From an uncultured delta proteobacterium (GTDB lineage: Bacteria; Desulfobacterota; Desulfomonilia; Desulfomonilales; Desulfomonilaceae): DNA of 64,000 nucleotides. The translations under genes and the position numbers were made by a program. Positions 1-64,000 of the stretch are shown one piece after another (positions within the stretch are counted from its first letter, which is position 1; each line of letters starts with the position of its first letter). The stretch is from assembly GCA_963789265.1 (NCBI GenBank), contig CAWBKB010000005.1, positions 224,001 to 288,000 on the forward strand, read 5' to 3'. Under the pieces are notes generated by a model. It was not told the origin of the DNA. It saw nothing but the letters and a program-made list of their open reading frames with translations, and made no database searches.

Positions 1-395
1 GTAATCGCTGCAATGCCGGGTGCGGTGACAATAGCAGGAATCACGAGGCGAAAGGAGGCAATGGGTAAAGATGGGTGGGATGGTCCGGCTGTTTCTCTTG
101 GAGGCGGCGGAGCAGCCGGTCGTGGTCGCATCACTATCTGGAGGGCCTGGTAGAAAAGGATGATGCCACCGGTGATCGCGATGGCGGGAACAGAAACGTG
201 CCATCTGGCCAACACTATTGAACCCAGCAGCGCCACACTGAGGACAATGGCGGTGGCTGTTGCCGTGGCCCGCCAGGCCACTGATCGGCGGAACCCCGGT
301 TCTGTCCCCTGGGTTAACTCTGCAAAAGGTCCGATGGCCTTGAGGGGACCAAGGGTGACGAAGAAAAGTATGAAGATGTCTGACGTCGTAAACAT
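1..395 (-). CDS. MarC family integral membrane protein (3' end runs off window)
   Basis: Manual translation from ATG at 395 (GAGAGG upstream): MFTTSDIFILFFVTLGPLKAIGPFAELTQG...VSVPAIAITGGIILFYQAL...LVIPAIVTAPGIAAI, a typical MarC pattern; not in the ORF track. Confidence 0.8.
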   Translation of the reverse strand, partial: MFTTSDIFILFFVTLGPLKAIGPFAELTQGTEPGFRRSVAWRATATATAIVLSVALLGSIVLARWHVSVPAIAITGGIILFYQALQIVMRPRPAAPPPPRETAGPSHPSLPIASFRLVIPAIVTAPGIAAI

Positions 396-765
396 ACAAA
401 CCTCTCGGTTATTTGTTCATTGAAAAGCTGTAACATCCGGGCAATGTTGAACCCGTAAGCTCGGCTTCGTACTCCAAGACCGGCTTGCGGAGGGATCGCT
501 GCCTTGCGCTCGGCGTAGTCGTAAAAGTGCCATGGTTCTTGGCAACCGAGGGCACTGCCGCGTTGCAAACAGACTGAGAAGGTTTAGTTGCGCGCCATGA
601 AACGCAACCTTGATCCAGCCCTACTCAAATCAGTACCCCCGCAGATCGGCAGTACTCTGTGAATCTGCTGCTTCGCGCGCTACTTCACCCCTTCTGGTCC
701 CATTTAGTGAGGGGCCCGGATGCTGTGCGCAAACCAGCCCCCCGCTGTCTCGTCTCAGAATACTG

Positions 766-2260
766 CTAGCGGCTCCCGGCACCCTGTTGGAGCTTCTCCA
801 GGACCTGATCGATCGTGAAGCTCGCCGCCTTCTGGCGCGGCGGGAACTCCTTGAATGTCGCCAGGAAGTCACCCACGTACTTCTGCGCGGGAAGGAACAG
901 GTAGACGTGATCGAGCACCCAATCCCAGTAAGTGTTCGATGTGATGTCCGCGCGCTCAAAGGGGTCCGTGCGCAGGTTGAAGAGCTTCGGAAACCGCAAA
1001 ACTACCAACGGTTCCTGCCAAATCCGAAGGGTGCCTTGCATCCGCTGCTCCATGAAGATTAGCTTCCAGTTGTCGTAGCGCACGGCCATCAGGTCGCCGT
1101 CGTCGGAGAAGTAGAAGAATTCCACGCGCGGGCTCTTCTCCTCTTCACCTTTCAAGTAGGGCAGGAGATTGTAGCCGTCGAGGTGCACTTTGAACTTCTT
1201 GCCGCCAGCCTCGTGGCCCTTAAGTAACTTGTCCTTGATGGTCGGTTCGCCCGCAGCCGCCACTAGAGTGGGCAACCAGTCCATATGGCTGATGATTTCA
1301 TTAGATACGGTGCCGGGCTTGATCACACCGGGCCAGCGCAACATTGCAGGAACCCGGAATGCCCCTTCCCAGTTGGAGTCCTTCTCATTGCGGAAGGGCG
1401 TCATACCCGCGTCAGGCCAGGAGTTCATGTGCGGTCCGTTGTCGGTGCTGTACATGACGATCGTGTTGTCGGCGATGCCGTGCTCGTCCAGCTTCTGGAG
1501 CAGCGCGCCCACGAGTTTGTCGTGGTCGATCATGACGTCGTGGTATTCCGACTGCCAGCGATGGGACTGGCCTATGCTCTCAGGCTTGGCATGCGTGCGG
1601 AAGTGCATGTGCGAGGTGTTGAACCATACAAAGAACGGCGTCTCTCTCTTGACTTGGCGGTCAATAAAGTCCGTTGCCTTGTCAAAGACCTCGTCGTCGA
1701 TGGTCTCCATCCGCTTCTTCGTCAATGGGCCGGTGTCTTCAATGCGACCGTCTGCGTAACACTGGAGCACGCCGCGCGGACCGTAGTTCTTCTTGAAGTT
1801 CGGGAAGTCCGATTCCGGGGGATAGTCGCGGCAGTTCTGGCTCCTCACATGCATTCAGGTGGTAAAGAAAGCCAAAGAACTCGTCGAAACCATGGTTGGT
1901 CGGCAGGAATTCGTCCTTGTCGCCGAAGTGATTCTTGCCGAACTGACCTGTGGCGTAACCCAGCGGCTTCAGTAGCTCGGCGATAGTGGGATCCTCAGCG
2001 CGCATGCCGAGGTCGGCGCCCGGCATTCCTACCTTGCTCAATCCCGTGCGGAAAACGCACTGCCCGGTGATGAACGCCGACCGCCCTGCTGTGCAACTCT
2101 GCTCGCCGTAGCAATCTGTGAACAGCACCCCTTCCTCGGCGATGCGATCGATGTTCGGTGTCCGATAGCCCATCATGCCGCGATTGTAAGCACTGATGTT
2201 CCAGTAGCCGATATCATCTCCCCAGATGACCAAAATGTTGGGTTTATTCTGTGTCGCCAT
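766..2260 (-). CDS. Arylsulfatase (Cys-type), split by a 1-nt indel near 1829
   Basis: N-part [13 protein letters not shown] and SCTAGR (formylglycine site), GKNHFGD; C-part [33 protein letters not shown]. Confidence 0.9.
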
Positions 2261-2299
2261 AGATCCTCCTGAATTTGTTGTGAAAAGTGGATTGGTCAA

Positions 2300-3722
2300 T
2301 CATCGCTCCGGAACTTCTGCTTCAAGGTTTTGCTGGCCTGGTTGGCCACATCGCACCTCCTTCCGCCCGCGATTGGATTCGGTTAGTTGGTTTCCTTGAG
2401 CTCTCTTACCCTCAACGGACTCCTCCCTACCGTGACATCGCTTGAACTTAAGACCGCTGCCGCATGGGCAGGGATCATTGCGACGTGCTTTGGCAAATGT
2501 CTCGGCCAGTTTGACATCCTCACTCACCAGGATCTGCATTACCTGGGTGGCCGGCCATCCCCGACGAAGCAGCGCCGCCATGATTTTGATAGGTCGGTCG
2601 ATGTGATGGAAAAACGCCTTATAACCTGCACACAGATAATTTAATCCCGGCTCCCCATGCGGTGTCGTGCGAAAACGGTTTTTCGGACACTCCCCATGGC
2701 AGGCAAATCGGACCTCGCATTCAGTACAGTAACGTGGCAACATATCTAGCTTGTCGCGGCCAAACTTGAGCTGCTGATTGGAGCCGACCAATTCGATCAT
2801 GTGGGTTTGCTGGAGGTTGCCCAGCAAGTAGTTCGGCTCGACAAAATGGTCGCAAGAGGTACAAATCGCCGTTATGTTCCAGGGCGAGTCCATGACCGCA
2901 CGTAGCATCGAAGACACACATTCCGCATGATGGCAGGCCGAGCCAATTTCTCAGGGCTGCCTCGAACGTTTGCACAAACACCTTGCCCACATCGTTCCGC
3001 ACCCATTTGTCAAAGATGGTGATCAGGAAGTTTCCGAGTTGCTCCGGCCTCACAGAGCGATCCGAAACGCTGTTCCCGTCTTGGTAGAGAGTGACGCTCC
3101 CTTCGTTTAGGCGCTCGATGACCGGAATGAACTGAATCCAGGTGGTACCGGCCTCGTCACGGAGAAATTGGTAGACCTCGAGCGGGTGATCGGCATTTAC
3201 ACGATTAACGCTCGTCAGAATGTTGTATTCAACTCCATGTTTCTGCAGCAGCCGGAGGCCTTGCATCACCGTTTCAAAGGTGGGCCTTCCTCTCTTGTCT
3301 ACCCGGTGTGTATCGTGCAGTTCACGAGGACCGTCTATACTGATACCAATCAGGAAATTGTTCTCACGGAAGAACTCGCACCATTTGTCGGTTAACAGTG
3401 TGCCGTTTGTTTGCATGGTGTTCTCAAAGGTCATGCCTGGCTTCTTGTATTTGCTCTGGTATTCTATGGCACGCCGAAAGAAGTCGATCCCCATCAGGGT
3501 GGGTTCTCCACCTTGCCAGGCAACCGTCACTTTGTCCGTGAGATGAGACCCGATGAGCTGGCGGATATAGACTTCCAGCACTTCGTCACTCATGCGAAAG
3601 TGACTTCCGGGGTAAAGAAGTTGTTTGTTCAGAAAGAAGCAATAGGAGCAGTTCAGGTTGCAAATCGCACCCGTTGGCTTGGCCAACACATGAATCCGCC
3701 GGGGTCTTTCTTGGTTCGTCAT
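2300..3722 (-). CDS. Anaerobic sulfatase maturase (radical SAM/SPASM) with C-terminal SEC-C motif, indel near 2859
   Basis: AKPTGAICNLNCSYCFF, WQGGEPTL, SPASM cysteines (CTECEVRFACHGECPKNR, NYLCAGY), RNDPCPCGSGLKFKRCHG; directly upstream of the sulfatase. Confidence 0.92.
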
Positions 3723-4453
3723 GACTGGCACTCCATGAAAGCTTGTTGGCACCTAATCAGTGACGGATATTCGTAGACACTGTTCAGGGTCAAATCCGCT
3801 GGTAAGAATCACCGCGTCCCGTGTTCGCCCATTTCTTCGATCCCGGCTCAAATTGAAATTGTGCGGCGGTCTTGCCGTTTCGGGAGTGTTTGGCCTGGCA
3901 ACCAGTCATTTGATGGTTGCTCGGACCACGAAAAGGTCGCCGCGTTGTCTATGAGAGCCTCAATTGAGCCAAAGAGTGTCATTACGTAGATTGAAAAATG
4001 AATTCAACATGTCCGTTTGTTGACAAGAAACAACAACAATCTGCTTATAATTATTATACGTGCCAAACTAAGTAACTCTGTCTCAAGGGAATAATTCCTA
4101 CAATCATCCTTCCCGTATTAAGCATCGCCGCGTGAGACCGATCTGTCAACCATGTTTTTCTCATGGCTCCGACACTTCACACAGCCTCGGACAATCTCAT
4201 CTGTGGCAGCCGATGCACCTCCGGGATGCAGCGGGAAGCCCGTGAGGCCGAAGGTGGTGCGGCGGAGACTTTGCGCCGGGAATTTAGGTTAGGGCCTACA
4301 AAGAGAATGGTTTACTGATTTCGCCGGAACGAGCGGCCAACGGTTCGGTTAAAATCTTAACCGAAAACCCGAGACGCTTTCATGGCCGGATCGCAAACGC
4401 CTAAGGACTCCCTTTCGCAAATACGGTGACGTTAAAAAAACCTGCACCGAAGG

Positions 4454-4538
4454 AGATTGCTTCGCTGCCCTCGCAATGACAGACAATGGGCATGTCATTG
4501 CGAGGAGTGAAATCCCGCGCCCCGCGGGAAAGCAATCT
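4454..4538. repeat. REP-like palindromic intergenic repeat
   Basis: AGATTGCTT...CCTCGCAATGACA / TGTCATTGCGAGG...AAGCAATCT inverted arms; a related degenerate copy lies near 31910-32045. Confidence 0.7.
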
Positions 4539-4676
4539 GCACCCTGAAGTTATGTGACGAATGTGTGAAATAGAGTGCGAAGCTAAGCCCTGACGCCGGG
4601 ATAGCGGCCGCAGTATTACCACACGACACTCCGAAGAGTCAGTTCTTCTCTTCAACCCTTGGGACGCCGTTTAGAT

Positions 4677-4847
4677 TCAACTTTTGAGTTTAAGTGGCTT
4701 GTCGCAGCAGGTCAGACATTCATTTGGTTTGCAAGCCTTTGACTCTTCCCGTGCGCAGTCGCATTCTTTGGTGATTTTAATCTCGAGTCCGCAGGTCTCG
4801 CAGGCCCACACTTGATTCAATTTCAGGTCAGCGCAACATGACGACAT
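4677..4847 (-). CDS. 56-aa Cys-rich desulforedoxin-like small protein
   Basis: MSSCCADLKLNQVWACETCGLEIKITKECDCAREESKACKPNECLTCCDKPLKLKS; AAGGAGG RBS; CxxCG...CC motif; below the ORF track length cutoff. Confidence 0.8.
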   Translation of the reverse strand: MSSCCADLKLNQVWACETCGLEIKITKECDCAREESKACKPNECLTCCDKPLKLKS

Positions 4848-5056
4848 GAGTGGTCCCTCCTTTATTGTTCAATTGTGCCTACAAATTAAGGTCCCGAAAT
4901 AAGGATGGCACGTGTTAGCCGGCGTGTCAATCTTCAGATCTTGGGGAGGTTCTGCTAATTTCTTGCCCTTGCGGGGGCGCTTCAGTATTGTGGTGGAGTC
5001 GCGTGGAAAGATACGTGGAGTGTTGATGTGCGCAGGGGAAAGGCTCATGCTTATAA

Positions 5057-5246
5057 ATGAGCAGTCATGAAATCATTAGGAGACTGGAAGCTGACGGATG
5101 GTATAGGCTCCGACAAAAAGGAAGCCACATCCAGTTTGGACATCCGACCAAAAAAAGGGCGCGTGACAGTACCGCACCCGAAGAGAGACAGGACGATACG
5201 GACCATCAAAAGTATTGAAAAGCAATCGGGACTCCGTCTTTTGTGA
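5057..5246 (+). CDS. hicA: HicA family toxin, frameshifted in an A7 run at 5150-5156
   Basis: Removing one A gives MSSHEIIRRLEADGWYRLRQKGSHIQFGHPTKKGRVTVPHPKRD...IKSIEKQSGL; GSH motif; directly upstream of hicB. Confidence 0.85.
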
Positions 5247-5261
5247 TCCGAGGGAACTTAA

Positions 5262-5615
5262 ATGGCTGACTATGTGGCACTGTTGAGCAAAGACCCTGGT
5301 AGCTCCTATGGTGTAGATTTTCCGGACTTTCCGGGCTGTGTAACGGCAGGCGATACCTCTGAGGAAGCCAGAGAATTGGCGTTAGAAGCGCTATGCCTGC
5401 ACATAGAAGGCATGGTCCGGGACGGCCAACCTATTCCCTCACCGACCCCCGCCGAGCGCATTACGAATGACCCGGCTAATAAAGACGCTGTGGACTTTTT
5501 TCTGGTTAGCGTGCCTGACAATTTAATGAACAAAAGTAGGCAACATCGCAGGACCGATCAGTCATTCGAAATGGAAACCTGCGATTTGTCCTGGAAGAAC
5601 ATGGATGCTATGTGA
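5262..5615 (+). CDS. hicB: HicB family antitoxin
   Basis: YGVDFPDFPGCVTAGDTSEEARELALEAL...GQPIPSP. Confidence 0.88.
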   Translation: MADYVALLSKDPGSSYGVDFPDFPGCVTAGDTSEEARELALEALCLHIEGMVRDGQPIPSPTPAERITNDPANKDAVDFFLVSVPDNLMNKSRQHRRTDQSFEMETCDLSWKNMDAM

Positions 5616-5651
5616 TTTTTCACCTTGCGGCGCTAGTCCTAACTGATTCTC

Positions 5652-6515
5652 CTACTCGCTCTCAATCTTCTCCTCAACCTTGATCGCGTTTGCGAAGCGG
5701 GCGAATTCCTCAGGAGAAAGCGTTTCACCTCGCCTGCCGAGATGAATGCCCGCGTTACGCGCCGCCAGCGCCAGCGTTTGTGAGCTCAACCCAAGTGTGG
5801 GAGTATTGCGTAAAGCGTTCTTCAGAGTTTTGCGACGCTCGGCAAAGGATGCCTTGACGAGACGTGCCAGTAGACCGCGGTCTGTCACCCGAAACGGGGG
5901 TACGTCGGGAAACAACACTTTTACGAGAGTTGAGGTCACCTCCGGCACAGGAAAAAACGCATGTGGAGGAATGTCGAAAACCAACTCCACCTTGGCACTT
6001 ATCCCGAGCAGGACGGTAAGTACTCCATACTCTTTTGCTCCCGGTTCCGCAATCAGACGCTCAGCGACCTCCTTTTGAAGCAAAATGTAAAGAGACGTGA
6101 AAATTTCACGATTTTCCTGAAACATGAAAAGAAGACGACTGGAAATGTTGTAGGGCAAATTTGCGACCACCCGAAGTTTTCCGATTCTTCCGGCAAGAGC
6201 ACGAAAATCATACTTCAAAGCATCCGCGTGTATGAGTTCCGCGTCAGGAGAATGGGCAAATTTTTCCTCCAGGACTCGAAAGAACCCTGAATCAACCTCC
6301 AGAGCGCAGACCTTGGCGCCGCGTTTGACAAGAGCCTCGGTCAATATACCCAGTCCGGCCCCCACTTCGACTACAGCTTCACCGGAAATGATTTTGGCCG
6401 CGTGCACGATTTTGTTCAGATAATGGAAATCTACAAGGAGATTCTGTCCTAGCCATTTCTTTGGCGCCAAGCCATATCCCTTGAAAATCTTTCTTATTTC
6501 AGATGCGTCGGACAT
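5652..6515 (-). CDS. rsmA: 16S rRNA m6,2A dimethyltransferase
   Basis: PKKWLGQNLL, EVGAGLG, VANLPYNIS, QKEVAERL, RRKTLKN. Confidence 0.95.
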   Translation of the reverse strand: MSDASEIRKIFKGYGLAPKKWLGQNLLVDFHYLNKIVHAAKIISGEAVVEVGAGLGILTEALVKRGAKVCALEVDSGFFRVLEEKFAHSPDAELIHADALKYDFRALAGRIGKLRVVANLPYNISSRLLFMFQENREIFTSLYILLQKEVAERLIAEPGAKEYGVLTVLLGISAKVELVFDIPPHAFFPVPEVTSTLVKVLFPDVPPFRVTDRGLLARLVKASFAERRKTLKNALRNTPTLGLSSQTLALAARNAGIHLGRRGETLSPEEFARFANAIKVEEKIESE

Positions 6516-6531
6516 GCTAAAGAATTGCGAA

Positions 6532-7282
6532 CTACCACGGACTCTCGAAAATGTCTTGCCGGCGACCGGAGGGAGGCTTGGAAGAGGCTATTTGCATCGC
6601 CTTGTTCAGATCTTCAACCGCTTCTCGGGACCTGCCCAGATTGGCCAAGGCAATGCCTCGGTTGTTATAAGCTGTTGAATCATCAGGATCGAGTTGAATT
6701 GCCGCGTCATAGTCTCTGACGGAATTCTCATATTCACCGGAAGCGGAATAGATATCACCTCTGAGTCTGTAAAGCGCTGCATTGTTCCCATGAAGTCGGA
6801 TGCTCTGAGAAAGATCATCCAGGGCTCTTTGCGTCTGACCACGATAGAAACAGTGCCTGCGCGAGTTTGCTTCGGGCATAAGGATTCTTTGGCTGAAGCT
6901 CCATAACCTTTGTGAAGTCCTTAACGGCTTGCTGATATTGACCGGTCCTGAACAAAGAGAGCCCACGCCGCATGTAGTATGATGCCTGGTGTAGTTTGAG
7001 AGAGATGGCTCTGGTAAAGCCCTTTATGGCAAGATCCTCCCGATCTTGGGCACTGTAGGCGAGGCCGCGGTAGTGATACAAAACAGTATGTGGATCGCTC
7101 GCGATAGAGCGAGAAAAGAGGTCAACGGTCTCATCGGGTCTTCCGGACTTGATGGCTTCTCTTCCGGAAGATAACGTTGCCTCGATGTTATCTGCCAGGA
7201 GCAGAGGCGTTTGGCCGATGAAAAAAACCATAAATGCGAATACTACCGGCCATAAGGCCTGCCGGATTTTCATGTTAAGCAT
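6532..7282 (-). CDS. Exported TPR-repeat protein, indel near 6841
   Basis: Signal peptide followed by TPR motifs (YHYRGLAY, YMRRGLS, YRLRGDIY, AYNNRGIA) across two overlapping ORFs. Confidence 0.8.
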
Positions 7283-7493
7283 ACCCTCCGAAAGAAATAG
7301 ATAAGTGGTCCAAGTCCCTGTTGGCTCTGCCTGAAAAAATTCAAGTCCCAGGAGCCAAAGGCTTTGCGGGCTTAAACTTCAGGCTTGGCTAGTTCAGAGG
7401 AACGAGGGAGCGCAGATAATAGAGCAAGGAGGCCTGACTTTGCAACCTCACGCTCTCTCCTAAGGATAGGCGGCGCGTCTAAAACGAATTCCT

Positions 7494-7561
7494 ATGAAAA
7501 CGTCCTGTTATTGGCCGGCAATCCCGCGTCCCGCGCGGAACGGTCCTACTGACGTTTTCAT
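7494..7561. repeat. Inverted repeat, REP-like element
   Basis: ATGAAAACGTC (7494-7504) pairs with GACGTTTTCAT (7551-7561), enclosing a CCCGCG micro-hairpin. Confidence 0.55.
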
Positions 7562-7649
7562 GTTTCGTTGTAGCTTTCTAGCTATGGGAGTTGGTATCAC
7601 ATAGGCGATTCCGATTTCCCCGAGAAAGCTGTCTCGGTTTTCTACGAAC

Positions 7650-8549
7650 TCATGAAGAGAGCGCGAATACGTCCATAGCAATCTTATCGGCCAGCCGAGA
7701 CTTTTCCTCGTTAGCTATGCCGAAACGTCTGCAAAAACCTTCTAGCAGCTCTGGTAGTGCTTCAATCGCGTGCATGGAAAAACTGTCACCGCCGGTTTGC
7801 CAGTAGAGAGCGCGGACCTCCCGGCAATCCTTTTCGCTGAGCCGAGGGTTGCAAGCGTTCAGGTTCCGGTCGCTCACACGCAAGGCGTTGGTTAGTTGAA
7901 GGTCGGAGTTTCTGACCGAGGCTTGCGGGCCGTCCGGCACCATTCTGTAAAGATATAAAACCTCAGGCACAATTTCGGTGTTGTTCTTGGTCGAAATTCG
8001 AGACCAGAGGTCGTAATCCTGAGCGCATGACAAATTTTCATCATACAAACCTGCATCGAGCACCGACTTCCTCCGCAGCATCACTGTTCCGTGGCCGTAA
8101 TTATTGTGGAACTGTAGCCGCCAAAGCCTGTAGACGGGATCGGTGATAAGCTCCTTCCTTTCGATAAGTAGGCCCTCAGCATCAACTATGTCGAAAAAAC
8201 AACCCACCAGGTCCAGTCGGCTGTCTGCGTCAAGTTCGTGCACTTGCGCTTCGAGCCTGATCGGCAAGCTCACGTCATCTGCATCCATTCTCGCAATGTA
8301 TTCGCCACGTGCCAGGATCAGGCCCTTGTTCAACGAACGAGTAAGTCCCATGTTATCTTGATGCACAACTATAATTCGTTCGTCGTTGAAGCGGTGAAGT
8401 ATAGGATCAAGTGGTTCAGTGGAACCGTCGTCTATAATGAGGAATTCAAAATTACGGTAAGTCTGATTGAGAATGCTCCGGATTGCTTCCGCAAGAAAGT
8501 CTTCCCCATTGAATACGGACATCAGCACTGTGACCTTTGGATTTGCCAT
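7650..8549 (-). CDS. Glycosyltransferase family 2
   Basis: KVTVLMSVFNG, IIDDGST, ARMDADD, QDYDLW. Confidence 0.92.
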   Translation of the reverse strand: MANPKVTVLMSVFNGEDFLAEAIRSILNQTYRNFEFLIIDDGSTEPLDPILHRFNDERIIVVHQDNMGLTRSLNKGLILARGEYIARMDADDVSLPIRLEAQVHELDADSRLDLVGCFFDIVDAEGLLIERKELITDPVYRLWRLQFHNNYGHGTVMLRRKSVLDAGLYDENLSCAQDYDLWSRISTKNNTEIVPEVLYLYRMVPDGPQASVRNSDLQLTNALRVSDRNLNACNPRLSEKDCREVRALYWQTGGDSFSMHAIEALPELLEGFCRRFGIANEEKSRLADKIAMDVFALSS

Positions 8550-8638
8550 CCGGATGGGTTTCACCTTGGTTTACTTATGAATACAGCCCCGCTGAGGGTG
8601 AATTGCGCTGGATGTTATCTGTTCGGCGGCGCAGGGGC

Positions 8639-9748
8639 CTACGTCGCCGCATCCTTCAGCAAAGCCAATTCCGACTCCAGGATTCTATCCAGAGAATAAT
8701 ACTTCATCACATAATGTCGGGCATTGTGCCCCATTCGAGCACGTAAGGCGGGTCGGGCAATAAGTTCCTCGATCGCTTGACGAATGGCTGCGGGTTCGGC
8801 AGCGCTCAAGTAACCCGTTTCACCGTGGTGGATCAATTCTCTAATTCCCGGGGAGTCGGCACCGATCACAGGCAATGCGCAGGCCATGGCCTCAATCAGA
8901 GCTTTGGGATGCCCTTCATAAAACGACGGGAGTACGAATAATGCGGCACCGTTCAGGTACCCTGGAAGGGCCGAATTCGGCACGTTGCCCTCCCAGATGA
9001 CCCTGCCGTCGAGTGAGGCAAAACGCCGTTGCAGATCGGGGCGGATCTTGCCCTCACCTATTATTCTCAGTCTGACTTTAAGAGACTCAATGGCTTCCAG
9101 CAGAGCCGGCAGGTTCTTTTCGGGAGCGATTCGTCCGACGAATATCAGTTCTCTTTCATCTCGAAGGTCGGAGCGTGGCTGAAAAACGCTCGTATCTACA
9201 TAGTTAGGGATAACGGCTATTTTCGAGGCCGCGTCGGGGATCCTTTTAACTACGTCAGACTGCATTGCAGGCGTAGTCACCACCACTCGATTTGCCGCTC
9301 TGAAGACCTGTTTCTCGACCTCACGTGCATGGATGGCGGCTTCGGAGTGGAACCCGTGCTCCCTTGCGGCATTCTGCGACCACAAGTATCCGCAACGTGC
9401 TATCAAAGGCTTTTGGAAGGCCCGACATGCTCGGAGCGCCAAATCCGCACCATAGATTTGATTGGTCTTTATGATGTGGCAACGGCTGAGAGTGTCTCCA
9501 TGAAGCGAGCACAATGAATTCTCGTAAGCTGCCGAGGGTAGATCAGTTTCGTTGCACAGGATGCTGATGCCTTCCATTCTGTCTGAATAGGCCAGATCCG
9601 CGGGGCCGCCGTACGTCACAAAGCTGACTTGGAAGTCTCGCTTCAGTAATCTTTTGTATATGGCTATCTCCCTCTCGAGCATCCCCATCATGCTCCAGGT
9701 CCGCAATGAGACGCCGCGGGTAAAGAAGAGAACCAGGTGAGTGTTCAT
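8639..9748 (-). CDS. Glycosyltransferase family 4
   Basis: FVGRIAPEKN, EGHPKALIEAMACALPVI. Confidence 0.92.
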   Translation of the reverse strand: MNTHLVLFFTRGVSLRTWSMMGMLEREIAIYKRLLKRDFQVSFVTYGGPADLAYSDRMEGISILCNETDLPSAAYENSLCSLHGDTLSRCHIIKTNQIYGADLALRACRAFQKPLIARCGYLWSQNAAREHGFHSEAAIHAREVEKQVFRAANRVVVTTPAMQSDVVKRIPDAASKIAVIPNYVDTSVFQPRSDLRDERELIFVGRIAPEKNLPALLEAIESLKVRLRIIGEGKIRPDLQRRFASLDGRVIWEGNVPNSALPGYLNGAALFVLPSFYEGHPKALIEAMACALPVIGADSPGIRELIHHGETGYLSAAEPAAIRQAIEELIARPALRARMGHNARHYVMKYYSLDRILESELALLKDAAT

Positions 9749-11767
9749 TGAACCAATTCGCGGGCAAGCGCCAGGTATTTTTCGGCCACTTCTTCCATTT
9801 TGGAAACGGATATAAGCCGCTGGAAAGTTTCGTAATAATCGACTAGCCTTTCCAACTGAGACAAAATCTCTTCTTTGTCTTCAAATGACAAACCACCGTA
9901 CCCCACCAGCTCAGGATGCCCTCCATCGTTAACGTAGAGTGCCGGCAGTCCACAGGCCAAGGCCTCGATCAAGGCATTGGAGCACGGGTCGTTCCGGCTG
10001 GCCGTAATGTAAATGTCATGGCTGCGCAATGTCGCGGCCAACTCTTCGGAAGAAACCGGAGGTATATGCCGAATGCGCCGGAAGCTCTCCGAAACATTTC
10101 CCACAAAAGTGTAGTCAAAGCGATCCCAGTCGAGACGCTCCTCGAGCCATCTATACGTGGGGCCCCCTTTACGGGGATTGTCAGACCAACTGGTTGAGAT
10201 GAGACGTATTTTTCGGTTTCGTTCAAACGGTACGCGGCCCCGTGCATGAAAGATATCGGAGTCTACGGCATTATGAATGATCACCGGACTTACCGGGTTG
10301 TATCCCATTTCCACGATCCTTTGATACGTCCAGGCAGATTGCAAAACTGTGGCCGATGCGAATCGTTCGTTTAACCGGAAGCAGAGCTCGTCCTTTTCCC
10401 GGTCATAACCGCGGATGAGATGAATCGGTCCGTCAATGCGATGAATCACTTTCAGCCCGTGATGAAGGCTGAATTCCATGAACCGGTCCACGTCGAAATG
10501 AATCGAGTTGAGAAACGTACGCGTCTATCCTGTCGTGAAGCTCATTTTCTCTAACGTCAGGGCCAAGTTTGGTGAGAGCTTTGCGCAGCGCTAACATGAA
10601 CTGGTTTCCACCGCCGTACGGGGGCTTGAAGAAAGTATGCCACAAACCTATAGTCAGCTTGCCGTTTTGGATGTGATAGCGCTCACCCTCGGAACAAAGG
10701 AAGGCATTGCTTCCAGGGGTCCTTGTTTCAGGCCCTGTCTCTTTGGCCGGATGGAATTTCGGGACCTCTCCAAGCCCTTCGTAAAGCTTCCGAAATAGGG
10801 GCACAACCGATTCCGGGCAGTGATTCGAGTGGACGCGTTCACGATGAGCTTTCACCGTGGGAGCGAGAGAGTTTCCGATCATGTCTGTCTCAATGATTTG
10901 GACTGCTTGGTCGACATGCCCAAAAATGCAGGAGGGATCGAGAATGTCCGGCGCGGCGCCGACTGGGGGGCTTATTACTTTGCAGCCGCACGCTGCTGCT
11001 TCAAGGACCGAGTGAGGTCCACCCTCTGAACGGCTTGCAACAATGAATAAATCGAGCAGATTATACAGCAAATTCAGCGTTGGTCGCGGTAGCGCGTTGA
11101 TCTTGATATCGTCGGCCTCGGTCAAGCCTCCCACATAGGTAAAGGGAATGTCATGTTCCCGAAACCTTCTAAGAAGCCAATGCCTGCGCGGCCCCGCGAG
11201 CAGTACGTGGAACTTTAGACCTCGCCTCTTTAGACCTGCCAAAATTTCTAGAAATACATCGGGTCCTTTCATCAACTTTGGGGTTCGTAAATCCGAGCCC
11301 TCTGTGTCCCGCTGGAAACTCCCGATCATGTAAGCATCCGCGGGCACTTGCCACTCGCTTCTAATCACCCGCACAGCTTCGTCGTCGGATGCAAGCGGCC
11401 TGAACATATTCAGATCGACGAGGTACGGTATCAGGTCGCTCTTAACCCCTATTCCTTCGAGTTGCCGAGCCGCCTGTTTCGAACGGGTCACCCATCTGCC
11501 GACCATGGGCATGGCTGTACGATGTCCCGGCATAGTCAGGTACCGGAACGGCTCGCCGGGAACGTGGCAAATGATACGCTTGCCTATAAACTCGTCCTGG
11601 GCCCGCATGGTCAGCCCTTGCCACCATACTGTATGGACTACGTCGCTCTCCTGGAAATCGACCAGTTCAACCATATTTTCAATGGATTGTTTGATAAGCC
11701 TGAGATCCTCATCCAAGGCCCAGCCGCTTTCATCGCCGCCGGTCAGGAAAACTCTGGGTCTATTCAT
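9745..11767 (-). CDS. Two-domain GT4-type glycosyltransferase, indel near 10514
   Basis: Domain 1 SRSEGGPHSVLEAAACG; domain 2 begins PPYGGGNQF and ends SRNDPCSNALIEALACGLP; the frames join at DAYV/LNSIHFD. Confidence 0.82.
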
Positions 11768-12435
11768 TCGTCTCGCTGATCCCGAATTCCATCGTCGTCT
11801 CTGCTTTGCTTTTGCCCTATTGCCATGAGGCTGTCGCACCAATCCACCCGGAACTCCTTGCAGACTGTCTTGACGACCCAGCGCTTGAAAGGGTTGGCAG
11901 TCAGAGGAAACTTGTTGAACCGGCTCATGCTTGTAACTACAAAGCCTGCGCAGCGCAGGAGGCTGTACAAGTCATTCATAGGCCAAGGGGTCACGTGGGT
12001 ACAATCCCACTGCCGCACAGGATGAGCAGCATTAGGGACAGTCGCGATGAACCAGCCGTTGTCCGACAAATGTCGAAGAATCTCTTGCACAATTCCGAAC
12101 GCGTCCTCCACAGGCAAATGTTCCAGCACTTGATCGGCCACCACAACGTCGAAGCACGCTTCTGACGGCACGTCGTCAAAAGATCTAAAGTCGAAAATCC
12201 CCTGTGGGTCAGTGTCCATGGAAAAGTAAGTTCCTGATGAGCGTTCGATGGTTGCTTGCAATGGCTTGTGTGCCCCGGCCCCCACGTCCAGTACTCGGCT
12301 CCCGGAATTCAAGAGCAAGACCAGTTCATCTACCGGGAATCGAATAGGCAGTTTTAGGACTGAGCCGAAGCGCTTGTGGCACTCGCTTCGCCATTGCATG
12401 AGACGGTTCCAGGAGCCGTGGAATGTTGTATTCAT
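11764..12435 (-). CDS. Class I SAM-dependent methyltransferase
   Basis: VLDVGAG, FDVVVADQVLEHL, ATVPN. Confidence 0.88.
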   Translation of the reverse strand: MNTTFHGSWNRLMQWRSECHKRFGSVLKLPIRFPVDELVLLLNSGSRVLDVGAGAHKPLQATIERSSGTYFSMDTDPQGIFDFRSFDDVPSEACFDVVVADQVLEHLPVEDAFGIVQEILRHLSDNGWFIATVPNAAHPVRQWDCTHVTPWPMNDLYSLLRCAGFVVTSMSRFNKFPLTANPFKRWVVKTVCKEFRVDWCDSLMAIGQKQSRDDDGIRDQRDE

Positions 12436-13709
12436 CGCTTATCCTGAACCGTTAAAGGTTGGCCGATCACGTCTCGATCGCCGGACTGCGTCTTGGATTC
12501 GAACGGAAAAAGCTCCCAATGGCAAGGTCCTGCCACGATGCCCCTGGCCCGGCGAGAGCCCATAACAGCAAAGCTCGCTACACCGGAAAGTCGTTCGGAG
12601 GCATCCGAGGCTGATGCGTCTCGTGCTGAAAAACGTACCTCGTAGGCTCCATTCATCAAATGGTTTTCCGGATACCATGCCCGTAGAATGCATGCACTGT
12701 ACGTTCCCGTTGCAGCGAGGTCTTCTCGTTCCAGCACGTCCCACTTGCATAAAATTCCTGCGGCATTCAGAATCCCTAGTGAAAACATAAGCCGCTTAAA
12801 TGGACGACTGATTCTTAATTTCACTTCGATTCCGAACGGGGCGCCCGCATGAATTTCGTTTAGAGTTCGGTCGTCCTCTCCGTATATGCGGCAGCTCCCG
12901 ATTTTTATATCTTCCGTGGCCGCCGGGTTCCGTGCCTGTTGTTCAAGCCGCTTCTGTTCGGACCGAAACACGAGTCTCTCGTACCCGGTGATCACCTCCA
13001 CTGAGGAGCCTGTAGCCAGGAGTTGTCCTTGTTCCAGCAGGATGCCGCGTCGGGCCACAAATTGCAGTGTTTCCAGGCTATGACTTACAAGTAGCACAGT
13101 AGCGCCGTTCTCCCGCATTTCTTTGATACGTGCAAGGCTTTTGTTTTGAAATTGGAGGTCCCCCACGGCGAACGTTTCGTCAATCAGAACCACATCGCTC
13201 TTTATGTTCACGGCAACTCCGAACCCGAGACGTCCGAGCATGCCGGTTGAATACATTCTGACCGGCTTGTCGAACCAGCTACCCAGTTCGGTGAAGTCCT
13301 CGATGCCGGCCAATCTGGATTCGATTTCTTTCCGCGACAACCCCATGACTGCGCCCAACAGACGCACGTTTTCGCGGCCGGTCAATTCCATGTGCAATCC
13401 CACGTTCAGCTCTATCATTGGGAAGATTCTACCGAGGATCTCAACTCTGCCCCTGGTGGGGGCCGTCACACCGGCTAACACCTTGAGAAGAGTGCTTTTG
13501 CCTGCGCCGTTGCGGCCCACTATTCCGATAGTCTCGCCTCTCCGAATCTCGAGGTTGACATCTCTAAGCGCCCAGGGCTCGTTATGCCCGTTGACGGATT
13601 CGAAATGCCCGTGTCTGACCAGGTTCCATCCCTTTCGGAGAGCGGCCGGCACTGGTAGCCCGTAACGTTTCCAGAGGCCGTCAATTTTTATGACTATCTC
13701 CCCGGACAT
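12432..13709 (-). CDS. wzt: Polysaccharide ABC exporter ATPase with C-terminal carbohydrate-binding domain
   Basis: GRNGAGKST, YSTGMLGRLGF, LIDE, VSH; about 170-aa C-terminal extension. Confidence 0.92.
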   Translation of the reverse strand: MSGEIVIKIDGLWKRYGLPVPAALRKGWNLVRHGHFESVNGHNEPWALRDVNLEIRRGETIGIVGRNGAGKSTLLKVLAGVTAPTRGRVEILGRIFPMIELNVGLHMELTGRENVRLLGAVMGLSRKEIESRLAGIEDFTELGSWFDKPVRMYSTGMLGRLGFGVAVNIKSDVVLIDETFAVGDLQFQNKSLARIKEMRENGATVLLVSHSLETLQFVARRGILLEQGQLLATGSSVEVITGYERLVFRSEQKRLEQQARNPAATEDIKIGSCRIYGEDDRTLNEIHAGAPFGIEVKLRISRPFKRLMFSLGILNAAGILCKWDVLEREDLAATGTYSACILRAWYPENHLMNGAYEVRFSARDASASDASERLSGVASFAVMGSRRARGIVAGPCHWELFPFESKTQSGDRDVIGQPLTVQDKR

Positions 13710-13716
13710 GGGCACC

Positions 13717-14520
13717 TCACAAAACATCCGCAAAATATCCGGAAAGCCTGCGAAAAAGCGGCCAGGAAATGGCGAGAAGAACTACTGTGACTACAGTCGA
13801 GATTGCTAAGGCTTGGACGGGTGGGGCCTCGGCTTTAAGCAAGACATTGCGAAAGCCCTCGATCACGCCGACCATAGGATTAAGCATGTAGAGGGAGCGC
13901 CATTTTTCCGGGACGGTGCTGAGAGGGTAGATTACCGGAGTCACAAACAGCCATGCCTGTGTGAGAAACGGGGTCGCAAAAATAAAATCCTTTCTGAATG
14001 TACCCAAACCGGCAAGGAGTATTCCCACCCCGAATGAAACTGCAACCATCAGAACTGTTAAGATCGGCAGCCACAATAGTGCCCAACCCACCTGAACCCT
14101 GAACCAAATCATCATTCCTGCCATCACTATTCCCGACATGCAGAAATCAAAGAGCGTGGCGGTAACGGCTGCCAGAGGGAAGACTTCTCTGGGAAGAGCG
14201 ATCTTCTTTATGACTTCGCCGTTGGTGATTATGCTCGGGCCGCAAGCGGTCACGGAATTGGTGAAGAAGGTCCACGGGACCAGGGCGGAGTAGCTGAAGA
14301 GCACATACGGAATGCCGTCGCTTGGGATGTTGACGAAGCCACGCAACATGTTGAATAGCAACATCAATATCATCGGCTGAAGGAATGCCCACCACATTCC
14401 CAGGGCGGAACGCCTGTACCGGCTGGTTACATCCCTAACGACCAGCGCCTGCAAAAGGGTTGCGAAACGGGAGATCCTTTGCCCTTTGGGAGCCGCATTG
14501 ATATAAACTCCAACACTCAT
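13717..14520 (-). CDS. wzm: Polysaccharide ABC exporter permease
   Basis: RYRRSALGMWWAFLQP, TPVIYP, LNPMVGVIEGFR. Confidence 0.93.
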   Translation of the reverse strand: MSVGVYINAAPKGQRISRFATLLQALVVRDVTSRYRRSALGMWWAFLQPMILMLLFNMLRGFVNIPSDGIPYVLFSYSALVPWTFFTNSVTACGPSIITNGEVIKKIALPREVFPLAAVTATLFDFCMSGIVMAGMMIWFRVQVGWALLWLPILTVLMVAVSFGVGILLAGLGTFRKDFIFATPFLTQAWLFVTPVIYPLSTVPEKWRSLYMLNPMVGVIEGFRNVLLKAEAPPVQALAISTVVTVVLLAISWPLFRRLSGYFADVL

Positions 14521-14927
14521 GAACCCAACCGTGCCTAATTCCTAATTTTAACAGCGAATGTCGGCCATCGAAGCACCCGGACGCGACAGGAGGCATCCCT
14601 CACACGCGGCTCCCATGGATCGCAACCCGATCCGAACCCTGGTAATCTTCTGACCGCCTCTCCAGAGTGCAAACTCTCAAACAATGCTCGCATCCTCGGC
14701 AGCCTGATAAACGAACCCAGCTCTCGCTGCAATGCTGGTGGATTCTCGGGAATAGTCTTGTGTTTGTCAAGGGTCGGACTGCCATGCTCCAGCGAGGTCA
14801 GTCCACACCGGCCACAGCAGTTTAGACAAAAGACTATTGCTATGAGGCAGCATCGTGGTAATCTTCACCCCGTAATTTGTAGACTAGCTTAAGGCAAATT
14901 TTGAGACGGTGTTGAAAGGAATTTTTC

Positions 14928-16445
14928 ATGGCCGCCCAACGATCTGCGTTGCTGATTTCTCTAATTGACACTACGGACAATCTTGGGCTTAAATACGTAC
15001 ATTCAGCCCTCATCAAGCAGGGATTCAGATCTCTGATCCTATTTCACACCGCTGAAGATACCTCCTATTTCAATGCCGTCGCGGATTTCGTAAAGGAAAG
15101 CAAAGTCGATGCGGTCGGCATCAGCCTCATGAGCCGTTTCTTCTACACCGCGGTCGGGTTGACTGATGCCATCAGGAACAGGTGTGGCGACAGCGTTTCC
15201 GTTGCATGGGGAGGAATCCACCCGACTATCGATCCCAAGGGGTGCGAAGGTCACGCGGATTATGTTTGCGTTGGGGAAGGTGAGGAATTGTTCGGGGAAT
15301 TTCTCAGAGGCTTAGACGCCAAAAGCTTATCCGAACGAACCTCAGCGACAGGCGCAAGTACTATCAGCCAGTCTTCAGCGAGCCCTGTGGTCGAAGATTT
15401 GGATGCCTTGCCTTTCCCGGAATTCTTGCCCGCGGATGCATGGGTAACTGACAGGGGGCGAATAGCCAAACTGACTCACGCGCTTGTGAGGAAGCACAAC
15501 CGGCACAACACGGCGTACCTGTCGGTGATGACCTCTCGAGGCTGCCCTTTTAGCTGCAGTTACTGCTGTAATAACCTGCTTCACGCCATATATGGCAAGA
15601 AGATACGAAAGAGGAGCCCAGAGAGTGTAATCCAAGAGATTGAAATGAATTTAAGTCGCTCCGACATAAGTTTTCGCTACCTCAATGTCTACGACGACTG
15701 CTTTACAGCGCATTCTCCCGAGTGGTTGGAAACTTTCGTTAATAGTTACAAGCATATAGGTATCCCACTAATTTTTAGAGCTATTCCTCAATTCATCACG
15801 AGGGAGAAAATCGCGATTTTGAAAGATGCCCCTTGCGGATTCGCACTGATTGGTCTTCAGAGCGGCAGCGAGCGGACGCTGCGAGACGTGTACCAGAGGA
15901 AGCATTCTCAAAAGTCTTTTGTGCAATGCTCGCAGCTACTTGATGAGCACAGCATTCCGACTGTCTACGATGTCATCGTGGACAATCCTTATGAGACGAC
16001 AGCCGACATCAAAGAAACGGCCAAAGTGATCGCAGGGTTGCCCAGCACAGCTTATGTGTCTCTAGCTTCCCTCACTTTTTACAAGTACACGGCCATGTAC
16101 GACAAAGCGAAAGCAGACGGCTTTTCTGTTGACAACCATCTGATCAAAAACCAGGACTCCTGGAACAAATCCAGCAAGGAGGTTCAGGCAATAAAATTCG
16201 CAGTTTTCCTGGGCGAAGAAAAAGCCATGAAGGTGCTCAACGGAGCAACCTCATTCGAGAGAATTCAGTTTAAGCTTCTCAGTGTGCTTGTTGCGAAGTT
16301 CTTGGAACCTCTGCGATATTTGAAACTCATGTACTTGTCGTACGGCAGAAATAAAATCGCGTTTATGGGCCTCTTGTTAGTTCATGCAAGAGATTTCGGG
16401 AAAAGGTACTTCTCGCTCGCTCAGACGAATAGGCATGTGCACTGA
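14928..16445 (+). CDS. B12-binding domain radical SAM protein
   Basis: N-terminal cobalamin-binding domain (WGGIHPT, VGEGE); TSRGCPFSCSYC; GLQSGSER. Confidence 0.88.
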   Translation: MAAQRSALLISLIDTTDNLGLKYVHSALIKQGFRSLILFHTAEDTSYFNAVADFVKESKVDAVGISLMSRFFYTAVGLTDAIRNRCGDSVSVAWGGIHPTIDPKGCEGHADYVCVGEGEELFGEFLRGLDAKSLSERTSATGASTISQSSASPVVEDLDALPFPEFLPADAWVTDRGRIAKLTHALVRKHNRHNTAYLSVMTSRGCPFSCSYCCNNLLHAIYGKKIRKRSPESVIQEIEMNLSRSDISFRYLNVYDDCFTAHSPEWLETFVNSYKHIGIPLIFRAIPQFITREKIAILKDAPCGFALIGLQSGSERTLRDVYQRKHSQKSFVQCSQLLDEHSIPTVYDVIVDNPYETTADIKETAKVIAGLPSTAYVSLASLTFYKYTAMYDKAKADGFSVDNHLIKNQDSWNKSSKEVQAIKFAVFLGEEKAMKVLNGATSFERIQFKLLSVLVAKFLEPLRYLKLMYLSYGRNKIAFMGLLLVHARDFGKRYFSLAQTNRHVH

Positions 16446-16552
16446 CCCGGCACGGTGTTCGGGCCGGCAACGCCAGGGGCTTGGAATCTTCGGGAAAGCA
16501 GTGAAATTGACTGAAGCATCAAGGGCAACAAGCGGTCATTAGCCTGAATCCT

Positions 16553-16966
16553 ATGACGAGGGTGAGCATTGTGTCGCCTAAGTTACCGGAAAAAAATGTC
16601 GGCCGACTGGATCGGATCATTGCCGAGGCTCGGCGGAATCGAGATCGGCGGGAGGCTGACTATCGAGGTCGCGCCCTCAAGATTTTCTCCCACATCTGTG
16701 CGCGGTGCGGCCGTGAATTCGTGGGGAAGAGACTAAGCGAACTGACAGTTCATCACAAAGATCACAACCACGAGAACAATCCCCCTGACGGCAGCAACTG
16801 GGAACTGCTCTGTCTCCAATGCCATGACAAAGAGCACGCGCGGTATCTGGAGGATGATCCGGCAGAAGAGTGGGATGAGAAGGAGACGCCTGGAAGCGAG
16901 AAAGAGCCATCTTCGGCTTACAGGCCGTTCGCAAGCCTGGGAGACCTACTGAATAACAAGAAATGA
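16553..16966 (+). CDS. yajD: YajD-family HNH nuclease
   Basis: CARCGREF, LTVHHKDHNHENNPPDGSNWELLCLQCHDKEH. Confidence 0.85.
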   Translation: MTRVSIVSPKLPEKNVGRLDRIIAEARRNRDRREADYRGRALKIFSHICARCGREFVGKRLSELTVHHKDHNHENNPPDGSNWELLCLQCHDKEHARYLEDDPAEEWDEKETPGSEKEPSSAYRPFASLGDLLNNKK

Positions 16967-17065
16967 TCCGATTTCACAATGCGGACACGTCCGTAGCAGA
17001 TTAACTCACCCGCAACACCATTCCCTGACGCGCTCAAACACAGTTGCGTGGTCAGCGCGTCGCTT

Positions 17066-17548
17066 TCAGCCCCCCAACTTCTTGCAGAGTTCAGAGACCC
17101 TGGCTCCAAGTTTGCGAGCAGTGTCGGCGGCTTTATCGTCGGGCGCGGCGACAGACGCGGCACCGTAGTGTCCGGTTGCCGATAAGGGATCACCGACCAC
17201 AATCATTCCGAAAATGAGAAAGCATTGAAGGATAGAGATGAGCGTTGTTTCATTGCCGCCCGCCCAGAAACCGGAACTGACAAAGGCCGCTCCGACTTTA
17301 TTCTCCATTTGTTTTCGCACGCCGACGAATTCGTCAAAGACTCGTTTCAAATCTGCGGCCATAACCCCGAAGTAAACCGGCGACCCTGCTATTATTCCAG
17401 CCGCGTTAATAAAGTCTTCTTTTGAAACTTCCTGGGTAGTTTTCAAAACAGCATCCACTCCCGACACGGATTGAACGCCTTCGGCCACGTATTGGGCCAG
17501 CTTCCGCGTATTACCGGTTTTGGAATAAAAGAGAACTAGCACGTGCAT
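17066..17548 (-). CDS. WrbA-like flavodoxin / NAD(P)H-dependent oxidoreductase
   Basis: YSKTGNTRKLA, GSPVYFG, KVGAAF, GGNETT. Confidence 0.88.
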   Translation of the reverse strand: MHVLVLFYSKTGNTRKLAQYVAEGVQSVSGVDAVLKTTQEVSKEDFINAAGIIAGSPVYFGVMAADLKRVFDEFVGVRKQMENKVGAAFVSSGFWAGGNETTLISILQCFLIFGMIVVGDPLSATGHYGAASVAAPDDKAADTARKLGARVSELCKKLGG

Positions 17549-17671
17549 GCTCCATCACCTCCGGCAAGTTTTGAGGCACCATTAACCAAGAGGAATCTCT
17601 TGGCAACCCTGACATACAACTATTCTCAAAGTATAAGAAGGTAGCGTAAGTAGACGCGCCGTGCCTCATAC

Positions 17672-17962
17672 TTAAGCCTTTGGCCTGTTAGTGCCCACCG
17701 CACATGCCTCGCCGCATGAAGTGCCCCACTCGGAATCCCAGTGGAAGCTGCTCATACAATTGTAATAGCACTGCGCCGCCGCTGCGGCCGGTGGGCCCGA
17801 ACCCGACAGAGAGTAAGCGCTGCCGGCTTTGAGTGCCTTCAGCGACTGACCTACGCTCATTTTCGTATCCCTAATAGCGGCCAAGAGAATTGCTGCAAAA
17901 AGGCCGCCGATGGCTAACGCCATTCCGAGAATTGACCATTGGAATATTATATCGGCGTTCAT
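17672..17962 (-). CDS. Small membrane-anchored hypothetical protein with paired CxxxC motifs
   Basis: N-terminal TM helix; CYYNC...CGEAC; GGGGTG upstream of the start. Confidence 0.6.
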   Translation of the reverse strand: MNADIIFQWSILGMALAIGGLFAAILLAAIRDTKMSVGQSLKALKAGSAYSLSGSGPPAAAAAQCYYNCMSSFHWDSEWGTSCGEACAVGTNRPKA

Positions 17963-18479
17963 TTGTCACCCCGTTAGTCGACTTGTTACATTGGGAGCCA
18001 ATTAAACTCCTTTGGTTGAGTAGATGCGCAGAAGGTTAAAAAAGATTCAGCGATGGGAGTCGTCAAACATTGATGATTCATAAAGCCCCTTGATAGGAAT
18101 TGCCAAATTTGTGGCCGATTTGTCCAGGGTTTCGCGGGGTAACCCCTGGCTGCGAACCAGGAGCCGATCTGTCACCCGTTTGGATGGACCGCGTGTCCGA
18201 AATCATGGTGGCAAACCTGTCAGGTTGACCACCCAGGGGGCTATTCTCAATTGCCGTCGCTCAGTTAAAGAACGGTCCGCGGACAGTCGCAGAACTTGAC
18301 GGGAGGCGGCCTGTTTCATTAGGATCGCAGAATCGAAAGAGCACCGCGAATTCCCGCCCGGCAAAAAATAGCCGGGACTTGCGCCCCATTGGAAAAGGGG
18401 TAATTTAAATTGGCGTTGCAGGAACCGGCCGCACAACTATTTCCTACCCTGATGAAGATTCGGGCATAGCGAGACTGCC

Positions 18480-18875
18480 ATGGTTCATAAACAAAGAAAA
18501 AGATTGGTTTTGTTGACCTGGCTACTGCTGACCATCCCTTTGTCCGCACTTGGACAGGCCCCGTATAGCGGCCAACCTCCTCAGCCCCAGCCTGCGGTCC
18601 CTCAAGGCCAGGTCCCGGGTGTTCAGCAACAACCCTCGGAATATGCTTTCCGACCCGATCTCACTAATCCTGAGTTTGGTCAGTGTCTAAATCTGGAGAA
18701 GACTTGGCGGGCCTTGTGGCAGAGATATGCCCAAGGGTATCAGCAGGCTTCTATGATGAATCCCAGTGACCCACGATACGGTCAGATGACCTATTACCTT
18801 CAGAACCTGAGGCAGCAACTGGATGCCGCGTGGCAGAATTTCAGAAAATGCATTTACTTTCCCCGCCATCGATGA
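18480..18875 (+). CDS. Secreted Gln/Pro-rich hypothetical protein
   Basis: Signal peptide, QP-rich linker, helical segment bounded by two Cys. Confidence 0.65.
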   Translation: MVHKQRKRLVLLTWLLLTIPLSALGQAPYSGQPPQPQPAVPQGQVPGVQQQPSEYAFRPDLTNPEFGQCLNLEKTWRALWQRYAQGYQQASMMNPSDPRYGQMTYYLQNLRQQLDAAWQNFRKCIYFPRHR

Positions 18876-18909
18876 TCGGGACTTCAGGCACGCCCGGGCA
18901 AAGGAGACT

Positions 18910-20015
18910 ATGTCAAAACAGGAAACCGCTACTAGATCAAGCATCACAGGCCCGATCAACCAAATTGAAACGGGCGGTGGAATCAATGGGATAGTTTCCG
19001 CCCGTCTTATTCGTTCCGTACTGCTCTTTGCTGTGGCCGGCATAATTCTCTATGCGGCTGCCACATTGGCGACGGACTACAAAGCTATTGTCACATCGCT
19101 CCGGCAGTTTCCTATCCGGACATTGCTTCTCGTTCTTGTGTTGGTGGTCTTCGGATGGCTGCTGCGGGGTTGGCGATTCTATTATTATCTCCGGCGGATC
19201 GGCAAAAGTGTCCCTTTGACGTACTCGCTTAAGGCTTTTCTTGCCGGATTCGCCTTGACGGGGACCCCGGCCAAGGTCGGCGAAGCGGTAAAGGGTGTTT
19301 TTCTCAAGGAGGATTACGGCATCTCGGTCACTCGAGTTGTTGGTATCGTAATGGTGGAGCGCCTCATGGATTTGTGGGGAGTGCTACTTCTCGGTTCATT
19401 CTCTTTGCTGCTGTTCAGCCATTGGCGATCCCTCTTCCTCCTGTGCACGGGAATCGTTATAGCAGGTGGCATCTTTATCTGTATGGAACGCGTGTATCGG
19501 CCGATTTTGGAATGGATAGGCAAGTTCTCGCTTCTGTCTTGGTTTTCGGCCAAAATCCTTAAAATCCTGCTAACCGGCCGCGATCTGATGACCCCGAGGA
19601 TTTTTCTGGTGGGACTAGTAGTTTCAACAGTTGCATGGGGCATGGAATCCTTGTCAATGTACTTGATACTCGCAGGCTTGCACCTTCCCTCTTCCCTTTT
19701 AGAAGCAAATTTTGTCTATTGTTTTTCGACTATCGTGGGCGCTCTGTCCATGCTACCCGGTGGAATCGGCGGCACTGAGGCCGGCATGATGGGGTTGCTC
19801 GGTTTTATGGGCATCTCCTACACCAAGGGTCTGCCCGCTGTTATTCTTATTCGACTGTGTACGCTTTGGTTGGCCGTTTTGGTGGGCATCGGGTTTATTA
19901 TCTTCATGTTGACTCGCTCCCGAAATAAGTTGAGGCATCCAGCGGGACACGGCCATCCCTTGCCCGAACCGGGGCTATGTAGTTCCGGACAATCCTTTGA
20001 TAAGGAGTTAAGTGC

Positions 20016-20019
<4 letters not shown>
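18910..20019 (+). CDS. Lysylphosphatidylglycerol synthase TM (flippase-like) membrane protein
   Basis: TPAKVGEAVK, VERLMDL, LPGGIGGTEA; AAGGAG RBS. Confidence 0.82.
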
Positions 20020-22656
<2,637 letters not shown>

Positions 22657-22672
22657 TGAGGAGTTTCAATAA

Positions 22673-24277
22673 ATGACCCAGAGCCTACAGTGGCGAATAA
22701 TTATGATTGGAGTAATTCTGGCGGTATCCGCGTTCCTGGTCTATCCGTCGCTGGGTCCGGTACCCCCCTTCTGGGCAAAATACCTTCCGGATAACCCTGT
22801 ACGTCTTGGTCTTGACCTACAGGGGGGTCTTTATCTTGTCCTCGAGGTTGAGGCTGACAAAGCTGTTGAGGCGCTTGTGGATCAGAGCATCTCAGAGGCC
22901 TCAGCCGTGATGAAGAACGAAAAGATACATTATAGGGACATAAAGCGAACATCCTCCACTTCGATGGCTGTTTATCTCAAGGATGCGGACCAGGAAGGAC
23001 TCTTCGACGAGAAGATCCTGGATAAACTCCAGAATTTTAAAAAAGGCCCCACGGAGCAGACTGAGAAAGGGTTTGAAGTTCAGCTTCAAATGGACCAGAA
23101 GACCGCGGCAAGCATCAAGCAAAGGGCCGTCAGACAAGCCGTAGATACCATTCGGAACCGCGTAGACCAGTTCGGGGTCGCGGAACCGGACGTCGTGGGC
23201 GAAGGCACGGACAGGATCGTCGTCCAGTTGCCGGGGCTCAAGAAAGATATAAACCGCGCAATCGACATCATTAAGAAGACCGCGCGTCTGGAATTCAAGC
23301 TAGTAGATGAGCAGGGGGATCTGAATGCCGCCCTGAAGGGCGATGTTCCGGATGGCGATGAAGTTCTCTATCAAGTGGAACGCAATCCGCGTACCGGATC
23401 TACGAGCCGGAAGCCTTATCTCGTAAAGAAACAGATCCTCATGACCGGGGACTCTATCACTGATGCCAAAGTTCAGCCCGGGCGGATGGGCGGAATGATC
23501 GTTCACATGGATTTCAATTCGACCGGAGCAACTCAGTTCGAGAGAATAACCGGCGATCACATCCGTGAACGGCTGGCCATTATCCTTGATAACCGGGTCT
23601 ATTCAGCGCCGGTGATCAAGGATCGGATATCCGGTGGGTCGGCAATAATAGAAGGCACCTTTAGTCCGCAAGAAGCCAGTGATCTGGCCTTGGTGCTACG
23701 GGCAGGTTCGTTGCCCGCGCCGGTGAAAATCTTGGAAAACCGTACAGTGGGGCCATCGCTTGGTGAGGATTCCATCCGTCTTGGACGAAACGCAATATTG
23801 CTAGGCATAATCCTGATCGCAATCGGCATGGCCCTTTATTACAAGTGGTCGGGACTGGTGGCCGATGTGGCCCTCATTTCCAACCTTCTTCTCATCATGG
23901 CAGTCATGGTTTCGCCGGGCTTGCGCGCAACTTTGACCTTACCCGGGCTTGCCGGAGTCGCGCTGACCATTGGTATGGCAATCGATGCAAACGTCCTTAT
24001 ATTCGAGAGGATACGAGAAGAACTGCGAGCGGGAAAGTCGCCCAAGGCAGCCCTGGACAGTGGTTACACCAAGGCGTTTATGACGATTCTGGATACGCAC
24101 GTTACGAACATTCTGGCCGCACTTCCCTTGATACAATTCGGCACAGGGCCTATCAAAGGGTTTGCGGTCACCTTGTGCATAGGGCTTGTGATTTCCTTGT
24201 TTACCGCCTTCTTCATAACGCGTACGATTTTTGATTACGCGTTCCAGGTCATGCGGATAAAGAGCATAAGTATCTAA
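22673..24277 (+). CDS. secD: Protein translocase subunit SecD
   Basis: LGLDLQGG, IRNRVDQFGVAEP, LRAGSLPAP, IGMAIDANVLIFERIREE. Confidence 0.97.
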   Translation: MTQSLQWRIIMIGVILAVSAFLVYPSLGPVPPFWAKYLPDNPVRLGLDLQGGLYLVLEVEADKAVEALVDQSISEASAVMKNEKIHYRDIKRTSSTSMAVYLKDADQEGLFDEKILDKLQNFKKGPTEQTEKGFEVQLQMDQKTAASIKQRAVRQAVDTIRNRVDQFGVAEPDVVGEGTDRIVVQLPGLKKDINRAIDIIKKTARLEFKLVDEQGDLNAALKGDVPDGDEVLYQVERNPRTGSTSRKPYLVKKQILMTGDSITDAKVQPGRMGGMIVHMDFNSTGATQFERITGDHIRERLAIILDNRVYSAPVIKDRISGGSAIIEGTFSPQEASDLALVLRAGSLPAPVKILENRTVGPSLGEDSIRLGRNAILLGIILIAIGMALYYKWSGLVADVALISNLLLIMAVMVSPGLRATLTLPGLAGVALTIGMAIDANVLIFERIREELRAGKSPKAALDSGYTKAFMTILDTHVTNILAALPLIQFGTGPIKGFAVTLCIGLVISLFTAFFITRTIFDYAFQVMRIKSISI

Positions 24278-24364
24278 TCGGCGAAGGACCTCAGAAATCC
24301 CACCCGCCGTTGGAATGAAGAGTTCTTTCTTAACGTCCCTGCAACTTTCGGAAGGATTGAACAG

Positions 24365-25273
24365 TTGGAGATTATAAAACCGAATACCAACATTAATTTT
24401 TTGGGCAACAGGCACTATGCCTACGCGTTCACTACGATCATGATCCTCCTGTCCCTGGCCTCCATTCCTGTCGTAGGGTATATGAAGCTCGGGGTCGACT
24501 TCACGGGCGGAGCCGTGGTTCAGGTGAAATTCAACAAGCCTGTGCACACAGATCAAGTGAGAGCAGCACTCAAACCACTGGGAACGAATCTGGTGGTTCA
24601 GAAGTTTTCAATGGCATCCGGTGAGGAATTTGTGATCCGCATGGAGCAGCGCGGTGAGGCTTCCGAAAAGTTAGCTCAGCAAGTGAAAGACCTTTTGGAC
24701 GGTAAAATCGGCAAGGGCAGCACCGAAATACGCAGCATGGAAGTGGTGGGCCCCAAAGTGGGGAAGGATCTTCAACAGTCCGCAATCTGGGCCACTGTCA
24801 TAGCTCTCAGCCTTCTCCTCATTTACATGGCCTTCCGCTTCACATTCACAATGGGATTGGGTGCTATTGTTTGTTTAATACACGATTTGTGCATAGTGTA
24901 CGGATTCTTTGCTTGGACGGGAAAAGAGTTCAATCTGACGATCCTTGCGGCCATGCTCACTATCATCGGATATGACATTAATGACACGATAGTCGTCTGC
25001 GATAGAACACGGGACAACTTGAAGCTGATGAAGAAGCGATCGCTCATCGACATCTTCAACGCGTCCATCAATCAGACGCTTTCAAGGACCGTGCTCACCA
25101 GTGGTTTCACTATGCTTTCGGTCGTCGCCTTCTTGATTTTCGAGACCACTGCGCTAAAAGATTTCGCGTGGGCGCTCATTGTCGGAATCATATTTGGAAC
25201 CTATTCCTCGATCTTTGTCGCCTCTCCCTTAGTTTTGGAGTTGGACAGGTTCTTGCCTGTAAAACGGGGGTGA
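24365..25273 (+). CDS. secF: Protein translocase subunit SecF
   Basis: LGVDFTGG, VGPKVG, IGYDINDTIVV, NQTLSRT, GTYSSIFVASP. Confidence 0.96.
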   Translation: MEIIKPNTNINFLGNRHYAYAFTTIMILLSLASIPVVGYMKLGVDFTGGAVVQVKFNKPVHTDQVRAALKPLGTNLVVQKFSMASGEEFVIRMEQRGEASEKLAQQVKDLLDGKIGKGSTEIRSMEVVGPKVGKDLQQSAIWATVIALSLLLIYMAFRFTFTMGLGAIVCLIHDLCIVYGFFAWTGKEFNLTILAAMLTIIGYDINDTIVVCDRTRDNLKLMKKRSLIDIFNASINQTLSRTVLTSGFTMLSVVAFLIFETTALKDFAWALIVGIIFGTYSSIFVASPLVLELDRFLPVKRG

Positions 25274-25299
25274 CGTATAACGCCTAGCGACCCTTCATA

Positions 25300-26310
25300 A
25301 TGACCTTCCTCGTCGGACACGAAAACAATCTGGCCTTGCTGAAGCAGACCGTCACAGAAGGACGGCCGGCTCATGCCTATCTGTTCACCGGGCCGGAAGG
25401 GATCGGCAAGAAGCGGATAGGGCTTAGATTTGCCTGCCTTCTGAATTGTCACGGCGCACATGAAAATCTGGAAGGTTCTTGCTCCGTATGTCGCAGGATA
25501 ATCGCTGAAAAGCACCCTGATGTGACGATTGAAAGGCCTGAAAGGGGCATGATCCGTATCGATCGCATACGGAATCTTCAGGCTTTTTTCAAGTATGCGC
25601 CAGTTGAGGGTCGATACAGGGTGACGATTATCGATGATGCGCATCTGATGAACAGGTCAGCCCAAAATGCTCTTCTGAAAACCCTGGAAGAGCCTCCATC
25701 CGGCCGTGTTCTTATTCTGGTCACTTCAAGACCTTCTTTATTGCTTCCTACAGTGCGGTCGAGGACCCGGCGGATGCGATTCAACCCTATACCCTTGTCC
25801 TCGCTGGCTAAGCTGTTGGAACAAATGGGGATCCCCTTGGAAAAGGCTCGTGCATTGGCGGTTATGTCGTCCGGAAGCGTCGCCAGGGCCATGGAGATGG
25901 ATGCGTCAAGCTTCCTTGATCTCCGGGAGCGGATCGTATCGGCCCTCTCCGATCCCAAGGGGAAAACAATCGGCGGATTGTTGGAGCTTTCAGCCACGAT
26001 TTCCACTGATAAACATACCGCGGTCCAGGCAATAGAAATAGCAACTACGTGGATTCGAGACCTGCTCGTTGAGCAGGCCGGCTTCGATCTCACGGAGCGA
26101 ATTCACGGAGATTTCCTTGACAGAATCGCCTCGGCGGCTCAACATGATAATAGTAGACAACTGCTTTCGGTCTACGATGAACTGGTGAAGGCATCTTCCC
26201 TCATTGAGTCTGACATCAATGTAAACCGGAACCTAGTTACTGATGTAATGCTTCTGCGGATAGCCCGCATATTAGCCGGACCTTCGCTCGGCGTGGTATT
26301 GGCCGGCTGA
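25300..26310 (+). CDS. holB: DNA polymerase III delta' subunit
   Basis: AHAYLFTGPEGIGK, HPDV, NALLKTLEEPP, LPTVRSR. Confidence 0.92.
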   Translation: MTFLVGHENNLALLKQTVTEGRPAHAYLFTGPEGIGKKRIGLRFACLLNCHGAHENLEGSCSVCRRIIAEKHPDVTIERPERGMIRIDRIRNLQAFFKYAPVEGRYRVTIIDDAHLMNRSAQNALLKTLEEPPSGRVLILVTSRPSLLLPTVRSRTRRMRFNPIPLSSLAKLLEQMGIPLEKARALAVMSSGSVARAMEMDASSFLDLRERIVSALSDPKGKTIGGLLELSATISTDKHTAVQAIEIATTWIRDLLVEQAGFDLTERIHGDFLDRIASAAQHDNSRQLLSVYDELVKASSLIESDINVNRNLVTDVMLLRIARILAGPSLGVVLAG

Positions 26311-26331
26311 TGAAAGATTGACGAGAAACCA

Positions 26332-27597
26332 ATGAAAGACGCCACCTATCTTCCAAGGTCGTACGGATCTAGTACTCGAGGAAAAGTCGTTAACGAACAC
26401 GTGGACCAAACTGCTCACACCGCAAACGCCACCGAGAGCGCGAATCGCGTGGAAGAAGCTGCGGGGCAGCCTGAAGATGAGTTGACATTAGAGCAAGCTC
26501 CCGCTGAGCTCCGAGATGATTCTGAGGATGATTTCTCCGGTGGATGTGACGAATTCGACGACGGACTCGTAGACCCAACAATTGAAAATGAGCCGTCTAT
26601 TTCACTCAAAACCCATCCCCATTTGATAAGTTATAAGAAAGCCAGTGCCCAGGCGAGCCTGATCGCCTCTGAAGTCACCGACGAAGGGCACCTTCCATTG
26701 ATAAAAGTGAAGGTGGTAGGAGTTCGCTTCGGATACGCCTGCAAAATCTATCACTTCGACGCGGGAGACATGGACCTGGCTGCCGGTGACTGGGTGATTG
26801 TAAAGACTGAAAAAGGCAATGGACTGGGACATGTAGTTTTGGCTCCCTTTGAACGTTTCATAGATGCGTCTCAACTTGAAGGTTTGAGGAATGTTATCAG
26901 GAAGGCCTGTAAGGTTGATTTCGACCAGAAGGAGCGCTGTACTGAAAGGGAGACGGAAGCTTACGCCGATTGTCTGGAAAGGATTGAAGTTCTGGGACTT
27001 GACATGAAATTGGTCGCAGTCGAATGCTTTTTCGATGGGTCCAAGTATGTCTTCTATTTTACCGCGGACGGACGGGTCGATTTCCGAGAGTTGGTGAAGC
27101 AGCTCGTGGCCCGTTTCCCGGTTAGAATTGAAATGAGGCAAATAGGGGTCAGACATGAGGCAAAAATGACGGGTGGGCTGGCCTGCTGCGGACAGGAGCT
27201 GTGTTGCTCCCGTTTTTTGACGGATTTCCGGCCCGTATCGGTAAAAATGGCAAAGACCCAGAACCTTTCCCTAAACCCAACAAAGATTTCCGGTGTATGT
27301 GGCCGTCTCATGTGCTGCCTGGGGTATGAACACGACACTTACGAAGAATTTAGGAAACAACTACCGAAGGTCGGAAAAGCAGTCAAAACCCAAAAGGGGG
27401 ATGGAGTGGTTGTCAAACATAATCCTCTCGCCGAAAGTATTTTCGTTCGCGTGGACGAAGAAAACATAGTAGAAGTTGGCAGGGACGAACTCATTCAAGA
27501 GGTTGGGAGTTCGGGGCAAAAGAGGTGTTCGGCATGCGCTGAGGTGGGGGAGTTGAAGACCAAGGATTGTGACGAGTCGCCGCGCGACCGCGCATGA
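26332..27597 (+). CDS. PSP1-domain (RicT/YaaT) protein with acidic N-terminal extension
   Basis: FTADGRVDFRELVK, RIEMRQIGVR, CGQELCC, KISGVCGRLMCCL; follows holB. Confidence 0.9.
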   Translation: MKDATYLPRSYGSSTRGKVVNEHVDQTAHTANATESANRVEEAAGQPEDELTLEQAPAELRDDSEDDFSGGCDEFDDGLVDPTIENEPSISLKTHPHLISYKKASAQASLIASEVTDEGHLPLIKVKVVGVRFGYACKIYHFDAGDMDLAAGDWVIVKTEKGNGLGHVVLAPFERFIDASQLEGLRNVIRKACKVDFDQKERCTERETEAYADCLERIEVLGLDMKLVAVECFFDGSKYVFYFTADGRVDFRELVKQLVARFPVRIEMRQIGVRHEAKMTGGLACCGQELCCSRFLTDFRPVSVKMAKTQNLSLNPTKISGVCGRLMCCLGYEHDTYEEFRKQLPKVGKAVKTQKGDGVVVKHNPLAESIFVRVDEENIVEVGRDELIQEVGSSGQKRCSACAEVGELKTKDCDESPRDRA

Positions 27598-27929
27598 CGA
27601 GCGGTATGCAGAATGCCGCGGACGACCTGGAACCTCGGGTTACTTCTGAAGAGGATCGAGGCTTATAGCATCAGTCAAAAATTTTGTCCGATTTGCTCCG
27701 CGTTTAGCGGGGTCACCTCGGACGCCGATCAGGGATCCAGTCTATCCCGCGTCGCGCGGGACCGTGTGCGTGGGAATAAAGATAAAAAGCCCCGGAGGGC
27801 AAGTCTTCAAATGACTGTGCTTCCAATGAACAAAGAGACATTTTGGGGGACAACTTCTATAAGCGTTCCCGTGCGCTCTGCTTGGCCTTGGTCGCTAAAT
27901 CTCAAGAGGCTTTTTTGAAAGCGGTAACC

Positions 27930-28823
27930 ATGAAATTCGGCACGAGAAATCGAAACCATACCGATGGCCGAGCGATTGGTAGCTTGATAGCATTCCGGTG
28001 CTGCCTGTTTGCCGCGCTTACAGCCGCGACCTTTTTTCTTTCCTGGACTAATGGTGAGTGCGGTGTGGTCTACGACCGGGTGATGAAAAGGGGAAGCGTG
28101 CGTATAGGAGTCCCCTACAACAGTATCCCTCAGGGATTTCTCAAATCATCCGGCGAATGGGTCGGCTTTGAGTTGGATCTGGCTTCAGAATTGGCCAAGC
28201 ACATGAGCCTCAAACTGGAGTCGGTTAAAGTCAACGAACAAACGTGGGGGCCTATGCTGACGCAAGGTCGGATAGACGCCGCTTTTTGCCGGATAACACA
28301 CAGGCGTTCTCTGGAGAGCGCTTTCGATTTTTCCGTCCCCTATTTTTTTGACTCCCGGAGCATTCTCATTCTTAAAGGCAGCTTTAAATCAGCCAGTGAC
28401 CTCAAAGGCAACAAGATCGCCGTGGTACAAGGTTCCGCTGCCGAAAAAGCCGCTATGCATCTCCTCAAAGAGGCCGGTGACCCTAACGCTGAAAAGAATG
28501 TGGTATCATTTCCGGATCGGCCCACATGTTTTATGGCTTTGGGGCAGGGTAAAGTTGCGGGATGGATGGATTCCGGAATGACCTTGATCGAATACTCTTC
28601 CCGCAGCGCCGGCCGTTTCGAGCTTCTCAGTGCCTCCGATGCGATCGAAGAGGTTGCTGCGGCCCTTCCTCAGAACGATTCCGCATGGCGGGACCTCATC
28701 AACTTTACCATCCAGGACATGGCGGCGGACGGCTCTTTCAAGAAGATATATGACCGGTGGTTCGGGCCCAAAACTCCTTACGCATTCCCTACAAAACGAT
28801 CCATTGACATCTGGCCGGAATGA
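27930..28823 (+). CDS. Amino-acid ABC transporter substrate-binding protein (family 3)
   Basis: GEWVGFELDLA, DFSVPYF, QNDSAWRDLIN, KIYDRWFG; no permease genes adjacent. Confidence 0.85.
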   Translation: MKFGTRNRNHTDGRAIGSLIAFRCCLFAALTAATFFLSWTNGECGVVYDRVMKRGSVRIGVPYNSIPQGFLKSSGEWVGFELDLASELAKHMSLKLESVKVNEQTWGPMLTQGRIDAAFCRITHRRSLESAFDFSVPYFFDSRSILILKGSFKSASDLKGNKIAVVQGSAAEKAAMHLLKEAGDPNAEKNVVSFPDRPTCFMALGQGKVAGWMDSGMTLIEYSSRSAGRFELLSASDAIEEVAAALPQNDSAWRDLINFTIQDMAADGSFKKIYDRWFGPKTPYAFPTKRSIDIWPE

Positions 28824-28878
28824 CAATTCCCCACAGCCCCAAAGCGCTTGCAATGTCAACGCTGTCGGAGAACAGCCC

Positions 28879-30804
28879 ATGAAACGAGTGATCCTCGGCA
28901 CCGCCGGCCACATAGATCATGGAAAGACCGAGTTGGTGCGGGCCCTCACAGGTATTGAGACTGACCGCCTCAAAGAAGAAAAACAGCGAGGCATAAGCAT
29001 AGAGCTGGGGTTTGCTTTCCTGGATCTAGATAAGGACATCCGTATGGGGATTGTGGACGTCCCGGGACACGAGAAATTTGTCCGGCACATGGTGGCCGGC
29101 TCGGGCGGCATAGATATAGCGTTGTTGGTAATTGCTTTGGACGAGGGGGTAATGCCGCAGACTGTGGAGCACCTTGACATCCTGAGCCTACTCTCAATCC
29201 GACAAGGTTTGGTGGTGCTGACGAAGCTGGATCTGGTGGATGAGGAGCTGGCTCTCTTGGCCGAAGAAGATGCAAAAGAGGCCGTTAAGGGAACTTTTCT
29301 GGAAGGCGCTCCCATGATTCGCGTATCTTCCAGGACCGGTGCCGGAATAGATCGACTGCGCACGGCACTCACACAATTGGCTGCGCAAGTCACCCAGCGT
29401 CCTGTTCACGGCCTGCTTCGCCTGCCCGTGGACAGAGTCTTTACCATGAAGGGGCATGGGACGGTTGTAACCGGAACACTCATATCGGGCACACTGTCAA
29501 CTGGGGACGATGTGGAGATACTGCCGGGAGGCCTACGTTCTTCGGTTCGTTCACTGGAGTCTCACAACCGGCCCGAAGTGAAAGTCTTTCCCGGAGAACG
29601 GGTCGCGGTCAATCTGCGTGGGTTGGAACAGGCCCAGATCCACAGAGGAGAAGTATTGACTCACCCCGGGGAGTTCCAACCCTCGTACATGGTCGACGTG
29701 AAGCTTAAAGCTCTTGCGCGTTGTCCGACTGCTCTGAAGAATCGTAGGAAAGTTAGGCTGCATCACTACACTTCAGAAGTTGAAGCTCGCGTTGTGCTTC
29801 CGGGTTTGGAAAGCGTGGAGCCCGGTCAGGAAACGTTAGCACAGTTGCGAACCTCTTTTCCCGTTGTTCCATCCACCGGAGACCACTTTGTTATTAGGGG
29901 ACTCTCTCCGTCCATCACCCTTGGAGGAGGCGTGGTCCTTAATCCGAGAGGAGTCAAACTAAAGGCCCGCTCAGTCAAGTCATTCGCGGAATTGGGTGAC
30001 CAGGACGACACTGCCATTGTAGCCTCGTTAGTGCGGAGCTGCGGTTTGTCCGGCGTTGCACGCAACGAATTGTTGGGGATGTCCGGCTTTTCCGCCAAGC
30101 GATTGGACAAGACCCTGGATTCTCTTCGAAACTCCAGGACTGTGATCCGCTTTGATCCTTCTGAAAATAGGATGATACACGGCGACTTCTTCGATGTGGT
30201 AAAGAGCAAGATACTCAACAGACTCTCCATCTTTCACAGGGATCAGCCGCTCAAGGCAGGCATATCCAAACAAGAGTTACGGTCAATCGTCCCGGGCGGG
30301 GACAAGCTGTTCAAGACTGTAATTGAGAGCCTGGTTTCCAAAGGTGACGTCGTGGACCAGGGGGAAACGATTCGCCTTTCATCTCACGAGATCCGGCTCA
30401 AAGAAGATGAAAAGGGGCTTAAAGAGCGTCTGATGAAAATGATCGTTCAAGGAGGAAATTCGCCGCCGGTCCTTAAAGAAATACTTCAAGCCACCGGAAC
30501 GGATGTCAAGCAGATCCGGAACCTCTTGAATCTTCTGGAAAAGGAAGGTCAAGTTGTTAGAGTCAAAGAAGACATTTACTTTTCGGCGACTTTTGTCAAA
30601 GGAGTTAAGCAAAAGCTTGTCGAATTCATACAGCGGGAAGGGGGTTTGACCCCTTCGCAGTTTCATGAGATTACCGGATCGTCCAGGAAGTACAATATAC
30701 CTCTGCTTGAGTATTTCGACCGTGAGCGTTTCACTATGAGAATAGGAGATCAACGTGTGCTGAGAGGCTTGGGAACCTCCGGCGACGGAGGTAAGGTCGA
30801 ATAA
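28879..30804 (+). CDS. selB: Selenocysteine-specific elongation factor
   Basis: GTAGHIDHGKT, DRLKEEKQRGISIELGF, DVPGHEKF, C-terminal winged helix SRKYNIPLLEYFD. Confidence 0.97.
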   Translation: MKRVILGTAGHIDHGKTELVRALTGIETDRLKEEKQRGISIELGFAFLDLDKDIRMGIVDVPGHEKFVRHMVAGSGGIDIALLVIALDEGVMPQTVEHLDILSLLSIRQGLVVLTKLDLVDEELALLAEEDAKEAVKGTFLEGAPMIRVSSRTGAGIDRLRTALTQLAAQVTQRPVHGLLRLPVDRVFTMKGHGTVVTGTLISGTLSTGDDVEILPGGLRSSVRSLESHNRPEVKVFPGERVAVNLRGLEQAQIHRGEVLTHPGEFQPSYMVDVKLKALARCPTALKNRRKVRLHHYTSEVEARVVLPGLESVEPGQETLAQLRTSFPVVPSTGDHFVIRGLSPSITLGGGVVLNPRGVKLKARSVKSFAELGDQDDTAIVASLVRSCGLSGVARNELLGMSGFSAKRLDKTLDSLRNSRTVIRFDPSENRMIHGDFFDVVKSKILNRLSIFHRDQPLKAGISKQELRSIVPGGDKLFKTVIESLVSKGDVVDQGETIRLSSHEIRLKEDEKGLKERLMKMIVQGGNSPPVLKEILQATGTDVKQIRNLLNLLEKEGQVVRVKEDIYFSATFVKGVKQKLVEFIQREGGLTPSQFHEITGSSRKYNIPLLEYFDRERFTMRIGDQRVLRGLGTSGDGGKVE

Positions 30805-31241
30805 TAGTCAGCTATTTTCTTAATATGGTTAAGACAGTCCGTCCTTTGTGCTTCGAAGTGTCGGGCTGTGTCAGGCGTCTTGTCTTGTATGTACTCGATC
30901 AGTGCCTGGGCCTGATGATCCAAGCACCCATAAGCATTGTCAAGGAGCCCGATAAGGTGCTTGTCCGCGTTTGAAATCCGGCTTGCAGAAACGGCCTTGA
31001 ATTTGGCCCGAATTATTCGGACCCTTTTTCGGACGTTCGTGGCGATCTCGAGGGCAGTCCCTTTGGGAATTATGTCTCCCACAAATCCGTCAGCAGTAGT
31101 TCCCATCAGAAGAAAAGAGTCATTGAGATAAGCGGTAGCGGTCTCACCGAAGGCATTGAGAAACACCGCTTCATCAGCTCCGCGTGACATTGTAGGACAC
31201 AGTAGTGAGATGAAAATGAACAGGCAAGCAATTCGTTTCAT
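30750..31241 (-). CDS. Secreted helical hypothetical protein
   Basis: Signal peptide MKRIACLFIFISLLCPTMSRG; its 3' end overlaps the selB 3' end. Confidence 0.65.
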   Translation of the reverse strand: MKRIACLFIFISLLCPTMSRGADEAVFLNAFGETATAYLNDSFLLMGTTADGFVGDIIPKGTALEIATNVRKRVRIIRAKFKAVSASRISNADKHLIGLLDNAYGCLDHQAQALIEYIQDKTPDTARHFEAQRTDCLNHIKKIADYYSTLPPSPEVPKPLSTR

Positions 31242-31334
31242 AACTAACACGATCTCGAATAATATTCCGGGTTTTGCGAGGCCGGTTCGCGGCAAAACTC
31301 ATATCACGACGACAGAAAGGAGACAACCTTTTTC

Positions 31335-31870
31335 ATGAGAATACTTCTTCATGCGTGCTGTGCACCTTGCCTGGTGTACCCCTCGACGACTTGCGCTCCG
31401 AGGGCCACGAGATTACCGCCGTGTTCTTCAATCCAAACATACACCCTTATACTGAATACCTACGCAGGTTTGACGCCTTTACAGTCTATACAAGCGGAAA
31501 CAGCGTTCGGGTACTCACGGAGGATTTCCAGGAGGGTATGGAAGAATGGTTCCGTGAGGTAGTATTCAGGGAAGCTCAACGGTGCCGGCTCTGCTTCAAC
31601 TTCAGAATTGACAGGATCGCTCGGCTCGCCGAGACCAAGGGATTCGACGCGTTCTCCACTACGTTGTTGTACAGCCGCTTTCAAAAACACGAACTCCTGA
31701 AGTCGGTTTGCGAGGCAGTTTCTGAAAAATACGGAATCCCCTTTGTTTATAGGGACTGGCGCACAGGCTGGAATGAAGGCGTCAAGCGGTATCGGAAACT
31801 GGGTCTTTACCGCCAGAAATATTGTGGCTGTGTGTACAGTGAAAAGGAACGCGCTCAGAAAATCATGTGA
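31335..31870 (+). CDS. queH: Epoxyqueuosine reductase QueH, 1-nt deletion near 31380
   Basis: LLHACCAPC, FNPNIHP, RCRLC, FSTTLLYS, YRQKYCGCVYS. Confidence 0.92.
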
Positions 31871-32074
31871 GAGGATGCATTCGCATTAGCTTCTAAGCGG
31901 AAAAAGACTCTCATTGCAAATCCGGCGAAACGTGAGACGAAGCAATCCTCGCAATCACGAAGAACTGACAGTTGCCCCTTGTGAGTAATTGGTGACCTCG
32001 CCACTATAGAAGATTCCCGCACGGCTTCACCGTGGGAAATGACCGGATTGCAGGCCAAGCCTTAGGTACAGGCA

Positions 32075-32269
32075 TTAGCTTTCATCAGGCTTCGGCACAG
32101 TGAGACATCGTCCTTTTTCAGAAATTTTGTCCCTGCGCGCACCGGTATGACCCAGAGGATATAAACCAGCTTGCATAGCACAGTATGCGCACATACACTT
32201 GTTTTCGCGAGTGTAGACCTCGTTTTCAGAAATCTCTTTGCCGCAATTATTGCACGACGCATGTTCCAT
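32075..32269 (-). CDS. Small Zn-finger-like protein (CxxC...CxxC)
   Basis: CNNCGKEI...CMCAYC; AGGGG upstream of the start. Confidence 0.6.
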   Translation of the reverse strand: MEHASCNNCGKEISENEVYTRENKCMCAYCAMQAGLYPLGHTGARRDKISEKGRCLTVPKPDES

Positions 32270-32520
32270 GCTAATTTCCCCCTGTTCATGCTATCAGTCA
32301 TTTCCGTTTCTACATATACTTCGCCACGAATCCTCCAGTCAATCAGAATAGTTCCGGTGGTCGCCATCTGACCGAAGCTCCGCGGGTCACCATTATACGC
32401 GAGCTCGCGTAGGGGGTGGTGAACCGTCCCGCGAAACGCTGGATCCGTGTCGCAGTCATCGAGGACCTCTCTGCTAAGCTTTTGGGGACGACTCCAACGG
32501 CATGGTTCCCCTGCGTTCGC

Positions 32521-32645
32521 ACATAGGCGTTAAGATAACAAAGAGTCCTCTGTAATTTCAGTTAGTTGTCCCCCTCCCCTGCCCCCTCCTTTGATGGGAG
32601 GGGGATTTTTGAGCGAATCCTCCGCTCTTATCTTAACGCCTATGT
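32521..32645. mobile_element. 125-bp MITE with 18-bp terminal inverted repeats and 8-bp target-site duplication
   Basis: ACATAGGCGTTAAGATAA / TTATCTTAACGCCTATGT; flanking GCGTTCGC at 32513-32520 and 32646-32653. Confidence 0.8.
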
Positions 32646-32823
32646 GCGTTCGCTGGGTTCACCTCATCCGATGCACTGGTCGGCCTCCTCTTTCACAGCG
32701 GAGTGTAAGGCATTATCTCTGTGTAATTAAATAGTTGAATGCGACGAAAATTTTAGGTTGTCGCCGAATCGGTGGAGAGTGTATAAAGATCGTTCATCCC
32801 AAACTCTGCTGATGGAATCATTG

Positions 32824-33723
32824 ATGAAGATTTTTCGGCATTGCCGCGCTTGGCGGTACGCTCTTCTGGTCGGCGTGGTCGTAACGGCATTTGCCGTGGA
32901 AGCAACGGCGAAAGGGACGTCAGATGTCACGCGCGCAAATACCCCCCTTGCGCATACTCGTTCCTGGGTAATGATTGGCCTTTCTCCCGATGGATGCTCG
33001 GGGGGATGCAGGCACGTCTTTTCGGTCATAAAGAAGCTAAGCGGTAATCCCAACGGTATTGTAGTTCACTTCAGCAAGGTGACTCCTGAGTGGCTTGCAG
33101 AGCTTCAGCCCGCGTTTATCATTCTCAGCCCCCAGGGAACACCCTGGTGCCGCTACACCGGCGAAATGGGCGTTTCACTTCAGAATTTCCTCTGGATGCT
33201 GCCTATGGCAGCCGAAGAGATGAATATCCCTATATTGGGTATATGCGGCGGCCATCAAGCGCTGGCGCTGGCATTCGGGGGGAAGGTCGGCCCCATTAGG
33301 GCCGGTGAAGATGATTGCATGCCGTACACTCGAGATCGCCAGGGAGGCGTGGTACCCTTGACACTCCTGGCCCCCGATCCGATCTTCAAGGGTATTGGCA
33401 GTACCATGCGGATTGTGGAGAGCCATTTTGACGAAGTTAAGGTATTACCGCCGGGTTTCGTGTTATTGGCCTCGAACAAACTCAGCCCCAACCAGATCAT
33501 GCGGCACCCTACAAAACCGGTTTACGGAGTTCAGGGGCATCCGGAGTGTTTTTACGGTAGCCATTCCGGGGGGAGAATCTTAATCCGGAACTTTCTTGAG
33601 ATTGCCTTGGCTCACGATCAGGCCCTCAAAAGTGCTCACGCGCCGGCAATGCCAAGACTCCTTTCCTTTTTTGTCCCAGGGATGGGCCTACTGAACAGCT
33701 ACGATGATTCTGAAAGATTTTGA
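32824..33723 (+). CDS. Class I glutamine amidotransferase / peptidase C26-like protein with signal peptide
   Basis: PILGICGGHQ nucleophile elbow, VQGHPE; hydrophobic N-terminus. Confidence 0.8.
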   Translation: MKIFRHCRAWRYALLVGVVVTAFAVEATAKGTSDVTRANTPLAHTRSWVMIGLSPDGCSGGCRHVFSVIKKLSGNPNGIVVHFSKVTPEWLAELQPAFIILSPQGTPWCRYTGEMGVSLQNFLWMLPMAAEEMNIPILGICGGHQALALAFGGKVGPIRAGEDDCMPYTRDRQGGVVPLTLLAPDPIFKGIGSTMRIVESHFDEVKVLPPGFVLLASNKLSPNQIMRHPTKPVYGVQGHPECFYGSHSGGRILIRNFLEIALAHDQALKSAHAPAMPRLLSFFVPGMGLLNSYDDSERF

Positions 33724-33791
33724 AAGGCCTATTTCGGGAGATCTTGGAAAGATGCTTCTTGGTAATGACTGTCCGGCAATATGCCGTTGTT

Positions 33792-36389
33792 TTAACTGAA
33801 ACGGCCTTGCAAAAAACCGTTCATGCTCGCGCCCACTCCCTTTAAATATGTGACAATTCTCGGGTGGCCCTCGAAATAAGCTTCCATCAAAGCAGTCCAG
33901 CCGAATTCTGTTTTAGCGTTCACATCAGCGCCCGCGGCCACAAGCTTCCTGACTACTGCCGGCGACCCCGCGGCCGCGGCGACCATCAAGGCTGTCTTGC
34001 CTGTCTTGTCCTTGGCCTGGGGGTCCGCGCCACAGGATAAAAGCAGTTCGACCATTGCAAGCTGCCCCTTGCGAGCAGCCCAGAAGAGGGGAGTATTGCC
34101 GAATTTATTTGTGGCATTGACGTTTGCGCCACGATCGAGAAGCAGCTTCAAGACCTCCCTGCGGCCATTGTAGCAAGCCCAAAACAAAGCGGTATTGCCA
34201 TATTTGGCGTCCCTCGAATTGACGTCTGCTCCTTTTAGCAAAAGCAGACTAACGATCTTGGCATGGTTCCAATATGACGCATCCAGGAGAGCTTTGTCGG
34301 TCTCGTTGCTGCGTCGTGCCGGGTCGGCTCCTCCTGCCAAGAGAGCTTCAGCAGCCTCCGCGCGCCCCAGTCTCAGCGCATAGCCCAAGGCGGTGGTACC
34401 CCGGCTGCTCACCGCATTCGCGTTCGCACCGTGCCGCAAAAGTAGTTCCACCACATTACGGTGCCCCCCGATCGCAGCCGCCATAAGCGGAGTTTTGCCG
34501 GATCTGTTCCGGGCATTAACATCGGCACCCTTGGATAAAAGTAGCTCAACAGGGAGTTGGTGACCCTTTACCGCCGCCCAGAAGAGGCTGGTGTTGCCAT
34601 ATTTGTTATCCCTGGCATGGACATCCGCCCCTCGCGCAAGGAGAAGATCTACGGCTGCGAAATCACCCTTGTAGGAAGCCCAGGATAAGGCGGTAATTCC
34701 GTGTTTCTTGTGGCGAGCATCGACATCCGCCCCCTCGGACAGGAGGAGATCGAGCACTGAGAGGTGTCCTTTCCAGGCAGCCCACAGCACCGGATGCGCT
34801 TCGTGCTTTTCTCGGCCGACAAGGGTAGCGCCCCGCTTCAGGAGAATACGCGCCACATCCGTGTCGCCTCTATCACATGCCCAAAATAGGGCCGTGCAGC
34901 CCGTTCTGCTTCGCGCGTTAGGATATGCGCCCCGGTCCAGGAGGAATTCCACGACTCGGGCCTGGCCCGCTCTAGCCGCCCACAGCAACGGCGTATTTCC
35001 TGCGCGATCCCGCGTATGGACGTCCGATCGTTGGACCAACAGAAGCTTCACCGCCTCAATATGTCCCCTGTATGCCGCCCAGAACAAGGCAGTGCTCTGG
35101 TATCGAATGTCCCTTACGGTGGGATCCGCTCCTCCATTCAGCAGGAGAGCCACTACTTCCTCGTTCCCACTGAACGCAGCCCAAAACAACGGCGTGTGAT
35201 TATTGTTATTTCTCGTATTTGGATGGGCGCCTCGTGCCAATAAGAGCCTCACCATTGTCGCGTGCCCCTTGTAGGATGCCCAGAACAGTGCTGAGTTGCC
35301 ATATTTGCTCCGGCCGTTCACCTCGGCTCCTCTAGCTAGCAGCAGGCTTGCCACAGCGACAGCACCGGCGCCGGCAGCGCAAATCAATGCCGTTTTCTTA
35401 TCTTTGTCACAAGCAGTGACGTCAGCCCCCCATGCCAGAAGTACCTGCACAACCTTCGGACGATTCGCACGGGCAGCTAGAATTAAGGGGGTGACTCCAA
35501 ACAAGTTTCGGACGTCAACAGGGGCCCCCCAAGTGAGCAGAAGCTTCACGACCTCAGTCCGACCTTTGAATGCAGCCCAATGTAAAGGAGTGCTGCCATA
35601 TTTGTTGCGGACTCGAGCATCTGCGCTCCGGAACAAGAGCCGTTCCACCACGGCCAAATGTCCTTTGGAGCACGCCCAGAAAAGAGCGGTACACCCGTAG
35701 TGCGTCTCCTTCACGTTGACATCGGCCCCTCTTTCGAGGAGTAACTCGACCAGTTCAACATCTCCGATTCTTGCCGCGGCAATTAACGGCGTATACCCTT
35801 GTCCGTCTTCTGCATCAATATCCGCGCCTCGATCAAGCAGTAACTCGACCAATTCCGGGTGGCCGGATGTCGAGGCTATAAGCAGTGCGGTCTTGTTGGT
35901 TGTCTCTTTGGCGTGAGGATCCGTCCTCATGTCGAGAAGCAGTTCCACCACTTGTAGGTGCCCTTGCCTGACCGCCCAGGCCAGTGGCGTATTGCCGTCT
36001 CGATCCGCCGAATTGACTTCCGCTCCATGCCCGCACAGTAAGGCTACTGCCTCCGCGTGACCCCAGAGCGCTGCTTTATGAAGCGCCGTGTCCCCATCCT
36101 TATTGGCAACGTTTATCCATCCCCCTCGATCAAGCAGGAGTTGGACTATATGGGCATGACCTGCCAGGGAAGCCTCCATCAGGGCGGAGTTTCCTGAAGC
36201 GTCCGTGGCGTTCACATCCGCGCCGGCATCAAGGAGTAAACTCACGACAGCCTGATGCCCCCCCAGTGAAGCTGCCATCAAAGCCGTACCATCAGTGCGG
36301 TCTGCATTTACATCGACACCTGCGGCAAGGAATTCTTCAACTGCGGCCACGTTGCCGACGCGAGCAGAATGTATGAGTTGTTCCTGCAT
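33792..36389 (-). CDS. Large ankyrin-repeat protein (about 25 repeats)
   Basis: Repeating G.TAL..A...G....V.LLL..GADVN units over about 865 aa; start codon uncertain (ORF is open to 36629). Confidence 0.93.
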   Translation of the reverse strand: MQEQLIHSARVGNVAAVEEFLAAGVDVNADRTDGTALMAASLGGHQAVVSLLLDAGADVNATDASGNSALMEASLAGHAHIVQLLLDRGGWINVANKDGDTALHKAALWGHAEAVALLCGHGAEVNSADRDGNTPLAWAVRQGHLQVVELLLDMRTDPHAKETTNKTALLIASTSGHPELVELLLDRGADIDAEDGQGYTPLIAAARIGDVELVELLLERGADVNVKETHYGCTALFWACSKGHLAVVERLLFRSADARVRNKYGSTPLHWAAFKGRTEVVKLLLTWGAPVDVRNLFGVTPLILAARANRPKVVQVLLAWGADVTACDKDKKTALICAAGAGAVAVASLLLARGAEVNGRSKYGNSALFWASYKGHATMVRLLLARGAHPNTRNNNNHTPLFWAAFSGNEEVVALLLNGGADPTVRDIRYQSTALFWAAYRGHIEAVKLLLVQRSDVHTRDRAGNTPLLWAARAGQARVVEFLLDRGAYPNARSRTGCTALFWACDRGDTDVARILLKRGATLVGREKHEAHPVLWAAWKGHLSVLDLLLSEGADVDARHKKHGITALSWASYKGDFAAVDLLLARGADVHARDNKYGNTSLFWAAVKGHQLPVELLLSKGADVNARNRSGKTPLMAAAIGGHRNVVELLLRHGANANAVSSRGTTALGYALRLGRAEAAEALLAGGADPARRSNETDKALLDASYWNHAKIVSLLLLKGADVNSRDAKYGNTALFWACYNGRREVLKLLLDRGANVNATNKFGNTPLFWAARKGQLAMVELLLSCGADPQAKDKTGKTALMVAAAAGSPAVVRKLVAAGADVNAKTEFGWTALMEAYFEGHPRIVTYLKGVGASMNGFLQGRFS

Positions 36390-36642
36390 GATGCCAATGC
36401 CTTCTATATGCCGCGGTATGCTGAGATTCCGAAGAAACGCTTTAGAGGGGAGCCGGTGCGAGCCGTTTGGAATTGCCAAGTTCCCCTTACAAGGCCGGCC
36501 ATGGAAGAACTCGTCGGTCCCGGAGTGGGGAAGCTCAACTAATCCAACTATTTCTGTTGATTGCACCAAGCCTTTTGTCTTTTGTTGTATTATACCATAA
36601 TTATTTCCATTTTCGTAGATATGACGCACTAGCTACAGCGCG

Positions 36643-36679
36643 ATGTGACTTGTTCACAAACACCATAACATGGTAAAAT
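36643..36679 (+). promoter_or_regulatory. Possible qmoA promoter with TGTGA-N5-TCACA operator
   Basis: TGTGACTTGTTCACA at 36644-36658 overlaps the -35 position of an extended -10 TGGTAAAAT (36671-36679). Confidence 0.35.
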
Positions 36680-36913
36680 ACTATCCGGTTACCCTTCCTG
36701 ACACCATATCGTCAAGCATAGATGCTTACGAACTTAAACATGGCCGCTAATATTCATCCCGGATGGCCTCTTTCCGGCCGCCGGGTGATTCGGCTCATTT
36801 AAGTATGGCTGCGGGAATCAACATTCGCGGCACAGCTCGCCGCGAAACGCTCGAAGAGCAACAGAATGAGGACCGACCAAAATCACACCTGACATATCAT
36901 ACGGAGGTAGTTC

Positions 36914-38171
36914 ATGGGTGATGAAGAGCGAAAAGTCCTGGTAGTCGGAGGCGGAATAAGCGGGATGACCGCCGCCATTGAAGCCGCCGAAGCCGGAGCG
37001 GAAGCAGTTCTGGTGGAGAAGAACCCTTATTTGGGCGGGCGCGTGGCCCTTCTCAATCAGTACTTTCCCAAGCTGTGTCCCACTAATTGCGGCCTTGAAA
37101 TAAATTTTAGGCGCATCAAACAGAATCCCAGGATAACTTATCACACGCTTGCCGAAGTGGAATCCATCTCGGGGGGTCCAGGTGCCTACGAAGTTACCTT
37201 GCTCCTGAAACCTCGGTACGTGAACGACAATTGCACAGCTTGCGGAAAGTGTTCCGAAGTCTGCGAAACCCGTGTGCCGAATCCTGTCAACTATAATATG
37301 GATACGGTGCCGGCAGCGCACTTGCCCCACTCGATGGCCTTTCCGTTCAAGTACTTACTGGCACCTGAAATCATAGGGACGCCGGAAGCCGGGAAGTGCG
37401 CTGAGGCTTGCGCTTACAGCGCTATAGACCTGGACATGCAGCCCGCGAAGGTCACTTACAATGTCGGCGCGGTCGTGTGGGCCACCGGCTGGGATCCTGT
37501 ACGAGGCCACAAAGGTGGACTATCTCGGCCTGGGAAGAATCCCCAATGTGGTCACAAGCGTCATGTTTGAACGCCTGGCCGCGTACAACGGGCCAACCGG
37601 CGGGAAAATCCTGAGACCATCCGATGGGAAAGAGGTCAAAAGCGTCGCGTTTGTCCAGTGCGCAGGTTCCAGAGACGAAAATCACCTGGCATACTGCTCC
37701 GGGATTTGCTGCCTCGCTTCTTTGAAACAAGCCACGTACATAAGGGAGCAAGTGCCGGAAAGCAAAGCCTTTATCTACTACATCGACGTTCGAGCCATGG
37801 GGAAATACGAAGATTTCTATGTCAAGGTCGACCAGGACGAGAACATAACACTGACCAAGAGCAAAATCGCCAGGATTTCGGAAGATCCTGCATCCGGCGG
37901 GGTTTTGGTCGAAGGCGAAGATATCGGCCAAGGAGCCCAGGTCAAGGAAGTTGTAGATCTAGCGGTCCTGGCGGTGGGCATGGTTCCCGGAACAGCAACC
38001 GTGAAGCCGGCTCTTGAAATGGAATACGACGACTTCGGTTTTGTGACCTCGTCCGGGAACTCGGGGATTGTTCCGGCAGGATGTGTCAAAGCGCCCATGG
38101 AGGTCGCGGCTTCCGTACAAGACGCAACGGCTGCGGCCCTCAAAGCAATTCAGCGGACGATGGGGAGGTAG
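36914..38171 (+). CDS. qmoA: QmoA (HdrA-like flavoprotein), indel near 37497
   Basis: VVGGGISG, QYFPKLCPTNCGLEIN, FVQCAGSRDENHLAYCSGICC. Confidence 0.9.
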
Positions 38172-38176
38172 TGTTT

Positions 38177-40316
38177 ATGGATCAGAAAATCGGAGTCTAT
38201 ATGTGCTCGGGATGCGGCATCGGAGAATCCATAGACTTGGAAGCCCTCTCCGCAGTTGCCAATGAGTTCAGCATAGCCAAGACTGAGAGCCATCCGGCCC
38301 TTTGCAGCCAAGAAGGGGTCAGCATCATCAGAAAGGACATAGAATCAGGGGCTGTCAACTGCGTGGTGGCCGCGGCATGTTCCGGAAGGGTCAAGACCGA
38401 CGTCTTTGCGTTCGATCCCATGACCACCATACTGGAAAGACTGAATATCAGGGAGCACGTGGCCTGGTGCCAGCCCGCAGGGGCCGAAGACACGCAGATG
38501 ATGGCTGAAGATTACATGCGCATGGCCATAACCAGAGTCGAGAAGACGACGCTGCCCAAACCGTACCAGGAAGCAACAGACAAAACAGTGTTGGTGGTCG
38601 GTGGAGGTGTGTCCGGTCTCCAGGCGTCACTGGATGCCGCTCGTGCCGGCTACAGCGTGATTCTGGTTGAAAAAGAGCCGGAACTTGGCGGACACATGGC
38701 CAAATGGCACAAAACCACACCCGCAAGGCCGCCCTACCAGGAGATCGAAGACATCGCTGTCCAAGAGATCGTCGATCAGGTTAAGGCTGAGAGCAACATC
38801 ACGATCAATACGGGCACAACGATTGAAAAGGTTGCCGGCGCGCCTGGTATGTTTGATGTTACGCTCACCAACGGCGGCGGAACTCATCGCGTGGGCTCTG
38901 TCGTGCTGGCTGCGGGAATGAAGCCTTACGACGCTGCCAAACTTGAGCACCTTTCCTACGGAAAATTCCCGGACATCATTACCAGCGTACAGATGGAAGA
39001 AATGGCCAAGGCCGGGAAGATCACGTGTCCATCCGACGGTTCGGAACCCTCGGTAGTTGCGTTCATTCAGTGCGCGGGCTCTCGCGATCAGAACCACCTG
39101 CCGTATTGCAGCGCGGTTTGCTGCCGGGTCTCCTTGAAACAGGCAGAGTACGTAAAGGAGCAGAACGAGGAAAACAAAGTTGTGGTCTTCTACAAAGACA
39201 TCCGGTCGCCCGAACAGCATGAAGAATTTTATAGGAAAGTGCAGAAGGACGGCGTTGTCTTTGTGAAAACCGACACCTCGAAAGTCGCCATAAGTGAGGG
39301 GACTGAGCGCAAGCTCTCCATCGAGACTATGGACGAGTTGTTAGGCGAGCCTGTGCAGATGCAGGCCGATCTGATAGTCCTGGCGATAGGCATGCAGCCT
39401 GCAGTCTTGGACGATCCGATCCTCAATCTGCAGTACCGCCAAGGACCTGCCTTGCCTGAGTTGAAGTACGGCTTCCCGGACTCGCACTTCGTTTGTTTCC
39501 CGTACGAGACACGGAGAACCGGCATTTATACCGCGGGATGTGTCCGTCAGCCCATGACCTCAACCAGAGCCACAAATGACGGAACCGGTGCAGCTCTTAA
39601 GGCCATTCAGTGCATCGAACAAACCGCTCTGGGAAAAGCCGTTCACCCACGGGCAGGTGATACGTCTTACCCGGAGCTTTTCGTTCAGCGATGCACACAG
39701 TGCAAGCGTTGCACTGAAGAATGCCCGTTCGGTATGTACAACGAGGATGAAAAAGGAACTCCTTTGCCGCATCCCACTCGATGTCGGCGCTGCGGCATCT
39801 GCATGGGTTCCTGTCCCGAGCGTATCATCTCTTTCAATAATTATTCGGTGGATATGATCGGTTCCATGATCAAGTCCATCAATGTGCCTGACGAGTACCG
39901 ATGAGAAACCTCGTATAATTGGATTGATTTGTGAAAACGATGCTTTTCCCGCGCTGGACATGGTAGGGCTCCACAAGCTACAGTACCCGCCGTGGGTGAG
40001 GTTCATCCCGTTGAGGTGTCTGGGCTCCATGAACTTGGTCTGGATTGCGGACGCCCTGTCCAAGGGGATAGATGGGATAGTGCTCTTTGGATGCAAATTT
40101 GGAGACGATTACCAGTGCCACTTTATTCAGGGTAGTGAATTGGCGAACACTCGAATGAGCAAGATAAAGGAGACACTGGACCGGTTGGTCCTTGAATCGG
40201 ACAGGATACGGTTGGAGCAGATTTCTATTGACGATTACTGGAGGATCCCGGAAATCCTGGAGGAGTTCACTGCCAAGCTTGAAGAACTCGGCCCCAATCC
40301 GTACAAAGGTTTTTAG
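38177..40316 (+). CDS. qmoB: QmoB (HdrA-like + ferredoxin + MvhD domain), indel near 39899
   Basis: KIGVYMCSGCG, CAGSRD, FPDSHFVCFPYETRR, CTQCKRCTEECP, MvhD part CKFGDDYQCHF, GPNPYKGF. Confidence 0.9.
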
Positions 40317-40327
40317 AGGAAAGTATA

Positions 40328-41491
40328 ATGGAAACAAGAACACCAGATTTGGATGTTAGCGATGCCATAGTGTACTCCGGAGCTGAAACGCTTTACTGGT
40401 GCATGCAGTGCGGCCTCTGCACAGGGTCTTGTCCCTGGCGCTTGGTACCGGGCGAGGCATCTGAGCAGTTCAACATAAGAATGGTGCAGCGCCTGGGTCA
40501 ACTCGGTCTCGAAGGATTTGAATCGGAGAATTGCCTTTTTGCCTGCACTACGTGCAAGACTTGCGTAGATCGCTGCCCGCGCGGTGTGGACATCATCGGC
40601 AATGTCAGAGGAATGCGCAGCATGATGGCTGAAGTCGGGTCGATACCGCCGAGCCTTAAGCCCATAGCAGGCAGCTTGCACGCCCAGGGGAATCCGTGGT
40701 CCGGAGACCGGAACAAGCGGACCGAGTGGATTAAGGGCGTCGATGTCCCGACGTCTTCGGAAAATACCGAGTATTTCCTCTCCGTGTGCTGCACCTCCTG
40801 TTACGATGTCAGGAGCCAAAAGATCGCCCGCTCGGTTGCTAAAGCGCTCCAGGCGGCGGGGGTGAGTTTCGGAATCATTGGCAACGAGGAGAGTTGCTGC
40901 GGAGAGTCCATTCGGAAGATCGGCGACGAGGAACTCTTCCAAAAGGTGGCCAAATCCAACATAGATCTTTACAACAGCAAAGGCGTGAAAAAGATCATCG
41001 TTACCTCACCTCACTGCCTTTACACATTCAAGAACGAATATCCGGACCTGGGCGGAAAGTGGGAAGTTTTCCACTATACGGAGATTTTGGCTCAGGCGGT
41101 GGCTGAGGGGAAATTGAAACTCTCAGGTGACGCGATCGGTCCTGTAGCCATGCACGATCCGTGCTATTTGGGTCGCCACAACGAGATCTACGATCAGCCC
41201 CGAGAGCTGATCGCGGCCATTCCGGGCTCCGAGGTGAAAGAACTATCGAGGAATCGCAAGAACAGCCTCTGCTGCGGTGGCGGTGGCGGAAGAGTCTGGA
41301 TGGAAACCAAAGCCGGTGAGCGGTTCGCGGAGCTGCGCATTACCGAGGCGATTGAGTCGGGCGCCAAGACTCTGGTTACCGCGTGCCCGTATTGCATCAC
41401 CATGCTCGAAGATTCCTGCAACGTTATGGGGAAATCCGAGGAGCTGAAAGTGATGGAACTATCAGAGCTTATAGCGGAGAAGATCGGTTAA
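40328..41491 (+). CDS. HdrD-like Fe-S oxidoreductase (two 4Fe-4S motifs + two CCG domains)
   Basis: CMQCGLCTGSCP, CTTCKTCVDRCP, ESCCG, HDPCYLGR, LCCGGGGG, TACPYC; no TM or heme b segments. Confidence 0.88.
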   Translation: METRTPDLDVSDAIVYSGAETLYWCMQCGLCTGSCPWRLVPGEASEQFNIRMVQRLGQLGLEGFESENCLFACTTCKTCVDRCPRGVDIIGNVRGMRSMMAEVGSIPPSLKPIAGSLHAQGNPWSGDRNKRTEWIKGVDVPTSSENTEYFLSVCCTSCYDVRSQKIARSVAKALQAAGVSFGIIGNEESCCGESIRKIGDEELFQKVAKSNIDLYNSKGVKKIIVTSPHCLYTFKNEYPDLGGKWEVFHYTEILAQAVAEGKLKLSGDAIGPVAMHDPCYLGRHNEIYDQPRELIAAIPGSEVKELSRNRKNSLCCGGGGGRVWMETKAGERFAELRITEAIESGAKTLVTACPYCITMLEDSCNVMGKSEELKVMELSELIAEKIG

Positions 41492-41507
41492 AAGTCTTGT
41501 AAGAGTA

Positions 41508-41725
41508 ACCGGGGAGGGACTTTTTGCAACCTCGCGCGACGCGGGGCCTCTCCGGACGCCTCCTCAAAAACTCCTATAATTTGTAGTCTCTGGTGCCTAG
41601 GCTCCCGCCTGGGCACCCAGTATGCCTTCCGGGCTCTGCCTGGCTGTATGCCGAGATCCCGCGATTATTGGAGGCAGAGCCTGGCAACGAGAGAATGTAA
41701 GGGCAGGTTTCAAACCTGCCCCTAC
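41508..41725. repeat. Cluster of REP-like hairpins between convergent genes
   Basis: GGCTCTGCCT/AGGCAGAGCC arms; GGGCAGGTTTCAAACCTGCCC palindrome; GGTGCCTAGGC/GCCTGGGCACC arms. Confidence 0.6.
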
Positions 41726-41776
41726 CATCAATGCAGTGGGCATCGCAAAGCCCCCGGCTCCTTCTCACAAACTCCT

Positions 41777-42754
41777 CTAATTCTCACCTCTTATCGAATC
41801 AGTTGCGCAAATCTCAATAGCTCCGACCATATCCGCCGGCAACGGTGAAAAAAACTCCACATATTTCTGACTTCTTGGATGAGTGAAGCCAAGCACCGAC
41901 GCATGAAGCGCCTGCCTGTTGAGCACTTCCAGGGCTCTTAGTGGTCGCGGATCAGCGAGCCCTCCCTTTCCACGCATCTTTCCGTAAACAGGATCTCCCG
42001 CCACCGGCAAGCCGATATGAGCAAGATGAACCCTGATCTGATGCGTCCTACCCGTCTCAGGGTATACTTCAAGAAGTGTCAGGCCGCCAAACCGCTCTTT
42101 TACCCTCCATCTTGTGACCGCGCGGCGGCCCTTTCCTGTAGTGGTGGACATACGTTTTCTCTCCTTGACGTGCCTCCCTATCTCGGCATCGACGAGTCCG
42201 CTCTCCTGGCCCGGATCGCCCCTGACCAATGCCACATACACTCTGCGAATTGAATGAGCCTTGAATTGAGCCGACAGTGCGGCGTGCGCGGCGACCGTCT
42301 TTGCAAAAATCATAACCCCTGATGTGTCTTTATCGAGCCGATGGACCACGCCCCAACGACCCGGCTCGCCTACCTCCTTCATTTCCGGTCTCGTGCTTAT
42401 GAGGACATCCATGAGAGTGTTTGAAGGGCGTCCCGCACCGGGGTGCACGACGAAACCGGGGAGCTTGTCCACCACTATCAGATCCTCGTCCTCGAAAATG
42501 ATTCCAAATGATGGGGCTTCGATCTCGGGACTCGAGGTTGCAATCATTTTCTCAGGGAGAATCTTTATTTCGTCTCCAGGGCTTAGAACCGTGGAAGGGC
42601 TGATTGTACGGCCTCTCACTAGCACTCGGCCGCTCCGAATCATGCGCGCCACCGATGACCGGCTTTGGCTGGTCGCAAGGCAAGCGGCCAGGATCTTGTC
42701 AGCCCGGTCGGGGAGAGCATCTTCAGGGATCACAAATGAAGGCGGAAGGTCCAT
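41777..42754 (-). CDS. rluD: RluA/RluD family 23S rRNA pseudouridine synthase
   Basis: S4 domain, VHRLDKDTSG, TGRTHQIRVH, RQALHA. Confidence 0.92.
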   Translation of the reverse strand: MDLPPSFVIPEDALPDRADKILAACLATSQSRSSVARMIRSGRVLVRGRTISPSTVLSPGDEIKILPEKMIATSSPEIEAPSFGIIFEDEDLIVVDKLPGFVVHPGAGRPSNTLMDVLISTRPEMKEVGEPGRWGVVHRLDKDTSGVMIFAKTVAAHAALSAQFKAHSIRRVYVALVRGDPGQESGLVDAEIGRHVKERKRMSTTTGKGRRAVTRWRVKERFGGLTLLEVYPETGRTHQIRVHLAHIGLPVAGDPVYGKMRGKGGLADPRPLRALEVLNRQALHASVLGFTHPRSQKYVEFFSPLPADMVGAIEICATDSIRGEN

Positions 42755-42847
42755 GTATTTACGCTTCTTACAATTTTGGTGAATTCGGCGTCTTTCCGGT
42801 TGGTCGCGCACTTGACTGATATGCTTCAATGCATCATGTCAGTGGAT

Positions 42848-43045
42848 ATGAGAGTAACACTGTATATTGACGACGACCTATTGAAGAAAGCCTCGAATCT
42901 CACCGGTGTCAAGGAGAAAACTTCATTAGTGAGAATGGGCCTGGAAGCACTGATCGCTCGTGGGAGTGCTAGAAGACTTGCCGATCTCCGTGGGACTGAG
43001 AAGGACCTGAAATCTACCCCAAGAAGACGCTATATAAGCGAGTAA
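42848..43045 (+). CDS. vapB: VapB-family antitoxin (no toxin gene downstream)
   Basis: MRVTLYIDDDLLKKASNLTGVKEKTSLVRMGLEALIAR...PRRR. Confidence 0.8.
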   Translation: MRVTLYIDDDLLKKASNLTGVKEKTSLVRMGLEALIARGSARRLADLRGTEKDLKSTPRRRYISE

Positions 43046-43127
43046 GCATGCCACTGGCAGATGGGGCCCAAACTGTCGGCGGAGTGCAGGAATGCTCCTT
43101 TAGTGCCGACGAAACTCTGTCGTCATT

Positions 43128-44558
43128 TTACGCATCGTTGCCGGATGAAGCTCGGTTGAGGGCGTCCCGTATAAGTCTTGGGATCAGCGAGGGCTGATCC
43201 TCCAAGAGGGTTCGGGGGTCTATAAGAACCGTATCGTCCTTGATCAGTGTTATTACCGGTGGAGTGCCCAGTCTGAGACTATGCTCCAAGCGTGCGGCCG
43301 ATATGTCCAGCGGACGAATGGCTACCCGCGGACCGGGGAGGTCTCCCATCGGCAGTGCACCGCCCCCTACTCTACCGATTCCCGGCTCGATGCTTACCTC
43401 AACTCGTGCGCCAACGACTTCGCGTATTGCGTCGGCAAGTTCAGCGGCAGTTTTCGCTAGCTCTGACTCGGACTTGGTTATCATCATCAGCGTTGGGATG
43501 CATGTGCTAGGCCCTTCGGGTCGGGTGTACTCAACGAGCGTGGCTTCCAGACCCGCAAGAGTCAGCTTGTCCATTCTAAGTGCCCGTGCGAGAGGATTTG
43601 TCTGCATCTTCTCGATAAGATCGGCACGACCGGCCAGAATCCCTGCCTGGGGTCCCCCGAGAAGCTTGTCCCCGCTAAAACTTACCACGTTGACGCCTTT
43701 GGCAAGAACATCCTGGACTGTAATTTCTTCCGGTAGGCCGTACGGCGACAGATCCACCAGACATCCGCTACCCAGGTCCATCATCGTGGGAATTCCATAT
43801 TCTTTCCCTATGGCCACCAACTCTCCCAGCTCGACCTCCCGAGTGAATCCCACGATTCGGTAATTGCTGGTGTGCACTTTCAGAATTAATGAGGTGTTTG
43901 CTCCGATTGCCTGAATGTAGTCCTTAGGATGCGTCCTATTGGTTGTGCCAACTTCTTTCAGGATTGCACCCGATTGAGCCATTACGTCAGGTATCCTGAA
44001 AGAGCCTCCGATTTCTATGAGTTCCCCTCTGGAAACTATGACTTCCCGTCCCTCAGCCAGACTAGACAATGCCAGCAAGACCGCAGCCGCATTATTATTG
44101 ACTGCCAGAGCGGCCTCAGCCCCTGTCAATTCCTCCATGAGTTCTCGGAGATGAGCGTTCCTTTCTCCTCTTCGTCCTTCTCCAAGGTTATATTCAAGAT
44201 TGGAATAGGACTGTGCGGCTTCCGATATCTTTTCAGCCACTCTCTTAGACAGAGGAGAACGTCCGAGATTAGTGTGAACGATCACTCCGGTCGCGTTTAT
44301 GACAGTGACGACCTTTGGCCCGACTGTTTCCAGAGCCAGGCGGGATGCCCGCCGAATCAGCGCGGAAATTGAGCAGTCCGCGTGTGATGCCTGACCCTGA
44401 CGGATTTCCTCTCGAAGTTCGTCCAAGGCGCGTCTCACCATCCGCTTGACAATTTCTTGGGAGTATTTCTCCCTGAGAGGCGCCAATTCCGAGGCGGACA
44501 AGAGGCCGTCCACCGAAGGGATCGAGCGAAACAAATCTGTGGCGTGCTCTTCTCCCAT
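43128..44558 (-). CDS. selA: L-seryl-tRNA(Sec) selenium transferase
   Basis: VINATGVIVHTNLGR, VNNNAAA, SRGELIEIGGSFRIPDVM, FSGDKLLGGPQAG. Confidence 0.97.
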   Translation of the reverse strand: MGEEHATDLFRSIPSVDGLLSASELAPLREKYSQEIVKRMVRRALDELREEIRQGQASHADCSISALIRRASRLALETVGPKVVTVINATGVIVHTNLGRSPLSKRVAEKISEAAQSYSNLEYNLGEGRRGERNAHLRELMEELTGAEAALAVNNNAAAVLLALSSLAEGREVIVSRGELIEIGGSFRIPDVMAQSGAILKEVGTTNRTHPKDYIQAIGANTSLILKVHTSNYRIVGFTREVELGELVAIGKEYGIPTMMDLGSGCLVDLSPYGLPEEITVQDVLAKGVNVVSFSGDKLLGGPQAGILAGRADLIEKMQTNPLARALRMDKLTLAGLEATLVEYTRPEGPSTCIPTLMMITKSESELAKTAAELADAIREVVGARVEVSIEPGIGRVGGGALPMGDLPGPRVAIRPLDISAARLEHSLRLGTPPVITLIKDDTVLIDPRTLLEDQPSLIPRLIRDALNRASSGNDA

Positions 44559-44573
44559 AGGGAAGTTTCCTAA

Positions 44574-45104
44574 TCAGGACGAGGACTTCAGTTTGAAGGA
44601 ATTGATTGCGCTTTCGAACGCCGGAATGAATGATTTGAAATCCTTAGCCGGTGCCAAAAAGTCAACATCGATCATTTTCTTTTTGGTTATGACCAGCAAG
44701 TGCCAGGTGCGGAGACGTGTAGGATCGTCCGGGGCCTTTTCCTTAGACAACAAGGCATTTCCTCCCTTCACCTGAAGAGTGCGCACCTCTTCCAGGCTTT
44801 TGTCCGCCTCTGCAGCTTTTCGAAGTGCCTTGAAAAGCATATCCCCCGGAGGTGTAAAAAGGTCTCCTACCACCAGGTAAATCTCAGCGGAGCCTTTCTT
44901 CCATTTTAGTATCCCAGACTCGTCGACTGGCTCAGGCGTGAATCCTTCCGGAACTTTCATATCAAAGAACCTTCCTGCCTGCTCTGCAGCGGCGGGTTCT
45001 TGCTTTTTCGAAGCTCCAGACTTTTTCTCAGCCAACGCGGGGGAACAAATTAGAATTGTTGCCAGGCAGAGAATCCAGACTCTTGTCAAGTCAGCACGTC
45101 TCAC
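44574..45104 (-). CDS. Secreted hypothetical protein (PsbP/DcrB-like appearance)
   Basis: Signal peptide; KVPEGF near N-terminus; FESAINSFKL C-terminus. Confidence 0.6.
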   Translation of the reverse strand: MRRADLTRVWILCLATILICSPALAEKKSGASKKQEPAAAEQAGRFFDMKVPEGFTPEPVDESGILKWKKGSAEIYLVVGDLFTPPGDMLFKALRKAAEADKSLEEVRTLQVKGGNALLSKEKAPDDPTRLRTWHLLVITKKKMIDVDFLAPAKDFKSFIPAFESAINSFKLKSSS

Positions 45105-45181
45105 GTGAATTTCCTCCGTAAGAAATTATACCGCACTCAAGCCCCACACGAGCTGTCGATCTCCGGGAGAATTGACCTTGG

Positions 45182-46555
45182 ATGCGTCGATTGATAGCAT
45201 GGATAAATGTCTGTGTCAAAAGCATCATAACGAGGAAATCACACCTGCCGAAAAACGCCCTGGTAAGAGTTTTAGGTTGCAAGGTAAACCAAGCCGAAGC
45301 CGAAGCTATGGCTCGCGAGCTGGAGAGCTTAGGTTATCGCATTGAAGCTTCGGCCGATGCCCCGGACCTTGTCGTCGTAAACACCTGCTGCGTAACCTCG
45401 AAGGCAGAAGGAAAATCAAGGCGCATGGTCAGCGGTCTGGCGCACAAATTCCCTGGCGCACGGATAATCGTTACCGGCTGCCTTGCAGAAATAAATCCGT
45501 TCTCTTTGGAGAGCGCGGCTCCGGGCGCGATCTTGCTCGGGGCTTTTGCAAAGGATCGTCTAAGGGAGTTCATCGATGAGGTCGCGAATGATGTTGGCGT
45601 TGTAGCGGACAGCGGCGCCTCTCCCTGCACGACATGTGTCGATCGCGGCCCCCGAACGGCGAGGCACAGAGCCAGGGCTTTCTTGAAAGTCCAGGATGGT
45701 TGTTCCCAGTCATGCGCTTACTGCATAGTACCCGCTGCTAGAGGCCCGTCCAGAAGCTTGTCAGTGGATCAGCTCTTGCTCGGCGCACGCGATATGGATT
45801 CCGATGGATTCGCGGAGATAGTGTTAACGGGAGTCCATCTTGGAAGTTACGGCCGGGACTTTCATCCTCCGATGAGCCTTGAAGATTTACTGGAGCGCCT
45901 CCTGGAAAAGTGCCCGTCCGCGCGATTCAGATTGAGTTCCGTGGAACCCCAGGAGATCACTCCCAGCCTGATAGAACTTGTGGCCGGCAACCACAGAGCG
46001 TGCCGGCATTTCCATATTCCGTTACAAAGTGGCGATGACAACATCCTTAGCCGAATGAGAAGGCCGTATGACACCGCGTTCATCCGGCACCTGATAGACA
46101 GCATTTTCGCGCGAGTCCCTCAGACCTGCGTCGGCCTCGACATTATGGTGGGCTTCCCCGGTGAGGACGAAGAATCATTTAGAAGAACTGTGACTCTCAT
46201 TGAAGGATCTGGGGCCGCTTACCTGCATGTGTTCCCGTTTTCTCCCAGGCCCGGAACTCCGGCAGCCTCTTTCGAGCCGCGAGTGCCTGAGGGCATTGCT
46301 CGACGAAGGGCAAAGGAGTTAAGAGTATTATCCCAGACCCTGCGGCACCGTTTCTATGAACGCTTCGTGGGAACTACTTTTTCGGCTGTACGAGAGTCGG
46401 GACCCGACCCCGATACAGGGCTCATTGTCACGAGAACTGACAATTACATACCCGTGCATGTGCGCGGAGCTTCCGCTACTATCCGCAAGCGCACATTTCC
46501 GGTGACGCTGGAACGGGTTGTAGATCAGAAAGTGTTCGGAACGCTTTTAGTTTAA
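45182..46555 (+). CDS. mtaB: tRNA t6A37 methylthiotransferase
   Basis: LGCKVNQAE, VNTCCVT, KVQDGCSQSCAYC, HVFPFSPRPGT; start codon uncertain. Confidence 0.9.
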   Translation: MRRLIAWINVCVKSIITRKSHLPKNALVRVLGCKVNQAEAEAMARELESLGYRIEASADAPDLVVVNTCCVTSKAEGKSRRMVSGLAHKFPGARIIVTGCLAEINPFSLESAAPGAILLGAFAKDRLREFIDEVANDVGVVADSGASPCTTCVDRGPRTARHRARAFLKVQDGCSQSCAYCIVPAARGPSRSLSVDQLLLGARDMDSDGFAEIVLTGVHLGSYGRDFHPPMSLEDLLERLLEKCPSARFRLSSVEPQEITPSLIELVAGNHRACRHFHIPLQSGDDNILSRMRRPYDTAFIRHLIDSIFARVPQTCVGLDIMVGFPGEDEESFRRTVTLIEGSGAAYLHVFPFSPRPGTPAASFEPRVPEGIARRRAKELRVLSQTLRHRFYERFVGTTFSAVRESGPDPDTGLIVTRTDNYIPVHVRGASATIRKRTFPVTLERVVDQKVFGTLLV

Positions 46556-46580
46556 ATTGCGGCTCTTTGATATTCCTGGA

Positions 46581-47028
46581 TCAATCGGAACCGGTCCGTC
46601 CTTCAGCAAATGGGTCGAAGAGAGTCACGTCCTTCATGGCCCCGAACGGGCATACAAGACCACACATACCGCAGGCGACGCATTTCTCCACGTCAAAAAC
46701 GGTCTTCTTATCAGGCTCCGCCACGCTGAGCGCTCCTGTTGGGCATAAGCCGGTACACGCGCCGCAGTGGACGCACTGCTCCTCTTCACGCCAGAACCTT
46801 ATCGGCGAGATATTCGACAACCACGTGATGGTCTTCGAGAAATGCAATTCCCTTCTTCAGGAGGTTCTCATCCCCCCGCAGTTCGAGAAGGATGCGGCCT
46901 TCTCTCCTCGGAAGTATCTTCGCCTCCAGAATATTGAAGACTAGATCGAAGTCTCTGGCAAGTCTGTAAATTACGGGCTTGTACATAATGTCTGATTTGA
47001 ATATGAGCAGAACGTTTTGGGAAGGCAT
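46581..47028 (-). CDS. NIL domain + 2x[4Fe-4S] ferredoxin (MA1822-like), indel near 46797
   Basis: KPVIYRLARDFDLVFNILEA, CVHCGACTGLCP, CVACGMCGLVCP. Confidence 0.88.
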
Positions 47029-47108
47029 GGTTTGGCCCCTTCTTTTCTATTAGGTTAGTGAAGTCCACTTCAGCAGTGGCACAATTCTATTCAACCGGTG
47101 TGCAGCGA

Positions 47109-47876
47109 TCATGTTCCTATCTTAGGCCCCGGTAACGGGACTAGTTCAACGTCTCCCAATGCGGCTATCTTGTCGGCCAGTATGACAAGTGCCCCGTTCA
47201 CACCGGGTACCTCCATGCCGCACTCGACTGCTTTCTTGAGGTCTCCTGCTTTCTGCACCCTGTTTCCTACTCGTGTAGCCACCGCATCGGCCAGAGGCAC
47301 ATCGCGGGCGACAACGGTAGCCGCGTCTGCGATGCCGAAACTGAGTGACGGACCTACAGTCCCTGACGATGTGCAAATTCCCAGCGGCACTGGAGTAGGT
47401 TCGATCCTAATTCCGATGCGACCGCTGAAAGGTGAATTCCCTGCATACAACCCTACGAGGACAGCTAGATCAACCTTTATGAAGATGTCTCCGCCGTTTT
47501 CTACTATGACTTCCGGAGACAAAGGCAAAAGACCCTTTCCGACAAACTCCGCTACTGCTCCTGCTACCGCAGCCATGGGCCCGGTGCCGGCCTTTTGAGC
47601 CGCTCTGATCATAGAAAGCACGAGAGGAGAATCAGCCGGGTCTTCTTCCAGAGGAACCAGACTCGTGAGAAACTCCGGCCGGCGTGCAATTGCGTTCTTG
47701 ATCTGGGCTCTGCTTTCCCGAATTAACTCCTTGGTCTCCTTTACCAGAGACGAGTGGGCATTCACGTACAGGTCCGTCGTTTCAATCGCAACCCTGAAGG
47801 GCTTGAACCGATCACTATGATCCAAGTTCCGGTAGTTTCTCGGTTCATAGACGGTTGGGGCTATCATAATGGGCAA
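47109..47876 (-). CDS. UPF0280 / ApbE-like (COG2122) protein
   Basis: GPMAAVAGAVAE, VENGGDIF, GICTSSGTVGPSLSFGIADA. Confidence 0.9.
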   Translation of the reverse strand: MPIMIAPTVYEPRNYRNLDHSDRFKPFRVAIETTDLYVNAHSSLVKETKELIRESRAQIKNAIARRPEFLTSLVPLEEDPADSPLVLSMIRAAQKAGTGPMAAVAGAVAEFVGKGLLPLSPEVIVENGGDIFIKVDLAVLVGLYAGNSPFSGRIGIRIEPTPVPLGICTSSGTVGPSLSFGIADAATVVARDVPLADAVATRVGNRVQKAGDLKKAVECGMEVPGVNGALVILADKIAALGDVELVPLPGPKIGT

Positions 47877-47882
47877 CTGCCT

Positions 47883-49073
47883 CTAACTCTGAAAAGCCTC
47901 GAAAGGAATCGAAGGGATAGTCTCCTGAGGTTCGCCGAGCAAGAATCGTCCTGAGTTGATCCATTCTTTTAAAATCGTGGCTATTTCACGCGCAGCGGAA
48001 TAACTGGAGAGCGGAGCGGCAGTAATTTTCCGCCCATTCAACGTTATCTCACCGCTCCTGAGCTGGCTGTAAGTGACATAGCTAATTACCGAGCCATCCC
48101 CTTCAGGGTAGCTGCCACCATAGTCAACTACCGGAACGAATATCTCATCATCTGATACTGAGGTAAAACGGGCCATTTCTTCGTTCAAAATCGGGATCGG
48201 GATACCTATTCCAACGTTCAGCGAACACCCATAGCCGGTCAAGGATGCGCCTCGCAGGAATTTTGCCGACATGCCCTTCAGATCGCCGCGCACCGAAATA
48301 GTACCCGCTCCTCCCATAACGACTCCGTTCTGGGACCTTTTTACGGTAGGTGTATGCTGTGTTCCGGCTCCAATCACGTACCCTACGCCTCCTCCGAGGA
48401 ATATCCGCGTGCCTATTCCTATAGTTTTGTAGAGCGGGTCGTTCAGGAGAGGACTCAATTGACCTGATGTCGAATAATTTGCATTCATACATTCAGGCCT
48501 GAGTATGCCCATGTATGTATATATGGTTCTCTTGGAAAGATTTATTGCGCAGTTATAGTTCTGATATGCATTTCTGGGATTAAGAAGCACCGCGTCGGGG
48601 AAGTCCTTTAGCATCATTTTGGATTCGTAAGAGCGCTTTGGATAGCAATCCGTGCCATACGAGGTAGCTTGCAGGAGCACCTCGCGGCCGGCGACCAGAT
48701 CCTCGATCACATGGCCTCCCCCGTATCGGAAGCGGCCCGGGAAAACTTTGTTAAGCGGATCGTCTTCTCTTGTCTGAGTGGCTCCAATATAGCAATCTAC
48801 CGCGGCCACCCCGGCATACGCTTCGACGTTATTGAGATAAACTTTGGAAGCCCTGATTCTAGGTTTCGTGTGACCGAAATTGAGAAAAGCTCCGGATGAG
48901 CACATTATTCCGAACGTTCCAGTCGTCACCACGTCCACTCTTTCCGCCGCTTCCACCGGGCCGGACTCTTTCGCAATGCCGATCATCTCCTCGGCGGTAA
49001 CTACCACCGCTTGGCCTTGCCTGATCTTTTCATTGATCTGGGCAAATGTTTTATTCACGCGAAATTCAGACAT
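47883..49073 (-). CDS. L-aspartate semialdehyde sulfurtransferase / homocysteine biosynthesis protein (DUF39, MA1821-like)
   Basis: INEKIRQGQAVVVTAEE, VDVVTTGTFGIMCSSG, YGGGHVIEDL, NPRNAYQNY, SPLLNDP. Confidence 0.9.
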   Translation of the reverse strand: MSEFRVNKTFAQINEKIRQGQAVVVTAEEMIGIAKESGPVEAAERVDVVTTGTFGIMCSSGAFLNFGHTKPRIRASKVYLNNVEAYAGVAAVDCYIGATQTREDDPLNKVFPGRFRYGGGHVIEDLVAGREVLLQATSYGTDCYPKRSYESKMMLKDFPDAVLLNPRNAYQNYNCAINLSKRTIYTYMGILRPECMNANYSTSGQLSPLLNDPLYKTIGIGTRIFLGGGVGYVIGAGTQHTPTVKRSQNGVVMGGAGTISVRGDLKGMSAKFLRGASLTGYGCSLNVGIGIPIPILNEEMARFTSVSDDEIFVPVVDYGGSYPEGDGSVISYVTYSQLRSGEITLNGRKITAAPLSSYSAAREIATILKEWINSGRFLLGEPQETIPSIPFEAFQS

Positions 49074-49428
49074 TTGGAACCTCCCCACGGATCTTTTCCG
49101 CATCCGGTCCTGAATATTGAGATTACTCTTTCTGAGTCATTCGGTCAAGAATATCCAAGAACGGGGCAGCAGTACCCCGTAGGCCACCGCACCGGACAAA
49201 CGATATTTTACATTAAAAGTACCGTCGCCGAATAGGTGTTTTTCGCGACATTCTAGTTTTGAATATCCGGTTTATGTGGCACAATCGGTCTGCAACGGAT
49301 GCCCGAAAACGACGCCATCAGACCGGAGGCAACGCGGCTGCCGGACGAGGCTAAATTGCGACTACCCCAAAGATACTTTAGGACCATACATTGCCCGGTT
49401 GCAACCGAGACAAGTCAAGGAGATAGAG

Positions 49429-49791
49429 ATGGATGTCCAAAAGATCATTTTTGATTCCATCCACGAGGCAACGGCGGCCATAGACGGCCTGGGTGCGGAT
49501 AACAGCCAGATGATGGCAACTCGGGCGGTTCACATCAACGTCCTAGTCCGACAAGTGCCGGGTCCCTTAGCCCGGTTTCTGAAAACCGTTTATAACGACA
49601 TCGGGGCCGAGGCGGCAATAAGTCACGATGCATACTTCGACGAGCAAGGAGCCGTCACAGATATGATTGTCATGGGTACCCTTTACCAGCACCGCGAAGT
49701 AAGGCGAATCCTCACGGACAACTCAAAAATTAGACCCTTGCTCGATGCGATCGAGACCGTAGTTGAGAATGCTCCGGAAAGCCGAGAATAG
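49429..49791 (+). CDS. Hypothetical protein resembling the N-terminal extension of long-form dihydropteroate synthases
   Basis: AAIDGLGAD..MMATRAVHINVLVRQVPGPLARFLK..IGAEAAIS..TDMIVMGTLYQ; AAGGAG RBS. Confidence 0.55.
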   Translation: MDVQKIIFDSIHEATAAIDGLGADNSQMMATRAVHINVLVRQVPGPLARFLKTVYNDIGAEAAISHDAYFDEQGAVTDMIVMGTLYQHREVRRILTDNSKIRPLLDAIETVVENAPESRE

Positions 49792-49925
49792 CGACAGAGC
49801 TAAATACGTATCGTCCCCATATCGGGATGGGGAGTACAGGTATTTCCCGTATTCTTGAATGAGGTGCATTATACCCCGTATCACCAAATCATTCCGAGTG
49901 TCGGTCATTGCTTTAGCGAATCGCT

Positions 49926-51402
49926 TCAATCTTTGGCTCGGGCCATACGTTTCCAAAGACGGGACTTCTTCGCCGATTTTGAAATCTTGCGACCTATCGC
50001 GTTCCCAAGGGCAATCGGCAAGCTGAAGATGAAAACGGGAAATGTCTTAACATCCAGAACGCCGACCCGTATGAGCTTGCTCATCATACGCAAGATCTGC
50101 GCCGGGGAGTAGAATTTTCGGGTTATTTGCTTGCTGATTCGTTTTAGCCCCGGCCGACCGAGGGACTCTGAGTAAACAATGGAATCATCGCCTATGTAGT
50201 ACCCGGGAGTAGCTTCAACGAGATCCCTCAGTGGCGAGTACCTTCTCGATTCGCAGTTTTTGATACGTGATAGAGTCGAGACCCAATTCCTTGGCAAAGA
50301 CAGGGATCTGCATCATCTCTTCTTCAGTTTCGCTCACATTCCCGTAAATGAAGTACCCGTGGTAATAAAACGGATACCGGTGGAATGTCCTAAAGGCCTG
50401 CCTTAGTTTTGCGGTGTCGAACCCCTTGTTGAGTTGTTCCAGAATACGATCCTGAGGAGATTCGATCCCCAGGAGCAACGCCTTGATCCCCGCGCGAACC
50501 GCCATTTCAAGGACGTCCGGGTGTTCGAATATTTCAATTCTGGCCTGAACGATAAACTTCTTTTTTATTCTTTCAGCGACGATTCTCTCACAGATCCTCT
50601 TAGCTCGCTGGGGGTTCACAAAGAAATTTTCATCCGCGATAAGTATCTTATCCGCGGACATCTGCCGCATTTCTTCCATGACTGAATCGATTGAACGAGC
50701 GGAGTAGCTCCGTTTCTGCCCTAAAGGGTTCAAATTGAAAGTACAGAATTTGCAATTATAAGGACAGCCTCGGGACGTGAGTATGATGTCGAACTGCTCG
50801 CTCCGCAAAGTAAGTCCCCCGACGTTCATGTGGTAATCTTGTCGCCTCAGGCCGCGGTCCGGGTATTTGTATTCGTCCACCTCCGGAAGGGGTCGATTTT
50901 CGTTATGCAGTATCCTGTCCCCATCTCGATAGGATATACCCGCTATGTCCTTGAAATCCTTTCCCTGAGCGACCTCTACTATGCTTTCCTCCCCTTCTCC
51001 TCTAACGATGAGATCCACATTGGGACAGGATTCGAAAATTTCCTGGACGCAGTCGGTCGCCTGCTTTCCTCCAACGACTGTGGTAATCGAAGACGGGAGC
51101 GAACTGACAAGTTCGCAAACTTCGCGAAAGTTGTACTCCCAGTTGATGCTTATGCAGAGCAGATCGATTTCTTCCGCGATGAAGCGCCTAAGTTTCTTAG
51201 GGTCCCGGAGGGGGTCCGGAAGCCTCAAATCCAGAAAGGTCAATTTCTTCACTTGGGGGCTGAGTGCAGCGGCTACGTATTCCAGACCGACAGGGGGGAA
51301 CACGGCCAAGCCTAAGGATCCCGAATGGCTATCGCGAAAATAGGGATGAAGACACAGTGCATGCGGATATGAAGTGGTCAAACGCTGTTCCATCCTCGAC
51401 AT
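49926..51402 (-). CDS. B12-binding domain radical SAM protein, indel near 50240
   Basis: PPVGLEYVAA, VVGG, VRGEGE, TSRGCPYNCKFC, LGIES. Confidence 0.87.
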
Positions 51403-51934
51403 CACAGGAAGCGGATAATGTCCCGAATTCATATTGGCTGAGTATCCGATGGTTCCGTGATGCGTTTCATCTCGGCACCAGGCGATCATTGCTCCGGAGC
51501 GCGGAGACGGTTCGAAAGGGCAAATCTAGAACCGAAGGAAGGTTGTGTCAAGTACAGGTCCATATAACGAGTTACTCACAATTCTGCACGGAGGAAGAGA
51601 CCAATGTAACTGACTTGACATTTTGAGCTTTTGAAGTCGGATTCAGCGATCACGCTCGAAAGTTTATCTTGAAATGATGAAGGGTTGATTCAGCGAGGAG
51701 AGGCATCTTGGAGCGTCCACTAGGGCGCCCCGATTAACCCCTATTTATGAAGCGTCGACCGGCCCGTCAAGATCCTGCCAATCAAACCCCGCTTTTGCGT
51801 AACTTCGCGCACGAGTGGGCTTCGCGCACTGAAATACTGAGTTACTATGGTTGGCAAGCCTGGAGATCGCCGACGCTGTTGGTATCATGGTTACACGAAT
51901 GCAGGCAAATCCCGCGGGACTGAGCAACCGCTTC

Positions 51935-52395
51935 TTAGGGCCGTTTGGCGGAGCGCGTGTCCCTCGGCGGCACTTTTTTCATTACCACTGAGTTGTTGCG
52001 CACCTCAATGCTGGAGTCTACGTCGACCATGGCTTGACGTGGAGAAAGACTTAGGCTGTGCTGGCTATTGAACAGTTTCAGGACTCGGTCCCTGCCCAGG
52101 ATTTCCCGCATTTCCAAACCTATTTCAATGAGTATTCCTTCGCTATTAAAATGGTACATAGCGTAACGAAACAGATTGTCTCCACGGATAATCTCCCCAA
52201 TCTCGTCTCCCATGTCATCATAGGAAAAATGGAGAGGACTTTGTTGCAAAAGGCCCAGGACCTGGCCTTTATTCATTCCCAGCTTGATGTCCCGGTAGCC
52301 TTCGGGGATCTTGGCCTCGGCAGAGGAGAATGCCGCCGCGACGACAATCACGCATAGGATTACAATTGAGCCAGGCGCGCAGTCGCACTATTCAT
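51935..52395 (-). CDS. Secreted hypothetical protein; probable indel in the signal-peptide region
   Basis: GGAGG RBS plus ATG at 52395 is out of frame with the IVILCVIVVAAAFSSAEA...GYRDIKLGM ORF. Confidence 0.6.
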
Positions 52396-52559
52396 TTAAT
52401 CCTCCGGTATTTGTTTGAATGTTGATTCTATAATACACCATCATAAACCTACATAAAAGTGAAACTTGTAGTCAAGCACAAACTTTGTCGCCGGATGATC
52501 GAGACGACGCTCGTACTGCGCCTCTACCAAACGGCGAAAAAAAGCTCCGTCGATGGAGA

Positions 52560-53591
52560 CTAAAGGGACCCGTCGGATCCTCCTGTTCTATGCAACGCTC
52601 CTGGAAGAGTACGATAAGATGGCATTAGACCCTTATGTCCGGGCGCAGGTGTGCCGCGGTGCAGAAAAGGCCTTTGCAGAAGATTGTTTCGCGCCCCGGG
52701 GCCGGGAAAGCTCCTCGACAAGGCCCTAGCAATGACTTTCTTGATCACATCGACGGGAATTGCAAAGCCTATTCCCACAGATCCACCATTTTCGGATACT
52801 ATGGCTGTGTTTAGCCCAACCACTTGTCCCTCTATGTTCACCAGCGGGCCTCCGGAGTTGCCCTGATTGATTGCCGCATCGGTCTGTATGAAATTTGCAT
52901 AGTGGAGACGCCCGATGTCCGCGGAGCGCCCTTTGGCGCTTACTATCCCGGCCGTGACTGTTTGCGTAAGCCCAAAGGGATTTCCGACCGCCAGCACCCA
53001 GTCCCCCACTTCGAGAGTCCTTGAGTCTCCGAGTCTCGCGACAGGCAGATTTCGCGCGTTGATCTTGATTATCGCCACGTCGGTCTTTGGATCTGAGTAC
53101 ACTACTGCGGCCTTGTACTTCTTTTTGCCTTCGAGCGTCACATAGATCTCATCGGCACCGGCTATAACGTGGCGGTTGGTTACTATATCACCCCTCGGGT
53201 CAATAATGAATCCCGAGCCCAGCCCCTTTTGGCGGAATCGCCTAGTTCCGCCCGGGCCACCGAAAAACTGTTTGAAAAACTGGTCTCCGAAGAATTCTCG
53301 AAACGGACTGTTACGGAAGAAAGGATCCAGGTCAGGCACGGCACCCCGGGCAGTAATAGTGGAAACTGACGAAACGTTGACCACAGAGGGCTTGACAGTT
53401 CGTACAACAGATCTGAAAGCCTGCTGTAAATTCATGAGCCCCCGATTGGGAACGGTCTGGCTTAGTGCAGCGGACGAACCAACTACCGGGAGGATGACCA
53501 TAAATCCCAGAATCAAAGCTTTATTGACGCGATTCAAGTCTGTTTGCCTCAAGCAATGTTTTATGTTGAAAAGAGGGTGATCTGAAAACAT
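52560..53591 (-). CDS. HtrA/DegP-like serine protease lacking PDZ domains
   Basis: GSGFII, TNRHV, D in KTDVA, QTDAAINQGNSGGPL. Confidence 0.9.
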   Translation of the reverse strand: MFSDHPLFNIKHCLRQTDLNRVNKALILGFMVILPVVGSSAALSQTVPNRGLMNLQQAFRSVVRTVKPSVVNVSSVSTITARGAVPDLDPFFRNSPFREFFGDQFFKQFFGGPGGTRRFRQKGLGSGFIIDPRGDIVTNRHVIAGADEIYVTLEGKKKYKAAVVYSDPKTDVAIIKINARNLPVARLGDSRTLEVGDWVLAVGNPFGLTQTVTAGIVSAKGRSADIGRLHYANFIQTDAAINQGNSGGPLVNIEGQVVGLNTAIVSENGGSVGIGFAIPVDVIKKVIARALSRSFPGPGARNNLLQRPFLHRGTPAPGHKGLMPSYRTLPGALHRTGGSDGSL

Positions 53592-53648
53592 TTCTACTCC
53601 TTCGAATATATGAACAGTCGCGGTATTGGATAAACCTCGACCTCGTTC

Positions 53649-56600
53649 CTAGTGATTTATGACTCGCCGCTCCGCTACAGTCTGTCCCAATTGAAATCGG
53701 GCAACACTGTCGGAAAATAGATCTGCTGTATGAGGATGGCAAGTGAAGAACAAAACTTGCACGCCCGTTTCTTCTGCAAATCTTGCGAGAGCGTCGGCAG
53801 TTCGACGTGCCCTCTCAGGATCGAAGTTCACCAGCACATCGTCCATCATCATGGGAATACTGAATTTATCCCTATGGTGCACGTCCAGATGGGCAAGCCT
53901 CATGGAAAGGTAAAGCTGCTCCAGCGTCCCGCGACTTAATTGTTCCTCTTCGATCCTTGTACCATCCTCGCGTTCCACTTTGACGCGATTCCCATCCAAC
54001 GGAAAGAGAACCTTTTCAAACGAACCACCTGTCACGGCGCTGAAGATTTCCGAACTTTGTGCGAGCAGTCTGGGCTGCTTTTCCGATTCGTACATTCTGA
54101 CTGTTCGGCTTAGCAAATCCGACGAGAGCTTGAAAACAATCCATTCCCTGATTCCGTCGCGGAACCGCGCAAGCAGTTCTTCTTTTTCCGCGAGTAGATG
54201 GTCCATTTCGTCTTCGGCCTCCAGAGTCTCGATCTCTTTGGTGAGCATACCGGCCTCTCTGGCGAGACCCTCGGACTCTTCTCTTAGTCGCTGTAAGTCC
54301 TTTGTCAAGGACTCTTCTCTGCGTTTATTCTCAGCCCAATCTTGCGTCTGTAGCTCCATGCGCAGTGCCGCTTCATCTTTCATTTTCAAGCCGGATGTCA
54401 GATTTTCGATGAGAACGCGGCGTTCCTGTTCGATGGTTTTGTGCCTTTCATGCTGTTGGGCAACCTGTCTGAATGATTCTTCATCGTTAACTCTCGCTGC
54501 TTCCATAAGAGCTTGTAGGCGGTTTTCAGCGGCCGTTATCTTCCTTCTCAACGCCTTTAAATTTAGCTCATGCTCCTTAACTCTCTCCACAAGGTCTTTC
54601 TTCTCAGAGAGAGCTTCAGATGCCTCTCTTTCGGCATGACTCCACCGCTCCACTTGATCTACAGGCGAAACATCCGAAGAAAGAAGTCGGCCCATTTTCT
54701 GAGACAACCCTCTCACTAGAACGGCGAACGCCTCCCATTCCTGCTTCAAGATTGCCAACGAGCGTTCTTGTTCGGCTAACTGTCGGGCTTTGCTTTTCAC
54801 TTCACGGAGGCGCTGAACCAATCCCAGCGCGGTTTCGGGCTTCAAACCTCTGCTCAGACCCTTGTCCTCAGCCAAATCGTCCCATTTTCGCTTCAGGGAT
54901 TCAAACTCGCTTTTCGAATCGTCCAGGAGTCTTAGCATCTCGGCGTTCCGGGCGTTCTCCATCTTCAAATCTGCTCTATCGGAATTTAAGCCGTCTTCGA
55001 GGACCCGGCGGCGGCGAAATGATTGCTCGGCAGCCATGGAGCGCCTTTCGGCTTCCAAGACGTCCTTCATGCCCGCATCGGGATCGCCCAACAAATCTCC
55101 AGCGATCTGTCGAAGGTTCTGTCTCAAATCATGGGTCTGCTTAAGGAGCGAACGACGCTCGTTTTCAATTTCCCCGATCTCACGCGTGACATCATCTCTC
55201 TTTGCCAGCAGGGCTTCCCTCTCACTCTGGATGCGGGACCGACGCCGGCGCAACTCAAGGACTTTCGACCCACCAACCAAGATACTGAACAGAATAGTGC
55301 ACGAACCGGTGCCAAACAGAAATAGGGAGATACGGGCCGAACTTAGCCACGCAAATATCAGCATTCCGATGCCGGCTGTAGTGAGCAGCGCAATGAGTGT
55401 CCCAAAGAAGACAGGAGACATTACCGATGCGGGTTCAGTCTCCAACCTCTTCAGCTCTTTATCCAATGCTTCCCGGTCCGACACGAGAAGCCTCGCCTTT
55501 TCGTCTTTGTCGGAAAGACGCTCGTCCAGTCTGTCAATGTTGTTTCGAATCTCCTTCCATTCCTGGAGTCCGTTACGAACGGCAGGCTCAAGATAACCGT
55601 TGCAGAGCGGCATAATCTGGGCCAATTCCCCGGCCTTACGCGCTATCTTCTCTTCCTGCAATTTCAGCCGTTCCGTCGATTCGAGCAGCCGCGTTTCCAG
55701 GCTCGCTATCTTCGATCCAATGTATTGCAGTGAATCCATAAACGTCCGGATTTCTTCTTCCAGAACCAGCGATGGGTCCGATCGGGCGACCCGTTCGCGA
55801 TTCCAACTATTTCCAAAACTCGCAATCTCTTCGTCGAGGCTGCGGTTGGACTGGGCAATGGTGGATTCCAATTGCTGCATTTCCAAGGGCCGGCGGGCCA
55901 GGCTGCCTGCATCGCGAGTGAGCGAGCGGATCGAATCGCCATGCTCCAGAAGCACCGTGTCCGGCTTCAACATACTAAGTTGCTTCCGCAGAAGATCCAG
56001 GCGCTCTTCCAGGGCCGAGGATTCTTGCAAGGCTTCCTGTTTTCCGGCCAGAGCATGTTCCAATCGGGTGACTCCATCCATCGGAAAATCACGTGCATCT
56101 GCAAGCTGCAACGCCTGATTGTCCAAAGAGACCAGCTTTCTCCATTGTTCTTCACAACGGTTGATGTCTGCCAAGTTTTGCAGACAAGCCTCCTTAGTCT
56201 CTATTTCTGCCCCAATTTGGCCGCGCCTATGATCGACCATGGCGAGGTGCGTCTTAAGCTCAGAATATTTTGCCGGTTGTTGAGCGAGCTTATTCAGGCT
56301 TTTGTCCAGCGCGCTCATACGTGATTGAATGACCCAGAGCGAGTCATCCTCTTTCTGGGATTGTTTCATTAGACTTTTCAGGCGCTCGCCCAACTTTTTG
56401 AGGATGTCCAAGGGATTCGCCGCGACCGACCCCAGTGCCGCAGAAACTACTCTACCTCGAAGAGCTTCCTGGTCCAACTGTCGCAACCCCTCCAGATCAA
56501 AAGCAAAAAGCGTTTCGTAGGCACTTCTCTGGACTCCTGAGGCAAACAACGGGACTGTTGCAGCGTCCAACTCGTTCCCCTGTTCGTCTGAAATCGTTAG

Positions 56601-56890
56601 AATCCCCTCCTTGGAACCAGCTTTTTCAGCCCGCTGGATATGGATTTTCGGCCCTTGTCCAATGCGGACGACCACCCGGCCCTTTCGGAGGTACTGTCGA
56701 GGGTCTCATAGTTATTTGTCCTCCCGCTCTTTCTTCTGAAGCCAAAGAGAACGCAGCGCATAAATTCTAAGATTGTGCTCTTTCCCGCTTCGTTTGGGCC
56801 GACAATCACCGTCAGTCCCGGGCGGAGATCACTAATCGTCACCTGCTTACAGGCACCGAAGCTCTCAATAATTATTTCCTGTACCCACAT
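53649..56890 (-). CDS. YhaN-like (AAA_27, SMC/Rad50-like) ATPase, indel near 56685
   Basis: GPNEAGKST, long coiled coil interrupted by two TM helices, LSRGTLEQLYLSMRLA, MDDVLVNFD, FTCH. Confidence 0.9.
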
Positions 56891-56960
56891 CCCCACCTGT
56901 CCTTATGACCCCTATCTAGGGATTTTGTTTGAGGGCGACGAGTTGAACGCTCATCGCTTT

Positions 56961-58265
56961 TCATGGGCGTTTTTCTCCAGGTTCCATGAACATCCGAGCC
57001 ACGAGATTCGCGGCCTCGTCCACCAACGTTGCAAGGGCCTCAGGGTCATCTTTCAATGCTTCCAGGTTAAGCTGTGGGACGACATAGCGTCTATGCAGCT
57101 TTTTCAAGAGCTCAGCTTGAACACCACTGAGAAGATTGTCTCGCGTGGCGGGATCCTCGGCGGATCGCCGGCACAGGTCGAGAAAGTCGCCCAGAAAGCC
57201 TTCTTCATTTCTCAGGGTTTCCAGATCCGTGAATGATCGAGTCGAATCGCGGATAGATTCGAGAAACACCGGTAGTGGGAGGATTGCCAAGCGTTCACAC
57301 AGCACCTCGAAAAACTCTGCATCCTTATTGGCCATTTTGAGGTCCTGCAGACCGCACTCCCCTGTTAAGTTTAGACGTACCACGAGAGCCCTGACGGTAT
57401 CTGTGTCGGCAGAAGTAAAAGGAGTACTGGAGCAGACCGCCTCGGCAGCTTCCACGAGATCCTCGGAGTTCTGACAATCCGACACATTCAGGTCCATATT
57501 GAGCCAATAAACGGGCGCCAAAGGAACGAACTGTGCAGACGCAGAACCAACGGCATCGGCACTGACCAGATAACAACCACAAGGCCCGCTTTCGTTGATG
57601 TGAGCCCCCTGGCTCGTCCCAGGATACAGAATTAGAGGGTCCTGACATAGGACTTCGCATGAATGAACGTGGCCCAAACACCAAATATCCATCCCCGCGA
57701 TCCTCAGATCTTCCTGAGTGCATGGTGCATAGTTTTCGTGTCCCGATCTCCCAGCGACATTCGTATGCACCACTCCGATGGCTAAATCCACTCCTGGGTC
57801 ACGGTGAAATTTACGTACAAGGTTGTCCGTTGTCACAGTCCTCTCGAAGCTCGCTCCGCAAATCACAACACCATCAGTCTGTTCCACTGTGGCAAGCCGC
57901 ATTCCTTCCGGGCTCGGCCCGAATAGGTGTAGGCCCGGCAAGGTTCGCAAGGACTCGGGAAAACTCTTTAGCGGGTCGTGGTTGCCAACTGCCATGTAAA
58001 CGGGGATACTCGCTTCATAAAGGCGCTCCAGACCGTTTTTAAATGCGACCCTGGCGCGTACCGTAGGGTTTGCCGCGTCAAACACGTCACCGCCAATGGT
58101 CAAAAAATCAACCTTCCGATCGATCGCTGTAGTGACAATCCGGTCCCAGGCGTCGTATCCTGACTTCAAGAAAAGATCTCCCAGTTCCGGACTTGACCGC
58201 CTCAAGCCGGAGAAAGGTCGGCCCAAGTGGATGTCCGCGGCGTGGATGAATCTCAGAGTTGACAT
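56961..58265 (-). CDS. YhaO-like (Mre11/SbcD family) metallophosphoesterase / DNA repair exonuclease
   Basis: FIHAADIHLG, GGDVFD, GNHD, LGHVH, YPGTSQG. Confidence 0.9.
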   Translation of the reverse strand: MSTLRFIHAADIHLGRPFSGLRRSSPELGDLFLKSGYDAWDRIVTTAIDRKVDFLTIGGDVFDAANPTVRARVAFKNGLERLYEASIPVYMAVGNHDPLKSFPESLRTLPGLHLFGPSPEGMRLATVEQTDGVVICGASFERTVTTDNLVRKFHRDPGVDLAIGVVHTNVAGRSGHENYAPCTQEDLRIAGMDIWCLGHVHSCEVLCQDPLILYPGTSQGAHINESGPCGCYLVSADAVGSASAQFVPLAPVYWLNMDLNVSDCQNSEDLVEAAEAVCSSTPFTSADTDTVRALVVRLNLTGECGLQDLKMANKDAEFFEVLCERLAILPLPVFLESIRDSTRSFTDLETLRNEEGFLGDFLDLCRRSAEDPATRDNLLSGVQAELLKKLHRRYVVPQLNLEALKDDPEALATLVDEAANLVARMFMEPGEKRP

Positions 58266-58449
58266 GTTTGGAAGGCTCCGTTTGAGTCTTGTGTCCTGGT
58301 TTGCACAGAGGATCGCCCGTTCCTATATCACATTTGCAGGTCGGACGGTCACTTTTGATTCCAGTGGCTTTGACCCGCCGGCCAACCTGAGCTAATGCTT
58401 GCGACGTGGTAAATAAAGTCTCTGCCGAAAATCTGGGCCCCGGCTGCAC

Positions 58450-59596
58450 ATGTTTGCCTGTATTTCGTATAGTAACCATTTAGACAAGGAGTCGATAGTG
58501 ATCGCAATCTGGGCGTCTTTGTTGTGTGCGCTGGTCTTTTGTCCGCCGGCACTACTGGCCTCGGACGTTACCGTCGCCGGGGTGGGACCGCGACTAGTTT
58601 TGAGTTTCCCTAAAGACCACGGCAAACACCCTGACTTTCAAACAGAATGGTGGTATTTCACAGGGAATCTGGATTCTGACAAGGATCGTAAATGGGGATT
58701 CCAATTGACTTTTTTTCGCCGAACCTTCGTCAGGACACCCGCACGCAAACTGTCCGCGTGGGCCGTCAGAGATCTATTCCCGGCCCATTTTGCCCTCACG
58801 GACATTTCTAACCGTACCTTCTTCCATTCCGAGCTTCTAACTCGAAAAGGTCCCGGCCTCGCTCACGCGGCCTCTGACGATCTCGATGTGAGCGTCAAAG
58901 ACTGGTATGCGAAAAGACTGAAAAACGAGATACTCATCGCAGCCCGACATCAGAACTATGCCCTGGACCTTCGGCTTGTCCCGGAGAAGCCGGTCGTCCT
59001 CCAAGGCGACGCGGGGTACAGTCAAAAAGGGGACTCCAAAGGTCAAGCTTCCTATTACTACTCTTTCACGAGACTCAAGGCGAAGGGGACTTTAACATTC
59101 AAAGGAAACAGCCACAAGGTCGCAGGACTGGCCTGGATGGACCACGAATTCGGTTCGAGCATGCTTCAGGGCGACCAGAGCGGATGGGATTGGTTCGCTT
59201 TACAGCTTGATGATGGAACTGAAGTCATGGTATTTCACCTGCGAAAGAAGGATAACACCTTTGAGCGATCTTTCGGAACTTTCGGTACCTAAGAAGGGCC
59301 CTGCCATCGACCTGGGGGACGAACCGGTAGCGATTTTGCCTACTGGAACCTGGACTAGCCCTGTGACCAGGGCAGTTTATCCTTCCGGCTGGACCGTGGA
59401 AATCCCCGGTCGCAACATCAGACTTAAGGTTACACCCGCAATTGAAGCCCAAGAGCTTGCCTCGGGATCGCCAATCGGAATCATTTACTGGGAGGGAGCG
59501 GTAATCGTCAAAGGGTTTCGAGATGGAAAGAAAGTTACAGGTCGGGGCTACGCGGAACTCACCGGATATGCTCGTTCAATGAAGGGACGCCTCTGA
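58450..59596 (+). CDS. CrtC/AttH-like lipocalin-fold secreted protein, indel near 59283
   Basis: FPKDHGKHPDFQTEWWYFTG, SYYYS, WMDHEFGS, GWDWF, YPSGW, YWEG, GYAELTGY. Confidence 0.88.
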
Positions 59597-59682
59597 AGCC
59601 CGCCCCAGTTCTTGAAATAATTGCTATTGACAGGATGTTGTCTTCTCCTGTAGGGAGAATATGCGGTGGAGGTGAGGAGCAC

Positions 59683-59766
59683 ATGGAGATACTGTTAGTA
59701 GTATCTGTAACAACGGCGGTTCTTTGGCTTGCTTTCGGAAATAAGAAAGACTGGTCGGGAATGTAA
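59683..59766 (+). CDS. 27-aa single-helix membrane peptide
   Basis: GGAGGTGAGGAG RBS; MEILLVVSVTTAVLWLAFGNKKDWSGM. Confidence 0.5.
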   Translation: MEILLVVSVTTAVLWLAFGNKKDWSGM

Positions 59767-59797
59767 GAGGTCGGCTGGCCGACTGCGTAAACAACTG

Positions 59798-59852
59798 GAC
59801 CGGAAGTCTCTGTACCAAGGATCTAGATCAGAGGCTTTCGGTCTCTAATTTT
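59798..59852 (+). terminator. Stem-loop, possible intrinsic terminator
   Basis: GACCGGAAGTCTCTG / CAGAGGCTTTCGGTC arms followed by a T-rich tract. Confidence 0.45.
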
Positions 59853-60068
59853 ACTGCCGCGCTGCCCTAGCGATTGGTCGTTTCATCAAGGAACTATGTT
59901 CGGAAGCGGACGGACGCGTGGCCAGCTACTGACCGGACGCCTGAAACCGGCAATAATCAAGCCGCGTCTCGCGCAACTCATGCCGAAATTGGTGGCGGTT
60001 TGTGAGGAGGGGCGAGAGGATCTCATGTTTGAAAAGATCCTCCCAAGTAGTTCCCCACAGCTTATAGA

Positions 60069-60353
60069 TCACTGATTGGCCGGCATTGGCCTGGAAGAGC
60101 GGTGCCTGGACCTCATAGGTTTGGGCTGCATTTGACCGTACGCAGCCTGGCCGGGATAACCGTAGTATCCGTACCCATAATTGTATCCGTACCCATACCC
60201 CGCATAGGGAGCTGCTCCCGCACTGTAGCTGCTGCCTGCCCCTGACCAGGGGATACCGCAGTTGAATCAACTCGCCCCTGCGGCGAAAGGCACGATTGCG
60301 ATGGCAAAGACAGCCACCACAAGAAATAACCTAACCGGCTTAATCCACTGCAT
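60069..60353 (-). CDS. Candidate exported selenoprotein (UxxC + Gly/Tyr-rich tail), 94 aa with in-frame TGA at codon 29
   Basis: GAAGGAGG RBS; MQWIKPVRLFLVVAVFAIAIVPFAAGAS-U-FNCGIPWSGAGSSYSAGAAPYAGYGYGYNYGYGYYGYPGQAAYGQMQPKPMRSRHRSSRPMPANQ; TGA at 60267-60269 followed by a hairpin. Confidence 0.65.
60232..60261 (-). promoter_or_regulatory. Putative bacterial SECIS element
   Basis: UGA-UUCAA-CUGC-GGUAU-CCCCU[GGUC]AGGGG-CAG-GCAG; G/GU-containing apical loop about 20 nt after the UGA. Confidence 0.6.
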
Positions 60354-60666
60354 CCTTTCCTCCTTCAAAATGACACATGACTAACGGGAGAGTTATATGT
60401 ACCCTACCGGGGGACCTTTGTCATCTTTTTTCTGCCGGCTGCCATCATTCTCGGATATCTTAAAGAATCTGCGCTATTGGTAGAGTTCAACGGCTGCCGC
60501 CTGCGCGCTACCGATTTCAAAGGGCCATTGTCCACTAGTGGACCATGCGTCCGGCAGGCGCCATGACTTCGGCGCCATCAATAAAAAGGGCGACTCGACG
60601 GTCGCCCTAGCAGCAAATATCATTTGTCAAATTGTGTTTCTCAGCACGCTATCCCAAAGCGTTTAT

Positions 60667-60930
60667 CTACTCTTTTCGGCAGATCTGGTCTTTCAAAGCT
60701 TCAGACGACCAGACCGCCATTGGACCGCACGCGCCGCGAGCGTCTATGCGGCAGCGATAGCCTGTTCTCGTGACTCCCTGCCCATCAAGAGCGTCCCAAC
60801 TGTTCTTGAAATAGCAGCATTCATCATTAAAGCAGACATAATGCGTTTCGCCGCCCCACGATGAATCAATCGGGGTCTTAATCGGATCCATCTCGCTGCC
60901 ACAGTGCGGGCATGTGGGATCTTTGTCCAT
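60667..60930 (-). CDS. Zinc-ribbon domain protein
   Basis: CPHCG...YVCFNDECCYF; GGAGG RBS. Confidence 0.75.
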   Translation of the reverse strand: MDKDPTCPHCGSEMDPIKTPIDSSWGGETHYVCFNDECCYFKNSWDALDGQGVTRTGYRCRIDARGACGPMAVWSSEALKDQICRKE

Positions 60931-61163
60931 TTCTTGACCTCCTGCTTGCCCGAAAATGGCATCTGAAGTCTTTCTCGGGCTGTATTTTCACCGATTTGTC
61001 GTTGGATAATTTGCGATGTTTGCTCTGTTCCTTACGCCGAAGGATTCTCGGCCACGCGTTATCCGTCCGGTAGGTGATCTTCTTTTATAAGTAGACCTTT
61101 CTACCCAATAAATCAAGGATCTGCCGCATTGTTGCCCGAGCGTTCGGGAAAAATATCAATGAG

Positions 61164-62258
61164 TCAATCGAACAACCTATATTTTCTGTAGAAGAATGGT
61201 TTGAGGACCTTCAATCCTAATATTGACACGACGGGCTTGATCCATGAACCAATGCGGCTGTTGCTCCCTAAACACCTGCGACAGTATGGGTTGACAAGAC
61301 GACCCCGCCTAAAACCTCTCATTACTCGTTCAAGTTCAGCGCCGGAGAGAATTTCGAGGAGAGATGAATCCTTGAGGCTTCCCAGCGAGGTGCGGCCATC
61401 GAAGTCTACACAGCACAATACCACCTCTCCTGAGTAAAGAATGGCAAAATGGTCCCGCATCCCAAAACAATAGCCGTATGCCGCCTCTACGATGTCTGCT
61501 CCAGAGAAGGCATTACCCCAGTCTGTAAGTACGTAAGTCTCTATGAAGATATTGGGGCTAATCTCAATTACGTTCCATCCGTGAATGCCGATCTTCTTCA
61601 GCCTTTGGGCCAGGTGCCCGGCCGCGCAGCTAGGACCGAGGCGCCGATAAATAATCTGAGCCCATTCTCGGACGGAATTTCTAAGAGCCTTTGAGCTTCC
61701 CATAAAATTGGGGATTCCAAGCTCATCTCGCATCTGTTTTGCGAAAGACGTGGTCATTATACGAATTTTGAAAATAGGAGGCGAAGGTCTGGCTGCACGC
61801 ACGACCAACAGATCCAGTACTCTTGCTCGATAGTCTTCGAAATCCATGCGAGTTCCGCGGGTGGCAAGGAAACTGTCCTCATCAGGAGTTTGCAGGGAAA
61901 TATCTATTTGGTGCAGGTCTCGCTCGGCTAGTGCTTTTATGGTTTGAGGGTTCAGGAGAGCGCCGTTCGTGGTGAGCCCTACCGGCAGATTTCGAGCGCG
62001 AGCATGATCTAGAATGTCAAGAAACCCGGGGTGCAGAAGCGGTTCTCCCATCACGTGAAAAGTTACCTTCTCTGCCAAATCAAGCTCAGAAATCTGATCC
62101 AGAGCAGATCGAGCCAATGCCTCATTCATTACCCCGCGCTTACGCGTCATCATAGAGTCCGGGCAGAACAGACAAGAGAAGTTGCACCTGTTGGTTAACT
62201 CCAGATGTATTCGTTTAAACTTCTTCGGAAGATAAGGCGGTAATTTCTTGTGAGTCAC
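61164..62258 (-). CDS. Radical SAM protein with SPASM/twitch domain
   Basis: ELTNRCNFSCLFC, MGEPLLHP, TTNG, YCFG...GEVVLCCVDFDG...YCRRC. Confidence 0.9.
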   Translation of the reverse strand: MTHKKLPPYLPKKFKRIHLELTNRCNFSCLFCPDSMMTRKRGVMNEALARSALDQISELDLAEKVTFHVMGEPLLHPGFLDILDHARARNLPVGLTTNGALLNPQTIKALAERDLHQIDISLQTPDEDSFLATRGTRMDFEDYRARVLDLLVVRAARPSPPIFKIRIMTTSFAKQMRDELGIPNFMGSSKALRNSVREWAQIIYRRLGPSCAAGHLAQRLKKIGIHGWNVIEISPNIFIETYVLTDWGNAFSGADIVEAAYGYCFGMRDHFAILYSGEVVLCCVDFDGRTSLGSLKDSSLLEILSGAELERVMRGFRRGRLVNPYCRRCLGSNSRIGSWIKPVVSILGLKVLKPFFYRKYRLFD

Positions 62259-63066
62259 GTACTACCTTTTCTTTGACAGACTATGAATCTTGCTCATCTG
62301 ATAATGGACCCTTGCACTTACATCCGGAAAGAACAAGTATCCGGTTTATTTGAGGATGATCACGGGCGCGAGGATACCCAACGCCTGTCATAGCTCCATT
62401 CCTGTGGCCGGCCCAAGTTTCGCCGGCGCAAAGACAAGTTAGGATTACCCTGTCATGATGTCAAGTTGACCGTCTAATACCAGAGCGCGATCAAACAGTG
62501 AACAGTCAAGGAAATACAGCACGGATCCGACAAAGCCTCCCGCGGAACGCGGGATGGCACCCAGGGCCCGATCCTGATGGGATGTTGGGTGCCACTGACC
62601 TGAGCACCATCATGGCGCCAGGTCAGTGCCGTTTGCTATCGGCCCATTCTCACTTGTTTGAAAGCGAATCGGTATAAGAAGTGGCTGCCTAACGCTCAGC
62701 CGGACCGTGAACCGGCTATTGAAGCTGTCCGAAGGTCGTAATCTCTTGCCTGTCTGACGGCCTGCTTTGAGATAAGAGTTCGGTGATGCGCAGGGTTATG
62801 TAATCCCGACAAGTGATCCGTAACTAATGTTTTGTCTTCACGGATAGTTGAACATATTGTAAGCATACAAGCCGCTCTTTTTTTTGCTTGACCCACGTAG
62901 TGACTTCGTGTAAGTAACCTTCGACACTCTATGATGGAGCGTCAGGCACCAAATGATTTTCCAACGAAAAGCCATTTCTTGCCTTGGGGGCGGGAAAACA
63001 AATAACGAATAAAGCAACAGATGAAAACCGGGGCTGGACCTGCTCTTGCGGTAATGGGCCGAGGAA

Positions 63067-64000
63067 ATGTCAATGGACAGAAAGGGCCAACGCACGCTGA
63101 AGGGAAGCGACCGAATTCTTGCCGGGCCCGATATGCTCCCAGAATCTGCGATTGCTTCACAAACAATTGATCTGGACGGCATTTTCACCCGTGATGTGAC
63201 CACATCGGGAAGCTTTGATTTTCGAAAAATCAAGAACGTCACCTTCGGCAAATTATTGGAAGCGATGCCCATACCCACCCTCTTGATTGATGCGGGGCAT
63301 TGCATAGTATTCGCTAACGAAGCGGCAAAGAGGATGGCCAATGACGGCGACACTCTTATTGGGCGCCCGTTTTCATCCCTATTCCCGGACGCGGCCGACA
63401 GCAAACAGGCATTGCAGGAATTGAACAGGATCTTTGCCTGCCGAAGGATCGGTTTGTTTGAAGCCCTTGTGGACATAGACCAAAAGTCCTTCTGGTGCCG
63501 GCTGAATCTACGTTCCATCCGATTCAGAGATTCCCGATTGGCCCTGTCTCTTGTCGAAGACCTGACCGCCGAACGAAAACAACTCATCATAAGCAAGAAG
63601 TATGAGCAATTAGTTGGTGTATTTCCGATTGGTATCGGAGAATTCGCACTAACGCGTCACATATCGTGGAATAGACCTGTATCCGAATTGCTGCACTCTC
63701 TATCAGACGCTAAATTGATTGGAGGCAACGGCGAGTTGGCTAGAATGTGCGGAGCGAACTGTATAGAAGACGTGAGGGGAGTCCGCATGAAAAAGTTGTT
63801 CCCCTTGAACGAGGCTTATACTGAGCAACTGTTCTCCTGGCTAACCGACGGGTGTCCTGTTCGTTCCTTTGAGATAAAAGAAGCCGGATCTGATGGGGTG
63901 ACAAGATACTTTGAAACTACGTTAGTAGGAAATGTGAAAAGTCGATACGTCTTTGGATTCTGGGTCATGAGGCAGGACGTGACGCACCGGAAGGAGGCCG
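63067..64000 (+). CDS. PAS-domain sensor protein (5' part, runs off window)
   Basis: Manual translation ...TIDLDGIFTRDVTTSGSFD...FGKLLEAMPIPTLLID..IVFANEA...LVEDLTAERK; open frame to the window end; GAGG RBS. Confidence 0.8.
   Translation, partial: MSMDRKGQRTLKGSDRILAGPDMLPESAIASQTIDLDGIFTRDVTTSGSFDFRKIKNVTFGKLLEAMPIPTLLIDAGHCIVFANEAAKRMANDGDTLIGRPFSSLFPDAADSKQALQELNRIFACRRIGLFEALVDIDQKSFWCRLNLRSIRFRDSRLALSLVEDLTAERKQLIISKKYEQLVGVFPIGIGEFALTRHISWNRPVSELLHSLSDAKLIGGNGELARMCGANCIEDVRGVRMKKLFPLNEAYTEQLFSWLTDGCPVRSFEIKEAGSDGVTRYFETTLVGNVKSRYVFGFWVMRQDVTHRKEA

Follow-up and report, generated by a model that had tools for sequence, protein, structure and literature searches.

Introduction

To our knowledge, the prokaryotic selenoproteins described so far are almost all globular, acting as redox enzymes or as metal-site proteins. 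The small selenobacteriocin SbtA and its radical SAM maturase SbtM correspond to the models TIGR04081 and TIGR04082. SgpA, SgpB and SgpC of purple sulfur bacteria combine a signal peptide with a small mature chain rich in Gly/Tyr repeats, and have a structural role at the chalcogen deposit, and we know of no Sgp protein with selenocysteine (Sec) or an N-terminal Cys pair. The apical loop of fdhF is GGUC, the loop that is also found at the locus described here.

A review of 2026 lists 119 prokaryotic selenoprotein (sub)families with their model identifiers (PMC13188914, Table 1), most of which have thioredoxin-like or other defined or globular domains (PMC13188914). The entries of that table include small hypothetical selenoproteins of the UxxC, UGSC and CYCXC types, mostly from Thermodesulfobacteriota-like anaerobes; the ‘hypothetical protein DG’ (NF049953), with the similar motif GUxG; Selenobacteriocin (TIGR04081), a small Sec-containing RiPP precursor for which two Sec are listed; and a ‘putative mercuric transport protein’, which places Sec variants of metal-handling proteins on record (PMC13188914, Table 1). 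According to the bSECIS model, a G is present in the first loop positions and the spacing is of 16–37 nt (PMC13188914, section 5). The deep-Sep publication names its three hypothetical families after other organisms (PMC12013277).

The present study deals with a gene on the minus strand of the window, that is, the whole stretch of 64,000 nucleotides that was analysed. In an initial annotation, made from the letters of the window, it had been proposed as a hidden, exported selenoprotein candidate. It is very probably a genuine selenoprotein gene of an uncatalogued and lineage-restricted family, as concluded from a sequence comparison in which a conserved UGA, constraint on the RNA, coding conservation, alternation with Cys, the Sec machinery and the features of a signal peptide were found.

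Assignment to Known Families

The family comparison covered the Pfam and NCBIfam models and the descriptions given in Table 1 of PMC13188914, whose CDD-only entries are thioredoxin-type folds. No match was obtained in Pfam at E ≤ 0.001. In NCBIfam, the only family with E ≤ 1 was Ssp4, a chance match (0.44), and NF049953 had no match at the locus. No fitting entry was found among the 119 families of that table, and literature searches retrieved no description of this selenoprotein family. Judged by these comparisons, the gene family matches no catalogued selenoprotein family and is new, in line with the initial annotation, which did not recognise it. The expectation that standard gene callers would overlook the gene was also borne out, as callers either miss such genes or place Trp at the UGA, and the family thus needs a curated model. 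The near-invariant hairpin together with the UGA offers a simple search key for it.

Structure of the Gene and Sec Machinery

The coordinates of the gene, of its parts and of related features are shown in Table 1. Translation of the minus strand agreed with the reading of the initial annotation: a strong Shine–Dalgarno sequence in front of an ATG, 28 signal-peptide-like codons ending in A-G-A-S, and an in-frame TGA followed by F-N-C, which gives the U-x-x-C motif. Beyond this TGA, the frame stays open for 65 codons in all (F-N-C and 62 more) of biased composition, with a basic tail, until a second TGA (60071–60069) terminates the gene. A strong Shine–Dalgarno sequence also precedes the chosen start in the homologs.

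Table 1. Features of the selenoprotein locus and of the Sec machinery, in coordinates of the window.
Feature	Position	Strand	Characteristics
Selenoprotein gene	60069..60353	-	94 codons and TGA stop; Sec (as predicted) at codon 29
Shine–Dalgarno sequence GAAGGAGG	60359..60366	-	gap of 5 nt, then ATG at 60353-60351
Predicted Sec-type signal peptide	60273..60353	-	codons 1-27, ending in A-G-A; cleavage expected before Ser28
In-frame UGA, read as selenocysteine	60267..60269	-	codon 29; U-x-x-C motif; expected as second residue after cleavage
bSECIS-like element	60229..60261	-	evidence from fold, alignment and synonymous sites
Mature N-terminal head S-U-F-N-C and Gly/Tyr/Ser-rich low-complexity region	60132..60272	-	translation, composition
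Basic C-terminal tail	60072..60131	-	residues 75-94; K/R counts across members
Putative promoter: A-run, ATGACA (-35-like) and TACATATAAC (-10-like)	60392..60431	-	genus alignment; role inferred
Terminator-like hairpin and T-run	60587..60608	-	end of upstream gene; sequence scan
selA, selenocysteine synthase	43128..44558	-	PF03841, E = 5.6e-152
selB, Sec-specific elongation factor	28888..30765	+	TIGR00475, 386 bits, above curated cut-off

The genes selA and selB had both been reported from the window, and both were recognised there. The genome has tRNA-Sec (71 bits), SelA, SelB and SelD, the latter with a TGA of its own, and also dsrA above the cut-off; the tRNA scan of the window detected no tRNA gene. 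Of the 70 genomes of the bacterial family, 66 had a SelB scoring above the cut-off, so that its co-occurrence with the selenoprotein gene is uninformative.

Homologs and Distribution

When the read-through protein was used in a six-frame search of 61 related genomes, 21 had matches, almost every one with a single in-frame TGA. The loci were fetched and translated, and the resulting 28 copies (that of the window included), from about 16 genera, had a single shared layout. It comprises a Shine–Dalgarno sequence and start, a signal peptide, and S/G/A-U followed either by x-x-C (UAGC, UFNC, UWNC, UFGC) or directly by C (UCGF, UCSF, UCGT, UCPS); then (F)PSWSGG, SSY, Gly/Tyr repeats and a K/R-rich tail, the stop being TAA or TAG in most copies. 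The identity of the homologs to the window protein ranged from 82% down to 28%. One apparently frameshifted copy (G006c, on L035) was used for the DNA alignment of the hairpin but neither for the protein alignment nor for the composition counts.

To assess the distribution of the family, a profile search was performed. Of the 70 genomes searched from the same bacterial family, 50 had a match, representing 16 of 26 genera, and 59 of the 68 match rows had one in-frame TGA; the Sec column was verified at the DNA level in the 28 copies, and for the newer rows the presence of a TGA was counted. When 401 genomes evenly sampled over the phylum were searched, four of the seven genomes of the own family matched, and one of the 393 other genomes did (G433), a dubious match without the head motif that was rejected as unrelated. 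Other candidates rejected as unrelated were G052:C63, G026:C1070 and P0019–P0022, which were Gly/Tyr-rich or chance matches without the head motif, and three Lachnospiraceae/Porcincola matches from a single-protein search of genome contigs were spurious. Protein sets of 5.8 billion and 1.84 billion sequences yielded 9 and 14 matches, respectively, which were unnamed or designated ‘hypothetical protein’. A search of a protein atlas with the natural Cys paralog P0007 retrieved unnamed clusters only, with scores below 0.9. As far as these sequence searches reach, the gene family is confined to one bacterial lineage, the own family of dsrA-bearing, Sec-using anaerobes.

Conservation of the UGA Codon

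A search of homologs for a conserved TGA had been recommended, and the same codon was found in the aligned column of all 28 genome copies, the window and 27 homologs, when compared at the DNA level. For metagenomes, a degenerate DNA pattern encoding G-C-F-P-S-W-S-G-G was used, in which the Sec codon and all the synonymous sites were left free. This pattern search gave 16 matches, of which 10 were members of the family and 6 were unrelated. In all 10 members the Sec codon was TGA and P-S-W-S was encoded exactly by CCC TCC TGG TCA, and other codons (CCG/CCT, TCG/TCT, etc.) were used by the 6 unrelated matches. Neither TGG nor TGC was present at the Sec codon in any hairpin-bearing copy from the genomes or the metagenome contigs; TGG had been named beforehand as a sign of sequencing error or nonsense mutation, and no copy examined carried it.

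Five public proteins (P0002, P0003, P0011, P0016 and P0018) show W at the Sec position. For P0003 this is an artefact of gene calling, since its contig L093 has TGA, and the same presumably applies to the others. Regarding the assembly itself, the UGA in the contigs of two runs from one study was the same as that of the window, and a contig from a second study, less than 90% identical and with 54 differences, had none at 60267–60269 among the differences listed. The contigs compared are of DNA, and a search for RNA runs covering the locus gave none.

Characteristics of the Hairpin

The upper stem of the hairpin in the window, CCCCU/AGGGG, is formed by 60252–60248 with 60243–60239 and carries the apical loop GGUC (60247–60244), and the outer lower pairs, CUGC/GCAG, are located at 60261–60258 and 60232–60229. 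It had a minimum free energy (MFE) of −14.6 kcal/mol and a stem of 5 bp, and its loop started 19 nt past the UGA, in agreement with the distance of about 20 nt given earlier for the same structure. The fold of the single 61-nt sequence (z = +0.91 against shuffles) was not used as evidence because it was no better than the shuffles. The loose published bSECIS criteria were passed by 9.4% of the 2232 TGA triplets of the window and a stricter version by seven of them (0.31%), among which only the TGA of codon 29 has a long open frame on both sides. Taken by itself, the hairpin is no more than chance would produce, and the weight of the evidence lies in the comparative data.

The 42 nt past the UGA form the hairpin in the MFE structure of 25 of the 28 members, with a G at loop position 1 or 2 and a spacing of 16–19 nt, which fits the published bSECIS model (criteria of PMC13188914, section 5); in the other three (G025, G016b and G029c) the MFE fold of these 42 nt was without the hairpin in that form. 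Over the alignment of 28 sequences, 94% of the cells of the 6-pair helix were paired, against 50–75% when the 3′ strand was slid by 1–3 columns, and a shuffle control overstates the signal because the homologs are related. The same hairpin was predicted unaided by RNAalifold. Compensatory changes were observed at two stem pairs: pair 19:30 was U-A in 14 sequences, C-G in 7 and U-G in 7, and the loop-closing pair was U-A in 24 and C-G in 2, the C-G cases joining a Trp to Arg change (UGG to CGG) with a synonymous UCA to UCG change. The covariation rests on these two pairs, since most stem positions never vary.

A second line of evidence comes from synonymous sites. Pro codons outside the hairpin were CCG (28), CCA (27), CCT (40) and CCC (37), whereas inside the hairpin all 22 were CCC. 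Two Ser codons of the hairpin were fixed as UCC and UCA, whereas elsewhere all six Ser codons were used. Judged by the covariation and by these frozen synonymous sites, the hairpin is under selection at the RNA level, and the conserved hairpin with covarying pairs that the initial annotation had asked for was found across the homologs. The SelD gene of the same genome has, after its own TGA, a hairpin of 7 bp whose loop begins with G, at an equal distance from the UGA. A scan of the whole window against Rfam at gathering thresholds gave no match.

Coding Conservation and Cys Forms

Differences at codon positions 1, 2 and 3 between close pairs amounted to 51, 37 and 130 upstream of the UGA, and to 130, 124 and 263 downstream of it, the downstream counts being taken over 1179 aligned codons from non-independent pairs. 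Across the homologs, the frame, length, start site, tail and stop were conserved beyond the TGA. Coding conservation after the TGA, whose absence would have spoken against a selenoprotein, was therefore visible both in the predominance of third-position changes and in the length, tail and stop that were kept.

The alternation of Sec and Cys that had been anticipated for this codon was found in P0012, a natural protein encoded in one ORF, which shares 67% identity with G002b, a Sec member (E = 2e-35). Cys29 of P0012 stands opposite Sec29 of G002b and the C-x-x-C is kept, and the V-P-W-S-G-G encoded by the hairpin in the Sec form is replaced by L-R-R-S-A-D. This replacement indicates that the ‘PSWSGG motif’ is a requirement of the RNA rather than of the protein. 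G017b and P0013 carry S-C-P-L-C, in which the CxxC is one residue off the Sec column. A single ORF covers the entire protein in the Cys forms, and the hairpin is absent from both Cys forms with DNA.

A CxC-type group of Cys proteins is more distant and includes P0007, a paralog in the same genome. The pairwise comparison of the window protein with P0007 gave E = 1.1 and the within-genome search E = 3.6e-4; the profile that scores the CxC-type paralogs well contains one of them. On these values, the kinship of the CxC-type paralogs to the Sec family is weak.

Characteristics of the Predicted Protein

Signal peptides were judged by a rule-based script, in which the cut was placed just before the residue preceding Sec. 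In all 23 members, position −3 is A, V or S and position −1 is A, C or S, which agrees with the signal peptide initially proposed; the first 10 residues contain 1–3 K/R, and the hydrophobic core has a Kyte–Doolittle mean of 2.3–3.4.

Mature chains are of 55–71 aa in 22 of the 23 members, with the exception of G029 (100 aa). Composition of the mature chain: G 13–28%, Y 9–19% and S 6–25%, with few acidic residues. The last 20 residues contain 4–10 K/R in 22 of 23 members.

In the AlphaFold2 model, obtained from a shallow alignment of 25 rows, the only helix comprises residues 4–24 and the rest is coil, with a mean pLDDT of 54. The head and the Gly/Tyr/Ser-rich region had no secondary structure and a pLDDT of 40–57. 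The mature chain is thus predicted to be disordered, and the product would stand out as a small, exported selenoprotein with no apparent structure. From the features of the sequence we infer that selenium is actually inserted into the product, and that the latter is exported and cleaved.

Genomic Context and Transcription

A radical SAM/SPASM gene is located at 61164–62258 (-), about 800 bp upstream and on the same strand. This gene and the Ogr/Delta-like, CrtC-like and SbcCD neighbours keep their synteny within the genus only. At 14 other loci the neighbours differ, and none of the 88 flanking ORFs there was a conserved partner. ArsR-type regulators and RND/HlyD efflux genes, each at 3 of the 14 loci, were rejected as partners for being too sporadic.

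The terminator-like hairpin that precedes the gene (Table 1) suggests an independent transcription of the selenoprotein gene. At a distance of about 70 nt before the start codon, GATGACAAA with an A-run is invariant in the 12 copies of the genus, including paralogs at other loci, and inspection by eye found TGACA after an A-run in 8 of 13 more distant sequences. A consensus promoter scan did not call this element, which may be the gene's own promoter.

Proposed Mechanism and Function

According to the mechanism proposed here, the gene would be transcribed separately from its neighbours, and the UGA at codon 29 would be decoded as selenocysteine by SelB and tRNA-Sec. These would be recruited by a short hairpin of 5–7 bp, which is encoded within the codons for Pro-(Ser)-Trp-Ser-Gly-Gly and whose loop, GGUC, begins 16–19 nt after the UGA. 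The product would be a pre-protein of ~94 aa that is headed by a signal peptide of the classical Sec type, whose cleavage behind A-x-A would release an exported chain of ~67 aa. This chain would start with S/G/A-Sec-x-x-Cys (Sec-Cys in paralogs), continue with a Gly/Tyr/Ser-rich region, probably disordered, and end in a Lys/Arg-rich tail.

The selenol/thiol head could bind a soft metal, a metalloid or a chalcogenide surface, or could cycle as a selenenylsulfide, while the Gly/Tyr-rich part might self-associate and the basic tail might hold the peptide on anionic envelope or mineral surfaces. Such a function, a Se/S head for binding or selenenylsulfide cycling on a self-associating and surface-binding chain, is put forward tentatively, as one that is possible and may well prove wrong. 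A more specific version, which we consider rather doubtful, is that of a non-enzymatic, intrinsically disordered exported selenoprotein of sulfate reducers, whose head would grip soft metals or nascent particles of metal sulfide or selenide, or of S0 or Se0, and whose Gly/Tyr-rich body and basic tail would form a coat or matrix at the envelope. If this coat reading were true, it would be the first such bacterial selenoprotein, with selenium as an anchor to mineral or metal and not as a catalytic redox centre.

Alternative Explanations

The presence of a radical SAM/SPASM protein encoded upstream on the same strand raises the possibility that the product is a RiPP precursor modified by this enzyme, as in SbtA/SbtM, with the N-terminus acting as a leader and not as an export signal. 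Small RiPP precursors with Sec have been catalogued (Selenobacteriocin, TIGR04081; PMC13188914, Table 1), and the weak, below-cut-off NCBIfam matches of the enzyme include peptide maturases, although its best one is a tungsten-cofactor oxidoreductase maturase, with 83 bits against a cut-off of 380. However, the enzyme is found beside the syntenic copies of the same genus only (6 loci); it is encoded at none of the 14 other scanned loci, is absent beside the extra paralogs of the genus, and is separated from the gene, together with the other upstream genes, by the terminator-like hairpin. The precursor matches neither TIGR04081 nor any other NCBIfam model, and the −3/−1 rule of signal peptidase is kept in 23 of 23 members, so that a RiPP precursor appears very unlikely. 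We assign a similarly low probability to a read-through of the UGA in which Trp or Cys is inserted by a near-cognate tRNA, stimulated by the hairpin and without selenium. Hairpins after stop codons can indeed promote read-through, and the five public proteins mentioned above are called with W, but this W is a translated TGA, as checked on the contig of P0003. The hairpin fits the bSECIS model in loop, spacing and stem and has the geometry of the genome's own SelD SECIS; the natural forms without UGA align Cys, the usual counterpart of Sec, and never Trp; and the full Sec machinery is present, SelB being above the cut-off in 66 of the 70 family genomes.

The least probable explanation, in our estimation extremely unlikely, is that the UGA is a true stop, the gene encoding only a hydrophobic peptide of 28 residues and the downstream conservation being due to an RNA element or to another frame. 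An overlapping ORF of 114 codons with a TTG start does exist in another frame (59926–60270, -) and has tblastn matches within the genus, but these are confined to close relatives, whose similarity already exists at the DNA level. When genera are compared, no frame but that of Sec remains open, and its length, Gly/Tyr-rich middle, basic tail and stop position are kept, and third-position substitutions dominate downstream of the UGA. No start codon or Shine–Dalgarno sequence follows the UGA, and in the Cys forms the entire protein is contained in a single ORF. A selenoprotein gene, very probably, is thus the reading retained below.

Comparison with Described Systems

A small exported protein of low complexity whose mature N-terminus carries Sec would add to the known uses of selenocysteine, and would point to an extracytoplasmic selenium chemistry in sulfate reducers. 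The family also appears to be a clean case in which the SECIS dictates a conserved peptide motif, P-S-W-S-G-G, that is lost once Cys replaces Sec, and it calls for caution when ‘conserved motifs’ beside Sec are read as features of the protein.

With the bSECIS-decoded genes, such as E. coli fdhF and the SelD gene of the same genome, the locus shares an in-frame UGA, a hairpin within the coding region and a G early in the loop, here at 19 nt. It differs from them in that the hairpin is minimal (5–7 bp), is nearly identical across 16 genera and dictates P-S-W-S-G-G, which is gone in the Cys forms.

The small selenoproteins of the UxxC, UGSC and CYCXC types resemble the product in being short, in having a motif of the Sec-x-x-Cys type and in having no function assigned. 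In contrast, their Pfam and NCBIfam models give no match here, and the protein of the window has a predicted signal peptide, a low-complexity Gly/Tyr-rich body, a basic tail and no predicted fold. Selenobacteriocin is likewise a small Sec peptide, and a radical SAM/SPASM gene is located near the gene studied here, as in SbtA/SbtM; nevertheless, TIGR04081 does not match, the linkage to the radical SAM gene is limited to one genus, one Sec is present instead of two, and the N-terminus is a predicted export signal.

The likeness to the Sgp proteins, to which the initial annotation had already pointed, is one of composition only (Gly/Tyr-rich, with a signal peptide, small), whereas the head is here a Sec/Cys pair; the organism carries dsrA. 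Finally, the exported soft-metal binders with the MerP-type motif MxCxxC are comparable in being exported and in having a two-chalcogen motif with x-x spacing, but the protein described here has no HMA or MerT fold or match, and its motif is located at the very N-terminus of a chain predicted to be disordered.

Upstream region of the selenoprotein gene

An A-run followed by GATGACAAA and, after approximately 17 nt, by TACATATAAC was located upstream of the selenoprotein gene copies. The alignment showed this element unchanged 5' of all 12 copies of the genus (12/12), in the window and at loci L025–L035, including paralogs placed at unrelated loci. In other genera, the A-run followed by TGACA was found again in 8 of 13 copies. 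This conserved element probably acts as a strong promoter that includes an UP element, and it may also be a site for a regulator. The coordinates of this and other features are detailed in the table.

The selenoprotein gene is separated from the radical SAM/SPASM gene by a gene for an Ogr/Delta-like zinc-finger protein. Identity of this protein across the genus was 88–93%, a conservation far above that of its neighbours.

Location of the features described
Feature	Location	Strand	Remarks
Putative promoter	window 60392–60431	(-)	upstream alignment of gene copies
Ogr/Delta-like zinc-finger protein	window 60667–60930	(-)	87 aa
Radical SAM/SPASM gene	window 61164–62258	(-)	
dsrA match	G000:C6:339556–340795	(-)	
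SelD gene	G000:C7:193442–194362	(-)	locus L081
Third selenoprotein gene copy in genome G006	G006:C19:326246–338516		locus L035; gene ~6001–6336

Gene copies and public gene calls

The third copy in genome G006 retains its signal peptide, UGA and hairpin. Its reading frame changes within the GYGYG repeat, which probably reflects either a pseudogene with a frameshift or misassembly of the repeat. In the public protein sets, records P0002, P0003, P0011, P0016 and P0018 show Trp in place of Sec or begin 3' of the Sec codon, and the DNA underlying P0003 has TGA at the codon called Trp. Records of this kind would mislead a check for TGG (Trp) at this codon.

dsrA and selenocysteine genes

The dsrA match of the window's genome was obtained in two adjoining pieces in different frames (profile positions 1–257 and 255–401), which points to either a frameshift in dsrA or its misassembly. 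In the same genome, SelD is a selenoprotein in its own right (…SGUAAKL…), with a hairpin of 7 bp and a GGA/GGGAC loop approximately 20 nt 3' of its UGA. Only one SelB was above the curated cut-off in this genome. Many genomes of the bacterial family (G010, G036, G453, G014, G462, G035, G027, G019, G033 and G017) have two full-length SelB homologs above it, with paired scores of about 400 and 300 bits, and the additional SelB might recognise another class of SECIS.
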